Shown here piece by piece: positions 1 through 64,000 of a stretch of DNA of 64,000 bases (positions within the stretch are counted from its first letter, which is position 1; each line of letters starts with the position of its first letter). The notes under the pieces were generated by a model. It was given only the letters and a program-made list of their open reading frames with translations. It had not been told where the DNA came from and searched no databases. The translations under genes and the position numbers were made by a program. The stretch comes from Vermamoeba vermiformis (lineage: Eukaryota): assembly GCA_045837725.1 (NCBI GenBank), contig JBEWZL010000236.1:124001-188000 (forward strand). The letters run 5' to 3'.

Positions 1-952
1 GTTGCACAGCTGGCCGCACAGCTTTGAGGTGCGCGAGTGCGTGGGCGAGGGACCAGCGCTCACTGTGCATCACTGCTGCCACGCACACTGCTGCGGACCG
101 AGACACCCCGGCATTGCAGTGCACCACTACCCCTCCTGTGCGCGTGTGAGTGCATTGTGTGGCAGTAGTAGTGTTAGTCACGCACCTGCTTCGCGACCAA
201 GGCGGATCCACTCCAAACACTGCGGCAACACGGCAAGCAGATCTGTCTCGTCCACATCAAGCACTGGCACTGTGAGGTACTTAAAGAGCTAAATTGTAGC
301 ATTAGCACGAGTCAAGAGCAGTGCTAGTACTGCACCTCTGGGAAGAGCGGCTGCAGATCTGGCACCAAGTTGAGTACGTGCGTGATGCCGAGCTGTTGTA
401 ACTGCTGCGCATCGGTAACACAGTCTTGACTGCCTAGTGGTAGCATCTATTGTAATTATATATCGATGGGCAGAAGGTGCTGTGCTCACCGATAAAGAGG
501 CCTGGCAACACCTTGTAACACAGCGGATCTGGCTTGCTGGAGGCGTGTTAATAGGTCCTTATAATACAACAGTGCTCTATTAATTACGTGTCTATAACAT
601 AGCCATGACTCGCGCCTTCTTCCACGACACTGTCCCCATCCATGACAACGCTGCACCAGTTAACAATGCCCAGCAGCACTCAGCACGCACTACGTACCTC
701 TTGCCGCTCTGATAAGTGATGCGCGTCTGTTGGTGCTTCAGTTGGGACTGGGCGAAGTCTTTGAGCTGTTCTGCCAGCGACGCAGCTGACACCTCCTTGA
801 CTGTAAATGTCGGGGGTGCTGGACACGCATGATTGTGTTGCATGCTAGTAGTAGTAGTGGTAGTGGTAGTGTTGTGCACTCAATAATAATAAATTATACT
901 ATAGAACGGGTGTTGTGTGCCTCATACCAGGGCAGGGAAATTTAGCTTCCAT
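1..952 (-). CDS. DUSP19: Atypical dual-specificity phosphatase, DUSP19-like (3' end runs off the window)
   Basis: Spliced translation: SLAEQLKDFAQSQLKHQQTRIT...LFIG|SQDCVTDAQQLQQLGITHVLNL...VVVHCNAGVSRSAAVCVA...LKAVRPAVQ. It has the HCxAGxSR catalytic motif and a DUSP19-type N-terminus. The start is ATG 952 (short first exon) or ATG 843. Confidence 0.85.
845..873. repeat. Short (TAG/TGG)n microsatellite, probably intronic
   Basis: ctagtagtagtagtggtagtggtagtgtt. Confidence 0.6.
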
Positions 953-1243
953 TTCGCGTGAAAATAAGAACCACGCCCTCGCTTGCACGCACTACCACAA
1001 CTGGACGAGAAAACTCGATTGTAGCTGCATTCGTGAGCGCACTAGCACCAGTCACTGTTGTCTATGAGCTCTCGCAACTCGGTAACATTGGAATTGTTAA
1101 TTTTTCGTAATTTTTTAATGCTCGAAATTAAATGATTGCGACAATATATAATTGCACTGATCATTTAAATAATTGTAATGATACTAATAATTAATTTATT
1201 TTCTTAGGATTACAAATCCGGTTTATTTCGCGATCTAAGCACC

Positions 1244-3239
1244 ATGAACACTAATAATACAAACACTCCACCTCCACCCTATGTAAATACAAATCCACTC
1301 GCGCAGTCCGCGAATGGTCCTATATACACCATGTCCTATCTGCACCTGTCCTCACTGCGCGACAGTATCGATGAAGATCCAACCCCGCTCTATCCACAGC
1401 TGCAACAGCCACGCACGAGCACATCACCGCCACACTCCGCAGCACCCACGCAGTACTACACCGTCACTACGCGCAGTGCTGACCACTATCAGCCCCCGCC
1501 ACCGCGACCAGATCTGCCCCCGCTGTACAGTCACGTGCTGCAGAGCGGTGCCCCGAGTGTGTTGAGCACGCAGTATCAGCAGTACTTGACGCACTATCAG
1601 CACCAGCAGAACGTGCTGCACGCGCACTCAGTCGACGAGCACCTCAAGGCCCTGCAGCGCGAGGCCAAGTTCCGCAAGTTCCAGCAAGAGCAGATTGAAG
1701 AGATGCGCCGCATTGAACTCGCGCACGAGGCACGCAAGCGACAGTTGAGCGAAGAGCACAAGAAACAAGCGCAGCACAAGGGCAAAGAACTCGCGATACG
1801 GTGCAGCGAGACACAACTCGCGGACTTCAAGCGCGAGGCTCAGCACGTGATCGAAGCGTACCACAAGTGCGACACAGCCTCGACACCGCTGTGGCAGCTG
1901 ACTGCATTCACGGTGACTGCAGCTGAGGACCGATTGGCCACGCTGTACAGCAGTCGCGGACACTTCGACGCCAATCACCCGAGGTACGTAGCTGTCATTC
2001 TGTGGTGCGCACTGATTGACACGTGTCACATGTCAGCTTGCACTCCGACTGGCTCGTGTTGTCAGACGATGAGTCGCGCATCGTGACACTGCCGCAAGAC
2101 GACAATGCAGGTCTGGCGCAGTCCATTCGAGTGATGGAAGACAACAAGAACACGCAGTTCCTCACCGCACTGCAGTCCAACACCAGTGTCGCGCGATTGA
2201 GAGCCCTCGCCCTCGCGGTGGGAGTGCCGCATCAACACCGCGCAGAGATCTGGGCACGACTGCTCGGACTAGTGGGGCCTGATCCCGCCCAGTGGCACCA
2301 GCAACTGAAGCAGCGCCGCGATGCGTACGTGTCGCTGGTGAGTGCCCTGAGTGGCGCGATGAGTGCTGAGAGTGTGGTGCAGCTGCAGATGATTGCTGTC
2401 GATGTGCCGCGCACGCATCCGCAGGGCTGGGGACTGTTGTTCAGCGATCCAGTCATGCAACACTCGCTGCAGAGGGTGCTGCTCGTGTGGTCCGTCAATC
2501 ACCCACAAGTAGCCTATTATCAGGGCCTCAATGACCTCGTTGTGCCGCTGTACATTGTGTACATGACGGCGTGTCTGGGTCCGCTGAGCGATGACCACGA
2601 CGAGTACGTGCACAACAAGCACATTCACTACTTGCTGCCGAGCATCTTGCCGCTCATCGAGGCCGATGTCTATCACTCGCTGTGCATCATACTCGATCAG
2701 CTCTTGAAGCACAACAAGATCACGATTGGTGGCATATACGCTGAGCACATGGTCTCGCGTCTCGCTACACTGATGCAGCTCGTAGACAGTGCGTGACTAT
2801 CAATGTTATGTGTATATATATCGGTGCTCATCTCTCATTTCTGCAGAGCCGCTCGTCGATCACATGCGCAGCGAGGGCATGGAGTTCATGTTGTTCGCAT
2901 TCAGATGGCTGCTCTGTCTCTTCACTCGCGAGTTCTCCGTGCCCAATCTCATCTGTCTCTGGGTGCGTACTATCATAAATATGTGTATATATGCCACTAA
3001 CACATGCACAGGACGCGTTGATTGTGGATGGCGAGCGCGGCTTCGGTGAGTTCCCCGTGTACATTGCCGCTGCCTATCTGCGCAAGGTCGCTGAGCCGAT
3101 GCGCGACAAGTCGATGGCAGAGATGTTCCCGTACTTGATGCATCATCAGCCCTCCAGGACCTGGTCTGCGTATGACATGCACCTCTTGGTACAACTCGCC
3201 AAACAGCTGCGCAACACGCATCCGAATGTACACAGCTAA
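1244..3239 (+). CDS. TBC-domain Rab GTPase-activating protein (TBC1D22/Gyp1-like) with a Pro/Gln-rich N-terminus
   Basis: Motifs GVP..HRAEIW, IAVDVPRT (Arg finger), YYQGLNDL (Gln finger) and FAFRWLLCLFTREF. Introns are near 1984-2036, 2789-2846 and 2962-3011. Confidence 0.9.
2017..2028. promoter_or_regulatory. Intronic palindrome TGACACGTGTCA (copy 1 of 4; others at 19205, 37637, 62457)
   Basis: Perfect 12-bp palindrome inside the first TBC intron. Function unknown. Confidence 0.4.
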
Positions 3240-3983
3240 GATACTATTGTACAGTTGCAGCATTCTTGTTTATAATTGTAAAAAGTCATTATTATTTACA
3301 CCAATATTTTATACACTGGTTTTGGATCCAAAACCAATTCCCACATCCAACCCCCGAGTTAATTTCTTTATGACATTTAAAAGAACCACTTCAGCTATCT
3401 TGGACGCCAAGGAGGGGTGAGAACATTGCCGTGCGCGAGAAGGAGCAGATCCACCAGAGCTACAGGCAGCACTCTTGCGAATGGCCGAGCTCAATGGCAG
3501 ATCTACTCACAAACTCGCGGCGTCAAAGCTCAACAACAGATCCCTGACACAGCTCTATCATCAGTGGTATAGTTATATTAAGTAATTGCAGTCTAAGGTT
3601 TTCCAAAGACTGAATGATAGCGAGTTCAAACTTGCGTTTTTATGTCAGATCCGATCCCGCAACTGTGTGGGACAGAAAACTCTTCAACTTCTCGTCGGTT
3701 GCGAAAATGTTGGACCCCGTACTCCAAATTATCCGTACTTATCAATAACAGATCCTACAACGTATCTCCTTACTTCGCCGTCTTGTTAATTCAAAAAAAC
3801 GATCCAGGATCGTTATTATCAATTATATTAAATCTGTTATTTATTATTTGCCTCTCCTTTTAAATTGTTATACAATAACAATTTAGTGATCATAAATTAC
3901 AATTATTCCATAGAATTTTCATTAATTTTTAAAATGGATCGCGATCCAAATACTAAAATTACTTTTTTATTGTTAATTACAGT

Positions 3984-6052
3984 TTAGAGATGAGCTTGCA
4001 AAGCGTTGTGAAAGGGCACGTATTCGGGGATGTACATGCAGCGCTTGACGTACTCGATCAGATCACCCTTGGGCAATTCAAGCTGCGCGAGACCCTCTTC
4101 AACAGCGGTGCGATAGACATCAGCGGCAATTTGAGCTGAAATTTCGCGAATCTTGCTGAGAGGAGGGTAGATGCGACCTTGAGCGAGGTCCTCTTGCGAA
4201 GTGCAGTTAGCGAGAGCGCGCGAAGCAGCATTGATCATGGTGTCGGTGATCTTGACAGCCTGACACAACCAAGCACCATAGCCCAGACCGGGGAAGATGT
4301 ACATGTTGTTGCCCTGCGCTGGGTAGTAGATCTTGCCCTCGAGAGTGACGGGATTGAAAGGACTGCCTGAAGCGAAGATGCAGCGGCCCTGTGTGAACTC
4401 ATACGCAGACTGCGCGTCGCACTCCGAGTTCTTGGTGGGATTGCTGAGTGCAAAGATGATGGGACGCGCGGAGTGTTGCGCCATCATCTTGATCATGTCG
4501 GGAGTGAATGCACCGCCCTGGCCAGAGAGACCAATCAGCGCGGTGGGCTTGACGGCAGCAATCACATCGCTCAACGAGTGCACGGCATCGGTGCTGCGGT
4601 AGTCTTGACGCGCCCAGTCCACTTTGTGCGACTCCAAGTGCTCTCTGTCGCTGGTCACCAGACCCTTGCTGTCGCAGATGTAGAAGTGACGACGCGCCTC
4701 TTCTTTGCTCATGCCTGCCTCTTCGAACAGCACCATGATCTGACTCGCCACTCCCACTGCCGCTGAGCCTGCTCCTAGGAACACGATGCGGTGATCGCGC
4801 AACTCGAGACCTGACAGCTTGACAGCATTGATGAAGCCAGAGGTGACGACAGCCCCCGTGCCCTGAATGTCGTCGTTGAAGCAGCGCACTTTGTTGCGGT
4901 ACTGGTCCAACAGCTCGAAGCAGTGGTCGTTGCTGAAGTCTTCGAACTGCAGCACGGCGTGGGGCCACTTGTCCTTCACGGCCATGATGAACTCGTCCAA
5001 GAACGAGTAGTACTCTGCGCCCGTCAAACGAGGGTTCTTCACACCCATGTACACGGGGTCGTTGAGCAGCTTCTGATTGTTCGTGCCCACATCCAACAAC
5101 ACGGGCAATGTAGTCGCGGGGTGGAAGCCAGCACCGACAACATAGAGCGCGAGTTTGCCGACAGGAATGCCCATGCCGTTAGCACCCAGATCTCCCAGAC
5201 CCAAGATGCGCGAGCCGTCAGTCACGACGATGATGCCCACATCTCGATGAGGCCACTCATCTAACAACTTGCGAATGCGACCGCGGTAATGATGGCTCAA
5301 GTAAATTCCTTCAGCACTGCGCCACAAATGACCAAACTTCTGGCAGGCTTCACCGACAGTCGGGGTGTACACGACGGGGCACATCTCCTCCAAGTGACCC
5401 AACAACATGCGATAGTACGCCGTCTCGTTGCGTTCTTTCAATGATGCCAAGTAAACATACTGCATATATGAGGATTAATAAAGTGCACAAGTGAGAAACA
5501 TCAACAGTAGCTAGCATTGATATACAAACCTTGTCGATCGGAACTTGGAATGAACTGTACTGGACGTAGCAACGCTCCAATTGTTGATCAATAGTCTCAT
5601 GAATAGGAGGCAACATCATGGTAATGCCCAATGCCTCTCGCTCTTCAGCAGTAAAACCTACGAGCACGTAAAAAGATCGCGTTAAAAACGAGCCGTTGAA
5701 AAGATTATGAATCAAATGCTCTAAAAAACACGCCAATATTATAGCAGTAATATAATATGTATATCCGTGTGGTTACTATGATTAAAATCGCACCTGTTCC
5801 CTTGTTGAATCTAGGGTTACGCAGGATGTTGGCCTTGTTCTTCTTCATGCCCTCAAGGAAGATTTTAATGTCATGCAAGTGCTGCGCAAATATGATTAGT
5901 ATACATTGTTAGTAGAATAAGAGTTAAATCAGACGCACTTTTGCCTCGTTAATTTGATGGCGGACAGCTTCCTGCTCGTTCACAGGCAACAGATTCGCTT
6001 GACCGTGCACTTTGGCAACATTTTCTTGATATTGATTGAGTTGTTGCTCCAT
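3984..6052 (-). CDS. Malic enzyme (NAD(P)-dependent malate dehydrogenase, decarboxylating)
   Basis: Motifs PVVYTPTVGEAC, VVTDGSRILGLGDLG, QFEDF, FNDDIQGTG, GAGSA, IFALSNPT and QGNNMYIFPG. Short 5' exons (LRNPRFNKGT|GFTAEER) lead back to ATG 6052. Confidence 0.95.
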
Positions 6053-6268
6053 TACTGTAGTCTAGTCTGCTCACGTGGTGTCGTGTTTGGCGGATCTGGA
6101 CTAAATGATATTTTCACTCCGCAAATTAGTCTTGTGACCATCACATCGGAGACTGCAAGAGAATTCAAGTGATTTTATATTCGTTGCTCTCCAATAGCCA
6201 CCTATTGATAGCGTTATTTGAAACAGTTTGTTGTCTAGTCAGAGAAAACAGATCCAAGAGTTTTAAAA

Positions 6269-7779
6269 ATGGAAACGCGTATTAATGATTTTATATTGGC
6301 TCTTAAGAGAGGGTACGTGTAATATAAAGTAGAACCAATATTAGTTTTTGTTGGAAATTAATTACAAAAAAAATTAATAATTACATGTAATAATATTTTA
6401 TTTGAGAATACGCTAGATCCCGTTTGTTTATGATACAAAATTAACACGAAATTAATAGTAAAATCACTGGTTCATATGCCGCAGCAAAAGAGACAGCAGA
6501 GATCTTGCGTACTTTGATCGGTCACACGCGCTGGTCAAATGCCAAGCACTTGATTGAGATCATTAAATCTGTCGGCAAACGCATGACACAGGCCAAGCCT
6601 ATGGGTAAGTTGTTGCAGTTAATAAAGGCGTTAGCTGATCACAAAATCAGAGCTCGCTATTGGCAACATGATCCGTCGTGTGTTGTACTTGATCCGCGAG
6701 GAGTACACGCAACAGCAAGATGAACAGCCTGCCGCGACGCATGTAAGTTCATATATATATATGCCTAGTGTATGCTCACCACAGCTAGGACTTGCTGCGT
6801 CGTTCAAGCACCTTCAGTCTGGGTGCATCCACTCCCGCGCTGATTCAAGTGCTCGAAGAGGGTGAAGGCGAGACTATGGACCTCTCAGTATCATATGGTA
6901 AGTCACACAGTCCCCTGCACTGACGCTCATCAGTGCGCTAGGCAATCTCAAGTCGAATATCTTGGAGGGCATCAACGAGCTGATCGAAGAGCTGGGCTCG
7001 CTGTACAAAAACATCGCCGATCAAGCGCTCGATCACATCCACGCCAATGAAGTCATCATGACCTACGGCAAGAGTCGCACGGTTGAAGAGTTCCTCAAAG
7101 CTGCTGCTCGCAAGCGCAAGTTTGAAGTGATCGTCGCTGAGTCTGCGCCCTCGTAAGTGACACTCCTGAGCAATGGAGTCACGTGACTGACGACCAATCA
7201 CACGACAGCTACATGGGCCAAGAGACCGCCCTCGCCCTCTCCAAGGCCGGCATTGAGACCATTCTCATTCCTGACAGTGCAATCTACGCCATGATGGCGC
7301 GCGTGAACAAAGTGATTGTAGGCACGCACGCAGGTGTGTAGTCGTTATAACAACGATGGCGTTATATATATCACCTACTAAGCCTTGTCAGTGGTGGCCA
7401 ATGGAGGGCTGATCTCGCTCTCGGGCACGCACATGTTGGCCCAAGCAGCCAAGAAGCACTCAGTGCCCTTTGTAGTGTGCACAGGTCTGTACAAGTTGTG
7501 TCCGCTCTATCCGCACGATCAAGACACCTTCAACGAGCTCATGTCGCCACATGAAATTCTCAAGTTTGAGGATGTGGACACGGTAGAATACGTCAATGTC
7601 AAGAACCCTGCTTGGGACTACATCCCTCCTGAGCTGATTGGTCTATATGTTACAAACACGTATGTTATCTGCATGTTGATACTAGCGCGTACTGACGCTG
7701 TAATAGGGGCGGTCACAATCCTTCGTACATTTATCGCCTGCTGGCTGAGTACTACAACCCTGAAGATCAAGATGTATAG
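6269..7779 (+). CDS. EIF2B2: Translation initiation factor eIF2B subunit beta
   Basis: [90 protein letters not shown]. Confidence 0.93.
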
Positions 7780-7962
7780 TCTTATATAGCGATATAGTTG
7801 TTAATTATTAATAAATATCCTGTACATTGCGCGAGTTGTTTGTAAAGTCAGTCATCACGTGCCTGAAGCGCATCAGTGACGTAGCGTGAGCTCATTTGTG
7901 CTCAGACAACATATGAACTCAAACACAGTGCCCTACAATTGAATGCATTAACACCACTAGTC

Positions 7963-10326
7963 ATGTCCCAATATCGTCACTTCAGAGATTTGGCGCGGGT
8001 AGGACACGGCGCACTGTTGGTGTTTGAGCGTATTTTATCCAAGCCTGGCAGCCACAAAATAATTAAGCAAAATATTGCCATTAATTCAGCGCACAAACTA
8101 TTTCCTGATACAAATACGAAACAAGAAACAAAAATTCAGTTGGGTAGTACAGCACCATCCGCCTCTAGTCAGATCCCTTCAGCGACAAATACAACAATAT
8201 TCACTGAAAAATCGCCTATCCAACCACTCAATGATAAGCTGTCGGTGTCTTCAGTTGACACGCAGACAGATCGTGCCCGCACTAGAAATTTGGTAATACG
8301 TGTTGATACACACGAATGACTTCCGTCTAACACCATACTATATAGGAGCTCAATGGTGATGCCCGCGAACGAGCGGTGCCATCCACGCGCATTGGCCGAA
8401 TGTGGCATTTGGGAGGTCTCGCAGCTAGTGTTGGTGCAAGTCTCATGGGCCAGCGATTGAAGCGATCAGTGGGCCTGGGCAGCGATGCAGACCCTGCTGC
8501 TACATTCTTCAGCGAGTCTAATGCCAAGAAGTAAGTGCCCCAAGGCATTGGGTGGATCTGACCGATTATAGGTTGGCTGACACGTTGTCGCGACTGCGCG
8601 GAGCAGCCCTGAAACTCGGTCAAATGATCAGCATTCAAGGTACAGTTTGGGCCTATTATTAAACACGACGTATTGATTTGAGCAGATGAAAATTTGTTGC
8701 CACCACAATTCGCCGCGTTGCTGGAACGAATGCGCCAAGGAGCTGACTTTATGCCCTTCAAACAAGTCGAAGTAATACCATTATAATTGCATTCTCACAA
8801 TACAGGCTCAATGATATTGTAACAGAAAGTAATGACGAGTGCTTATGGAGAGGATTGGCGCGACAACTTTAAAGAGTTCAACGAGCGACCAATCGCAGCA
8901 GCATCAATAGGACAGGTACGCGGATTATAGTGTCGGTGTTATATAACACTCGTGTCAGGTACACAAAGCAGTGTTGAAGAGCGGTCAACAAGTGGCAGTT
9001 AAAGTGCAATATCCTGGTGTGGCCAAGAGCATTGACAGTGACTTGAATAACCTCGCGAGTTTGTTGTTGTTTTCAAATTTATTGCCACCAGGACTGTTCC
9101 TCGAAAAGACTATTGAGGTTGCTAAGAAAGAATTGGGCATGGAGACTAATTACGAGAACGAAGCAGCCAATCAAATCAAGTACAAAGAATTAGTTGCAAA
9201 TGGTATGCAAGCTGACTGGCAGTACTTTTGTTGATTATACTTAGAGAGGAGCTTCTACGTGCCTGTTGTCTTCAATGAGCTGACACGCCAGCAAGTGTTG
9301 GTGACTGAGTTTGTCTACGGTGAAAGCTTTGAAACAATCGTCAAAGAGACACAAGAAGTGCGCAATTGGGTTAGTAATCACGCATTGAACAGCATCATCG
9401 ATGTTAATCAGTTGTAGGTGGCTTACAAAGTACTAGAGTTGACATTCAAGGAGCTTTTTGAGTTTAAGTTTATGCAAACGGATCCAAACTGGTCCAACTT
9501 CTTTTTCAACCCTCTGAAGAAAGAGGTTTGTATGCAATTCATCTAAAACGAAGCTAATTTAAGTACAGATTATACTGCTAGATTTTGGAGGTTGTAGACA
9601 ATTCTCAACAGCTTTTGTCGATGATTACATTCGAGTCATTCATGGAGCAATCGTTGGCAACGACAAGGAGGTATTAGAAGCATCGCAGAGGTTGGGCTTT
9701 TTAACAGGAGAAGAGGACGCAGTCATGCAAAAGGTAACTACGAAGGATGGTGTCATTGCAGAAGTCGTCAAGCAAAATAACAAGGTTCCATGGTGTAGTT
9801 GGTTATCACATCTGCTTAACACGCAGTAGGTCCTCGGTTCGATTCCGAGTGGAACCATTTCTTTTTTGCTTTTCTTTTTGCTCACCCCCCTTCTGCACTT
9901 GTTTGCTTTTTATCGTGCCCCTCTCTGTATGACTTAAAAGTTTTGAATTAGGCTCACGTGGGTGTGGCCCGTATGTTGGGAACGCCGTTCAAAAAATCTC
10001 CTCATCCCTTCGACTTCGCCAACCAAAACGTATGTATACGTTGTACTCTGCTCGTTTAACACACTACGCACAGATTTCCAAGGAAGTAGTGTCACTCATT
10101 CCAACAATGAGTCAACATCGACTCGCACCACCACCCGAAGAAACATATACCCTTCACAGGTACAAATATTATTAGATTGGTCGTTCATGAGTGCTAACAC
10201 TTCTTTATCTACAGAAAGCTATCCGGTGCCTTTTCTATTTGTACAAAGTTGAAAGCCAAGATTCATTGCAGTGACATATTTTGGAATATTTACAACGAAT
10301 ACAAGTTTGCTAGCGGAGTGAAATAA
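7963..10326 (+). CDS. COQ8: COQ8/ABC1 (ADCK3/4) atypical kinase, mitochondrial
   Basis: [85 protein letters not shown]. Intron 9734-9951 hosts a tRNA gene. Confidence 0.93.
9740..9924 (+). repeat. tRNA-Val cassette, copy 1 (185 bp; near-identical to 12584-12767)
   Basis: Direct comparison shows identity except one C in a C-run (6 vs 5). Confidence 0.95.
9784..9857 (+). tRNA. tRNA-Val(AAC), within a COQ8 intron
   Basis: Acceptor stem GGTTCCA/TGGAACC plus A discriminator, A box TGGTGTAGTTGG, anticodon loop TTAACAC, T arm CTCGG-TTCGATT-CCGAG, followed by T-runs (Pol III terminator). U27.U43 is mismatched. Confidence 0.97.
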
Positions 10327-10327
10327 A

Positions 10328-11092
10328 TTACTCTTGATTGTCAATTGCATTTCTGTGTGTAATTTTGTTTAATAACTTCCGAGCAACTCGTTGCACAGCG
10401 GCTAAAATGTATGGGAACTGCGCAATCGGCTCGACTGATAACACACCAGTCAATGACAAGCGACACAACAGCGAGTACCTGCGCGTAAAAGAGTTAGAAG
10501 AATTGCGACACGGTGAATCTGCAGCGAGTACTTGTAGTATGAGAGGGTCCACGGATTGTACACAGCATTGCCATGCTGCTTCGCGAACATATTGCGCTTA
10601 TAATTTGTAAACATTAGCCGCTCGAGCAGTGTCTTCAGCACCGTTAATATCGCCCCTGAGATGAGTGCGCTGTACACTGCTTGCTTGCGATCTGTTCGCT
10701 GCTCAGTGCCTTCTTCGTCAAAGTAACTCTCATAGGCCACATAGCGCACCACACCAACCTATGCGCCCAATTAATCTGAGTGATTCACCAGCAGTTGGAT
10801 GTAACTTACGACTACAAAAGATAGCAGAGACTTGCGCAAGTCAAAATTGAACACTACGGGCAGCAAACTGACAGCGTACGAGAGTGCGTGCGTGAGGGAC
10901 ACGAATTCAATGTCGACCAAGCGCAGTGTCGAGTAGTCCAGACGGCGCACAGGAATCAATCGCTCTGACACTCTACTCGCACATCAATATCTCGTTGCAA
11001 ATACAGGTGTAGCTGTTGTTACCTGTGCTGTTGCAGGCCTGCATTCCACGATTCAATGCGACGCCTGTGCCGTTCTTGGCGCTTGAATTCAT
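10328..11092 (-). CDS. Hypothetical membrane protein
   Basis: ATG 11092 and splice-consistent exons (ORFs 10771-10971, 10450-10752, 10328-10552) with several hydrophobic segments. No family recognised. Confidence 0.55.
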
Positions 11093-11558
11093 TTTCACGC
11101 TGCTTGTGCTGATACAATTCAAAGTACAATTGCTTTTGATTCGTATTCCGTTCTAAGTTGCAATCTTCCCACGTGTTAATAATAAAATGGTGCCATAATT
11201 GATTATCGTCCGCTAATTTGTTCCTAATAATCCAATAATTAGTAAATTATGCCTGATTGCATGTTATGAATTATGTTAATAATTATTAATAATATCTTCA
11301 ATATTGATGTCACAGCGCCATCATACCACCGCACGGAAACAAGCTCGCAGCGAAGAATTTGTTGTGGCGATAGAAAAGAAAATACGTAGCAAATAATTTC
11401 CTCGGGTAATGTGTCCATCGCTGTGCGACAAAAATGACGAAGTAAATTTCGGCGCCGCTTATTTCCGCTCAGTTCTTTGGCACGTGCCTGACCTCACCCG
11501 ACGAACTGGCCAGTTTCATCTTTCAACGCTTGCATCGACAACAACAGCACTAATAAGA

Positions 11559-14061
11559 ATGACCGAAAAGAAGTCAATATTAGTGTTGTTTGGTTCCGAA
11601 ACAGGCAACTGCGAGTCCATCTCGAAACGCATCCACCAAGAAGCTTTAGGTTTAGGTTATGATAGCAAGTGGCATAAACTTAATGACTTTAAGAAGGTTC
11701 GTCAAAAGAAAAGAATTATTGGTGCTCTCATTTCCGAAAATATTGACAATTAAAATTTAATTAATTTCCGACCAGATCGGATTGGACACGAACCCTTGGC
11801 CGAACACAGTTATTATTGTAACCTCAAGCACTGGAAATGGAGATCCACCAGAGAACGGCGAGAAGTGAGTTCAACCGTAAATTTTATTAGCAGCTTTATT
11901 ATTAACAGCTTTCAACAGTTTTTGGTTGTTTATTGGTAAAAAGACTCATTCCAATACGATGCTTGCCAACGTTAGCTTCTCGATGCTCGGTAAGTGTCAA
12001 CGATCCGTTTGAGATCGCGTACTGAGACGGCTGGATCAGGTCTTGGCGACACCAATTACGACACTTATCAAGGCTTTCCGCGCAAGTTGTACAAGAGATT
12101 GCTTGAATTAGGAGCAAAACCATTCCAAGAGCGTTGTGAAGCGGATGAAGCAACGGGGTACGTTGAATGTTCTGCAGGTAGCACAATACTCAACCTTGCT
12201 TGCCAGACTGGAGGAGACAGTAGAGCCTTATGTTACTGAGTTGTGGTCCGCTTTAGAGACGCACTTTAAGTCGTTACAGAAACAAGTTGTTGAAGTGCCA
12301 CCCCAGCCAAAAGAAACGACAAACCCAGCCCCCGTCGAGAAGAAGAAAAGCAGCAAGCTAAAGGATATCATCAAAAAAAAGAAAGAAAAGGAAAAAGCTG
12401 AAGGAACTACTGAAAAGCCAGTGCTGGAGTCGGTGCAGGACCATTCCGTACCCAAACCTCCCTCGCAAACTTGCAAGGTCGTATTCACAGAAACGTACTC
12501 CAAAGAACTGCCCATGCATGCTACATTGGTAGAAGCAAGAAAATTGACTACACGAGAGGTAAGGAACTGAAATCAGTAATCGCACGAAGGATGGTGTCAT
12601 TGCAGAAGTCGTCAAGCAAAATAACAAGGTTCCATGGTGTAGTTGGTTATCACATCTGCTTAACACGCAGTAGGTCCTCGGTTCGATTCCGAGTGGAACC
12701 ATTTCTTTTTTGCTTTTCTTTTTGCTCACCCCCTTCTGCACTTGTTTGCTTTTTATCGTGCCCCTCTTTGTTGCTGACTCCAAACTTATTGTTAGGCGGT
12801 GAAGCAAGTGTGGGAAATGACACTTGATGTGGGTCGTGAGATCCGTTACAAAGTTGGTGATTCCATTGGAGTTGTATTTCCAAACAACGAAGAGGTCGTC
12901 GATAAGCTTATTGCCCACTTGAAACTTAATCCAGATGCTCTTTTGTCCATTGAGCCACTTGATGCCTCCGCAGACAAAAGTAAGTTCTCCGTGTGCCGAC
13001 CAGTACGTACTGACCCTCGCAACAGCGATCCTGCCTACTCATATTAAGACCCCGTGCTCTGTGCGTGAGGCATTTTTGCGCTACTGTGACATCCAAGCAC
13101 TTCCTTCCAAGCGGTTCTTGCGCATGCTAGCTGACTACAGCGCCGCGGAAGACAAAGAAAAGCTCATTCACATGTGCAGCACTAAGGGTCGCGATGACTA
13201 CGTGCAAGAGATTGAAGCAGCGCGTTTGACACTGCTGGAGCTCTTGGAACGATTCCCCAGCTGTCAACCACCCCTCGCGCACTTGTTTGACAGTTTGCCA
13301 CCACTCAAGCCCCGCTACTATTCCATCGCCAGCTCACCCCTCGTGCATCAACAACGCGCACACTTTGCATTTACTGTCGTTGATGTGCCCATTCCCAACA
13401 CATCGCGTCGCTGGAAGGGCACGTGTTCCAATTGGCTGGCGGAGCTGTGTGCCGTGAAGACGCAGTTCCCCAAACTGACCGTGCGTGTGCCGATATTTGC
13501 ACACCCCACCAAGGACTTTGTATTGCCTGCCAATCACGCCACGCCGATCATCATGGTTGGTCCTGGCACGGGTGTTGCGCCGTTCATTGGCTTCTTGGAA
13601 GAGCGACGTCAGATCCAGCAACAGCAGCCTGCGCACAAGTTGGGCGCGAGTTGGCTGTTCTTTGGCTGTCGACACCCCGACTACGACTACTTGTACCGCA
13701 CTCAGCTCGAGGAGTTTGAGCGTAACGGCACGCTCACTAAGCTCGTGACTGCATTCAGTCGCTTGGAGGAGAACAAGGTGGTCTATGTACAACATCGCTT
13801 GCAAGAGTATTCGAACGACATTTTGGATCTGATGCTCAATAACAACGCTCACTTCTACATCTGCGGGTATGTGACGCATTACGCATGAATTTTACCGCCG
13901 TACTAACGACAATTAGTGATGCAAGCGGAATGGCCAAGGCAGTCCGCGAGACTTTAGTGCAGATCCTCAAAGATCAAGGAGGCAAGAGTGAGAGCGAAGC
14001 ACACGACACAATCACGTCATGGAGTCAGGCTAAACGATTCGTTTTGGATATTTGGTCGTAA
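11559..14061 (+). CDS. MTRR: Diflavin (FMN/FAD/NADPH) oxidoreductase, methionine synthase reductase-like
   Basis: Flavodoxin motifs LFGSETGN, SSTGNGDPPEN and LGLGDTNY; PRYYSIASS; MVGPGTGVAPF; LFFGCR; YVQH; YICG|DA; C-terminal DIWS*. Intron 12559-12795 hosts a tRNA gene. Confidence 0.85.
12584..12767 (+). repeat. tRNA-Val cassette, copy 2 (184 bp)
   Basis: Near-identical to 9740-9924. Confidence 0.95.
12628..12701 (+). tRNA. tRNA-Val(AAC), within an MTRR intron
   Basis: Identical to the copy at 9784-9857, with a downstream T-run. Confidence 0.97.
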
Positions 14062-14130
14062 ATAACAATGTACAAAGCACGCGGATTAAATTTGAATTGT
14101 TTTTACATTTACATGAGTTTAATTACAAGA

Positions 14131-17100
14131 TTAAGACTTCTTTTCATTGAGTCCTTTTGGTGCTTCGGCTTTAAATAGCTCCGCGTGATCGAGCAGATAG
14201 TTCTCGCCCTTCTCTAGCAGCCAATTAACAGCCAGATCTGCTTTGTCTTGGTTGAGCGACAGAGCTTTGACGTAGAGTGCTAATGGGAAGCCAGGCACTA
14301 CGTCTTGCAAGCTCAGCGCACTCTCCCACCGCTTCACCTCCTTTTCATCGACTTTCTTCTCCTCAGGAGTGACAGGGGCGTCACTCGAGCTCAGTTCGAG
14401 CGGCGTGTTCGGATCCAGTGCCTGCAACTCTTTCTTCAACTCGTCGACGAGCTTCTGCAACTTGTCGAGGTGGCCAGGGCTCTTCGATTCCTTGGCCTCC
14501 TTGATCCACTGCTGGCACTGTTGCATGATCTCCAAGCGCTTCAATTTGAAGTGCGTCTTAGCCACCTCTTCAAAGCCCAGTGGTGGATTGCGGATCTGCT
14601 CCAGCATGGCCCAACGAATAGTCGCGAGACGAATTACCTCATTGTACTGACGGGACTGCTGCTCGCCCTTGGGTGTGTTCATAGAGGACTCGTAGCCTGG
14701 CTCGTTGAAGTAGGGCTTGTCGACCAAGATGAGCGACTGAATGGACACGAACACTTGCAGCAGCGTCGATGTGCTCTCGTTCCACTTCTCGTTCGGTCCT
14801 CCGCGCCACGTGCCAAGCAGCGACAGACACACCTTGCCGCAGTTGTACAAGTTGGGATTGAAGCGCACTGTGCCGTTACCCGTGGTCTGCAAGTTGATGA
14901 CGGGTGGTACGGCAGGGTATTCGGGCGGACAATAGACGTCAAATTCGAAGAAACCATTCATGTAGGGCGTGTCTTTGGGGCCTGTGATGACGCACTTGAG
15001 CACGTCCATGCGATCACTGTCCACGCGCAAGAAGACAGACGAGTCAGGGAAGAGCGGCAGACCAGTGCTGAGCGAGCCGACTTCTTGCACCAAGCGCTTC
15101 ATCTTCTTCGGGGCACTGCTCGTGTCACTCTTGATGCGTGACTTGTAGTGGTGTTTGTAGTCGCCGCTGTCGTCTTTCATGGAGAGCTCGTCGAACTGTA
15201 GCTCAGCAAGCTGTTCTTGATACAAGCGCGAGAACTCGAGCTCTTTCTCCTTGGCACTGTCGAGAGGTTGAGTGGTCGACTGCGCGGGCTGCAAGGGCTG
15301 TTTGTGCGCGACAGTCTTGGCTCTGTGATCGAGCACACGCTGTTTGACCAAGAGCTGTGTCTTGCTGATCTCAATGGCCAGTGTGATCTCGTCCTCTTCG
15401 CTCGACTGTTCTTTCTTCTGCGGCGTGCTGCTCTCCAAGCGACTCTTGGGCAGTCGTTTCAAGATGACATCTGCCATTGTGTGCAATTTGTGCAGCAGAT
15501 CGAACAGCGAGACCGACTGATTGGGCAGTTCATCAGCGAGATGCACCAGAGCGTCGTGCAGCACTAGTGCGCGTGTGGTCTTGAGCACAGCTGTGTAGAG
15601 ATCAAAGTGGCGACCCATGTCGAGCAGCGAGTCATTGCGCAAGTACGAGCCCAACACAGGCACGAGACTGCTCGCGGCAATGAGTTGATAGGCCTCGGTG
15701 CTGAGTGCTGGCTGTGCGTGCTCGAGGGGCTCAGCTGTGACCGCTAAGAAGCCCTGCACACCTTCCAGCAGTGTGGCAATCTTCTTGGCGAGGGCTGTCT
15801 GTTCTTTCACATACGCCTCGTGGCTCCACGTGACTGGTGCCGTGTCGTCTGCATTGGTGCCGTAGCCAGTGCCCTTCGCCCAGAACTTGCCGTCAGAGCC
15901 ATTCTGTGCCTTGGCTGCTTTGTCTTGACGGTCTTTTTGCCGTGACCTCCACTTGTCCACTGCCGCGCTGAATGCAGGGTGCTCGGGATCACGTGGTGCA
16001 GTGTCGCAGAAGTCGGTGAGCAGCGAGAGCAGTGCAGCGAGCACGCCTGCTTGCATCACTTCACTACGCACGCGCAGACTGTCCTCGGCCACGCTGTGCT
16101 GCGAGGTGCGCAAGAGATCAAACAGCGCGCTCAACAAGGGCTGCATGGGATTGGCCAGCAGTGCCTCGCTCGGTGTGGGTACTGCAGCGAGACCTAGTCG
16201 CTCGCTAATGTCGCGCACAGGACCAGTCTTGACGTCTTGTGCCTCAGTCATGACGCGGAACAGGAGGGCGCGGCAGTCACTGTCACGCACGAACATCTGC
16301 ACGAAGCCAGTCACTTGCAGCTCTTTGCGCAACAGTTGCAGCCACGTGCGCCACGTTGCAATGTCAGTCTCTTTGCTCTTGGTCTTGGCGTCACTCGGTG
16401 TGCTCGTGCTCTCTTTCTTCTGCAAGTGCGTGTCAATCATGTCCACGAGCTGGGCCAGACCTCCTTTGTCTGCAAATCTCTTCAGCACTGAGCCGACTTG
16501 ATCGCTCACGCCACTTGCGGTGGGTCGAATGGCACGCACACTGCTGCAAAGATTACTGTCAGTCGATGATTGGCTGCTATTTATAGCTTGAACTTACCGC
16601 TCATCGTCACGCTTGATGATCTCAATGTTGAGATCCACGAGTTCAGAGCCAGAGCCGACCAGACGATGCAAGTCAAGCATGGTGAGCTGTGACTGCAGCA
16701 CTGTGTCAGGCTGGCCAGGCAGTTGGAAGAGTGCCACCACGCCTTCAGGGTCCGTGGCGGTGAGGGACTCCGCGAGCTGTGCCAGAGTGGTGGTTGCGGG
16801 CACATTGAAGAGAGGAGCAGAGCGCTGATAAGTGAGGGGATTGGAGCTGTTCAGCTTGGTGGCCCACAACACGCCTTGCTTGGCCGTGGGACCTTCAATC
16901 TCCCTGAATCTCACGCGATCACCGACGTCGTAGAGCGAGACAGCGGGATAGAGTTCAAAGCCCGCGAGTCCCGTGCTGAATGCCACGCCGAGATCTTCAC
17001 CGTTGCGCGTGAAGGCCAGTGTGCCCTCGTCCATGTCGAGCGTGACACCGATCACATCGCCCTCCTTCATCTTCTGTCCGTACTGACTGTTGGACTTGCC

Positions 17101-20100
17101 GTCGTGGTACGTGTAGCCAGTGGTGGCACCGTAGTAGGACCAGCCCTTAGCGGTGTTGTTCTGTCCAATGTACGCATTCAACTTCTGATGGCGCTCGCAC
17201 ACACCGATCATGATGTTGGCGGTGCTCGTGCACTTCTCCAAGATCACTTCCCAGCGACGCATGCCACTCGTGATGGGCTTCTCAGCGAGCACGGTGCGCC
17301 AGCCAGTGGTGGCGAGGGTGTTGGCCGTGGCACCGAGCTGGTCCTCATCGAGATCGAGGTGCGGGTGACACAGCTTGCGATCGAGTCGGATCGGATCAGT
17401 GCGCGCAGTGGTGCTCGTGTCCAGCAGATTGAGCTCGTCGCTGCTGCCAGTGAGCGAGTGCAGACAGATGACAACGCGGTCCTCGAGTGAGAACATGTCC
17501 ACCATGAGCTGCAGCATGAACTCGCTGATCAGCTGCGCGCTGTTGGGCTGAGTGAGCTGAGTGAGCAGATAGGCTGCAATCATCTCCTGATTCTGCTCGT
17601 TGAGATTGGCGCACACGCGGAACACATCTTGAATGGCGTAGTGCACCTTGGAGCCAAAGTCCTTGCGACTGCACAGCTCAAACATGACGTCAAAGGCGTG
17701 CTTGCCGAGCCAGTGCTTGACCGTCTCGTTGTGACTGATGTCTGCAAAGAATGCCAGCGCTGCTTCGAGGAACTTTTGTGCCTCTTCAACACTGCTGCTC
17801 TTGTCGGCGTGCTGCGCGTACTCGGTGATGACACTCACAATGCGCGCGGGGATGCCAGTGTCGAGCAGACGAGTGGCACAGAGCGAGGAGGAGGAGGCGA
17901 GGATGCCGAGGGTGCGGAATGCGTTCTGATCGGGTCTGTTGCTACTCTGCGGCACCACGGCCTTGACCACCGCGGTCTCATTCATGCTGGCATTGAACTT
18001 GTTCAGCAGCACCTGTCACACGTGTCAGTATACAAAGTGTCACAGCTAGCGCGACAAGCATACCTGGAAGTACTCGGGCGTGGACTGAATCAGCGAGGAC
18101 AAGAGCCGCAGCGAGCCCTGTTGCATGAGCGAGCCCTCGAGGGAGTTGATCGCGCAGTTGAATAGCAGCTCAATCTGCGCCTCCGTCACCACACACTGCA
18201 CGGCGAGTCCCTTGCGCTGATAGCTGCTGATGGCGTCGGAGAGTGCATTCAAGAACGGCATCAAGTGCGAGCTGAGTGAGGTGGCTGTGTGATTGGCCAG
18301 TTCGCGGAACACAAAGTCGCGCAGACGGTTGAGTCGGTTGACCGTGTCCGCATCGCCCAGTCCGCACAATCGGCCCGCGAGTGCCGCGTGACAGGTGGTC
18401 TGGCCAGTGAGCAGCTGTTGCAGCAGCTTGTCACTCAGCTCGACGTCGTACTTGGCGAGGTGCGAGAGAATGTTCTGCACGGCCTGACTGGTCTTGGTGG
18501 TCAATATTTGCAGCAAGAAGAGTGCAAAGGTCTGCGTCTCTTTCTGCTGCGCCAAGAACTGCTGCACGAGATCGTGTCGGACGCAGTGTTCGAGCAGCTC
18601 TAGACTGGCACTGAGCGGCAGTTGTGCGGTGAGGAGCGGATCTTCACCCTCCTCCTTGGCGTTGTAGAGCAGACTGCTGTGCCCGAGCAGTTGAATGCGC
18701 GACAGTGCAATCCAGGCAGACTTGTTGGGACACTGCAAGTGCATGCGAATGAACTTGACCACTTCAATGCCGGGCAGCGGCAGCTTGAATGTGGAGGTGT
18801 ACTTGGTGTTGGGATTGGGCTGCAGGGCACTGGGCTTGCAGGGGAATCGACCCACCGGCAGCAGACGTGACAGCGAGGTGCCCGTCTCGACGGTGATGAA
18901 GGGCGGGAAGCGTGACGTGGAGTTGTAGTTGTTGATGCAGTCGATGCGTATCTCGCGCAGTATGACGTTGTCGGGGATGGCAATGGTCATGCTGAACTTG
19001 TCTTCGTCCACCTCCTTGCTGCGCTTGAAGTTGTAGGTCCAGATGCACGAGGACACAATGACACTCTCCTTCAACAGTCGTGCCAGCAGCTTGTCTTGCT
19101 TGGGCTCCAACAGCTCGCTCACGTGCGACAGATTCTCGAGCTTGTCACCGCTCTTCACTGGACGTGTCACATCTGTCAAGCGTGTCAGTCACTGGACAGT
19201 ACGTTGACACGTGTCATTCGCACAATTGTTTCACGTGTCAAATCGAATACTTACTGGCAGGGTTGTTCTTCTTGCTGTGCGAGAGAATGTTTGCAAAGGC
19301 AGGAGCGAGGAATGAAGAGCGGGCCCGCGAATTGGAGCTCTTGATCTGATCGAACAAGAACTTGTAGCCCTCGAGCTCCACGATCAGATAGTGCGCCAGT
19401 TCTTCGTTGCGCACCAGTGTCAAGCAGAGCTCGGCGATGGACACCGAGGTGGGCTTGGTCCGCAGCACAGTGAGACAGAGCTCGAGGAAGTGTTTGGCCC
19501 CGTCATTCTCGGTGGACAAGATCTTGATCAGCCGCACAATGCTCTTGCTGAGATCGAACTTGGTGGCCGTGGGCAGTGTGGCCGATGAGACCGAGGCGGT
19601 GACAGGTGCAGCGTTGCTCGAGCTGAGTGTGCTGGACGAGGAGGCGAGTGTGCTGGTGGAGGTGCTGAGCAGTGCCGTGCTGGACGAGGCAGTGAGTGCC
19701 GTGCTGGCCACGCTCTTGTCACTCTGCTCCATGTTGCTCAGCCACTGAATGAACAGCGTCGTGAAGGCCTTGTCGCGCTTCTGTTTGTTCGCGAGGTCCA
19801 ACAGCCGCGCACGATCAGCGGCGGTGAATGTGGGTGCAGTGAACACCGTGTTGAGCACATCGAGCACCACTTGCAGCAGTCGATTGCCCTTGGACGAGGC
19901 ACCGTGCACAGCGAGGGCGAGTGAGTCTGGCAGTTCAGCCGCGAGTTCTTGCAGCAGTGCGAAGAGGTGTTCAATCTTGTAGTGCACGGCTGCAGTGAAG
20001 TGTTCGCGCATCACTTCGAGCAGACGCAAGTAGAGCAGTGTGTGCGTGTCGTAGTGCACTTGCGGGAATGTCACCACGAGCTCACCCATCAATTCGCTCT

Positions 20101-23100
20101 GCAGCACCTCGCCCAGCCCTTCAGTGGCGAGCAGCTTGGAGGCTAGTTGCACAAAGTCGTCGAGCAGCAGCACTTGCAGCTCTTCAGGGGCCAGAATTGC
20201 CTCGCGGAACACCGAGAGCAGGGCGGGCAGGCGACAGAGTTGTTTGGGGTCCACCGAGTGCAGCAGTCGCAGCACCATGCACCAGGGCCGTGCTGCAGCT
20301 GAGGCAGTGAGCGGATTGTCGCGCGACAGATAGTGCAGCAGATAGGCAGCAATCTCATCCAGGGCGTAGTCTTCAGTCTCGTCGTCAGTGCGCGAGGTCT
20401 TGCGTACAATGACAGGCGAGGCACTCTCAGGCTCATCGGTGGCTGTGGCGGCACTCTGCGACGAGGCAGCACTGGACGAGGGCGCGGGACTGGCCTCACT
20501 CGTGCTGCCCTTGCTGCTCAGCTCTTTCTCGTACGTGATCACGAGCAGCAGTTCGAGCAAGAAGTCGGCACTGAAGTTCTTGTTGTCGTTGCTCAACAGC
20601 AGCTTGATGGCCTTGGAGCGCAGCAGAGCTCTGATGCGACGAATGGCCTGCGCACTCTCTTTGCCGCCGCTGTAGGTCTCAATGTTGCACAACTTCTCCA
20701 CCATCTGCAGCACCGCAGAGCGAATGAATGTGCTCGGGTAGGACGAGACTTGGCGCAAGAATTCGTCGAATTTGGGGTGTTTGAACACGTCCTCGTAGAT
20801 GTCATCGGGTGTGTACTGATTGGTCAGTCCTTCGAGCACACGCATGGCCAGCAAGAACAGCTCGGGACTGAGGGGCTGCATGCGCGCACTGAGCGAGATG
20901 ACGGAGAAGATTGAGCGCAAGTGTCGTCCATCGAACACCGAGCCGGCAGCGTGCGTGACGTCAGTGGGCTCGTTGATGAACTTGGTGATGTCTGCAGCTG
21001 AGGAGCGGAGTGACTTGCCACTCGAGACACTCAAGCTGCTGGACGCGAGCTGATCGGTGTCTTTCTTCATCTTGGAGGCATCGGTGACACTCTTGGACAG
21101 CTTGGTGAAGGACTGCGAGGACTGCGACTTGAACTGCGAGAACGGATAGAAGCCGCGGTGCAGCAGCACGGGGATGAGGGCCTTGGGGTTCTCAGTGGTG
21201 GCCCCGGACGGCACGGGTCTTCTGATCTTCAAGAACAGATGCAGCGGATAGTGCTCGACCTTGCCCTCGCATGTCTCGCAGAAGTTGAACTCGTCGCAGT
21301 GCACGCACTTGTAGCGAATGCCTTTGATCGGTGTCTTGCCGCAGCCATCGCACGACACTCCTGTGTGCGTGTAGCCGTCTTGTTCGTCGAGTGAAGCAGG
21401 TGAGACGGAGGTCGAGTCCTCTGTGTACATGAGTGGCAAGAGCGGGTCTTTGGGTGGGGGCATGCCGCGGAATGACGAGGGCGGCAAGGGCAGTGCGGTG
21501 GGGATCTTCAAGAACAGGTGGCTCTTGTTGTGTGCCGTCGAGTCACTCTCGCACTGCTCGCACAGATCGTAGTCCAGACAGTTGACGCAGCGATAGCGCA
21601 CACCGCAGATCGGCGACATGTTGCAGTTGCGACACTTGGAGCCCTGGTGGACTGGCGCTTTGTCGGGAGTGAGCGACATGGTGTTGGAGAGCAGCAAGAG
21701 CACCCACGAGACGAGTGCGACGTCAATGTTGCTGACATTGGTGGCTGCAGTGAGTTCTTCGAGCATGGAGAAGAGATCGTCCACGTAGAAGAAGCGCAGT
21801 CTGTCCTGACCCATGATATCTTGCAGCGTGTCGAACACTTCCTGTTGCGGGAACAAGTTGATGGGACGCGTGTACTCGGGATTGGAGCAGAAGAACTTGC
21901 GCAGCGTATTGGAGGGGAATGAGACCTGCGAGCCGAGCTGGTGCATCAAGAACCGCGCTGCTTCACGTCTGAGCGTGGGTGTGCCGTAGACACAGAAGTG
22001 CGTGAAGAGATCTTGCAGCATGGCCTCTTCGTGCTCGAACTCGTCATTCTGCTGATTCAGACACTGGAACAGCCGCTCAGCTGCACTCTGTTGCATGGTT
22101 ATAATTAATTATTGTTATATTATATAATCAGACTAAATACGTACAGTCCAGCGATCGAGGCGATTGTCCGTTGAAGACACAATGTTCTCGTTCGGCTTCA
22201 ATGCCTGCAAGTGTTTGCGCACGCGGTGGAACATGATCTGCGCACTGATGCAGTCGTTGTAGGCCTTGTTGACATCTTTCTCGTGACTCGCGAACAGATC
22301 TCCGCTGATGTTGATCTCCTCCAACATGGTAGTCAGGGTGCGTCGCTTCGAAGCGAATTCGAGCGAGTAGATGTGCAGCTGTTGCTCGAGTGCTTCAGCG
22401 GACTGACCGAGCGGCTCTTCAGCCTTCTTCTGCTTGTCTGAACGGCTCGGTGTCTCAAACAAATCGAGTTCGAGTGGATAGCCGTAGAGTCCAAAGTGCG
22501 TGCGCAACAGATTGTAGAAGGGTGAGCGTGCTTCAAACAGCTTGTGTCCGAGATTGAGCAGTATTTTGACTGCGCGGGCATGGGCCTTGACTCGATCAGC
22601 GTCCCAACAGAGATAGAGCATGGCGAAGAGCTGATTCATGCCGCCAGGGGTGCGACAGTGATCGAAGGCGTGCGTCAAGACATCGAGCGAGGCAATGAGC
22701 AGCGACTTCTTGTACTGCTCTTGTCCTACGTGCACTGCGTACATGAGCACACGACCTGCTTTGAGGGCAGTAGCTTTGTCAGCACCAACAATGTTGATGC
22801 GAATGAAGACCTCCAAGTTGATGGCCTCGAGAATGCTCAACATCTTGTCTGAGGCGCGCTTCCACACATCGAGCAGCAGATCCAAGCACTGATGACGCAA
22901 TCCAACGCTGGTCTTCAAGTCCTCGCAGGCCTTGATGAGGGACAAGTAGAACGGGGTGGATTCGAACAGCGAGTGACGCAGCGCACGTATCTCGCTCAAG
23001 CTCTTGCCTTCAATCGGCTTGAGACTCGCGAACTTGACGGCGAGTGAATTCACGCTGTTGGGACTGGGCTTGCTGCTGGCCCCGCTGTAGAGCTCACCGT

Positions 23101-26100
23101 AGATCTCAAAGCCAGCCACGCAGATGTACGCTGAACCACCGGGCTTGCCCACACCCATGCTGTAATTGCCCTTCTGCAGCACGCGGAAGTAGCGGAAGTG
23201 CTCTTTGCCGTCCTTGATGTGGAAGGTCTTCGTGTCAAAGCCCTTGGTGAAGGGTGTCTCGCCACCCTCGTGCAAGGTGACCCAGTTCTCAGCGTCATTG
23301 CTGCCCTGGAAGAGCCAGTTCTGAATGTAGCTGTTGGCGTGTTGATAGCCGTGACGCAGTGTGTAGTGGTCGCACATGAGACGATATTCAGAGCCCAAGT
23401 CAACGTAGAACCACTGCGGACAATTGCCGCCCCAGTAAGTGCTCTGCGTCACAGCGCGGCCAATGATGTCTTCTTTCTTCATCTCCTGCGAGTACATCTT
23501 CTCGTGCGAGATCTCCAGCTTGATCTTGCCGCTCGTCAGAGGGTTCTTCCACTCCTCTTTGTGGCCATTAGAACCGATCCAATACAGCAGACCATTCTCG
23601 TCAAAATCAGTCTGGTAGTCGAACTTCTTCGACATGACTTTCTTAATGTTGTCTTTGCTGAAATCCATTTTGCGGCGTGATAACTTGTTGTTCTGCTCAT
23701 CGCGCGAGGCACTGACGAGTGTCAACAACAATCTGCGCGCGGTGAAGTGCACATTGATCGAGCCAATGCGCAACTTGCCACTGGGATCATCAGAGTCACC
23801 AAAGCTAATGAGACCTGTGAGGTCAAATCTGTCCAGGGCCTTGATCCACTTGTTGTTCGTGTAGTCCTGATACGACAGTGAGAGCATGTATTTGGGGCCC
23901 AAGATCTCGTTCTCAATGCCGAGCCAGGCACGTGACAGACCCATTTCAAGCTCCAAACAGTCCACGGTGCGTGTCTTGGTGAATTCAATCTCAAACAAGT
24001 GCTCACTCCGCTCCGAGTCTGACGGAATGCGCCACTTGACACGCGTGCCATCTTGCAGGCGCACTTGTTTGACACCTGGTGGCGGGAAACTCGAGAATTC
24101 AATGCTGTCAAACTGGAATTTGTTCAAACTCTTCAAATTCTCTTCAGTCACTGGGCCCAGATCGATTTTGAGTGGCGCAATGTTATCTTGTTGTGTTTCA
24201 ACTGGTTGTTGATTGGTTGATTTGACTTGCAAATTTAGCAATCGACCCTGGCGATCAGCAGCGACGACTTGATTGTCACCGGTGACAAATGTAACATCGC
24301 GCAGCTGCAGTGAGTCCACGGGCTGAGCGAGTGCGCTAATCAGCTGCAAGGTCTCGCGATCAATACAGTAAAATCGACCTTTCTCCGAGACTAACAGCAG
24401 TGCCTCGCTGTTGTTGAGCTCTACTGTCAGCAACTTGACGAAGGGGTCGCTGACATCGTGTGCCAGCACTGCAGATCTTTGCACCAAAGCTGTTAGTATC
24501 GCTGCAATACCACGGCCTATAATCACAACTTACTTGTACTCGCTCAGTCGGCGATGTTCGTCATCGAAGGCAAATGAGTTCAACAACACCTCAGTGTCGT
24601 GTTTGAAGGCCACTACTACGCGCTGTTGTTGTGCGTTGTATACAGCCTGTGTGGCGCTGCCTTTGCCTGCAATGTGATATGTTTGCATAAATTTCGGCTC
24701 TTTGCTGGTCAATTCATAGACCACCAGAGCAGCGCTGTTGTCGAGAGTGAACAGACACACCGCGCAACAGTCCTCAATGTCTTGATCTTCGGCCTCTTTT
24801 TCAATTGAGCCTTCAGGTGAGGGCATGGAGGCCAAGCAGTTCAGATCCACCGTGACAATCTTCTTCGTGCTCGACAAGCGCACGACACCAGTTTGTTCTT
24901 GCAGCGCCACTAATACACCTTCTTCACCTTGCATATCTCCCTTCAAAATGCGGACCTTTTGGTTCGCTTTGGGTTTGAAAGGTAATAACTGACAAAAATA
25001 TTAGCAGTGCTTGATGAAATTATTGCAAAGCTTACGTGGCTTAGTGGCAAATTGACAACTTCACCAATAACAGGCAGAAATACGCAAATAGTTTCTTTGT
25101 CGATGAGATCAAACACGAGACCCTTCGCACCAGGATAGAGACCCTTGTCACCAACAAACACTTCAATGTCCGTCGTGCACCACTCCACCCACTTGCCTTT
25201 CTTTTCTTCTGCGGGCTTCACAGCTACTGGACGAGGCTTGCATTGCACTAAATAGACGCCTGTCAAAGTACCATCGCGTTCTGGATTTTTCTCTCCGTTG
25301 ACAACATCGTTCGTTGGTTTGTTTTCCTTTTTTGTATGCAATTTGCCATCACGTGCTGCAAAGCTGTACAATTTCCTGAGACCAGCAGTAGTGTCCCAGA
25401 CTGTAATAATCGGATTGTGTGGCTCGTCGGAGGTTGTTAGTATTAACTCGGTGTGTGGTGCAGAGCTGATCGATTTGATATCCTAATATGGTCATTAGTA
25501 TACGCTCTCATATTAGTCACTCCAGCACATACGACATCAGTGCGCTCAGCAGGCAAAGCAGCGAGTGAAACAGCGAGAGGAATGTTGTTGGTCGTCTTGC
25601 CCTGGACGAAGGCGCAAGTAGGTTTGAGATTGCAATGTTCACGCCAGGGGTGATCTTTGTCGGTCCAATCTGACACGACCGACTTGCACGAAAAACACAC
25701 GCATCGATCTTGACCCGCGAGCTGTGCATTGGCTTCGACTTTTGGTTGATGATAAAAGCCAGCTTTGGCGAGATTGCTGGGCGTGGCGTGTTTGTTTGTG
25801 TGCGGCCAGAAAATGAATGATTTCAAGCGATTGAGCTCAGCATTCATTTCGTCGGTGACTGCTGTGGTTGATTTGGCGAGGGCTGTGACAGTTAAATTAG
25901 CTGTTGACACTATTACTCACTATTCACATTGACTTACACGCTGCTTCAAAGCTCTTGCCGCTGAGTTTGACAGTCTCGTTGACAGCATTGGCAGCAGACA
26001 AGACGTCAGATTCATTGAGCTGTGAGGTCAATGCACCTAACATGGCCTTGACTTTGGAATACACCGCTGTGAATGTCACTGTAGGGAACTAGAACACAGT

Positions 26101-26974
26101 TAATACAGAACTAGCTGGTACACCCAGACGTACTTGTAGTTGTTTGTTGGTGGTCGCTTTGAGAATGCTCGCAGTTCTGTCCTCAATCTGCGCGACGACA
26201 GCTTTGAGTTCAGGCAAGCTGATGCCGAGCTTGTTGATCTCGGACTCGTCTTTGTTGAGCTGTGCTTTGAGCACTTTGACTATTTGTTGCGCATCTTGCA
26301 ATGGTAATTCAACGGTGACAGGTTCACTCGCACTCGTGGGAATGTGATTGTTCAGTGCCGCTGTGTCGTGTCAATCGATTGCAATTGATTAATATCGCAT
26401 TATCACTGCTTACCGTCGATTAAATACGAGCCATTTACTGTAGGACTCAACACCCGCAGTTCGCTGCCGGAGCTGTACACGAGCTTTTCTGAGTGTGCGA
26501 GGTACTGTAAGCGCAAAATCTTAGCATCTTCTAAATAGAGTGCATGTTAGTAGCGAACATTCGGAGGCAGAAAGAGGTGCTAGAAATTAATAGAGAATCC
26601 CCATATTTGTTCTATGTGTAGTACGTATAAAAAAAGAGTAATTTGACGTAAATTAATGTTTCTAATAGAATTCTAAAATGGAGCATTTAAAATTTCGCTG
26701 GTCCTTAAAATATTCTTTAAAATAATATAAACAAACGCTGCGTGCTGCCTATTAATTGGTGAACAAAATACGTACTTGATTGTTTTTCGGTAAATTCAGC
26801 AAGGACGGTGCCAGTGACTGCATCCACAACCAAAATTTTCTTCTTTTTATCGTCAAGACCTCGGCCACCAACTATTAATATGCAACTCTTCAGTAACTCG
26901 ATAGAGTCAAGTTCAATATTTAAGTTGGCGGTTTTCTCCTTTAGCCAGTCAAAAGAGAAACTTTGCGAGGCCAT
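14131..26974 (-). CDS. BIRC6: Giant BIRC6/BRUCE-like BIR + UBC (E2/E3 hybrid) protein with extra KOW, discoidin-like, 2x ZZ, SPRY and UBA-like domains
   Basis: BIR domain RLKSF..WPH...LAKAGFY...DRCVCFSC...W...DHPWREH...C (~25615-25830). C-terminal UBC ITGPKDTPY..GFFEFD...[20 protein letters not shown]. Long minus-strand ORFs are joined by short introns. Confidence 0.85.
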
Positions 26975-27195
26975 AGAGATGCTTCCAGAGTGACTAAAAT
27001 ATACAAAAAAATATTCAAAAACAAAATAAACAAAGCTATTCTATGGGAAGGTCGCTACTATTAATAAAAAATACTATGAGCCAATAGTGTTCGCTAGAGG
27101 CCGTGAGAAAATGAATAAATTTTCATTTTTTGGTGACAAACACACTCCGCGCAAGTCACGTGATACAATACCTCAAGTGGCGTCATACATCACAT

Positions 27196-28545
27196 ATGAA
27201 CGACAACAATAATCAAGGCACGCCTGCCGCGCCTAATCAAGGGCCGTTCTTTGGCTCGCAGCAGTGGTACCCAAACGAGGCGGCCATTATACAACAGCTA
27301 GCTGGTAAAGCTGGACCTTATGTCTTGTATCCTCTCATACGTTAATATTTATACAACGACCTTTCACTCACGGTATTATCCTTAATTCCTCTTTAGCACG
27401 TCAGATGGAACCGCCATCCACTCCCCAGAAATAAATCTTACAGATCCCAACAATATTATCGGAGAAGTCAAAAAAAGAGGTAATTAACGCTAATTTCATA
27501 GGTAATAATTAATTGCAACATTATCAGACGATGACTCCGATAAACCAAACTCGCTCGATGATGAAGGCTCGGCACCACTCTCGCATGAAAATGTTAATAT
27601 GGAAGATGGCACACCACGACGAGGCAAAAAGAGGCAAGTAAAAGTTGTCAGTTGCGCGATCGATTAATTCTTAATTTTGGAATTATTTACGAAAAACGCC
27701 AAAAAAATATATTATGGTTGTTTGGTGCATTAATCGTAACTACAAATTTATGGGTATACGGACAGTACTGTATTAAGGTTATCACGTGGCGACGACTAAT
27801 CACGTGACTAACTGATCGCATCTCGAATAGGGCCGCGGAATCATCAGGCAATTGGGACGATACAACAAAAGTACGTCGACAGAGTCATAATGTAGCAGAG
27901 AAGCGACGAAGAGACAAAATTAACGACAAGATCAAAGAGCTGAAGCAGCTGTTGCCGAAGAGCGACAACGACATGAGCAAGGCCCTGAACAAGTCGTACA
28001 CCCTCGAACAGGCCATTGATTACATTCGCAAGCTAGAGCAGCAGAACAACTCCCTCTGGGAACAACAACAACTGCTGCAAGAAGAGAACAGGTACTTGAA
28101 GCTGTTGCGCGCGACGTACAATCTCGACGACGGACTCGACAAGTCCAAAGAGCTCGAAGCACAGTTGTTGGGGACCAGTGCCCCGCTCAAGACCAGCTTC
28201 AGCGCCATGCAAGTACCCATCGCAGTGCAAGTCAACAACACTGGCTCGCCTACCAACTCGCGGCCTGGCTCTTCAATGCTGGTCTGGACCACGCCGTTCA
28301 ACAACAACTTTGCCGCGCAAGTAAACTCACCGATGGTCAAGTCGAATGGCGCTGCACCTGCCGCTCAAATGTTCACTGCTGATCCGAACTTCCCTTTCAA
28401 TACTGCCAACATGAATGCGCTGCGGCAATCTAATCCAATGATGCAAATGAACGTCGTCAACCCGAATATGCCAGGCTCACCCAAGTCTAACGCTAATGTA
28501 AATATAATTTTCGACTCTCCGCCAAAATCGAACTCGACGGAATAA
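27196..28545 (+). CDS. bHLH-leucine-zipper transcription factor (USF/MITF/Max-like class B)
   Basis: RRQSHNVAEKRRRDKINDKIKELKQLLP...KSYTLEQAIDYIRKLEQQNNSL followed by a zipper. Confidence 0.88.
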
Positions 28546-28643
28546 ATGTATATTTAATCTTCAACTGATACCACAACCACAATTCAAATGATCAATTAGG
28601 TCCACTCACTAAGTTTATTGTACATTCATGATTCTAATGACAA

Positions 28644-29680
28644 ATGAAGCGTCAACGAGATGAAGCAGAGCAAGATAATCGTGAGTACTCTCCTACACGG
28701 TCATTCAAAAATAATCGGCAAGTTGTAATCAATTAATATTTAGGCGATAATATTAAAAAGGTACGTCAATCAATTTTAGGATTTTCCAACAATTATCGCA
28801 AAAAACACTTCCTGACCCGATCCAGCCGAAACTGAACTCGTTATCGCTTTCAACCCGATTGCGATCCATTGTGTCATTCGTACGACCCAATAGCACTGTA
28901 GCTGATGTGGCTTGTCATCATGCGCACGTTGCGGTGCACTTGGCTCTGAACCAGATCGCAAAGCGTGTAATAGGCACGGAACTCACTGAGGGCTCGTGGC
29001 AAGTAGCACGCGATACAGTGAACAAACATCAAGTGCAGCACTGCGTAGATATTCGTTTGGGAGACGGTAGGATCCAATCCAAGATGATTTCAACGCTGGC
29101 TTCAGTCTCACACTTGTCATGCAGGACTCACGCCCGTTCACGCACACGAAGTTGATACTGTTATAATTGCTGGTGTAGGCACCGCACTCGCAGTGCAAAT
29201 ACTCAAACAACGTCCTCAAGTTGTAGAGCATGTCAAGCAGTTGATTTTACAACCACAGTTTGAGTGCGAAGAAATGCGTCGCTACTTGCACTCGATCAAC
29301 TTTAAAATCACAGGTATTGTTTGAGATCTGATCGTCTGTTTCAGTGAACTAATTGCCTGCTAGATGAAAAGATGATCGCTGAGAATAATCAATACTACAC
29401 TATCATAGTCGCAGAACCTGGTATTGAGTCATACAATAGCGAAGAGGACTACAAGCACGGACAATTGTTGTTACTCCGATCAGATCCAGTAATGGTGCAA
29501 TGGTGGGAGAACAAACTCGCCAAATTACTCAAGAACATAGCAGCTATTGAAAGCAATCTCTCGGGCGACAAAAGTGACAATGCTAGCAACAAACTCGCGG
29601 AGTTACAGGCGGAAGTAAACACGTACAAGGATCTGATCCAAAAACACACAACAGCACGAAATAATACGAACAAGCAGTGA
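28644..29680 (+). CDS. trmK: tRNA (adenine22-N1)-methyltransferase, bacterial TrmK-like
   Basis: LSTRLRSIVSFV...VADVACHHAHV...IGTELTEG...IRLGDG|LTPV..HEVDTVIIAGVG...LILQP...EKMIAENNQYYTIIVAE, with a C-terminal coiled-coil pair. Four introns. Confidence 0.88.
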
Positions 29681-29839
29681 CGTGCAGAGCATTTTCTCTG
29701 TAAAACAATAAAATGGAGTAAAATTCGGAATTCCTGCTTGGGCAACAAAATTTCTGTTCTTCGAGTCTTGTGAATTCAGTCGACGAGCGGCGATAAAAAG
29801 GCTTTGTTCGCTCGAACGCTCCAATCAACAACACACACG

Positions 29840-30708
29840 ATGCCTCAAGAAGAACAACTCAACCATACTTTCAAGTGAGTACCCCTTTGCTTGACCTTAA
29901 GTCATTGCTAACAGGATCGTGATGCAGGCACAGCTGGCAAGATGTCTTCCTTGCAAGCTGGAAAAAATATCCTTCACCAAAACGACCAGAAGTTTTGTCG
30001 GTAGATATTATCGAAAAGAAGTTTAACCCCGAGGATAACACTCTAAAAACTAAACGCTTGATGATCCTTGAATCCACCCTCCCCAAATGGTTGAACTCAA
30101 TGGTAATTATCCGAATAATTATAACTCGATAGAGTGATTTTCCGACAAACTCCGGTTGAAAAAAAGCAAGAAGACGAATTATTATTTATTAATGAAAAAT
30201 TTGAATGCGCAACGTTAATCTTTTTTATGCAACAGTTTGGCTTGGGCAACAGAGCAGTTTTTTTGGAAGAATCAGTGATTGATCTTAAGAACAAAACAAT
30301 GACTTTGGCCTCACAAAATGTCACTTTTAACAGTCTTATCAAGATGGAGGAAACTTGCACGTACACAATTGATAAAGAGAACGAGAACTGGTAAGTTTAT
30401 TAATATTTATTATTTTAGTAAACACCTCGCCAAAATATTTAAAACAAATCATTTTCAATTATCGGATCTAATTGCTCTACTTCTGCAGGACAAACTTGAA
30501 GCAAGTCGCTAAAGCTACAGCGTACACCTTTACCTTGGCAAGCACCATTGAGAATCTGATTGTTTCTAAGTTCAAGACCAATGCTGCGCAAGGTCGCGAG
30601 ATTATGGAAGCCGCGATTGATTTGGTGCAAAACGAACAGCTGAATGCTCAACGAACATTAGTCGAGCAAGGATTCTTACCCGCGGATATGTTGCCAAACA
30701 CCAACTAG
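29840..30708 (+). CDS. PRELI/MSF1 (Ups2/PRELID3-like) mitochondrial lipid transfer protein
   Basis: HTFK|HSWQDVFLASWKKYPSPKRPEVLSVD...EESVID...MEETCTY...FKTNAAQGREIME. Confidence 0.88.
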
Positions 30709-31167
30709 AGGGTAGTTCCTATCGAAAAAAACAGTTTTGGGTGTATGTATTTGATTGGAAATCTAGCCGTTATCGGCACTTGTAATTATGAAGGGAAGAA
30801 AATTCTCTGTTTTTTTAACGCAAAGATTGCATTGGAAAATAAATGCGCGGAGTTTGTTAATTATAGAGTTGAAGTCAGAAGCACAAATTGCACGAAGGCT
30901 TGTTTGCACGCAAAAGGAGTTTGTTAGTTTTACTGAACTTGAAATCCCACCAAGCGGGGCACTCAAACCTGAGCGGATTTCATAACGATAATTTACACAT
31001 AAACGTCTTTTTTTTTGATTATAAACAGGCTTTCGAACGCGGCTGTAGATGTCGCGAACACGTTTCAGTCAATTAACACTACCCGAAACCCTTATCTATT
31101 TTTTGTTTGGCGAAGAGCCCAAAGCAAAACAACGAAATTAAAAAGGGTTCTAGGTCAAATTTGGCAG

Positions 31168-33394
31168 TTACTGATTTGTTGGGTGCGCACCGGAACCACC
31201 AGTGAGCGAGCTTAAGAGGGCGGACAGAGTAGCGTTATTATTTGCCAAACCAAAAGCCGCGGGGTTATTCGGTTGATCATAATTAGTACTAGGTGCGTTT
31301 CCGCCATAGTAGTTGGACGAATCATTCATCCCTCCCGAGCCCGAATAACTATTCATCATGTTCGAACTGTCGTAGCTGCCTGTATTACGACCGCTATCAG
31401 ACTTACTTTCTCGCGGTCCGTCCTTCGGGGTTGAATAGTCGATTCTAATTGGCTGACCCAAGACCATGCGGCCGTTCAAGTGCATTGCTTGTTCTGTTGC
31501 TTCTTCGGTATCAAACTCGACAAAGCCACAGCTAAAATAGACAGTTAATGCCATGAAATGTGTGAATGTCAATGCGCAACTTACCCTTTGAATCTTCGTG
31601 TCTTTTTGTCGTTTAACCACCTAATGTCTACCACTCGGCCTACATTAGCAAACACGGAGCGAATGATGTCATCGGTAATTGTATCGGGAAGGTTTCCAAC
31701 GAACACTGTCTTGCAACCATACGGGCGAGGTTTGGGCGGATCTACAAGCAATTAGTAAGTTGAAGCTAGCTTTCGATTGATAGCTTTACCTCGCCGAACA
31801 GGGGGCTGGTCGTTGCGACCACCGTAACTAGGTGTGGGATTGGGTGCACTCATCATAGGGCTCATTCCCAAGGGGTTTGGTGGCTGACCCATCAACGAGG
31901 CTTGAAGAAGTAAATTGGGGTTGTAATTGGTGAGCAAAGAGGCCAGAGGATTAGCTGCAGCGCCCATGAGGTTCGGTTGTGCTTGCGGACGAACGTTGAG
32001 TAAATTAGCCAAGTTGAGATTGGTGCCAAGGCCGAGTTGTTGCAAAACGAGTGGATTTAGTCCACCGAGAGCCTGTAGATGCTTGGTTAAGATCGTCCTA
32101 ATTTCATTTACTACCTGGTACTTACATTCAACGGGTTGTTGACAGGTGGGGGTGGGAACTGTGCTTGTTGCGGAGGTGGCGGCTCTCTACCTCGTTCATC
32201 GGAGCCTGGTTTGCCTGTAGCATAATCCACTCGCATGGGTCGATTGTACAACATACTTCCATTCATCTTAGCCGCGGCGGTGGTAGCGTCTGTGGTGTAG
32301 AAGTCGATGAAACCGCATCTAAGGGGTGTGATTAGCTGACTGTTTGAACGCAACGTTCAATTGTAATTCTTACCCTTTGAAGCGGCCAGTCTGCTTGTCT
32401 TCTAACCAGCGAATCTCTTTGATTTGACCGCAGTGTGAAAACATTCTGTATATATCATCGTCATTCACGCGGTCATCAAGATTGCCAATGAAGACCGTGG
32501 TACTGTCGCGCGGTCTGGTTTGTTGAGCCGCGTGCACGTCTGAAGAATTAGTAATTAGTCAAGAAGGAAGGCGAAATGCAATGCCGAACTTACTTCGAGG
32601 TGGTCTCTCTTTCGGGATTTGTCTTTGTTGTTCGTTCTTCCATCTCGCAGCCGCTTGCGCGTTTATAAGAGATTTGTTGCTCAACTCTAAGTTTACGCGA
32701 CGTCCCAAAATTTCGATACCATTTTTACTTAAGGCCTCTGCTGCATACGCAGGTTCTTCGAATTCAATAAAGCCAAAACTGCAAGCGGATTAATAATTAC
32801 TCAAAAAATTGAAAATAATTCTTAAACTTACCCTTTAACTTTACCAGTATCACGGTGTCTATTTAGCCTAATATCCCTAATTTTGCCGCAAGAAGAAAAT
32901 ATTTCCGTCAACATAGACTCGGTAACATCTGGCGGGAGGTTACCAATGAAGATGGTTTGCTTAGTCTCTTGACCACCTTCAATTCGAGGACGTTTGTTAC
33001 GACTATCCTCTTCATCAAATGACCCTTCTTCGTGTTTACGCTTTACTCCGCGAGCTTCTCCGTCTTCTCTTGATGCTTCTTCGTGGAAGCTTCCTGCATC
33101 GGCCGATCGTTCCTCACGTTGGTATTCTTCAGGTGTAGCGTTTCCTTGGTAATCATAGGTCGCGGTAGGGTGGTACTCATTATCTGAGGGTTGGTGTTGG
33201 TATTCGCTTTGAGGCTGAGCATCATACGAAACTTGTGGATCTGCATGCTGATCAGAAGGTAGTTGATCTGCTTCAGCTGCATTATTAGTATATGAAAGCC
33301 CTGGCACTTGAACTTCAGGAACTTCAGTCTGCGGTGCAGTCTGAGGCTCTGAAGTTTCAGTGGGAGGTACAGGAATGTGTTGCTCGTTTTCCAT
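31168..33394 (-). CDS. RNA-binding protein with three RRM domains
   Basis: Three RNP2/RNP1 pairs: IFIGNL..KG|FGFIEF, VFIGNL..KG|CGFIDF, VFVGNL..KG|CGFVEF. Confidence 0.9.
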
Positions 33395-33515
33395 CGCGTG
33401 CGAATAAAAAAAAATACGCGCACAGAAGAAAAAAACACCGAGCCCTGGTTGGTGCTCGTTGGTGGACTCGAATTATTTTTCTTGCAAGTTCGTGTATTGC
33501 AATACAACTACAGCG

Positions 33516-36512
33516 ATGCAGAAGGTTGATCCGTTCTCCAAGCCAAATCTAGAGGACGTTTATACCTTAGGTGCAGAGATCGGCAGGTGGGCTAGAATTT
33601 CGCGGTGGGTAAGCTCGCGACTAATATTAATTTAGCGGCGCATTTTCGGTAGTGAAGAAGGCCATTAGGAAAGAAGATGGGAAGGAAGTGGCTGTTAAGA
33701 TCATCAACAAATTCAAACACCGACATGACCTCGATTTGATTCGCGACGAAGTTGCTGTTATGCGCGCGGTCAGAGGTCACCCGCACGGTAAGCGTGAATT
33801 TGTTTCACATATTCAAATTTATTATCTCGTGCGATCGCTCGGTCAATGGTGACACGCACCGCTTAATCGCTCAATATTAGTAAATGTATAATGTATTTAT
33901 ATGTGCAGTGGTTAATTTGATTGACACTTTCGAGACGGATGTCTTCCTGTACATTGTCATGGAATTGTAAGTGCTGGGAGCTCCGAGTTTGATGGGTAGC
34001 TAATTGCTATTATTGCCGCTAGAATTGTCGGAGGAGAGTTGTTCGAGAAGATTGTAGCGAAAGGATATTATAGCGAAGCCGATTCAGCGAAGATAATTAG
34101 GCAAATAGTTAAGGGCGTTGCCTTTTGTCACTCCAAGGGTGTTGTGCATCGCGATCTTAAGGTACAATATCGCGGTAATATTTCGTTTAACAAGCTGACT
34201 CTCTCTTGAAGCCTGAAAATTTGTTGTGCGCGAATGATGAAATTGACTCGCTCAGCATTACGGACTTTGGTATTGCTAAACTGCTGTTGCCTGGTCAGAA
34301 GATCAGAGGGTCATGCGGATCACCGAGCTATGTATCTCCCGAGATATTATTGAAGCACGAGTACTCTCACGAGGTTGATATGTGGGCTATTGGTGTCATC
34401 TCTTACATTCTGTAAGCATATTCAAACTTCAGTTGCATAGCTAATTGTAGCATAGTATTGCTGGTTACAAACCATTCGACGAGGAGGCGAGCAGTTTGCC
34501 AGTACACATGCAGATTATCAACGCGGAATATGAATTCCCGAAGGCTGAGTGGGATGAAATTTCCGATACCGCGAAGGTAGGCTTTCTAATACCACAACAT
34601 AGTACTAACACGGTACAGGATTTTATTAGACGCTTGTTGTGCAAAGATGTCACCTCGCGCATGACAGCAGAACAGGCGCTGCAACATCCGTTCATATTCG
34701 ACGACACACCTTTGTCGAACAGAACACTCAGCCGTACCATGGAGAAATTGAAAGAATTCAATTCCACGAGGAAATTCAAGGTAAGAAAAGACTTATATCT
34801 CTCATCAGACCTGACACACCGATCTCTAGCAAGCAGCTTTTGCAATCATCAGCGGCAACAGAATGAAATTGAGTTCGTTGCAACAAAACACCAAGGAGTT
34901 GCGCCTGAGACCAAGCAAGCGCAATCTCCTCGACGGAGCAATCTCGCCCAAAGAGAACACCGCACAGCCAGAGCAGAGTAGCAACGACACGGTCACTGAA
35001 CGCAAGAGCAGTGCACGCATTATCACCAATCTAGTGAGTCCCAAATCACCAAGCAACCCTGCAATTGTTGTCGAACCCCCTCCTGCCGAGCGAGTGGAGC
35101 TTGTGGTGGTGGAGAAAGAAGATGAGCAGGACGAGGTACTTAGAATCGATATACTTGTGCCAGTGATTAACACCTCTCACAGGATACCGAGCCCTCTGTG
35201 GCACTGTCAATCAATTGTGCACCAGATCACGTGCACGGCACCGCGATGGTAAAAGAGATCTGCACCATTGACGTGCCAACCAACGGCCAAGTTGTACTCG
35301 ACAGCGTGCCCAGTCACTTGATACCCAGCTCCGTGCACTTCCATTCATTCACAGACCCCACAACTGTCATCACCAAGCAACGATTTAGCCGTGAAGATAA
35401 CAAACCTCGCTTGATGTGGTCACTGGACACCACCAAGGCGGGCAAACACACCGTGCAGATATTTTACGAGACGAAGCAAATGGGCTGGCACGCCTCTTAC
35501 ACAGCGCTGTTGAATGACACAGAGAGCTCTATTGTGCTCAACGGCTACTACAACATTGCTAATTACTCTGGTCGTAGCTTCACTCGCCCCACTGTTGCGC
35601 TAGTGCAGGATCCAGAACAGTTTGAACTCAACACACCCATTGACTTGACTGACGATCAAGAAGTGAAGGTCCCCTTCGCCCGCAAATTATCATTCAGCGT
35701 CAAAACAATCAACATGGTAAGGCCCCTAACAGCTATTTGTCATCAACTAACTGGTTGCGCAGTTCAAAGGCAGTCCGTTCCAAGACTACGAAGAGAGTCT
35801 GGTCTTCAAGCAATTTGTGCACAACAAATCAGTCACTGAACCACCTCGAGTCAACAGCGTCATTATGTTCTTAGACGACGAGACAAAAACGATTGACTTT
35901 GAGATTTTGAAATCACTGCCGAAGGGTGCCATGCAAGTGTATCAACAAATCTCTGAGACTCATCGCCACGTCACCAACACTTATGTTGCCTCGCTGCACA
36001 TCACTGAAGGGCACCAGCAGTACGCTCACTTTGAAGCGTCAGTGCCATTGGCTCAACCCGCCACGAGCACACCGAGCGGAGTGAGCGTCAAATCAACTGG
36101 CCCGAGACTAGCAGCATTGGTCGAACAACTGCAAGGCGCTAATCGCAAAAAAGACGTCGTGCCCTCGCTGCCCAAACTCGACAAAGCCCCGCGCGGTGAA
36201 TTGACACTGGGTCCCGTGCCTTTCTTGCAAGCGAAGCGATTGCAGAAGAAGTTTGAAGTGATTCACGGCGACATGGTCAACGAGTCAATTCAAATCCGCG
36301 TCAAGAACACTGACGCGCATGCCACGCACACATTGATGATTGAAGAGACGATGTACCGCTGGCGCGAGTGGAAGATTTTGTTCAGCAACACCGCGTACAG
36401 CACACCTCTGGTCAAAGAGAACAACAAGGTGCACTTCACTGTTGAAGTGAAGCCGGGCGAAGAGCGCTGTGTAGAGTATTTAGTGAGCTACAAGAACTGC
36501 CTTGCCATGTAA
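33516..36512 (+). CDS. CaMK-family Ser/Thr kinase fused to a C-terminal DUF4139/DUF4140-like domain
   Basis: [51 protein letters not shown], and a CaM-binding-like [11 protein letters not shown]-terminal exons carry [13 protein letters not shown]...WHASY...NIANYSG...[11 protein letters not shown]. Confidence 0.85.
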
Positions 36513-36786
36513 TAGTAGTTTGAACGAGTTGTACAATAATTAACCGAAAATTTAAAAAATCACAAAACAGTGAATCTTTGCGAATTTCACGACGGCCCGC
36601 TTATGGCGTGTTTCACAAGCGGTCTTCCTATCGACGGCCTATGCAGCCTTACATGTGATTACAATGAGCATGCTCTCTGTGCCTGGCAGTTTAAGGAGAG
36701 TTTCAAAAGTTACAAATTTAGACATCGTGTTGATTCGCCGCTATTTTTCGCAAATTTTTTGACCTGGACAACACGCATCGTCCGAT

Positions 36787-38902
36787 ATGAACGCAAAGTA
36801 CACTACCGAGGAGGTGGAGGCCATCGACTACGTCTCAGGTGCCATTCCCGTCATGTTCTTGCTGATCCTTCTGGAGATGCTGGTGGGTTGGCTCCAAGGA
36901 AAGAAAGTTTATCGTACAAACGACGCGATTAACAGGTATACTTCTATTACTCTGTTTACAGGACTTTGCACCAAATTCAGAAACGATCCGGAGAATTTAA
37001 ACGGTCTTATTCACTCTACAAAACATTCTAATGAAAATTTGGACTCTTTTGATACGTTACATATGCTTAATACATTCGGTTTGTCTTAAGAATGAACACA
37101 TTTCGTTTTCATTTCCGAATCTGTCTCAAAATCGTTCCACTTTTCACCCGGTTTCTGCCCAAACTTGATGTCAATCTATTAATTAATGCAAATTAATGCA
37201 AGTTACTTTTGCGGTTACGCCTGTTGGTAATAAGGCGGATCCTGACATACTGACACCTTACAACAGTTTGTCAATGGGAATGTTCGAGCGCATGATAGAA
37301 CTCGTGTTTACCAAAGGATTTGAAGTCTACATCTACATTTGGGTCTACAACAACTACGCGGTGGTGGATTTGAGCCCCGACTCGCTTTGGTTGTGGATTG
37401 TCACCTTTTTAGGCGTAGATTTTGGCTATTATTGTAAGTCAAGCTTCCAAATATAGACATTGACTCAATACATTAGGGTTCCATCGCATGGCTCATGAAA
37501 TTAATTCGTTTTGGGCCTCTCACATTGTAAGTACTGGTCACTTTTTAGTCTGCGCATTTGGCTAATCTATGTCACTAGACGCATCACTCGTCTGAAGAAT
37601 ACGTAAGAATCGACTATAAGATATTCGGTAACAGTCTGACACGTGTCATTTTAGAACTTGACCACCGCATTGAGACAGAGTGCGACTCAAGCGCTATTCT
37701 CGTGGTAAGTGATCATCTGCCTCAATCATTTTAATGAAATTTCTTTATTTTTTAGGGTGTTTTACATGCCGCTCGCACTGTTTGTTCCGCCGCCTCTTCA
37801 CTTCGCGCACAAGTAAGACTAGTGTCGTGCTTCTTAACGGTCCTAACTTTGCTTGTTAGACAATTCAATCTCTTGTACCAGTTCTGGATTCACACCGTAA
37901 GTACCACGGAGAACTCGTTTCCTATTGTATTGATTAATTCAATCTTGATAGCGCACTATTGGCAAGATGGGTCCATTAGAGTACATAATCAACACCCCTT
38001 CACATCATCGCGTTCATCACGGCCGTAACCGCGCCTACATTGACAAGAACTACGCAGGGTAAGTCGAGCGCTGTCAGGTGAACATCGCTCATTGTATTGC
38101 AGAGTGTTAATCATCTGGGATCGAATGTTTGGCACATTTGAAGAGGAGAAGCACGAGGTGGCGTACGGCATCACTAAGCCGCTCAACACGTGGAGTGTGT
38201 TGGCGGGCCAGTTCCATCACTACATTGACATCATTCGACGCGTCAAGACCACACCTGGACTGCAGAACAAGTTGAAAGTGGTCTTTTACGGCCCTGGTTG
38301 GTACCCTGGCAAGCCTCGCATGGGCGACATAAACGACATTCCTGAACCGGGACCTAATGAGGCTAAGTAAGTCTTGCACTCGCCGTCACGCGGTACTCAC
38401 AACAACGACAGATACGACCCTGCCCTGCCCGTGGTACTTACTCTCTATGTGCTCACTCACTTTGTTTTGGTGACTGGTGCCTCATTCTTGTTGTTGACGT
38501 TCCAATCGAGCCTTATTTGGGTTTATCAGCTCTTGATTTCGTTGTTTGTCATCTTCTCGCTCAACTCATTCGGTGCACTGATGGACCGCAAGCCCTATGC
38601 ATTTGCCGTTGAATTGACTCGCATCTTCATCTTTTTGGGTAAGACAATTGAACCACAGCCGGTGCATGTTTACTAACTGTCCTTCAGGCGCGGAGTTATT
38701 CTTCTGGCAGTTGTACAAAGAAGAGTTTATCTTCCTCTGGTACAAAGACCCAATGCGCACGATGATCGGCTGGGAGATTCCCCTCAAGTGCTTACGCGCA
38801 GTGTTCGTGTTCAGCGCGTTGTGGTTGATCGGCCGTGTTTCCATTTACCCGTTCTACGGTGGTCAGCAAGATGACACGCTGAAGAAAGTTAAAGCCCAGT
38901 AA
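36787..38902 (+). CDS. AGMO: Alkylglycerol monooxygenase (fatty-acid hydroxylase family)
   Basis: [91 protein letters not shown]. Many short exons, e.g. 24 nt at 37579-37602. Confidence 0.93.
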
Positions 38903-39012
38903 ACTGTAAATAAATCTGCTCGGGCGTGGTTTACAATACTATATTTAATTCGATTAATATAACAATGACAATATTATCACAACTGTCGCTATCGTTTTAG
39001 ACGCTAGCAGAC

Positions 39013-40734
39013 TTAAACGATGTTCTTGGGGAAGTAGCCCTTGGCCTCGAAGTCCTTGATAACTTCCTTCAACAAATCAACGGTAGGCTTGGGGTAGTCG
39101 TACTTGAAGCCCAACTTGGTGATGGCACTGCCGTCAAGAGCAGTGGAGTGGTCCTTCAACAACTCTTCGTCCAAGTAAGGAGTCAAAGGAGTGTCTTGAA
39201 TGCCAGCTTCCTTGGTCATGTCACTCCAAGGCTTCAAGTGCTTGTCGTTAGCCACTTCAGCGATGTTCTTGAGCGACATCTTGGCGGCAATGCTGGACAT
39301 GATTTGACCGACGAAGCCAGTCTTAATGCCGTAGATTTGTTCCAACAAGTCATTCACCTTGCCTTGATCTGTCGCACAATCCTTGTTAGTACGCGTGTTC
39401 AAATACTGTTTCGCGGTTATAGCACTCACCAGTGTCGTTCTCGTCAGCCAAGTTGAAGATTTGTCCGTTGTTGCCGTTGTTAGTCAAGAACCAGAGGGCC
39501 TTGGCGACATCGCGGACGTGCACGGTGTTGGTTTTCAAGTCCTTGGTCCACAACATCTCCATCTTCTCGCCAGTCTTCTTGTAGATGGCACCGGTGATCA
39601 AACGAGGAGCTAAAAATAGAGCCGGTTAGTCATGTGACTACTCGAATGGCGATAAAAATAGCGTGACGGATGTATGACAAGTGACAGGTGAGGAGTAGAA
39701 ATTGCGACGAGTTGACTTACTAAGACCCAAAGCGTCACCAGGACCGTAGATAATAGCAGGGCGGACGATGATGTGGTTCAAACTGAAATTAACAGTTAAA
39801 ATGTGTTGCAGGACAACGAAAATTAATAAAATTGCTTACCCAGCAGTGCCTTGAACGGCCTTTTCAGCCTCAAGACTGGCCTTAGCGATATCAGTCCAGG
39901 GCTTAATTTTGTCGTCTTCAGCTGAGGCTTTCTATTGAATAAAAATACCGCCGTTAGTGAGATGCGAATGATATGAACTCAATAATTACCTTGCCAGAGG
40001 AGTAGACTTGACCAGTAGAAACGTGAATGAATCGTTGTACTTTGTATTTCACTGCAGCGGCGGCGCAAATTCTGGCAACGTCGATGATGTTCTCTTTGTA
40101 GACCTAACAAGAACAAAATGAGTATTTTCATTGAAATTATGCACGAATAATATTATTTTTTATATTTTATGATAAAACGAAAGATAAACGCGAGATTTTT
40201 TGTGCGCCTATCTGTTGCAATCTGCGCTATTTCGATAATTACCTCTTCAGGTTGGCTGTACTTGGTAATAGCAGCCAAGTTGAAGACATATTGGAAGTTA
40301 CCACCGTCGAGCTCAAAAACTTTGCTGATAGTGGCTAAAAAAATTGGTGTGAGTGCATGCGAGTGACAGTTTTACAATTATTAAATGCATATTTGTGGTA
40401 AATTCGAAAGCCAAGAATAAATCCCTTCAACTGTTCAAATTACCAATTAAAATATGAAAAAATTGATTTTTGGTAATTTAATCCGCCAGATTAACTCTTG
40501 GTAGTATCTTCGCAATTTACCTTCACGGGCCAAGTTGGCTTGCTTGTAAACAACAATGCCGTTTTCGTCCTTGTAGAGCTTCAACTCTTCAGCGGAGAGG
40601 CCAGCAGTATCCGGCAAGACTTTGTCCGCAACTGCAATCTTGGAGACCAAGTTGTTTTGAACCAAGTGCTTGACCAAATTACGGCCAACAAAGCCAACAC
40701 CACCAAGGATGAGAACGCGGGGTTTATCTGACAT
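39013..40734 (-). CDS. NAD-dependent epimerase/dehydratase (extended SDR)
   Basis: VLILGGVGFVGRNL, VFNLAA, FIHVSTGQVY, IVRPAIIYGPGD, VHVRDVA, IFNLAD. Confidence 0.9.
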
Positions 40735-40977
40735 TGTTTCGAGTTGAGTTGTTAATTGAAGGAGGTTGAGATAAAAATAAACCTGCGCAGGAATGGTCAA
40801 ACAAAGAACGGCCACGTGCTTGCTGATTAAATTTGATTTAATATTTATTTGACAGCCGTCAATAGCCGAAGTAAGAAGGAAACGAGGGGAGGTACCCGCA
40901 TCGTTTTCTATTTGCAATTCTGTGTTCTGCATCCGACCTTCCTTAGTGAATCCAATAACTCACTATCTATCGTGGCA

Positions 40978-43080
<2,103 letters not shown>

Positions 43081-43229
43081 CAGTTCCTTGACATACACAG
43101 ATTAATATTATTTAAATGCGAGGTCAGATTTGTATCATGCCTCATATTGTGTGGTCTATGGGCAAAACAGTAAATCAATAATTTATTCAGGATAGGAATT
43201 TTAGTTTACAAACAAATCCAAATCATTCT

Positions 43230-49582
<6,353 letters not shown>

Positions 49583-49866
49583 CTTCGTTGTAGATGAGGC
49601 AAGATAATGCGCTTGTGTTGCGTTTAATTGAGTTTGTTATCACCAACGTTAAGTTAAATGTGTTTGAACGCTTCGTGAAAATAAGATAATGGTCTTTATT
49701 TGGGCGAACCAATTTCTATCTTTACAATTTAAATTCCGTTCTAATTCGGGCACGCGGGCATGTATGTTTTCGAGTTTTGGTTTATTCGTTGTTTACACAG
49801 GAAGGTGAATGGCAATAAATGTAGAGTATTTGAGACAAAATGCGGATTCGTTGTCCGCAGAAAGTT

Positions 49867-51824
49867 TTAGTGGTGCTCTTCTTCTTCATCGACCTCCTTG
49901 ATAATAGGGATTTCTTCGTAAGTGTGTTCAACAGGAGGGAAGGATTGCAAGAACTCCAAAGTCCTCTCACCAGGGGAAATATCGAATTGTTCAGCGAAGG
50001 CCATTCGTTCAACAGGGTCTTCAATAGGGTAGCTAGAAGAGGATGAATTAGTACCAATATACGGTATACAAAGAGTAAGTGCGACTTACAAGTGATCAAA
50101 GAATCTCTCCAACTTCAAGGAAACAACGTATTCAGAGGCGGATTGAGGAACCATCGGGTCCAAGATGGGTTCAGAAGTAATTCTGTCAACAGCAATCTTG
50201 GAGTTGGCGGGCAAAGCAGCCAAATCGTCCTCATCAGGGGCTCTCCATTGGTTAGGAGGGTTCAAAGACTCACCAGTGTAGATCTTAACCTTGCCGTCAA
50301 GTTGAGCGGGGTTGAACTCGTGAACCAAAGAACGGGCAATCTCAAGACCAGCCTTGTTGCTGAAGAGCTTGATGGGATCTGAACGTGAAGGATTAACTCA
50401 ACGCTTAAGAATAAAATAGACGAAGCACTTACCGTTGGCACCGTTCTCGAGGAGGTCCAACAAGTCATCATCGCTGGTGAACTTAACACGACCAGAAGCA
50501 GAGTCAGAGCCAGGAAGAGCATTGACGTCATCGTAAGCGTGCGAGCTGATAGTGTCGGGTTGGAGACGGAAGTTCTTGTGCTTCTTCATCAATTGAGAAT
50601 CAGCGTAGTGGCGGAGAACCTTGTAAGTTCTGCTCCACAATTCACCGAATGATTGAGGGACACCGTGATCGCGCATCTCCTTCTTCCACAAGGCCATAGC
50701 CTCGCTGTCATCGTCATCACTTTCGAGTTTCTTGTAGTCAACCTTGTTCTTGTTGGCCTTCTCAATAATTCTCTTGCGCTCTTCAACCCATTCAGTGGGC
50801 TAATGATAAACGCGGTGTAAGTATACATACATGTTTAGACGAATGAAATTATTGTTCTTACGAGGTTCTTGGGATCGTAACCCTTCTCCTTAGCCCAAGC
50901 GGCATCCTTGGCGAGGGCTTGATCGACAATAGACTCACGAGAGTCAGGGAACATAGAGACTAAGAAGCCACGGACTCTGTACAGCTTGGCAGTGTGGGGA
51001 CCATAACCCAAAGCCAAACGCTCAACCCAAGGGGCAACCTGTGAAAATAATGTTAATACGACGGAAACTAATGAACATTGATGCAATATATTGAGTCCTG
51101 TGTTTATAAACGCGGGAAAAATATTGGGGCTGATAGATTCACGAATGCAGATGTAAATATCTTTGCAAGATTGCAAGGCCATAAAATATGCATTAAATGA
51201 CTTACATATTCTTTGTAGTTGTCAGGGCGAAGCTTTCTCATAAGCTTGTGATAGGTAGCCTCATCTACATCAAACTCCATGATAACTTCATTCTTAGCGC
51301 GCTCTTCCAAAGTTCGTTCGATCTTGTTATACTCTTGTTCTGATAAATCCATAAACTCTTCCTTCAACTTGCCAGAGGCTCTCAATTTTTTGAATTTTTC
51401 CAAAGCAAGCTTGTTGCTGAACAATACAGATTCATCTGGGGTCTGATTCGTGCTGAGCTTGGTGTCAGGGTGGAATTCCTTGGTAGCCACAGCTTTGTGG
51501 TGTGAGTGAGAATCTGTGTGTGCTTGTCTCTTGTTAACCAAAAGGCCAAAGAACGAGGCGCTGCAGATCGGTCAGAAATTAATATTTTCATTATAACAAT
51601 TATTCTATTACATATAATTATCTCTCAATACGTCAATATATTGCACTGAGTATATTACTACTATAATCACTATTATTATAATTTACGAATATGACAAACA
51701 AAATTTTAATGAACGCATTCAGGTAATCCGATTCCGAAAACAAAACCCACCTTTTTTGTTGACGAGAAGCAAGGAGCTTTCCCTTACGTCCAAGCGAGCG
51801 AGTAATGATTTGGAGAGCTTGCAT
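49867..51824 (-). CDS. Nucleus-encoded Cox1-c (C-terminal fragment of cytochrome c oxidase subunit 1) with a mitochondrial targeting peptide
   Basis: Basic, acid-free N-terminus MQALQIITRSLGRKGKLLASRQQK. The last exon encodes RTLEFLQSFPPVEHTYEEIPIIKE, matching the Cox1 C-terminal (S/T)LEW..sPP..HT(F/Y)EE.P motif. Codon usage is strongly biased. Confidence 0.8.
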
Positions 51825-51969
51825 GGTTGTTTATAACAAAACACAAAACGAAATACAATAATATCAGCTGGCTCATTTTTTTTGGGCTGAATTATTAATT
51901 TTGTGGTCGAGTACTTCTGGCCCTTCAATGTTTATAAACCGTTCTTAACGATACCACAACCACAACAAC

Positions 51970-52195
51970 ATCGAAGCTAGGTTATAGCGTCGCATAAACC
52001 TTGAGTGCCGCTTGCTCGACGCAAACATCCACCTTCTATGTTGGCCCAAAGTGCTGTACCAGTCCGCTACGCTACTATGATACCTTCTGATTTGAGCTTG
52101 ACGGGAGCCCTAAAATAGTAGAAAGTCGCTGGGTACTCCTAGTTGTGGGTGTGCCATGGCAGCAATGATCTAACTCCTACGTTGGGATACTTTTC
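51970..52195 (+). ncRNA. Candidate structured non-coding RNA (unassigned)
   Basis: GC-richer island between divergent genes with multiple stems and a possible pseudoknot. TTTATAAA lies upstream (~51931) and TTTT downstream. Confidence 0.4.
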
Positions 52196-52288
52196 TTATG
52201 TTTCTTAAATCTCAATTCGCCACCAACCGAGTCCCCTTTGTTAGATAACTTCGGCCATTTATTTGATTATTCGCAATAATCCGAAAAT

Positions 52289-53771
52289 ATGAACCACGAA
52301 CCTACAATCATTGAGCGAGTGAAGCATTCCGCTGATTTTGTTGCTGCAAATTCTGCTCACGTAAAGGTACATTGAATAATCGAGATGTTGCACTGCAGAA
52401 TTTGTTACTTACAGATGTGCTGCAGATCAACGAGGAAGCCACCAAAAAATTTGTAGCCACATTAAATCCTGGTAAAACGCAATAATACGTTGGTTTAAAT
52501 TTTAGTAATATTAAATAAAAATTATCAGAGGAGTACCAAGCCAAAGTTGAGATGGACACCGTCTTCCCTCTCAAATTCAAATCAACTGACCACGAAATTA
52601 ACTTTACGGCCTTAATCGACTTATTAAACTTTGGTAGTGGCTTCAGATACAAATTGAAGGAGCACTGCGGCAGGGTAAGGACACTGATTAAACCATCGCT
52701 TTGTCACTAATGCCAGCAGGGAGCTTATGAGACTATATGCTACGGCGTAATGGCAATGGTTATTTCAGAGTAAGTATGCGTATTCTAGTTTCAAGTGTGG
52801 CTCATTCTGCCCAGTATTACCTTTGACGCGCAGTTCTTGTGCTCGGTCAAAATACCTGATGCTGCGAGCTACTTTGGCTTTCCGCTGACGGAGAAGGACT
52901 CAAATGAGCCTGGTGAACTTCATTTCTTAGCACAACACTTGACGCGGGTATGTCTGAGCCCCATTGATTGCAATGCAACTCACTTTATGACTAGGCTATG
53001 AATGAGGCCGGCTTAGCGTTGGTCAAACTTGGTTACACAGATTTTGCGCACTTCATTCGTGACTCTATTCAGCCCGCCGCTGACGGTATGATTCTGTTGG
53101 CAATTAATTGTGGTGTTAATACGATCAACGACAGAGCGACCAAAGGCTGTTCCATTAATTACTCGGCTAGTAGAGGTTTTTCCACCTTTCAACGACACAG
53201 CAGTGTATAAAGGACAGACTGTCTACATTATTAAAAAAGCACAGTTGTTGGCTGCAGACCTCTACAGAAGATTCAAAGTAATTAGCGTTACTCAAGTACA
53301 TACATCGCTACATATATTGATATTGTTTAGGATGTGGAGCCCAAATACTTTGATTTCAGCGACATTGACGAAGTCACCGTGTTTTCGGACAACGTTTTGC
53401 CTGCAGTATTGCGCAAGCTTGGAATATTAGAAATAGTCGATAGTGATCTCGCGCAAACCATTGCGAGCAGAGAGGCTCTTCCAAGTGGTAAGGAGCGGCT
53501 GGCTGAAGTTTGATGTTGCTGACATTTCAATTATTTTTGTAGGAGACAAAGAAGTCGAACTTCGTTTGTGCGCTGTGTATGCCTGCAAGAAAATCGTGGA
53601 ATATGTATGTAGTGCTTATTATTAGCATGGCGCTAATTTGCAACCCAGGCAAAGTTGGCTGGAAAACAGATGCGAGAGCTTGACTTGGACTACTATTTGT
53701 GGAACAAAGGAAAAGATCCCGAATTTAGAAGTTTCGAGCGTCATCATACGAAGGATACGTACTATTATTAG
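52289..53771 (+). CDS. QNG1: Queuosine-5'-phosphate N-glycosylase/hydrolase (queuine salvage, DUF2419/C9orf64)
   Basis: LIDLLNFGSGF, LVEVFPPFND.AVYKG..VYIIKKAQLLAADL, VTVFSDNVLPAVLRKLG, EVELR, LDYYLW, C-terminal HHTKDTYYY*. Confidence 0.88.
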
Positions 53772-54023
53772 GTAATAAATTGCATCGCTCAATTCTTCCG
53801 CTGTGCCGAGATCTAGATCTAGCGCTTGTGCAGCCTAATGAAGTTACCTACTGGCCTAAGCGCCAGTTTAGTGGACCTAGGGTGCAAACCACGTATTTCA
53901 TCCACAAATTTGGTGACTTAAGTTTGACCGTGATAGCCAGAAAAAATCGGGAAGCCAAAAGATAAAAACCAAAAATTCTCAGAGTCATTTCATTCACAGA
54001 TTCAATCAGAAAGCCACACATCC

Positions 54024-57000
54024 ATGGGCTCCCAAACAACTGCACGAGCCGTCAAGCGGCTTATGAAGGATCTCAAGGAGATACGCGAGCACCCACTTCA
54101 GGATGTCGCCGCATCTCCTTTGGAAGACAATTTGCTCGTTTGGCACGTAAATTGTAAGTCCTATTATTCCTATTACGCACGTTCCTAGGCTAATTATGAC
54201 CTTAGTACGTGCTCCTGGCGCTATGTTAGGCGGTGCAGTTTTTCACTTGGTGATCGAGTTCTCAGCTGACTACCCAGCCGTAGCTCCTCAAGTCAACTTG
54301 TGCACTCCGCTGCCACATCCGAACGTGTTCCCAAACAAATACGGTAAAGATAACTATATTTGTTTGGACATGCTCGATGCCCAAGGTGCGTTTTCTGCAG
54401 AGGATCAGAAGAATAGACCCTACACTGGCTGGTCCTCGGGCTATTCAATGCTTTCGTTGCTTTTGCAGCTTCAAGGTATGCGAGGAATTCCCTTAATTTT
54501 AGCAGACTAGGTGCTAATTCTATTCTTTAGCATTTTTGCTCGACGAGACGATGCGCAAGGCGAATACTAATGCTGCCGTTGCTGCCGCTAAGACATTCGA
54601 ATGCAAGTCATGCCCGCACAAACGAAATCAGATTTGGCCGACATTCCCCTCAAATGCTGAGCTGAAAATTCGTCACAAGCACGTCATCAAGCCTGTGTGG
54701 CCCAAAGTCCCCAAGCGAATGATCGCTCCATCAGTCGAGTCTGGAAAACCTCAATTAACTTCAGTCGTGTTACGTAAGAGCGACTTGGAGAAGATGAAGG
54801 TCGCTCAGGCTGTCAACAACCCCATCAAGAAAGCTCTCGCTCCTGTTGAGGACGGTTGGTTCGAAATCAAGCACGGCAAGTCCATCAAGGCCAAAGCCAC
54901 TGCGGTTGCAAAGACAGTCGAGCCGGTTCAGTCAAAATTGAGCGCCGCATGGGTCGGTACGGTCAATGGTGCTCTTGTCGTCAAAATCCCGTCTGCTGTG
55001 GAGAGTTCATTATTATTGAACAAAGTTGAGCTGCAACCGGTAGTGAAGCAAGCACAGCCTCAATTCGTCGACGAGTCCCGCTTGAGTCCTGCCGAAGTCA
55101 TCAAAGCCATCAAAGAGTCGGACTTGGACGAAGCTGCAAAGGCCCGCAAGATCAAGAACTTCAAGAAGAAATTGTCTCGCAAGCGCACCGACAAGTCCTC
55201 TTCTGAACCTGTGCAGGAGCAGGCAGAGACCAAGCAACCTGCGAACAAGCCTCAAAGTCCTAGCAAGGCCGATCCAGCTCCCGTTCAGAGCGCTCAAGTT
55301 CCCGTTGAACCGCCTGCCGCTGAAGTGCAAGTCAAGAAAGCAGAGGCACCCAAGCCCAAGTATGACCCTCACCTTTGCTTGGGCGATTTGGCTGTTCTGC
55401 CATATGAAGTGATGCTGCACATGCTCGAGTACTTGTCCCCGAGTGACGTCTTGAGCGTGTCGAGCACCTGCACTGAAATGCGATCAATGAGCAACGACGG
55501 TTTCTTATGGCGCAATCTGTTCTCACGTCAATATCCGTCATCGCACTTGACAGCAGAGAACATGCACGACTGGAAGTACGTGTTTGAATTGGAGGTCAAT
55601 CGCATCGCGCAAGAAATGGTCTGCTTCCACACCAAGAACGACTTTGAAGAGGACGTGCTCGGTATTCCCATCGAATTCACCGTCAATCCTCGCACAGAGC
55701 GCATCGACTACATCTACAGCTCAATGGATTTGTTGTCCTCGGAGGCTTTCTTTGAGCACAAAGTGCGCAAGACAGTTTGGAAAGAAGAGTTCACCAACTG
55801 GTTGCCACTTTACATCAATCAAGATCACTTCGAGCGCGCAATTCCTTACATTGAAAAGACTTTGGTAAGTACTTGAAAACATTGATTAATCCCTAATCAA
55901 TTGCTAACCTTGTCAATAGCTTCGTCTTTCTCCTCATTGGCGCACACAACGATTCGTGCCGACAATGGCCCTCGAAGTGATACCGAAGTTGATGAACACT
56001 ATGATTGTGTTGATCTCCGACAAAGGTATTCACGCTTCTGAGAAAGCTATTGACGGTTACTGTCAATTACACCGCTTGATGATGGCCATGATTGAGCGCT
56101 ATCCTGCTTTGCAACGATATGTCAACGAACAGATTGCCGGCTTCATATTGGACGAGTCAAAGCGTCATAAGGACGTGGTGCCATCATTGGGCGATTTCTT
56201 GCCTTTGATCTCAGTCAGCACCAAGTACGACTGGCTATCAGTAGCCGGTGCTGTGCTGACCGAGAACTTTGACCGCAACGTCATTTGGATTTGCAAACAA
56301 TTCCCCGAGCTCGCAAAGATCGCCATTGAACAGGGATCTATGACAAAAGATCAATGGGACAAGGCGCAGAAGGCACAAGACATCGAGCGGTTGAACAATA
56401 GCTACGAAGCAAGTCACGTGAGCCAGCGATTGATTATGTTCCACGCCTACTTCTTGAGCCACATTGCTCGCCCTGCCAACACGCCCATTGACGTCATCGC
56501 TTACAACTACGATCGCTACTATGGCAAGCCCTCTTGGTCCACCAAAAAGAAGTTCCAACAGTTCATCAAGCGTGTCTCGACAGTTACCAAGTGGTCACAA
56601 TTCTTCCAATGCTTGGGATTGAAATACTTCGGTGACGAATCAATGACTGAACGCCTGAAGATGGCCGTGAAGAATTCTTTGCGCAAGCGATACCACAAGA
56701 ACAACACTGACTTCACGCGCATTCACAGCTCGGGCGTGTCGAAGATTTTGTTGCGCGGTGAGTCGTACACGGCTTCCCCCACTCTGCAGAGTGTCTTGCT
56801 CGAGGAAGTATGGCACTATCCCGAGCATGTCAAATTCTTAGACGCATCGTGCTTGTGCTACAACAGCCAAGGCAAGTTTGTCGAAGTCTTAGACTGGTGT
56901 CACAAGTCTAGCGGTCCCGCTGGAGCTGGTGCCATTACACACAGCGGTGATGTCATCGATCGCGAAAAGAAAGAAGGCAAGCACACCATCAACCTCGATC

Positions 57001-57302
57001 TCAACAAACTGAAGCCCGAGATCACCTCAATGTTCTTCACTATCTCGGCTTACACGACCACTTTGAAGGAGATTCTACAGCCTTACATCCGCTTCACTGA
57101 CAAGGTGACCAATATGGAGCTGTGTCGCTACCAACTCGACGAAAAGGCTGGTGACTACACCGCTGTCATCATGTGCAAGTTGTATCGCAAAAATGCTGGC
57201 GACAAGCAATGGCACGTTGATGCTATTGGTCAGTTGGGCGAAGGTCGCGCCAGCGACTACGGTCCTATTCAAGAGAAAATCAACAAGCTCTTGAAAAAAT
57301 AA
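54024..57302 (+). CDS. Ubiquitin-conjugating (E2) domain - F-box - helical domain - TerD domain fusion protein
   Basis: UBC KRLMKDLKEI...WHVN...YPAVAP...HPNV...ICLDML; F-box LAVLPYEVMLHMLEYLSPSDVLSVSSTC...LWRNL; TerD LDASCL...ITHSGD...INLDLNKL...FFTIS. Confidence 0.85.
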
Positions 57303-57434
57303 CACTACTACGAAGTAACACTAGCAGTGTTATTAAATTGCTCGATGTAAATAAACCTCAGTTTTGATCAATTCTTGCTTTTATTCTTTGTACAATTTCA
57401 ACACTAATAACACACTATATTAACACATTGGACA

Positions 57435-58542
57435 CTACGACGACTGCTGGTCAGGCTGGAAGTTGCTCTGAGCTAGCAGCGTCGCCATCGTTGTTGCAGC
57501 AGCAGTGGCATTGACAGGTGCCTCGGTGCCGTTGTTGGCATTGATGTTGTTGATGTTGCCACTCGCTGTCAGCACTGTGTTGCCCGACTGAGTTAACTGC
57601 ACATTGGTCTTGACATTCTGCAGCATCTTTGAGAGCCGTTGGTTCTCTTCTTCTAACATCTTGTTCGTGGTGACAAATTGAATGGACTGCAGCTGCAAGT
57701 TTTTGATGTGTTGAATGGCCTTGTCCAGCACATTGAATTTGCTGTTTTTGCACTCGGGCAACAGTGCTTTCAAGTCGTCCATCAGCTTGTTTAACTTCTC
57801 TCGTCGCCGTTGTTCCGACGCATTGTGTCGTTGTTTGTTTTGCTCGTCTCGTACAGTGCCAGTTCCCATACCAAGCGGATCACTAAACCAAAAAAGACCG
57901 CTCAGAAACTGAACTATTTTTCAAGCTGTCCACTTACTCTCTGTTTTTCTTGCGTGGTCGTCGTACAGGTCCTGGTTTTTGAGTGCTTTCATTCGTTGCA
58001 TTGCCTTCTAAGCCCGAATAATCTGCAATCGAAGCACGTGTCAGATGCCATCCGCCCTTCAGTTGTCAAGTTGAACTTACCCTTGAATAAATGTGGATTA
58101 TTTGCAGCGTCATATGTTAGTTGTGCGTTGAGTAGCTGCTCATTTGTAAAGCTAAGTAAAAAATGGATTAGGATCGGCCGTCACGTGACAAATTCTGAAA
58201 GCGAAATGCCACCGATAGAAACCATCTTGCGTATTTATATATCGGTCATTATTACCCAATAATGCATTTTTGGCATTTACAAGCTAATTTTGTGGGTGGT
58301 TATCGAGATTTGCAAAATAAATTTAAATAAAATTATAAATTCGAAATTACGTACGCTTGTAGTTGTGCTTGTATATTTGGGTCAAGTGCTATTGGAAGAG
58401 CGGGCTGCTGATTCATTTTATTCAGATTCGCAAAAGCTTGCTGCTGTTGCTGTTGCGCCATCTGTTGGTTAGCAAGCGTGTTCATTAGCTGCGTATTTTG
58501 AGCGCGTAATTGTCCTGGCAGCGGAGTGTAGGTGAATTCCAT
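57435..58542 (-). CDS. bHLH-leucine-zipper transcription factor (class B)
   Basis: KQRHNASEQRRREKLNKLMDDLKALLP...KFNVLDKAIQHIKNLQ followed by a zipper. Gln-rich first exon. Confidence 0.88.
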
Positions 58543-58700
58543 CTTGGTGTCGTGTCACGTGTGTTGCTTCTTCCACGTGGTCAGTTTGATCTGATAAGTG
58601 GACGACCGATTATATAATTGTCAGAAGACCGGCTTTGCAGCTAACAGCACTAAATATTATTCTTAGTCTGTTGCTGCTAATTGACCGCGCAATCGATATA

Positions 58701-61033
58701 ATGACGGATCAGCCGCTGTCGTACTCGAGCTCTCAAGGATCAATTCAAGCGCGCGTTAATCAAACCAAACAGCTACAATTACTGCGACCATTGAATGCAT
58801 TCTCATTTGTGAATGATAGAGCTATCACTGGCTCCAAAGTGAGTTCAGTTAGGGGTCGTAATAACGTCTCACCGCGTCAAAATTATATAACTTCAATAAT
58901 TATAAATATGAGCAATATCAATAATGTACATAATATTTCTGTATCGAGATGTACATTATCAATTTTTCTGTAAATATTATCAAAATCTTTTTTATTTTTT
59001 TGATTGACCTGCATTATCTTGACGTACGCCACACATTTTATCATACAACTATATATATAATACCACGATAACTTATATCTAATTAATACAGATCGCAGCA
59101 CTGCCCAAGAGTGTCTTGCATAATTTTGGCACCGTGGCCTCGCACCGTAATCGCGGCAATATGATTTACAACCTCGAATTCAGACCTAATGGGTACGTTG
59201 TCATCGATACTATTAGATGTGCATTAATAGCTAATACGTCACGACGCTAGTGACGCGCTGCTCATAGTCGGTGAAAATGGTTTTCGGTTCTGGGACACGC
59301 GCAATTACAAACACACGTTCTCAGTCAAAGCGCACAAGAACGCGATCAATGTGTCGCGCTTCTTAGACGACTATCACTTCTTGACGGCGAGTGACGACCG
59401 CACCTTGCAGTTGTGGGACCTGCGCAAGTGTAACAAAGCTGTGCGGATCTATCAAGGCCACCGAGGTGAGTAATGCAGTGAATAGGACTATGTGGGCATA
59501 GATATTGATTCGATGATTAGGGTGGATCAAAAACATTGAAAGATTCGACGAGAACACAATATTGACGAGTGCATTTGACGGCACTGTGCGCCGATGGGAC
59601 ATTGAACAGCCCTTTAAATACGGCAACAATAGCGGTAATAATAATAATAACAATAGCAATGAGAGGACGCATGTAGTGAACAACGAGACGGAGGTGATTG
59701 AAGTCAAGTCCAATGTCATCTTTCGTGACACGTGTGTTGCGCGCATGAGGTGAGTGTTGGCCGTGACTGACATGTGACACGCACTAACGATCATTGAGCA
59801 GACTGGCCACGAGTCCTATTGACCACCACTCCAAGACCATGATCGTGTCGCTGTCCTGTGGCGTTGTACTGTTAATTAAGAACCTCGACTTGAACACTGT
59901 TGGCGAAGATCTGAACGTCAATGTCAAAGTAAGTGCAGCGATTAATGCCTCTGATACCTATAAATATATTCATCCATTTTAATAGGAGATTGGAATATTG
60001 TTCTCAAAGAGCACTTTGAAAAAGCGTAATTCAACGCTGTCAATTCCAAGTTTGTTTTTGAACAAGTACGTGGCACTATGAGCTGTGAACTTAAGATCAT
60101 TTGACTGACCTGCATTTCAGACGTAACAGGCTAGAACTGCTTCAAGAGCCCTCGCCCTTGGGCTACACAACCTCTCTGCAGCTGTCAGAGGACCACAAAT
60201 ACTTGCTCACACGACAAGTGCTCAAAAACGATGATGAATTCACGAGTGTGTTTGACTTGAGTATCGACACAGACCCGCAAGAACGATTTGAAGTCATTTC
60301 AGACCCGGATGTGATGAGTGACGGCGATATTGTCGTTAAAAATCCGTACTTTTCAGACTCACAAACGTAAGTGACAGCAATTATTCAGTGTCAGTACTGA
60401 CCTTGTTTGCAGCGAGGAGGTCAAGCACACCGACAACGAGTCCAGTGGCAAGAAGATCAAGCGACGAAAGAGAGAGCGCAGTGCACAAGAGACACAAGAC
60501 GAGAGCACACTGTGCGAGGACCACTTCATGTTCCCGAACCGAATTTTGTTCCGCATTCCTGACAGCGGTGCAGGTTCAGGCTACATCAAAGGGTAAGTAC
60601 TTCACACCACATAAGTACAGGTACTAATGCCACATCATTATCAGACCTTGCTTTTCGACATGCGGCAATCTAGTCTTGTCGCCGTATTATCGAAGGTATG
60701 TCGCCAGTGGTCTGTGACACATAAGAACTAACCAGCTGTGGGCAGTGTGCGGCTGTTTGACTTCTCCAAGGGTCTCGAGTCACTGCGCGCTGACGATGCA
60801 CACACTGTAGTGCCCATTGACTCCAAGAACAAGACACGTGTGCCACCGCTCTGGCAGCCTCTCACGAACACGCACAATGACGCGTAAGTACAGCTCAGCT
60901 AGCAGTCTACATGCAATGTAACTAACGTGTCTTACCCTGCAGTGTGTTGACAGTGCGATATCATCCATTTTGGCCGCTGTTTGCATCGGGAGGGTGTGAC
61001 GGCAAGGTTAATTTTTACGCGCCAAAGAACTGA
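58701..61033 (+). CDS. DCAF10: WD40 protein, DCAF10/WDR32-like
   Basis: IYNLEF, AHKNAINVSRFLD, TASDDRTLQLWDLR, GWIKNIE, TSAFDG, RNRLEL, GYIK, HP..PLFASGGCDGKVNFY.PK. Confidence 0.82.
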
Positions 61034-61137
61034 TCTGCATCTGAATCGACTTCACTTCTCAACTTGTACAAATCAATAAACCATGTAATTACTTGCGAAT
61101 ATACAATGCATATGGTTTATTTACAATAGTGGTGGTC

Positions 61138-62026
61138 TTATTTCGTGTGGTCGTATATAAGCGTGCCCACGCCTGCTCCAACAAGCACCAGCGCAGCTTT
61201 TTGCCACAGATCTGCTTCCCGACGCAGCTGATTGACGCGTTGTTCAGGATCACTATCGATGATAGTCGGTTGAGTCCACGCTTTGAATATATTGTACGAC
61301 GGATAACGCCACAGCAGCGACAATTGGCCGTCTTTGTTCTGTGTGACATGGCCGATCAGGAACACTTTTGTCGAGCGAGGCAGTATCATTTCCCATTGAT
61401 AATACGGTGCTGAGAATGGCACTGTGTACTTCATCAATGGGGTCAAGTGGTGTTCAAAGTATCTATTAGTCTTCAGCTCGATGCCCTCGGAAGAAGTTGC
61501 GGATGTAGCTGAAAATAAAACGTCAAATTATGGCTGTATTTAATTATACATACGTATCAATCGAACGTCATTAGCAGCCAGTATAGTTGATTCAACTAAT
61601 CTATTGTTAGTCACATTCTCGCTCCAGCACCAAACTGCTTTTTCGCGTGACAAAGGTGCTGTGATTGGATCTTCGCTATCAATTTGGCCCTGATATTTTT
61701 AGACTATTTTTCGCGTATTCAATATAACTTACCTCGAATCTAACATATTGAGGCTGGTTTTTGCTGTTCTCTAAGCGGGTTTTTACTTCTTCAACAGAAT
61801 CTGTCTTTTTTGTCTAGCAATTTTAAAATTAATAGTTTTCTCTCAACAAGTACGTGCATTAAGCACGTGCATAGAATTTACAAGTAGATTAATTTTTAAA
61901 ATTGATTGGGAAACATTAAGAAACATTTACCCTGATGACTTCAATTTGCTGTGTAAAGCCACTCGCAACAAGCTGACAAATGGCACCTACACCAGTCAAT
62001 ATAGCTCCTATAGTCGAATAAGACAT
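61138..62026 (-). CDS. GIDE-domain (MUL1/MAPL N-terminal-like) two-TM protein without RING
   Basis: N-terminal TM, YVRFE|GQI..EDPI.AP, E.ILP..TKVFLIG.V, C-terminal TM, then a stop. Confidence 0.55.
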
Positions 62027-62077
62027 AGTTGTGGTTGTCTTGGCAGGTTTGAATTTTGATTTATTTTCATTTTTTTG

Positions 62078-63504
62078 TTATTGACCCAGCACGATAGATC
62101 TGATTTGTTCTATAATCTTCAAGTGCACATCTAAGGCTAGACCATCAACTGAAGCTTCGTTCTTTTGCGTGCACCCATCGACAGCACCTATGTAGCAGTA
62201 AGTATTTTGTTCATGAACAACGCACTGTAAATTGCCGCTTACCAGCCGCTACAATTGCATCAAGTAATTTAACTTCTTTTTCACTTGAAGGGAGCAATGA
62301 GCCTAATTTGTCGCTTGGCACATCTAGAACGCGTTTGTTATCAACGGAAGGATCAATTACCATAAAAGGAAATAGCGTACCTTGGTGCTGCTCTTGGTAC
62401 AACACTGCCAAGGCACCTGCTAGTGCATAGCCTGCAATGAATGAGTGTAAGTGACATGACACGTGTCACATGTCAAACATTAAGCGCACACGCACCTCCC
62501 CAATTTGACACGCCGCACGTGATCAGATAATCAGTCGCGACGACAGTGCCAATTTTATCACCGTGCGGAATGAACAGCTTGACTGCCTCGTGCACTTTGC
62601 CCTGGGAAATGTCAATTGATATTACACCGACTGATAGTGCCTGATTCTTACCATGCCTATCTCGTTGCCTCCTACATGTCATAATAACAATTGTTAATAT
62701 GCAGTCTTGTCTACGGGTCTAACAAGCACTCACCATCGCCAATGCCAATCGTCTTGATTCCAAGCTCAGGATAGAGTTGTGCAGTCAAAAACAACTTGTC
62801 AATCTTCGCGGTGTATTCACTGATGTTCATGCCTCTATTATAATCAAGTACATCAGTATTGTTGTTTGATCTAGAAAGTCAAAGTCACGTGCCTCATGTT
62901 GTAGTAGTTTCCATCGCTAGCTGCTCCCAATCGTTCAATAGAGACCAAGCAATCAATTTTCTGATGGTGATGACGTCCATCCATATTTAATAATGTATCA
63001 ATAAACGGCTGTTCGTTCTCCATTGGGAATACAATCACGGGATCTATTTTGAGGCCACTTTCATTAACGCACTTTTGAAGCACTTCTTGATTTCGAACGT
63101 CTGTCAGTAATTGAACGTTCTTTCCGAGTACTTTTAACGCTTTAGCACTAATAAAACGGAATTAGAATATTGTACGTGAATTAAAAACAGATCCACCTGA
63201 GCGGAGTTCGACAACAATTTCGGAAAAATATTTTGCTTACATAGCAACAGCCCCTAATGGTCCGTCAGTTTCAGGATGGCCGCATTGAAAAATAAAAAAT
63301 CCGGTGACGATTAAAATATTTTTTGCTTCGAGCAATACTTTGGCAGCCCCTTCTACCTCACCAGTGAGGCTAATTTTGCCAATTCCTCTATTGCCTACAT
63401 TTTTGTTGATTAATTAAATGATAGTGGAGTCAGGAAAGCTTACCGATATCATTTTGGATCAAGGTTTCGATGTCTTTGATTTTCTTGTTCACTGTTGCGG
63501 TCAT
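62078..63504 (-). CDS. DUF4392 / D-glutamate cyclase C-terminal-like protein
   Basis: GNRGI, LIVTGF, ETDGPLGA, LVSIERLG...DGNYYNMR|G, TIGIGD|GGNEIGMG, CGVSNWG|GY, AVDG...SVDG. Confidence 0.85.
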
Positions 63505-63606
63505 TCTGCTAAATTAACTTAGGTATGATGCAATATGTGTTGTTAATACGATTGTGCTTCACTTAATTTGAATGAAATCATTGATTGAAATGTCACAGAA
63601 TGACAT

Positions 63607-64000
63607 TCAGTCGCGGTGCTGTTTATTCAACAATGACAATCGATATTTGAGCGCATCTTTCTTCGAATACTTAGTCGCTGCAATGCCCATGTGTTGCGCC
63701 ACTAAGTGTTGTACACGGTTGGCAAATTGATCCGGATCCTCGGTCTCCTTCTTCTCCTGTTAGACGTATCAGCTACTATTATATAATTTAATATCCGATA
63801 CTTGCCTGAGGAGCTAACAATTCAATGTTGTAAATGTACAGTGGACTGAAGAACATCCACACAATCTCCTTGAATATCGATGAGCCCAACTTGCCCGGCA
63901 CGAGAGGCAGGCCCAACACATTGACTTTCAACGCGACAGGCAGCACAGTGAGGCCGAGTGAAAACAAGAACTTTTGATAGATCAGCAGCCCTATGCCATT
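63607..64000 (-). CDS. 3' end of a lysophospholipid acyltransferase / AUP1-like protein (partial)
   Basis: NGIGLLIYQKFLFSL...VLPVAL...LAPQ|EKKETEDPDQFANRVQHLVAQHMGI. Confidence 0.65.

Follow-up and report, generated by a model that had tools for sequence, protein, structure and literature searches.

The locus raises the question of how one tRNA-Val(AAC) gene, together with the DNA on both of its sides, came to occupy introns of two unrelated protein-coding genes that are near neighbors in Vermamoeba vermiformis. An initial annotation of the window (the whole stretch of 64,000 nucleotides analyzed here) had proposed a mobile or homogenised cassette that uses introns as safe harbours. Our best reading is that the pair reflects a real but ordinary one-off local duplication of DNA and not a mobile element family. 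The relevant features are listed below.

7963-10326, plus strand: ABC1/COQ8-like gene with 12 exons and 11 introns (PF03109 ABC1, E 1.1e-23)
9734-9951, plus strand: COQ8 intron 9, 218 nt, GT..AG, which holds copy 1 (QK/AHV bridged by protein P0001)
9740-9924, plus strand: repeat copy 1, 185 bp (44 bp of upstream flank, the tRNA, and 67 bp of downstream flank)
9784-9857, plus strand: tRNA-Val(AAC) gene, copy 1 (ARAGORN; Rfam RF00005, 63.4 bits)
9858-9867, plus strand: Pol III terminator of copy 1, TTT C TTTTTT right behind the tRNA (read from the sequence)
10328-11493, minus strand: intervening F-box gene, 3' end provisional (PF12937 F-box-like, E 9.3e-11; ORF list)
11239-11493, minus strand: F-box exon, with ATG at 11418
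11559-14061, plus strand: methionine synthase reductase-like gene, MTRR (PF00667 and PF00175; exon matches to a homologue)
12559-12795, plus strand: MTRR intron, 237 nt, GT..AG, which holds copy 2 (TRE/AVK contiguous in protein P0125)
12584-12767, plus strand: repeat copy 2, 184 bp
12628-12701, plus strand: tRNA-Val(AAC) gene, copy 2, same sequence as copy 1 (ARAGORN; Rfam RF00005, 63.4 bits)
12702-12711, plus strand: the same T-run behind tRNA copy 2 (read from the sequence)

The domain matches agree with the initial assignment of the hosts as COQ8 and MTRR. The spliced COQ8 model (559 aa) matches P0001, the spliced COQ8 protein of a relative, at 487 of 561 aligned columns, and P0001 is continuous across the junction 9733/9952. 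Named matches to the MTRR-like gene are methionine synthase reductases from mixed eukaryotes (~43% identity). In a separate comparison of one conserved exon, the best named matches were from chytrid and other fungi (61-67%). Across the junction 12558/12796, SED/AKKQV in the MTRR homologue P0125 aligns to TRE/AVKQV (residues 237-239 / 240). With homologous proteins bridging both exon junctions and GT..AG ends on both introns, the two tRNA genes are intronic (nested). The intron coordinates and lengths that had been proposed are confirmed, as is the rejoining of both protein frames, and the placement of both copies in the sense orientation of their hosts is borne out by the tRNA strands and the intron models.

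Both introns are several times the usual size, as the initial annotation had noted: the remaining ten COQ8 introns span 41-55 nt and the one RNA-supported MTRR intron is 79 nt. The splice sites of both introns and a branch-point-like TGAC fall outside the repeat. Without the repeat, the MTRR intron would comprise 53 nt (25+28), which falls among the lengths of the other 11 introns (41-79 nt), and the COQ8 intron 33 nt (6+27), under the minimum of 41. Because the COQ8 remnant is shorter than this minimum, the repeat probably includes some original COQ8 intron sequence. Judged by intron length, the repeat was probably resident in the COQ8 intron first and reached the MTRR intron later. The 27-nt intron tails behind the repeats align with a score of 6, tied for the highest, and 3 of 78 intron pairs reach this score. 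Somewhat similar tails would also suit an older, larger homology.

Screening of the 64-kb window with ARAGORN revealed two tRNA genes in total, both tRNA-Val(AAC), 74 nt in length and with a cloverleaf and defined anticodon. Rfam recovered the same two (63.4 bits versus a gathering score of 29 for RF00005) and nothing else in the window above gathering score. As expected of a type 2 Pol III unit, each gene carries A and B boxes within the tRNA, with GGTTCGATTCC in the T arm matching the B-box consensus, and is followed by a T-run. At least four consecutive T residues mark the end of Pol III transcription; in copy 1 a T6 run is located at 9862-9867, 4 nt after the tRNA, and ~57 bp of the repeat extend beyond it. 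Positions 9740-9889 and 12584-12733 are identical (100% over 150 nt), the repeat resumes past a homopolymer difference (C6/C5) and extends to 9924/12767, and the first substitution outside it is 9925 c versus 12768 t. The alignment thereby reproduces the initial description of 44 bp upstream and ~67 bp downstream with the tRNA between them, and of copies that differ by just one C in a homopolymer. No other copies, even degenerate ones, were detected in the 64-kb window, where the best other blastn-short matches were <=15 nt (E >=0.19).

Copy number was evaluated from the unitig depths of one short-read run (X1), among the unitigs listed; X1 may be the sample from which the window was assembled. 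Each of the four junctions between repeat and unique sequence is carried by an X1 unitig at single-copy depth (435, 454.5, 454.5, and 330.8), including, at copy 2, one unitig that ends at 12613 and one that begins at 12738. Both repeat copies are real. The unitig of the upstream flank (9740-9808) has a depth of 837.2, compared to 435 and 454.5 in the adjoining unique unitigs (ratio ~1.9), and since the unique unitigs lie between 330.8 and 454.5, the upstream flank is present in two copies. The tRNA body is present in roughly 8 copies (depths of 3506.9 and 3634.8 for unitigs 9779-9837 and 9808-9860). Among the unitigs listed, loose ends of 249-255 letters occur before 9784, 12618, and 12628 and behind 9870, and other tRNA-Val loci run into unrelated flanks, so that the shared flanks are special to this pair. 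The 8-10 nt immediately before the tRNA recur at one or more of the other tRNA-Val loci, judging from loose ends at 12618 (X1) and 9774 (X8). The initial annotation had set two outcomes against its own proposal, namely a mis-assembly and a pair with no further copies and no empty sites. The first is contradicted by the single-copy-depth unitigs that carry all four junctions, and on the second, a total of two copies is what the flank depth indicates, as far as it can be tested.

Other runs and searches added to this picture in part. An independent run of low coverage (X5; 2.6-7x depth) yielded a contig, 9774-10602, that joins tRNA copy 1, the downstream flank, and the COQ8 3' exons. Upstream of 9774 this contig continues into 1856 nt unlike the window, which we take for a path chosen by the assembler within the 8-copy tRNA at such low depth (2.6-7x); a real structural difference would also give this pattern. 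X5 covers nothing over 11265-12574, the MTRR intron falls outside the coverage of both X5 and X8, and X8, whose sequences are 95-99% alike, has no depth on the flanks of either intron. From an RNA run labelled as the same species (X23), 66 reads were placed, 50 of which were 90-95% alike (a relative), with zero depth on the COQ8 exons adjoining intron 9 and on the MTRR exons around copy 2. The sole splice joint seen in X23 was 11694>11774, and its few reads on the tRNA carried a different upstream flank. In metagenomes, a search for the MTRR homologue with a 321-aa ORF as query matched 153 pattern stretches, none of which was confirmed by tblastn. A degenerate pattern for the COQ8 exon-end peptide matched three metagenomic loci, none of which encodes COQ8 or carries a tRNA, and these were rejected as chance matches.

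The setting of the two introns is compact. The divergent F-box and MTRR start codons are separated by 140 nt, the MTRR stop is 69 nt from that of the next, oppositely oriented ORF, and a single nucleotide separates the COQ8 stop from that of a facing minus-strand ORF (putatively part of the F-box gene). Because these three measurable gaps between coding regions are all <= ~140 nt, introns are likely to hold most, and probably nearly all, of the non-coding DNA in this stretch. The suggestion that introns serve as safe harbours therefore loses its appeal: where introns are most of the non-coding DNA available, no special mechanism is needed.

We consider it quite probable that the pair arose when a 185-bp segment holding an ordinary Pol III tRNA-Val(AAC) gene was duplicated ectopically at the DNA level, once and recently. 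The two copies are close in cis, have sharp boundaries, and lack element features. The segment, made up of this gene, the region just upstream of it, and its terminator, would have been copied in direct orientation from intron to intron over a cis distance of 2.84 kb, with the COQ8 intron as the probable donor and the MTRR intron as the recipient. Both copies would be intronic because introns are most of the DNA that tolerates a 185-bp insertion in so compact a stretch. The copy was likely made during break repair or by replication template switching, with the nearby tRNA unit as template. Microhomology that might point to a particular repair route is absent from the left junction, and the right one offers no more than TGT behind a single mismatch. 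PMC2888827 (Bermudez-Santana et al. 2010) lists local DNA duplications as the 'prime suspects' behind tRNA pairs and describes tRNA genes as fork-pause sites tied to instability. Each copy is most likely an autonomous nested Pol III gene, as predicted from its anatomy, and the duplication would have raised the dosage of tRNA-Val(AAC) genes from ~7 to ~8.

Since 44 bp upstream of the tRNA and ~57 bp past T6 are included in the copied unit, what was copied was DNA and not Pol III RNA, which upholds the initial view that this is no retroposed Pol III transcript.

The duplication could instead be old and the copies kept identical by ongoing gene conversion between them, which corresponds to the 'homogenised' cassette of the initial annotation. 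This is improbable, although a spacing of 2.84 kb and direct orientation would favor conversion and tRNA families are described, in a passage of PMC4981973, as subject to concerted or birth-death evolution. The intron tails outside the repeat also align slightly better than those of most pairs (tied first among 78); however, two other, unrelated intron pairs score equally. Furthermore, at either end of the repeat identity falls off from 100% to the background level over a few bases, and because conversion cannot create flank homology where none existed, a duplication would still be needed. The 184 shared positions contain no substitutions and one homopolymer indel, on account of which we regard the duplication as recent; as a guide to conversion, zero substitutions in 184 positions are uninformative below ~1.6% divergence (by calculation, P(0) <0.05).

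A low-copy, DNA-level mobile element or an intron-targeting tRNA mechanism, with these as its two sole current insertions or with a third, lost donor, is less likely still. Relative to normal intron size both copies are insertions, both are in sense orientation with the splice signals outside the unit, and PMC4981973 states that tRNA genes 'behave similar to mobile elements'. Sense orientation, however, is automatic for a direct duplicate shared by two same-strand genes, and an intronic location is what compaction predicts. For comparison, 44% of 609 tRNA genes in C. elegans are intronic, a share that the relevant passage of PMC4999229 reports as no different from chance and explains by space. 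The flank is two-copy by X1 depth, the 185 bp have no coding capacity, and the upstream flank had no matches in viral contigs. As initially stated, there is no target-site duplication in the sequence at either copy. Of the inverted pair GCACGA/TCGTGC that had been placed at the ends of copy 2, the 6-bp match itself stands, but one arm is internal to the repeat and the pair amounts to a chance-level match of 4-6 nt: TCGTGC stops 6 nt short of the repeat end in both copies, and of GCACGA just the first two letters, GC, are peculiar to copy 2, ACGA/TCGT being common to both. A repeat search returned no inverted pairs >=40 nt.

Three classes of element were considered individually and rejected. 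A SINE or other retroposed Pol III transcript does not fit a unit with copied upstream and post-terminator DNA, no A-tail, no target-site duplication, and a two-copy flank. A DNA transposon or MITE does not fit the lack of terminal inverted repeats and target-site duplication or the 2x flank depth. An introner element does not fit splice sites and a TGAC outside the repeat, a normal-looking MTRR intron of 53 nt that remains without it, and only two copies. The claim of a mobile or dispersed cassette is thus not sustained, the flank being two-copy by depth and transposon hallmarks being absent. Comparably unlikely is a broader scenario in which the tRNA units of this lineage spread preferentially from intron to intron by DNA copying and are expressed in step with their hosts. 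If it held, the pair would mark the latest in a series of such events, the earlier products of which have lost their common flanks, and host-promoter licensing or processing of spliced introns would couple the additional supply of tRNA-Val to two metabolic housekeeping genes.

There is very little probability that the tRNAs derive from host pre-mRNA introns (by way of Pol II, splicing, and RNase P/Z), with their supply dependent on COQ8 and MTRR expression. In favor of this route, the two intronic copies read in the same sense as their hosts, and the text of PMC4999229 raises it as a theoretical possibility for intronic tRNAs of C. elegans and notes that host promoters influence their expression. 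Against it, the T6 terminator 4 nt after the tRNA and the retained B box look like those of an ordinary Pol III unit, and because an intact terminator follows the tRNA, the anatomy does not suggest output coupled to splicing. In addition, at least one other tRNA-Val locus has the same 8-10 nt upstream, as in an ordinary Pol III unit, and ~6 further tRNA copies lie outside the flanks of these introns. That one copy is an assembly artefact is extremely unlikely: the near-identity of the repeats and the chance that X1, the best DNA run, is the assembly's own source speak for it, but the junctions are at single-copy depth with the shared flank at double, both host frames rejoin exactly as in homologues, and the independent X5 contig ties copy 1 and its downstream flank to the COQ8 3' exons.

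Read as a one-off duplication, the pair has little consequence beyond annotation. It provides a clean, datable case of a tRNA family that gained a member when a 185-bp DNA copy entered a neighboring intron of a very compact genome, and it suggests that in such genomes introns are simply the places where new Pol III genes can survive. It would carry more weight only if most tRNA genes here were intronic and in sense orientation, or if the copies depended on host transcription.

tRNA-derived SINEs are multi-copy, lack the upstream DNA of their donor, and have tails and target-site duplications, and introner elements are multi-copy and bring or create splice sites. The locus resembles these in having tRNA-related sequence in introns, or a link to oversized or new introns; it differs in its two copies, its included upstream DNA, the lack of a tail or duplication, and splice sites outside the unit. 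In templated insertions ('filler DNA') at repaired breaks or during template switching, a short, nearby cis template is copied to a second site. Sharp boundaries without target-site duplication or element-encoded functions are shared with such insertions, although 185 bp is long for typical polymerase-theta filler and the junctions show no clear microhomology. The pair is also consistent with eukaryotic tRNA turnover as outlined in PMC2888827 and PMC4981973 (Velandia-Huerto et al. 2016), where local and non-local DNA copies produce near-identical paralogues over short time-scales. Unlike usual local tRNA duplications, the segment is very short (185 bp), and instead of lying in tandem the copy is 2.8 kb distant, with an entire gene in between. 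The nearest parallel in anatomy is with the nested tRNAs of C. elegans, where, according to PMC4999229 (Sagi et al. 2016), whole tRNA genes reside inside spliceosomal introns of unrelated protein-coding genes, host orientation is common (56%), and the intronic share follows from available space. In contrast to C. elegans, the introns here are tiny and largely filled by the tRNA unit, and the identical tRNA and flanks in two adjacent hosts show that the copy event was very recent.

Exactly two tRNA genes were identified by ARAGORN in the 64-kb window, both tRNA-Val(AAC), and screening of the window with Rfam at gathering score returned no match beyond these two RF00005 tRNAs:

9784-9857, + strand, tRNA-Val(AAC) copy 1 (ARAGORN; Rfam RF00005, 63.4 bits)
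12628-12701, + strand, tRNA-Val(AAC) copy 2 (ARAGORN; Rfam RF00005, 63.4 bits)

Both genes lie within a direct repeat in which 9740-9889 and 12584-12733 are 100% identical over 150 nt; a C6 versus C5 homopolymer follows, after which identity resumes up to 9924/12767. The earliest substitution past the repeat is c at 9925 versus t at 12768. The repeat alignment thus agrees with the initial annotation, which had described a unit with flanks of 44 bp upstream and 67 bp downstream around the 74-nt tRNA, and copies that differ only by one homopolymer C; the alignment has 0 substitutions in 184 positions. No further copy of either flank, even degenerate, was found in the 64 kb, where other blastn-short matches were ≤15 nt (E ≥0.19).

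To evaluate the assembly of the pair, Logan unitigs of X1, a DNA run in which 97% of the words sampled are present and which is possibly the sample behind the assembly itself, were mapped onto 9300-13200. One unitig (5816 nt; depth 435) ends at 9769, another (2719 nt; depth 454.5) spans 9895-12613, and a third (11491 nt; depth 330.8) begins at 12738. Each unitig end falls exactly 30 nt into the repeat, which is where 31-mers would place it, and the four junctions are therefore genuine. All four repeat/unique junctions are present at single-copy depth in X1, which rules out the pair as an assembly error. The two near-identical intronic tRNA-Val copies are real and had been accurately described.

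In X5, an independent low-depth DNA run, a contig of 2686 nt covering 9774-10602 carries the tRNA (with one extra T at 9861), the downstream flank, and the 3' exons of the ABC1/COQ8-like host gene (COQ8), preceded by 1856 nt unlike 9300-13200. Separate X5 contigs over 9300-9455 and 9462-9713 show no differences from the window. The simplest reading of the divergent upstream part would be an assembly path across the eight-copy tRNA at 2.6-7x depth, the alternative being a real structural difference.

Genome copy number was read from X1 unitig depth. The 69-nt unitig at 9740-9808, comprising the upstream flank and the tRNA's initial 25 nt, has a depth of 837.2, against 435 and 454.5 for the neighbouring unique unitigs (a ratio of 1.84-1.93). 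In contrast, unitigs of the tRNA body (9779-9837, depth 3506.9; 9808-9860, depth 3634.8) are at ~8x single copy, and a variant with T>C at 9834 contributes a depth of 569.7. Further unitigs run into the tRNA out of unrelated sequence (loose ends, 249-255 letters long, before 9784, 12618, and 12628) or run out of it, behind 9870, into sequence that is likewise unrelated. Passage from the tRNA to the downstream flank has a depth of ~1237, by subtraction from totals at 9834 and 9860 (22 unlisted records), which we attribute to the two copies plus perhaps one locus with only the first ~24 T-rich bases (loose end behind 9881). The X1 depths show that the tRNA-Val(AAC) family has ~8 members with differing flanks and that the flanks of copies 1 and 2 are confined to these two members.

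The 8-10 nt immediately 5' of the tRNA (9774-9783 and 12618-12627; ATAACAAG) are common to at least one other tRNA-Val locus, in which sequence farther upstream is unrelated. The bases are marked by loose ends, which start at 12618 in X1; in the water-metagenome run X8, where the sequence is nearly identical, they start at the equivalent position, 9774. These bases could represent a conserved context of Pol III start sites or else the leftover of an older duplication.

The initial annotation had proposed a mobile or homogenised tRNA-Val cassette harboured in introns. A flank depth of ~2x in X1, corresponding to two copies only, contradicts mobility and is the outcome that the initial annotation had itself named as refuting the proposal, and the unrelated flanks of the other tRNA-Val loci argue against a cassette family. 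An introner-type element is ruled out by the splice sites and a branch-point-like TGAC, which lie outside the repeat. Inspection of the repeat ends confirmed that neither copy has a target-site duplication, and revealed no A-rich tail or terminal inverted repeat; an inverted-repeat search of the window returned 0 pairs ≥40 nt. The GCACGA/TCGTGC ends noted earlier hold as 6 nt in copy 2 and 4 nt in copy 1, and the right arm of the pair stops 6 nt short of the repeat end. The upstream flank had no exact match among viral contigs. The pair represents a recent duplication of a nested tRNA gene, ordinary in kind, local, and limited to two copies, rather than a family of mobile cassettes.

Transcription by Pol III stops at a run of T's. 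Here a T3-C-T6 run starts directly 3' of the tRNA, and the unit extends ~57 bp past it as well as 44 bp upstream of the tRNA. The template was therefore DNA rather than a Pol III transcript, as had been argued earlier.

The COQ8 host carries an ABC1 domain (PF03109), and P0001, a publicly sourced protein of 561 aa with 91% identity to COQ8 on one exon, evidently derives from a spliced transcript in a related organism. This protein aligns to 7963-10326 exon by exon, without a break across 9733|9952. The P0001-guided model has 11 GT..AG introns (53, 41, 46, 54, 43, 42, 48, 43, 218, 44, and 55 nt), and its translation agrees with P0001 in 487 of 561 aligned columns. The second host (MTRR) encodes FAD_binding_1 and NAD_binding_1 domains, and among named proteins it is related to methionine synthase reductases (~43% identity); its homolog P0125 is unbroken across 12558|12796 (...SED|AKKQV vs TRE|AVKQV). 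Because both proteins are contiguous across these junctions, the oversized introns 9734-9951 and 12559-12795 are real; they are sense to the tRNA and 4-5x the usual length. One JGI protein is 87% identical overall to COQ8 (7963-10326), the next best matches being from chytrids and other fungi (61-67% on a conserved exon), and matches to MTRR 12923-13888 in the protein collection reach 47% at most. That collection has no close named relative of either region; the organism's lineage is poorly sampled.

Minus the repeat, the MTRR intron is 53 nt (25+28), within the 41-79 nt of the other 11 introns measured, whereas the COQ8 intron is 33 nt (6+27), below every one of them. These lengths suggest that the repeat includes some sequence native to the COQ8 intron, and hence that copying probably went from the COQ8 site (donor) into the MTRR intron (recipient). 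Absence of substitutions in 184 positions implies a divergence < ~1.6% (P(0) < 0.05, calculated); for comparison, X5 and the window show 2 letter differences and 1 gap over 829 nt, and 4 letter differences over 507 nt close by. For the 27-nt intron tails 3' of the repeats the alignment score is 6, a value reached by 3 of 78 intron pairs, and it therefore offers no solid evidence of older, wider homology.

The starting event may have been a break or stalled fork inside the MTRR intron, repaired by copying 185 bp of the tRNA unit from 2.8 kb away. This would have proceeded by synthesis-dependent repair with templated insertion or by replication template switching; the repeat ends show no clear junction microhomology. 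Excerpts of PMC2888827 describe tRNA genes as fork-pause sites linked to instability and name local duplication of DNA as the prime suspect behind tRNA pairs, and an excerpt of PMC4981973 describes local as well as non-local copies spawned by tRNAs.

An opposite-strand F-box gene (PF12937) separates COQ8 and MTRR. Genes are packed extremely closely here: a divergent promoter region of 140 nt (11418-11559) lies between the start codons of the F-box gene and MTRR, the MTRR stop is 69 nt from that of the next, convergent ORF (14061-14133), and 1 nt separates the COQ8 stop (10324-10326) from that of a facing minus-strand ORF (10328-10330). If that ORF, a candidate last exon of the F-box gene, does end it, the COQ8 and F-box 3' UTRs must overlap. 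Because these spacings are so short, non-coding DNA here lies mostly, and probably nearly all, in introns, as judged from the spacings, which would explain why both copies are intronic. The ORF at 14131-16593 (- strand) encodes 820 uninterrupted aa with a UQ_con ubiquitin-conjugating domain (PF00179), in contrast to the nearby intron-rich COQ8, and lies in a block (14-22 kb) with a G+C of 0.54-0.585 versus ~0.42-0.48 elsewhere.

Each tRNA copy has an intact cloverleaf, a terminator, and a B-box that we take to fit the consensus, and both copies therefore look like normal autonomous Pol III genes. In RNA run X23, 66 reads mapped to 9300-13200, 50 of them at 90-95% identity; neither the COQ8 exons next to the tRNA intron nor the MTRR exons on the two sides of copy 2 received any, and the sole splice joint (11694>11774) is in an upstream MTRR intron. 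X23 bears the source run's species label yet matches at 90-95%; either the label spans clearly diverged lineages or the reads are from a related contaminant.

In Caenorhabditis elegans, as described in excerpts of PMC4999229, coupling of intronic tRNAs to host transcription is known, and tRNA processing from spliced introns is a theoretical possibility only. The same excerpts place 44% of 609 tRNA genes in introns, no different from chance, with 56% of the intronic ones in host orientation. Copies 1 and 2 resemble these nested tRNAs in being intronic, and their sense orientation is an automatic consequence of direct duplication between two same-strand genes.

Follow-up and report, generated by a model that had tools for sequence, protein, structure and literature searches.

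The window, the whole 64,000 nt stretch of Vermamoeba vermiformis DNA analysed here, carries on its plus strand a five-exon gene at 28644–29680, with an 801-nt reading frame (266 codons and a TGA) that encodes a homologue of the bacterial tRNA methyltransferase TrmK. Two further plus-strand genes flank it: upstream lies a bHLH transcription-factor gene, represented by its last exon or ORF (27808–28545; PF00010 HLH, 57.5 bits), downstream the start of a PRELI-like gene (29840–30098; PF04707 PRELI, 45.9 bits), which consists of exon 1 (29840–29874), a 53-nt intron (29875–29927) and exon 2 from 29928. The PRELI-like intron is skipped in all four runs, including 18 raw RNA reads of run X24. The GC content of the TrmK gene (0.453) is similar to that of the remainder of the window.

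The 5' UTR extends at least over 28571–28643 (+), the second X1 contig record beginning at 28571 and entering exon 1 with 0 mismatches, and a short out-of-frame uORF, read from the sequence (ATG 28628 to TGA 28663, +), overlaps the main start codon. Exon 1 (28644–28680, 37 nt) holds the start codon and a first basic cluster (M-K-R-Q-R-D...), and exon 2, a 17-nt micro-exon (28744–28760), encodes the end of an acidic spacer and the K-K of a second basic cluster. Exon 3 (28826–29066) encodes the P-K that ends the leader, the LSxRL motif, whose Arg is the equivalent of B. subtilis TrmK (BsTrmK) R9 (residues were mapped onto PDB 6q56), motif I, the motif II Glu and G-D-G; its codons at 28910–28927 specify A-C-H-H-A-H (residues 47–52) where bacteria have G-[TCS]-D-H-[AG]-Y. 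Exon 4 (29125–29313) encodes I-A-G-V-G-T, with the V116 codon at 29175–29177 and the T118 codon at 29181–29183, L-I-L-Q-P-Q and the strands at the centre of the Rossmann fold, and exon 5 (29364–29680) the last two strands, a predicted C-terminal coiled-coil hairpin and a variable tail before the TGA (29678–29680).

All four introns, of 63, 65, 58 and 50 nt and each bounded by GT..AG, are removed in contigs of public sequencing runs. Intron 1 (28681–28743, GTGAGT..TAG) is spliced out in X1 and X2 contigs, as is intron 2 (28761–28825, GTACGT..CAG) in contigs; X1 and X2 join 28681 to 28824 with 0 mismatches and with precisely the letters of the micro-exon in between, the 14 letters between the two sides of the joint making up exon 2 together with the ambiguous flanking G and AG. 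The joint across intron 3 (29067–29124, GTAGGA..CAG) occurs in X1 and X5, that across intron 4 (29314–29363, GTATTG..TAG) in X1, X5 and one X24 raw RNA read, and X2 contains unspliced pieces spanning each of these two introns. The RNA label of the X1, X2 and X5 contig runs is a guess, their spliced joints suggesting cDNA, and X24 is the only raw RNA run, 90–99% alike and with a handful of reads over the gene. Transcription of the gene is low, and its introns are removed correctly.

Orthologues, selection and nuclear setting

Three orthologues accompany the window gene. A V. vermiformis transcript protein (P0001) is identical to the window protein at 215 of 267 positions and aligns without a gap at every exon junction, a second (P0235, 260 aa) is represented by ORF fragments of exon size, on contigs as long as 608 kb, and a third lies on metagenomic loci L001–L003, where the first exons measure 37 nt and 17 nt, the four introns interrupt the gene where they do in the window, and the neighbours are shared (the bHLH gene, 77% identical, keeps its place in L001 and L002; the PRELI-like gene is syntenic in L001–L003). 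Comparisons across the four orthologues use the window, P0001, P0235 and L001. Between the window and the metagenomic orthologue dN is 0.159 and dS 1.84 (ratio 0.087 by NG86, 0.13 by YN00); by this comparison of coding sequences purifying selection on the gene is strong.

Bacterial contamination or a chimeric assembly would explain the bacterial affinity of the protein but nothing else about the locus, and is refuted by the spliced, transcript-like contigs, by the intron positions conserved in an independent metagenomic orthologue and by the shared bHLH and PRELI neighbours; the window-like GC content and the lack of any bacterial protein above 43% identity also argue against it, and we leave it a negligible probability. 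The sequence-only reading had likewise dismissed contamination, citing four spliceosomal introns and eukaryotic flanking genes, both of which are borne out here, the PRELI-like neighbour with a spliced intron of its own; the two small 5' exons that it drew (37 nt, and 17 nt at 28744–28760) proved exact and are seen joined in X1 and X2. The evidence supports a normal, spliced and selected nuclear gene of a Vermamoeba-like amoebozoan, with bacterial ancestry.

Family membership and bacterial relatives

Searched singly against PF04816, the three large exons all exceed the cut-off of 27 bits, in collinear order: exon 3 scores 35.3 bits (E 1.1e-08, profile 1–56 of 205), exon 4 48.5 bits (E 9.9e-13, profile 63–120 of 205) and exon 5 33.7 bits (E 3.4e-08, profile 122–202 of 205), matches far beyond chance. 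The P0001 protein scores 141.3 bits over profile positions 1–201. PF12847 scores equally and is non-discriminating, being precomputed on all 85 homologue hits too, and NCBIfam searches of single exons gave no TrmK model at E < 0.004, a result that is uninformative for such short pieces. The full-length, collinear TrmK similarity claimed from sequence alone is thus upheld over positions 1–202 of the profile, and the motifs listed with it (LSxRL, GDGL, IAGxG, LILQP) are all present.

The AlphaFold2 (AF2) model is of P0001, a relative 81% identical to the window protein, and not of the window's own spliced product; its pLDDT is 93.8 and its pTM 0.87. In a Foldseek search with this model the top eight ranks went to TrmK chains from seven PDB entries, one of which supplied two, at target-normalised TM-scores of 0.80–0.91; the next match had E 4e-9. 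With high confidence, the relative is predicted to fold as TrmK, its Rossmann catalytic domain preceding a C-terminal coiled-coil hairpin; the two modelled helices (203–226 and 233–261) agree with the hairpin that had been proposed. Among the four orthologues 40 of 71 C-terminal columns are invariant.

Like bacterial TrmK (YqfN; COG2384; PF04816; tRNA (adenine22-N1)-methyltransferase), examples of which are 6Q56 from B. subtilis, 7O4M from S. aureus and 3KU1 from S. pneumoniae, the amoeba protein shows homology that is collinear over its full length (PDB hits with E 6e-25 to 3e-9) and the same predicted two-domain fold, and it keeps the LSxRL Arg, the motif II acidic residue, G-D-G and L-Q-P-Q. 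Unlike bacterial TrmK, it is encoded by a nuclear gene with four introns, begins with a 20-residue leader that is absent in every aligned bacterial homologue, has A-C-H-H-A-H for G-x-D-H-A-Y and I-A-G-V-G-T for I-A-G-M-G-G, and shares no more than 43% identity with any of the bacterial proteins found. It is a eukaryotic variant of the known TrmK family. The Trm6/Trm61 (m1A58) and Trm10-type (m1A9/m1G9) enzymes also perform SAM-dependent N1 purine methylation in the tRNA core of eukaryotes, in nucleus, cytosol or mitochondria, but their architecture is unrelated and their target position differs, and none of the homology searches run gave sequence similarity to them; in the available text of PMC10882958, TrmI, TrmK and TRMT10C are described as differing in structure and organisation.

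Among the best 150 of 7802 representative hits, 148 are 27–42% identical to the amoeba protein and the other two are exon fragments of the amoeba clade itself. The only relatives above 50% identity are those of its own four-member clade. Source names, where given, are all bacterial and mostly Bacillota, the best 80 loci on one-genome-per-species contigs have Bacillota-type titles with the exception of one Haloplasmataceae, and the closest clusters in the ESM Atlas consist entirely (100%) of Bacteria. For the window's malic-enzyme ORF, by contrast, the ESM Atlas clusters were a mixture of bacterial and eukaryotic ones, uninformative as to the host. Because all named relatives are bacterial, mostly Bacillota, acquisition from a bacterium is the best reading of these sequences, in line with the horizontal transfer that had been suggested. 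The four eukaryote rows group together as a single clade (100; stem 0.88–1.09), which an IQ-TREE quick tree under a mixture model places within a group of 46 rows from Lachnospiraceae, Vallitalea and their like (SH-aLRT 96). The tree is unrooted and the support for the clade's sister is 0 (FastTree) or 83 (quick tree); it is from taxonomic distribution that the donor and, strictly speaking, also the direction of transfer are deduced. The donor was most likely a member of the Bacillota, probably Clostridia-like.

Five bacterial proteins with the motif A-T-D-H-C (P0006, P0009, P0013, P0015 and P0016), which share Ala47 with the amoeba clade and were considered as a possible donor, were rejected as its sister: none of them is sister to it in the FastTree, and in the quick tree P0006, P0013 and P0016 sit elsewhere, next to P0091. 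A Haloplasmataceae-like sister, seen in the FastTree with support 0, is absent under the mixture model. Viral contigs, considered as a vector, accounted for 2 loci of 170 pattern matches, both 29% identical, and provided no viral intermediate.

An old, widespread eukaryotic methyltransferase family inherited vertically would predict homologues in other eukaryotes, and one does occur in a second amoebozoan data set, the Thecamoeba quadrilineata transcriptome (Discosea; P0130, EukProt EP01103). In an AU test its monophyly with the Vermamoeba-like rows was not rejected (p 0.459, lnL difference 1.49), a weak result since the group was named after the tree had been viewed, and in the quick tree it shares a weakly supported seven-row cluster with them. 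However, this protein is 33% identical to that of Vermamoeba, no closer than the bacterial ones, only 2 EukProt proteins surfaced in word-based searches, and identity above 50% is confined to the amoeba clade among the 7802 representative hits, with no grouping within a widespread eukaryotic family; the available parts of PMC2425500 and PMC10882958 state, moreover, that TrmK has no equivalent in Eukarya. Vertical inheritance is accordingly highly improbable in our view. The Thecamoeba protein is known from a transcript alone and may be contamination. It has no close bacterial match, the best being 38–40% identical.

The leader and the active-site pocket

The 20-residue leader is basic-acidic-basic and is built from the two micro-exons, its final P-K coming from exon 3. 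Its basic ends, MKRQRD and KKP[KR], are invariant in all four orthologues and the acidic spacer between them varies, which confirms the added KR...KKPK leader of the sequence-only reading. A classical bipartite nuclear localisation signal (NLS) has KR and K-K/R-x-K/R 10–12 residues apart; P0235 has KR and KKPR at a spacing of 12, and the window, P0001 and L001 have KR and KKP[KR] at 13, so that in three of four orthologues the spacer is one residue above the classical range. KKPK also matches a short monopartite NLS pattern.

General considerations favour an enzyme acting on bacterial-like mitochondrial tRNAs, with the leader as its organellar targeting peptide: mitochondrial tRNAs trace back to bacteria, and modification enzymes of bacterial type often work in the organelles of eukaryotes. 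Mitochondrial presequences of other eukaryotes are, however, acid-poor and amphipathic, whereas the first 20 residues here include five acidic ones and two short basic clusters (pLDDT 61–70 in the P0001 model); as judged from its composition the acidic leader is unlike a mitochondrial presequence, and we consider a mitochondrial destination quite unlikely.

In the catalytic domain, the sequence-only reading had pointed to ACHHA in place of the usual GSDHA. This substitution was confirmed, but the extent of the change had been understated, as M116V, G118T and A68G also depart from near-invariant residues. All four orthologues carry His49 in place of the Asp equivalent to BsTrmK D29 (337 other homologues: D 335, H 1, G 1), Ala47 for Gly (G 331, Ala 5), Val116 for Met (M 316, V 8, I 7, L 6) and Thr118 for Gly (G 313, T 0), and A68G and Y52H are also changed in the orthologues. 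Arg29 and Asp98, the equivalents of BsTrmK R9 and D78, are present in all four, and the motif II acidic residue Glu70 is conserved. In the portions of PMC6511850 available, the BsTrmK mutant R9A is inactive and D78A and M96A are almost inactive, whilst D29 is described as the only conserved candidate general base and D29A as reduced in activity, not inactive; m1A formation is said there to require no general base, as is also discussed for TrmI and Trm10. Given that D29A only lowers activity and that a general base is not needed to form m1A, the change from Asp to His need not abolish activity, and His49 lowers, without removing, the case for functional equivalence. With four near-invariant pocket residues replaced, a changed substrate is a live possibility, and the remodelled pocket may accept another target or another cofactor.

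Candidate functions and significance

The reading that we prefer, and to which we give an even chance, is that a bacterial TrmK was acquired and domesticated, that its leader is a putative NLS and that the protein is the predicted m1A22 enzyme of nuclear-encoded tRNAs. A SAM-dependent methyltransferase gene of the TrmK type (COG2384 / PF04816) would have passed from a bacterium to an ancestor of the small Vermamoeba-like clade (Amoebozoa, Tubulinea) and become an ordinary nuclear gene, with introns, host-like GC and a fixed place between the bHLH and PRELI genes. The leader would act as a bipartite-type nuclear localisation signal, SAM would be bound via the retained Arg29, Glu70 and Asp98, and the enzyme would dock, like bacterial TrmK, on the elbow and D-arm of the tRNA, presumably methylating N1 of A22 in those nuclear-encoded tRNAs whose position 13, facing A22, is a purine, and with His49 assuming the non-essential role of the bacterial Asp.

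A neofunctionalised TrmK descendant is possible but clearly less probable. Here the rebuilt pocket (Asp to His, Gly to Ala, Met to Val, Gly to Thr) would serve a target other than tRNA A22, such as another nucleotide or base (guanine N1, for which a proton acceptor matters), a nuclear RNA or another tRNA position. The clustering of the changes at near-invariant SAM- and target-site positions and their fixation in all four orthologues under purifying selection speak for it, the new leader suggests a new compartment, and the only other His at this position among the 337 homologues, also amoebozoan, hints at a eukaryote-specific requirement. Weighing against it are the retained two-domain architecture, including the hairpin that in bacterial TrmK grips the tRNA elbow, with 40 of 71 C-terminal columns invariant, the conserved Arg29, Glu70 and Asp98, the residual activity of the D29A mutant noted above (PMC6511850), and the occurrence of Ala47 and Val116 in a few bacterial homologues (5 and 8 of 337). 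Replacement of the Met equivalent to BsTrmK M96 and of the motif I Gly and Asp would also be expected of a catalytically dead pseudo-enzyme kept to bind RNA or to serve as a chaperone; however, the Arg and Asp that contact SAM are conserved, as is the acidic residue of motif II, the replacements (Val, Ala, His) are conservative in shape and invariant in the clade, and we regard loss of catalysis as very unlikely.

That sole other His belongs to the Thecamoeba protein (G-S-H-H), which, unlike the Vermamoeba clade, is without the N-terminal leader and keeps Gly47, Met116 and Gly118. It seems doubtful, although conceivable, that TrmK entered the Amoebozoa once, before Tubulinea and Discosea split, and that the shared change from Asp to His made it a eukaryote-specific RNA methyltransferase; the Vermamoeba lineage would then have gone further, with extra pocket changes and the NLS-bearing leader. 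If such a single entry were true, the target or chemistry would differ from bacterial m1A22 and the protein would be a previously unrecognised eukaryotic RNA modification enzyme.

The gene is a TrmK descendant kept under selection in a lineage of free-living amoebae, across a divergence that brings synonymous sites near saturation; either some eukaryotic tRNAs carry m1A22 or a bacterial tRNA enzyme was refitted for a new nuclear job. In the available part of PMC9190014, TrmK is discussed as an antibacterial target, partly since mammals are without it. A literature search on TrmK with eukaryotes, gene transfer and amoebae gave no eukaryotic TrmK in the titles and the opening parts of abstracts of the papers listed; the supplementary HGT lists of amoeba genome papers may already include the gene. 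Acanthamoeba, with several tRNA nucleotidyltransferases according to the part of PMC7947759 available, offers a likeness as an amoebozoan genome with an unusual, non-canonical tRNA maturation enzyme, although of a different family. The gene is a clean and datable example of domestication, with its four introns, two leader-building micro-exons and coordinated substitutions at near-invariant pocket positions, and as Vermamoeba is culturable the question is experimentally accessible; its wider importance is limited, bacterial genes being common in amoebae and the clade small. The window's only tRNA genes, two for tRNA-Val(AAC), both have U22, which extends to the pair what had been said of the local tRNA-Val.

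Gene model, transcripts and orthologues

The TrmK-like gene at 28644-29680 (+) is a real, spliced, eukaryotic gene. Spliced by coordinates, exons 28644-28680, 28744-28760, 28826-29066, 29125-29313 and 29364-29680 make up an 801-nt reading frame, 266 codons followed by TGA, and all four introns (63, 65, 58 and 50 nt) are GT..AG. Translated one by one, the three large exons each exceed the gathering score (27 bits) of PF04816, the TrmK family, with E-values of 1.1e-08, 9.9e-13 and 3.4e-08 over profile positions 1-56, 63-120 and 122-202 of 205, respectively. The generic PF12847 was matched as strongly, it is precomputed on 85/85 matches of our word-based search and is therefore non-discriminating.

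Splicing was examined in four public runs aligned over 28300-30100: contigs of X1, X2 and X5, whose RNA status is a guess only, and raw RNA reads of X24. In X1 and X2 contigs, 28681 is joined to 28824 with 14 letters between and no mismatches, and these letters plus the ambiguous flanking bases match the 17-nt micro-exon exactly. The 58-nt intron is absent from X1 and X5 contigs and the 50-nt intron is spliced out in contigs of X1 and X5 and in a single raw RNA read of X24; unspliced pieces across introns 3 and 4 are also present in X2. The sequence-only reading had the coordinates, exon sizes, motifs and leader right throughout. At about 2-15, word depth here lies far below that of the neighbouring PRELI gene (about 20-140), so the TrmK-like gene looks weakly expressed. 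An out-of-frame uORF (28628-28663, +, ATG to TGA) overlaps the start codon at 28644 and falls within the transcribed 5' UTR of an X1 contig, it could dampen translation. Among the 60 X24 reads at 28300-30100, none was at least 99% alike to the window, 19 were 95-99% and 41 were 90-95% alike, so the shared species label spans clearly diverged strains or species.

Searching exon 3 against longer proteins gave one match, P0001 (267 aa), a Vermamoeba vermiformis transcript protein in EukProt, which is identical to the spliced model in 215/267 columns with no gaps at exon junctions, so that the model, with both micro-exons, is confirmed by the mRNA of a relative. A representative-protein search returned two exon-sized fragments, P0086 and P0093, both of which continue past the same exon junctions into intron sequence. 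The 90% cluster of P0086 contains full-length P0235 (260 aa) and ORF fragments on contigs up to 608 kb, and P0093, on a 79,861-bp contig, is the sole member of its cluster. Three loci from different metagenome records (L001-L003) are identical across a 1015-nt gene that opens with exons of 37 and 17 nt, has its four introns (66, 69, 51 and 57 nt) in the same places and keeps the bHLH-TrmK-PRELI order of the window; this looks like a single uncultured Vermamoeba-like organism, seen three times. The window and L001 proteins share 189/257 aligned residues (NG86 dN 0.159, dS 1.84, ratio 0.087; YN00 ratio 0.13). Four lineages with pairwise identities of 73-82% thus have the gene in the same place and under strong purifying selection. 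Judged by these relatives, the window belongs to a Vermamoeba-like amoebozoan (Tubulinea, Echinamoebida).

Bacterial affinity and the Thecamoeba homologue

A 2024 review describes TrmK as without equivalent in Eukarya or Archaea (PMC10882958), and no eukaryotic TrmK is reported in the titles and abstract openings of the literature searched. A search of representative proteins gave 7802 matches at E up to 1e-3, the best 150 of which were the two clade fragments, 71% and 80% identical, plus 148 proteins at 27-42%, most of the latter 220-250 aa long. The word-based search returned 84 non-self matches (27-43% identical), and the names given by source were all bacterial: Clostridia, Tissierella, Coprococcus, Epulopiscium, Ammoniphilus, Oceanobacillus and Allobacillus. 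A scan of one prokaryote genome per species yielded 589 pattern matches and 500 confirmed relatives; the 80 kept (28-39% identity) carried Bacillota-type titles except one Haloplasmataceae. The closest ESM Atlas clusters were 100% Bacteria.

A FastTree of 321 rows (four eukaryote, 80 species loci and 237 matches of 190-320 aa, shorter and longer ones dropped) united the four eukaryote rows in one clade (support 100, stem 0.88) with an unsupported sister. In a quick IQ-TREE under a site-mixture model (80 rows, drawn from the 80 species loci (45), selected matches (30) and eukaryote-derived proteins (five)), the clade (support 100, stem 1.09) was nested among Lachnospiraceae, Vallitalea and their allies in a group of 46 rows (SH-aLRT 96), with Bacilli, Peptococcaceae, Negativicutes, Tissierellia and Thermotaleaceae outside. 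Given an unrooted tree and a long stem, the donor can be named only as a Clostridia-like member of Bacillota; the direction of transfer is read from the distribution, thousands of bacterial lineages versus one small amoebozoan clade. The core claim, that a bacterial TrmK was domesticated in a eukaryote and gained a new NLS-like leader, is well supported. A known family is found here in an unexpected domain of life, in a new variant, which contradicts review-level statements and is amenable to experiment. The reach of the finding is limited by the small size of the clade and by how often amoebae acquire genes by transfer.

Outside the Vermamoeba-like clade, P0130, a Thecamoeba quadrilineata (Discosea) transcript protein in EukProt, is 33% identical to P0001; its other best matches are bacterial (38-40%). 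It alone among 337 other homologues has His at the position of D29 in B. subtilis TrmK (BsTrmK); it lacks the leader and retains Gly47, Met116 and Gly118. In the quick tree, P0130 and two unnamed proteins share a seven-row cluster with the Vermamoeba-like clade (SH-aLRT 83), and forcing the five eukaryote-derived rows together cost 1.49 lnL units (p-AU 0.459), for a group chosen after the tree was seen. Amoebozoa may have acquired the gene once, long ago, or twice, with convergence, or the Thecamoeba transcriptome may contain a contaminant.

Two IMG/VR contigs filed as viral carry TrmK homologues (L084 3001-3813 and L085 2077-2889; 29% identical to P0001), probably phage-borne or prophage-adjacent bacterial copies, and the amoeba clade is no nearer to them than to bacteria. 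A small bacterial-type group (P0006, P0009, P0013, P0015 and P0016) has A-T-D-H-C in place of G-x-D-H-A, which shows that the first glycine of motif I can naturally be Ala outside the amoeba clade. This group was rejected as its sister, P0006, P0013 and P0016 being placed elsewhere in the quick tree.

Active site, leader and putative substrates

An AF2 model of P0001 (100-row alignment; mean pLDDT 93.8, pTM 0.87) had lower pLDDT only over residues 1-20 (61-70) and in the tail. Foldseek ranks 1-8 were all TrmK chains (3GNL, two chains, 3KR9, 6Q56, 3KU1, 3LEC, 7O4O and 6QE6; E 7e-23 to 6e-17, target-normalised TM 0.80-0.91), with rank 9 at 4e-9. The HMMER alignment to BsTrmK (6Q56) has no gap over chain residues 1-102, so BsTrmK residue n corresponds to n+20 in P0001 and the window protein. 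In a study of BsTrmK, R9A is inactive, D78A and M96A are nearly so, and D29A, at the only conserved general-base candidate, reduces activity without abolishing it (PMC6511850). The R9 and D78 equivalents are kept here as Arg29 and Asp98, whereas M96 is replaced by Val116 and D29 by His49.

In a MAFFT alignment, the four orthologues carry Ala47 (337 others: G 331, A 5, C 1), His49 (D 335, H 1, G 1), His52 (Y 244, H 11), Gly68 (A 319, G 12), Val116 (M 316, V 8, I 7, L 6) and Thr118 (G 313, T 0); at the acidic position of motif II they have Glu70 (D 310, E 27). The remodelling of the pocket is thus coordinated and conserved, with the main cofactor contacts kept. As m1A formation is argued to need no general base (PMC6511850), His49 need not abolish the putative activity. 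With these changes, an altered target is nevertheless a serious rival to m1A22 formation.

Bacterial TrmK requires A22 opposite purine 13 and an intact L-shaped tRNA (PMC6511850 and PMC9801127). Both identical tRNA-Val(AAC) genes of the window (9784-9857 and 12628-12701, +, 2.8 kb apart) have U22 facing U13 in their D stems and so are not possible substrates, as the sequence-only reading had held for the local tRNA-Val. Purine-13/A22 apposition is often present in eukaryotic class II tRNAs, so candidate substrates should exist.

Bacterial homologues start at or just before the LSxRL motif, whereas here a leader precedes it. M-K-R-Q-R-D opens each of the four orthologues and K-K-P-[KR] falls at residues 16-20, separated by an acidic, variable spacer (12 residues in P0235, 13 in the window, P0001 and L001). 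The conservation of both basic clusters around a spacer free to vary fits the pattern of a bipartite NLS, a candidate signal for nuclear import; five acidic residues in the first 20 disfavour a mitochondrial presequence.

Neighbourhood and other features of the window

The flanking genes are eukaryotic, as originally described: a bHLH domain ORF upstream (27808-28545) and a PRELI-like gene downstream (from 29840), whose own intron (29875-29927) is spliced out in each of the four runs, in the case of X24 in 18 raw RNA reads. GC of 28001-30000 is 0.453 (window range 0.411-0.585). Domains in other ORFs are ZZ, F5/8-C, RRM, protein-kinase, UQ_con, SPRY, F-box-like, TerD and malic-enzyme. The TerD domain (76.3 bits), most familiar from bacterial proteins of stress response and tellurite resistance, lies in a 460-aa ORF (55920-57302, +) adjoined by the F-box-like ORF (54518-55876). 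UQ_con, SPRY and ZZ domains occur in a run of very long ORFs at 14131-22108 (-), of 820, 473, 380 and 956 aa, in a stretch of GC 0.54-0.585 versus 0.41-0.52 elsewhere in the window.
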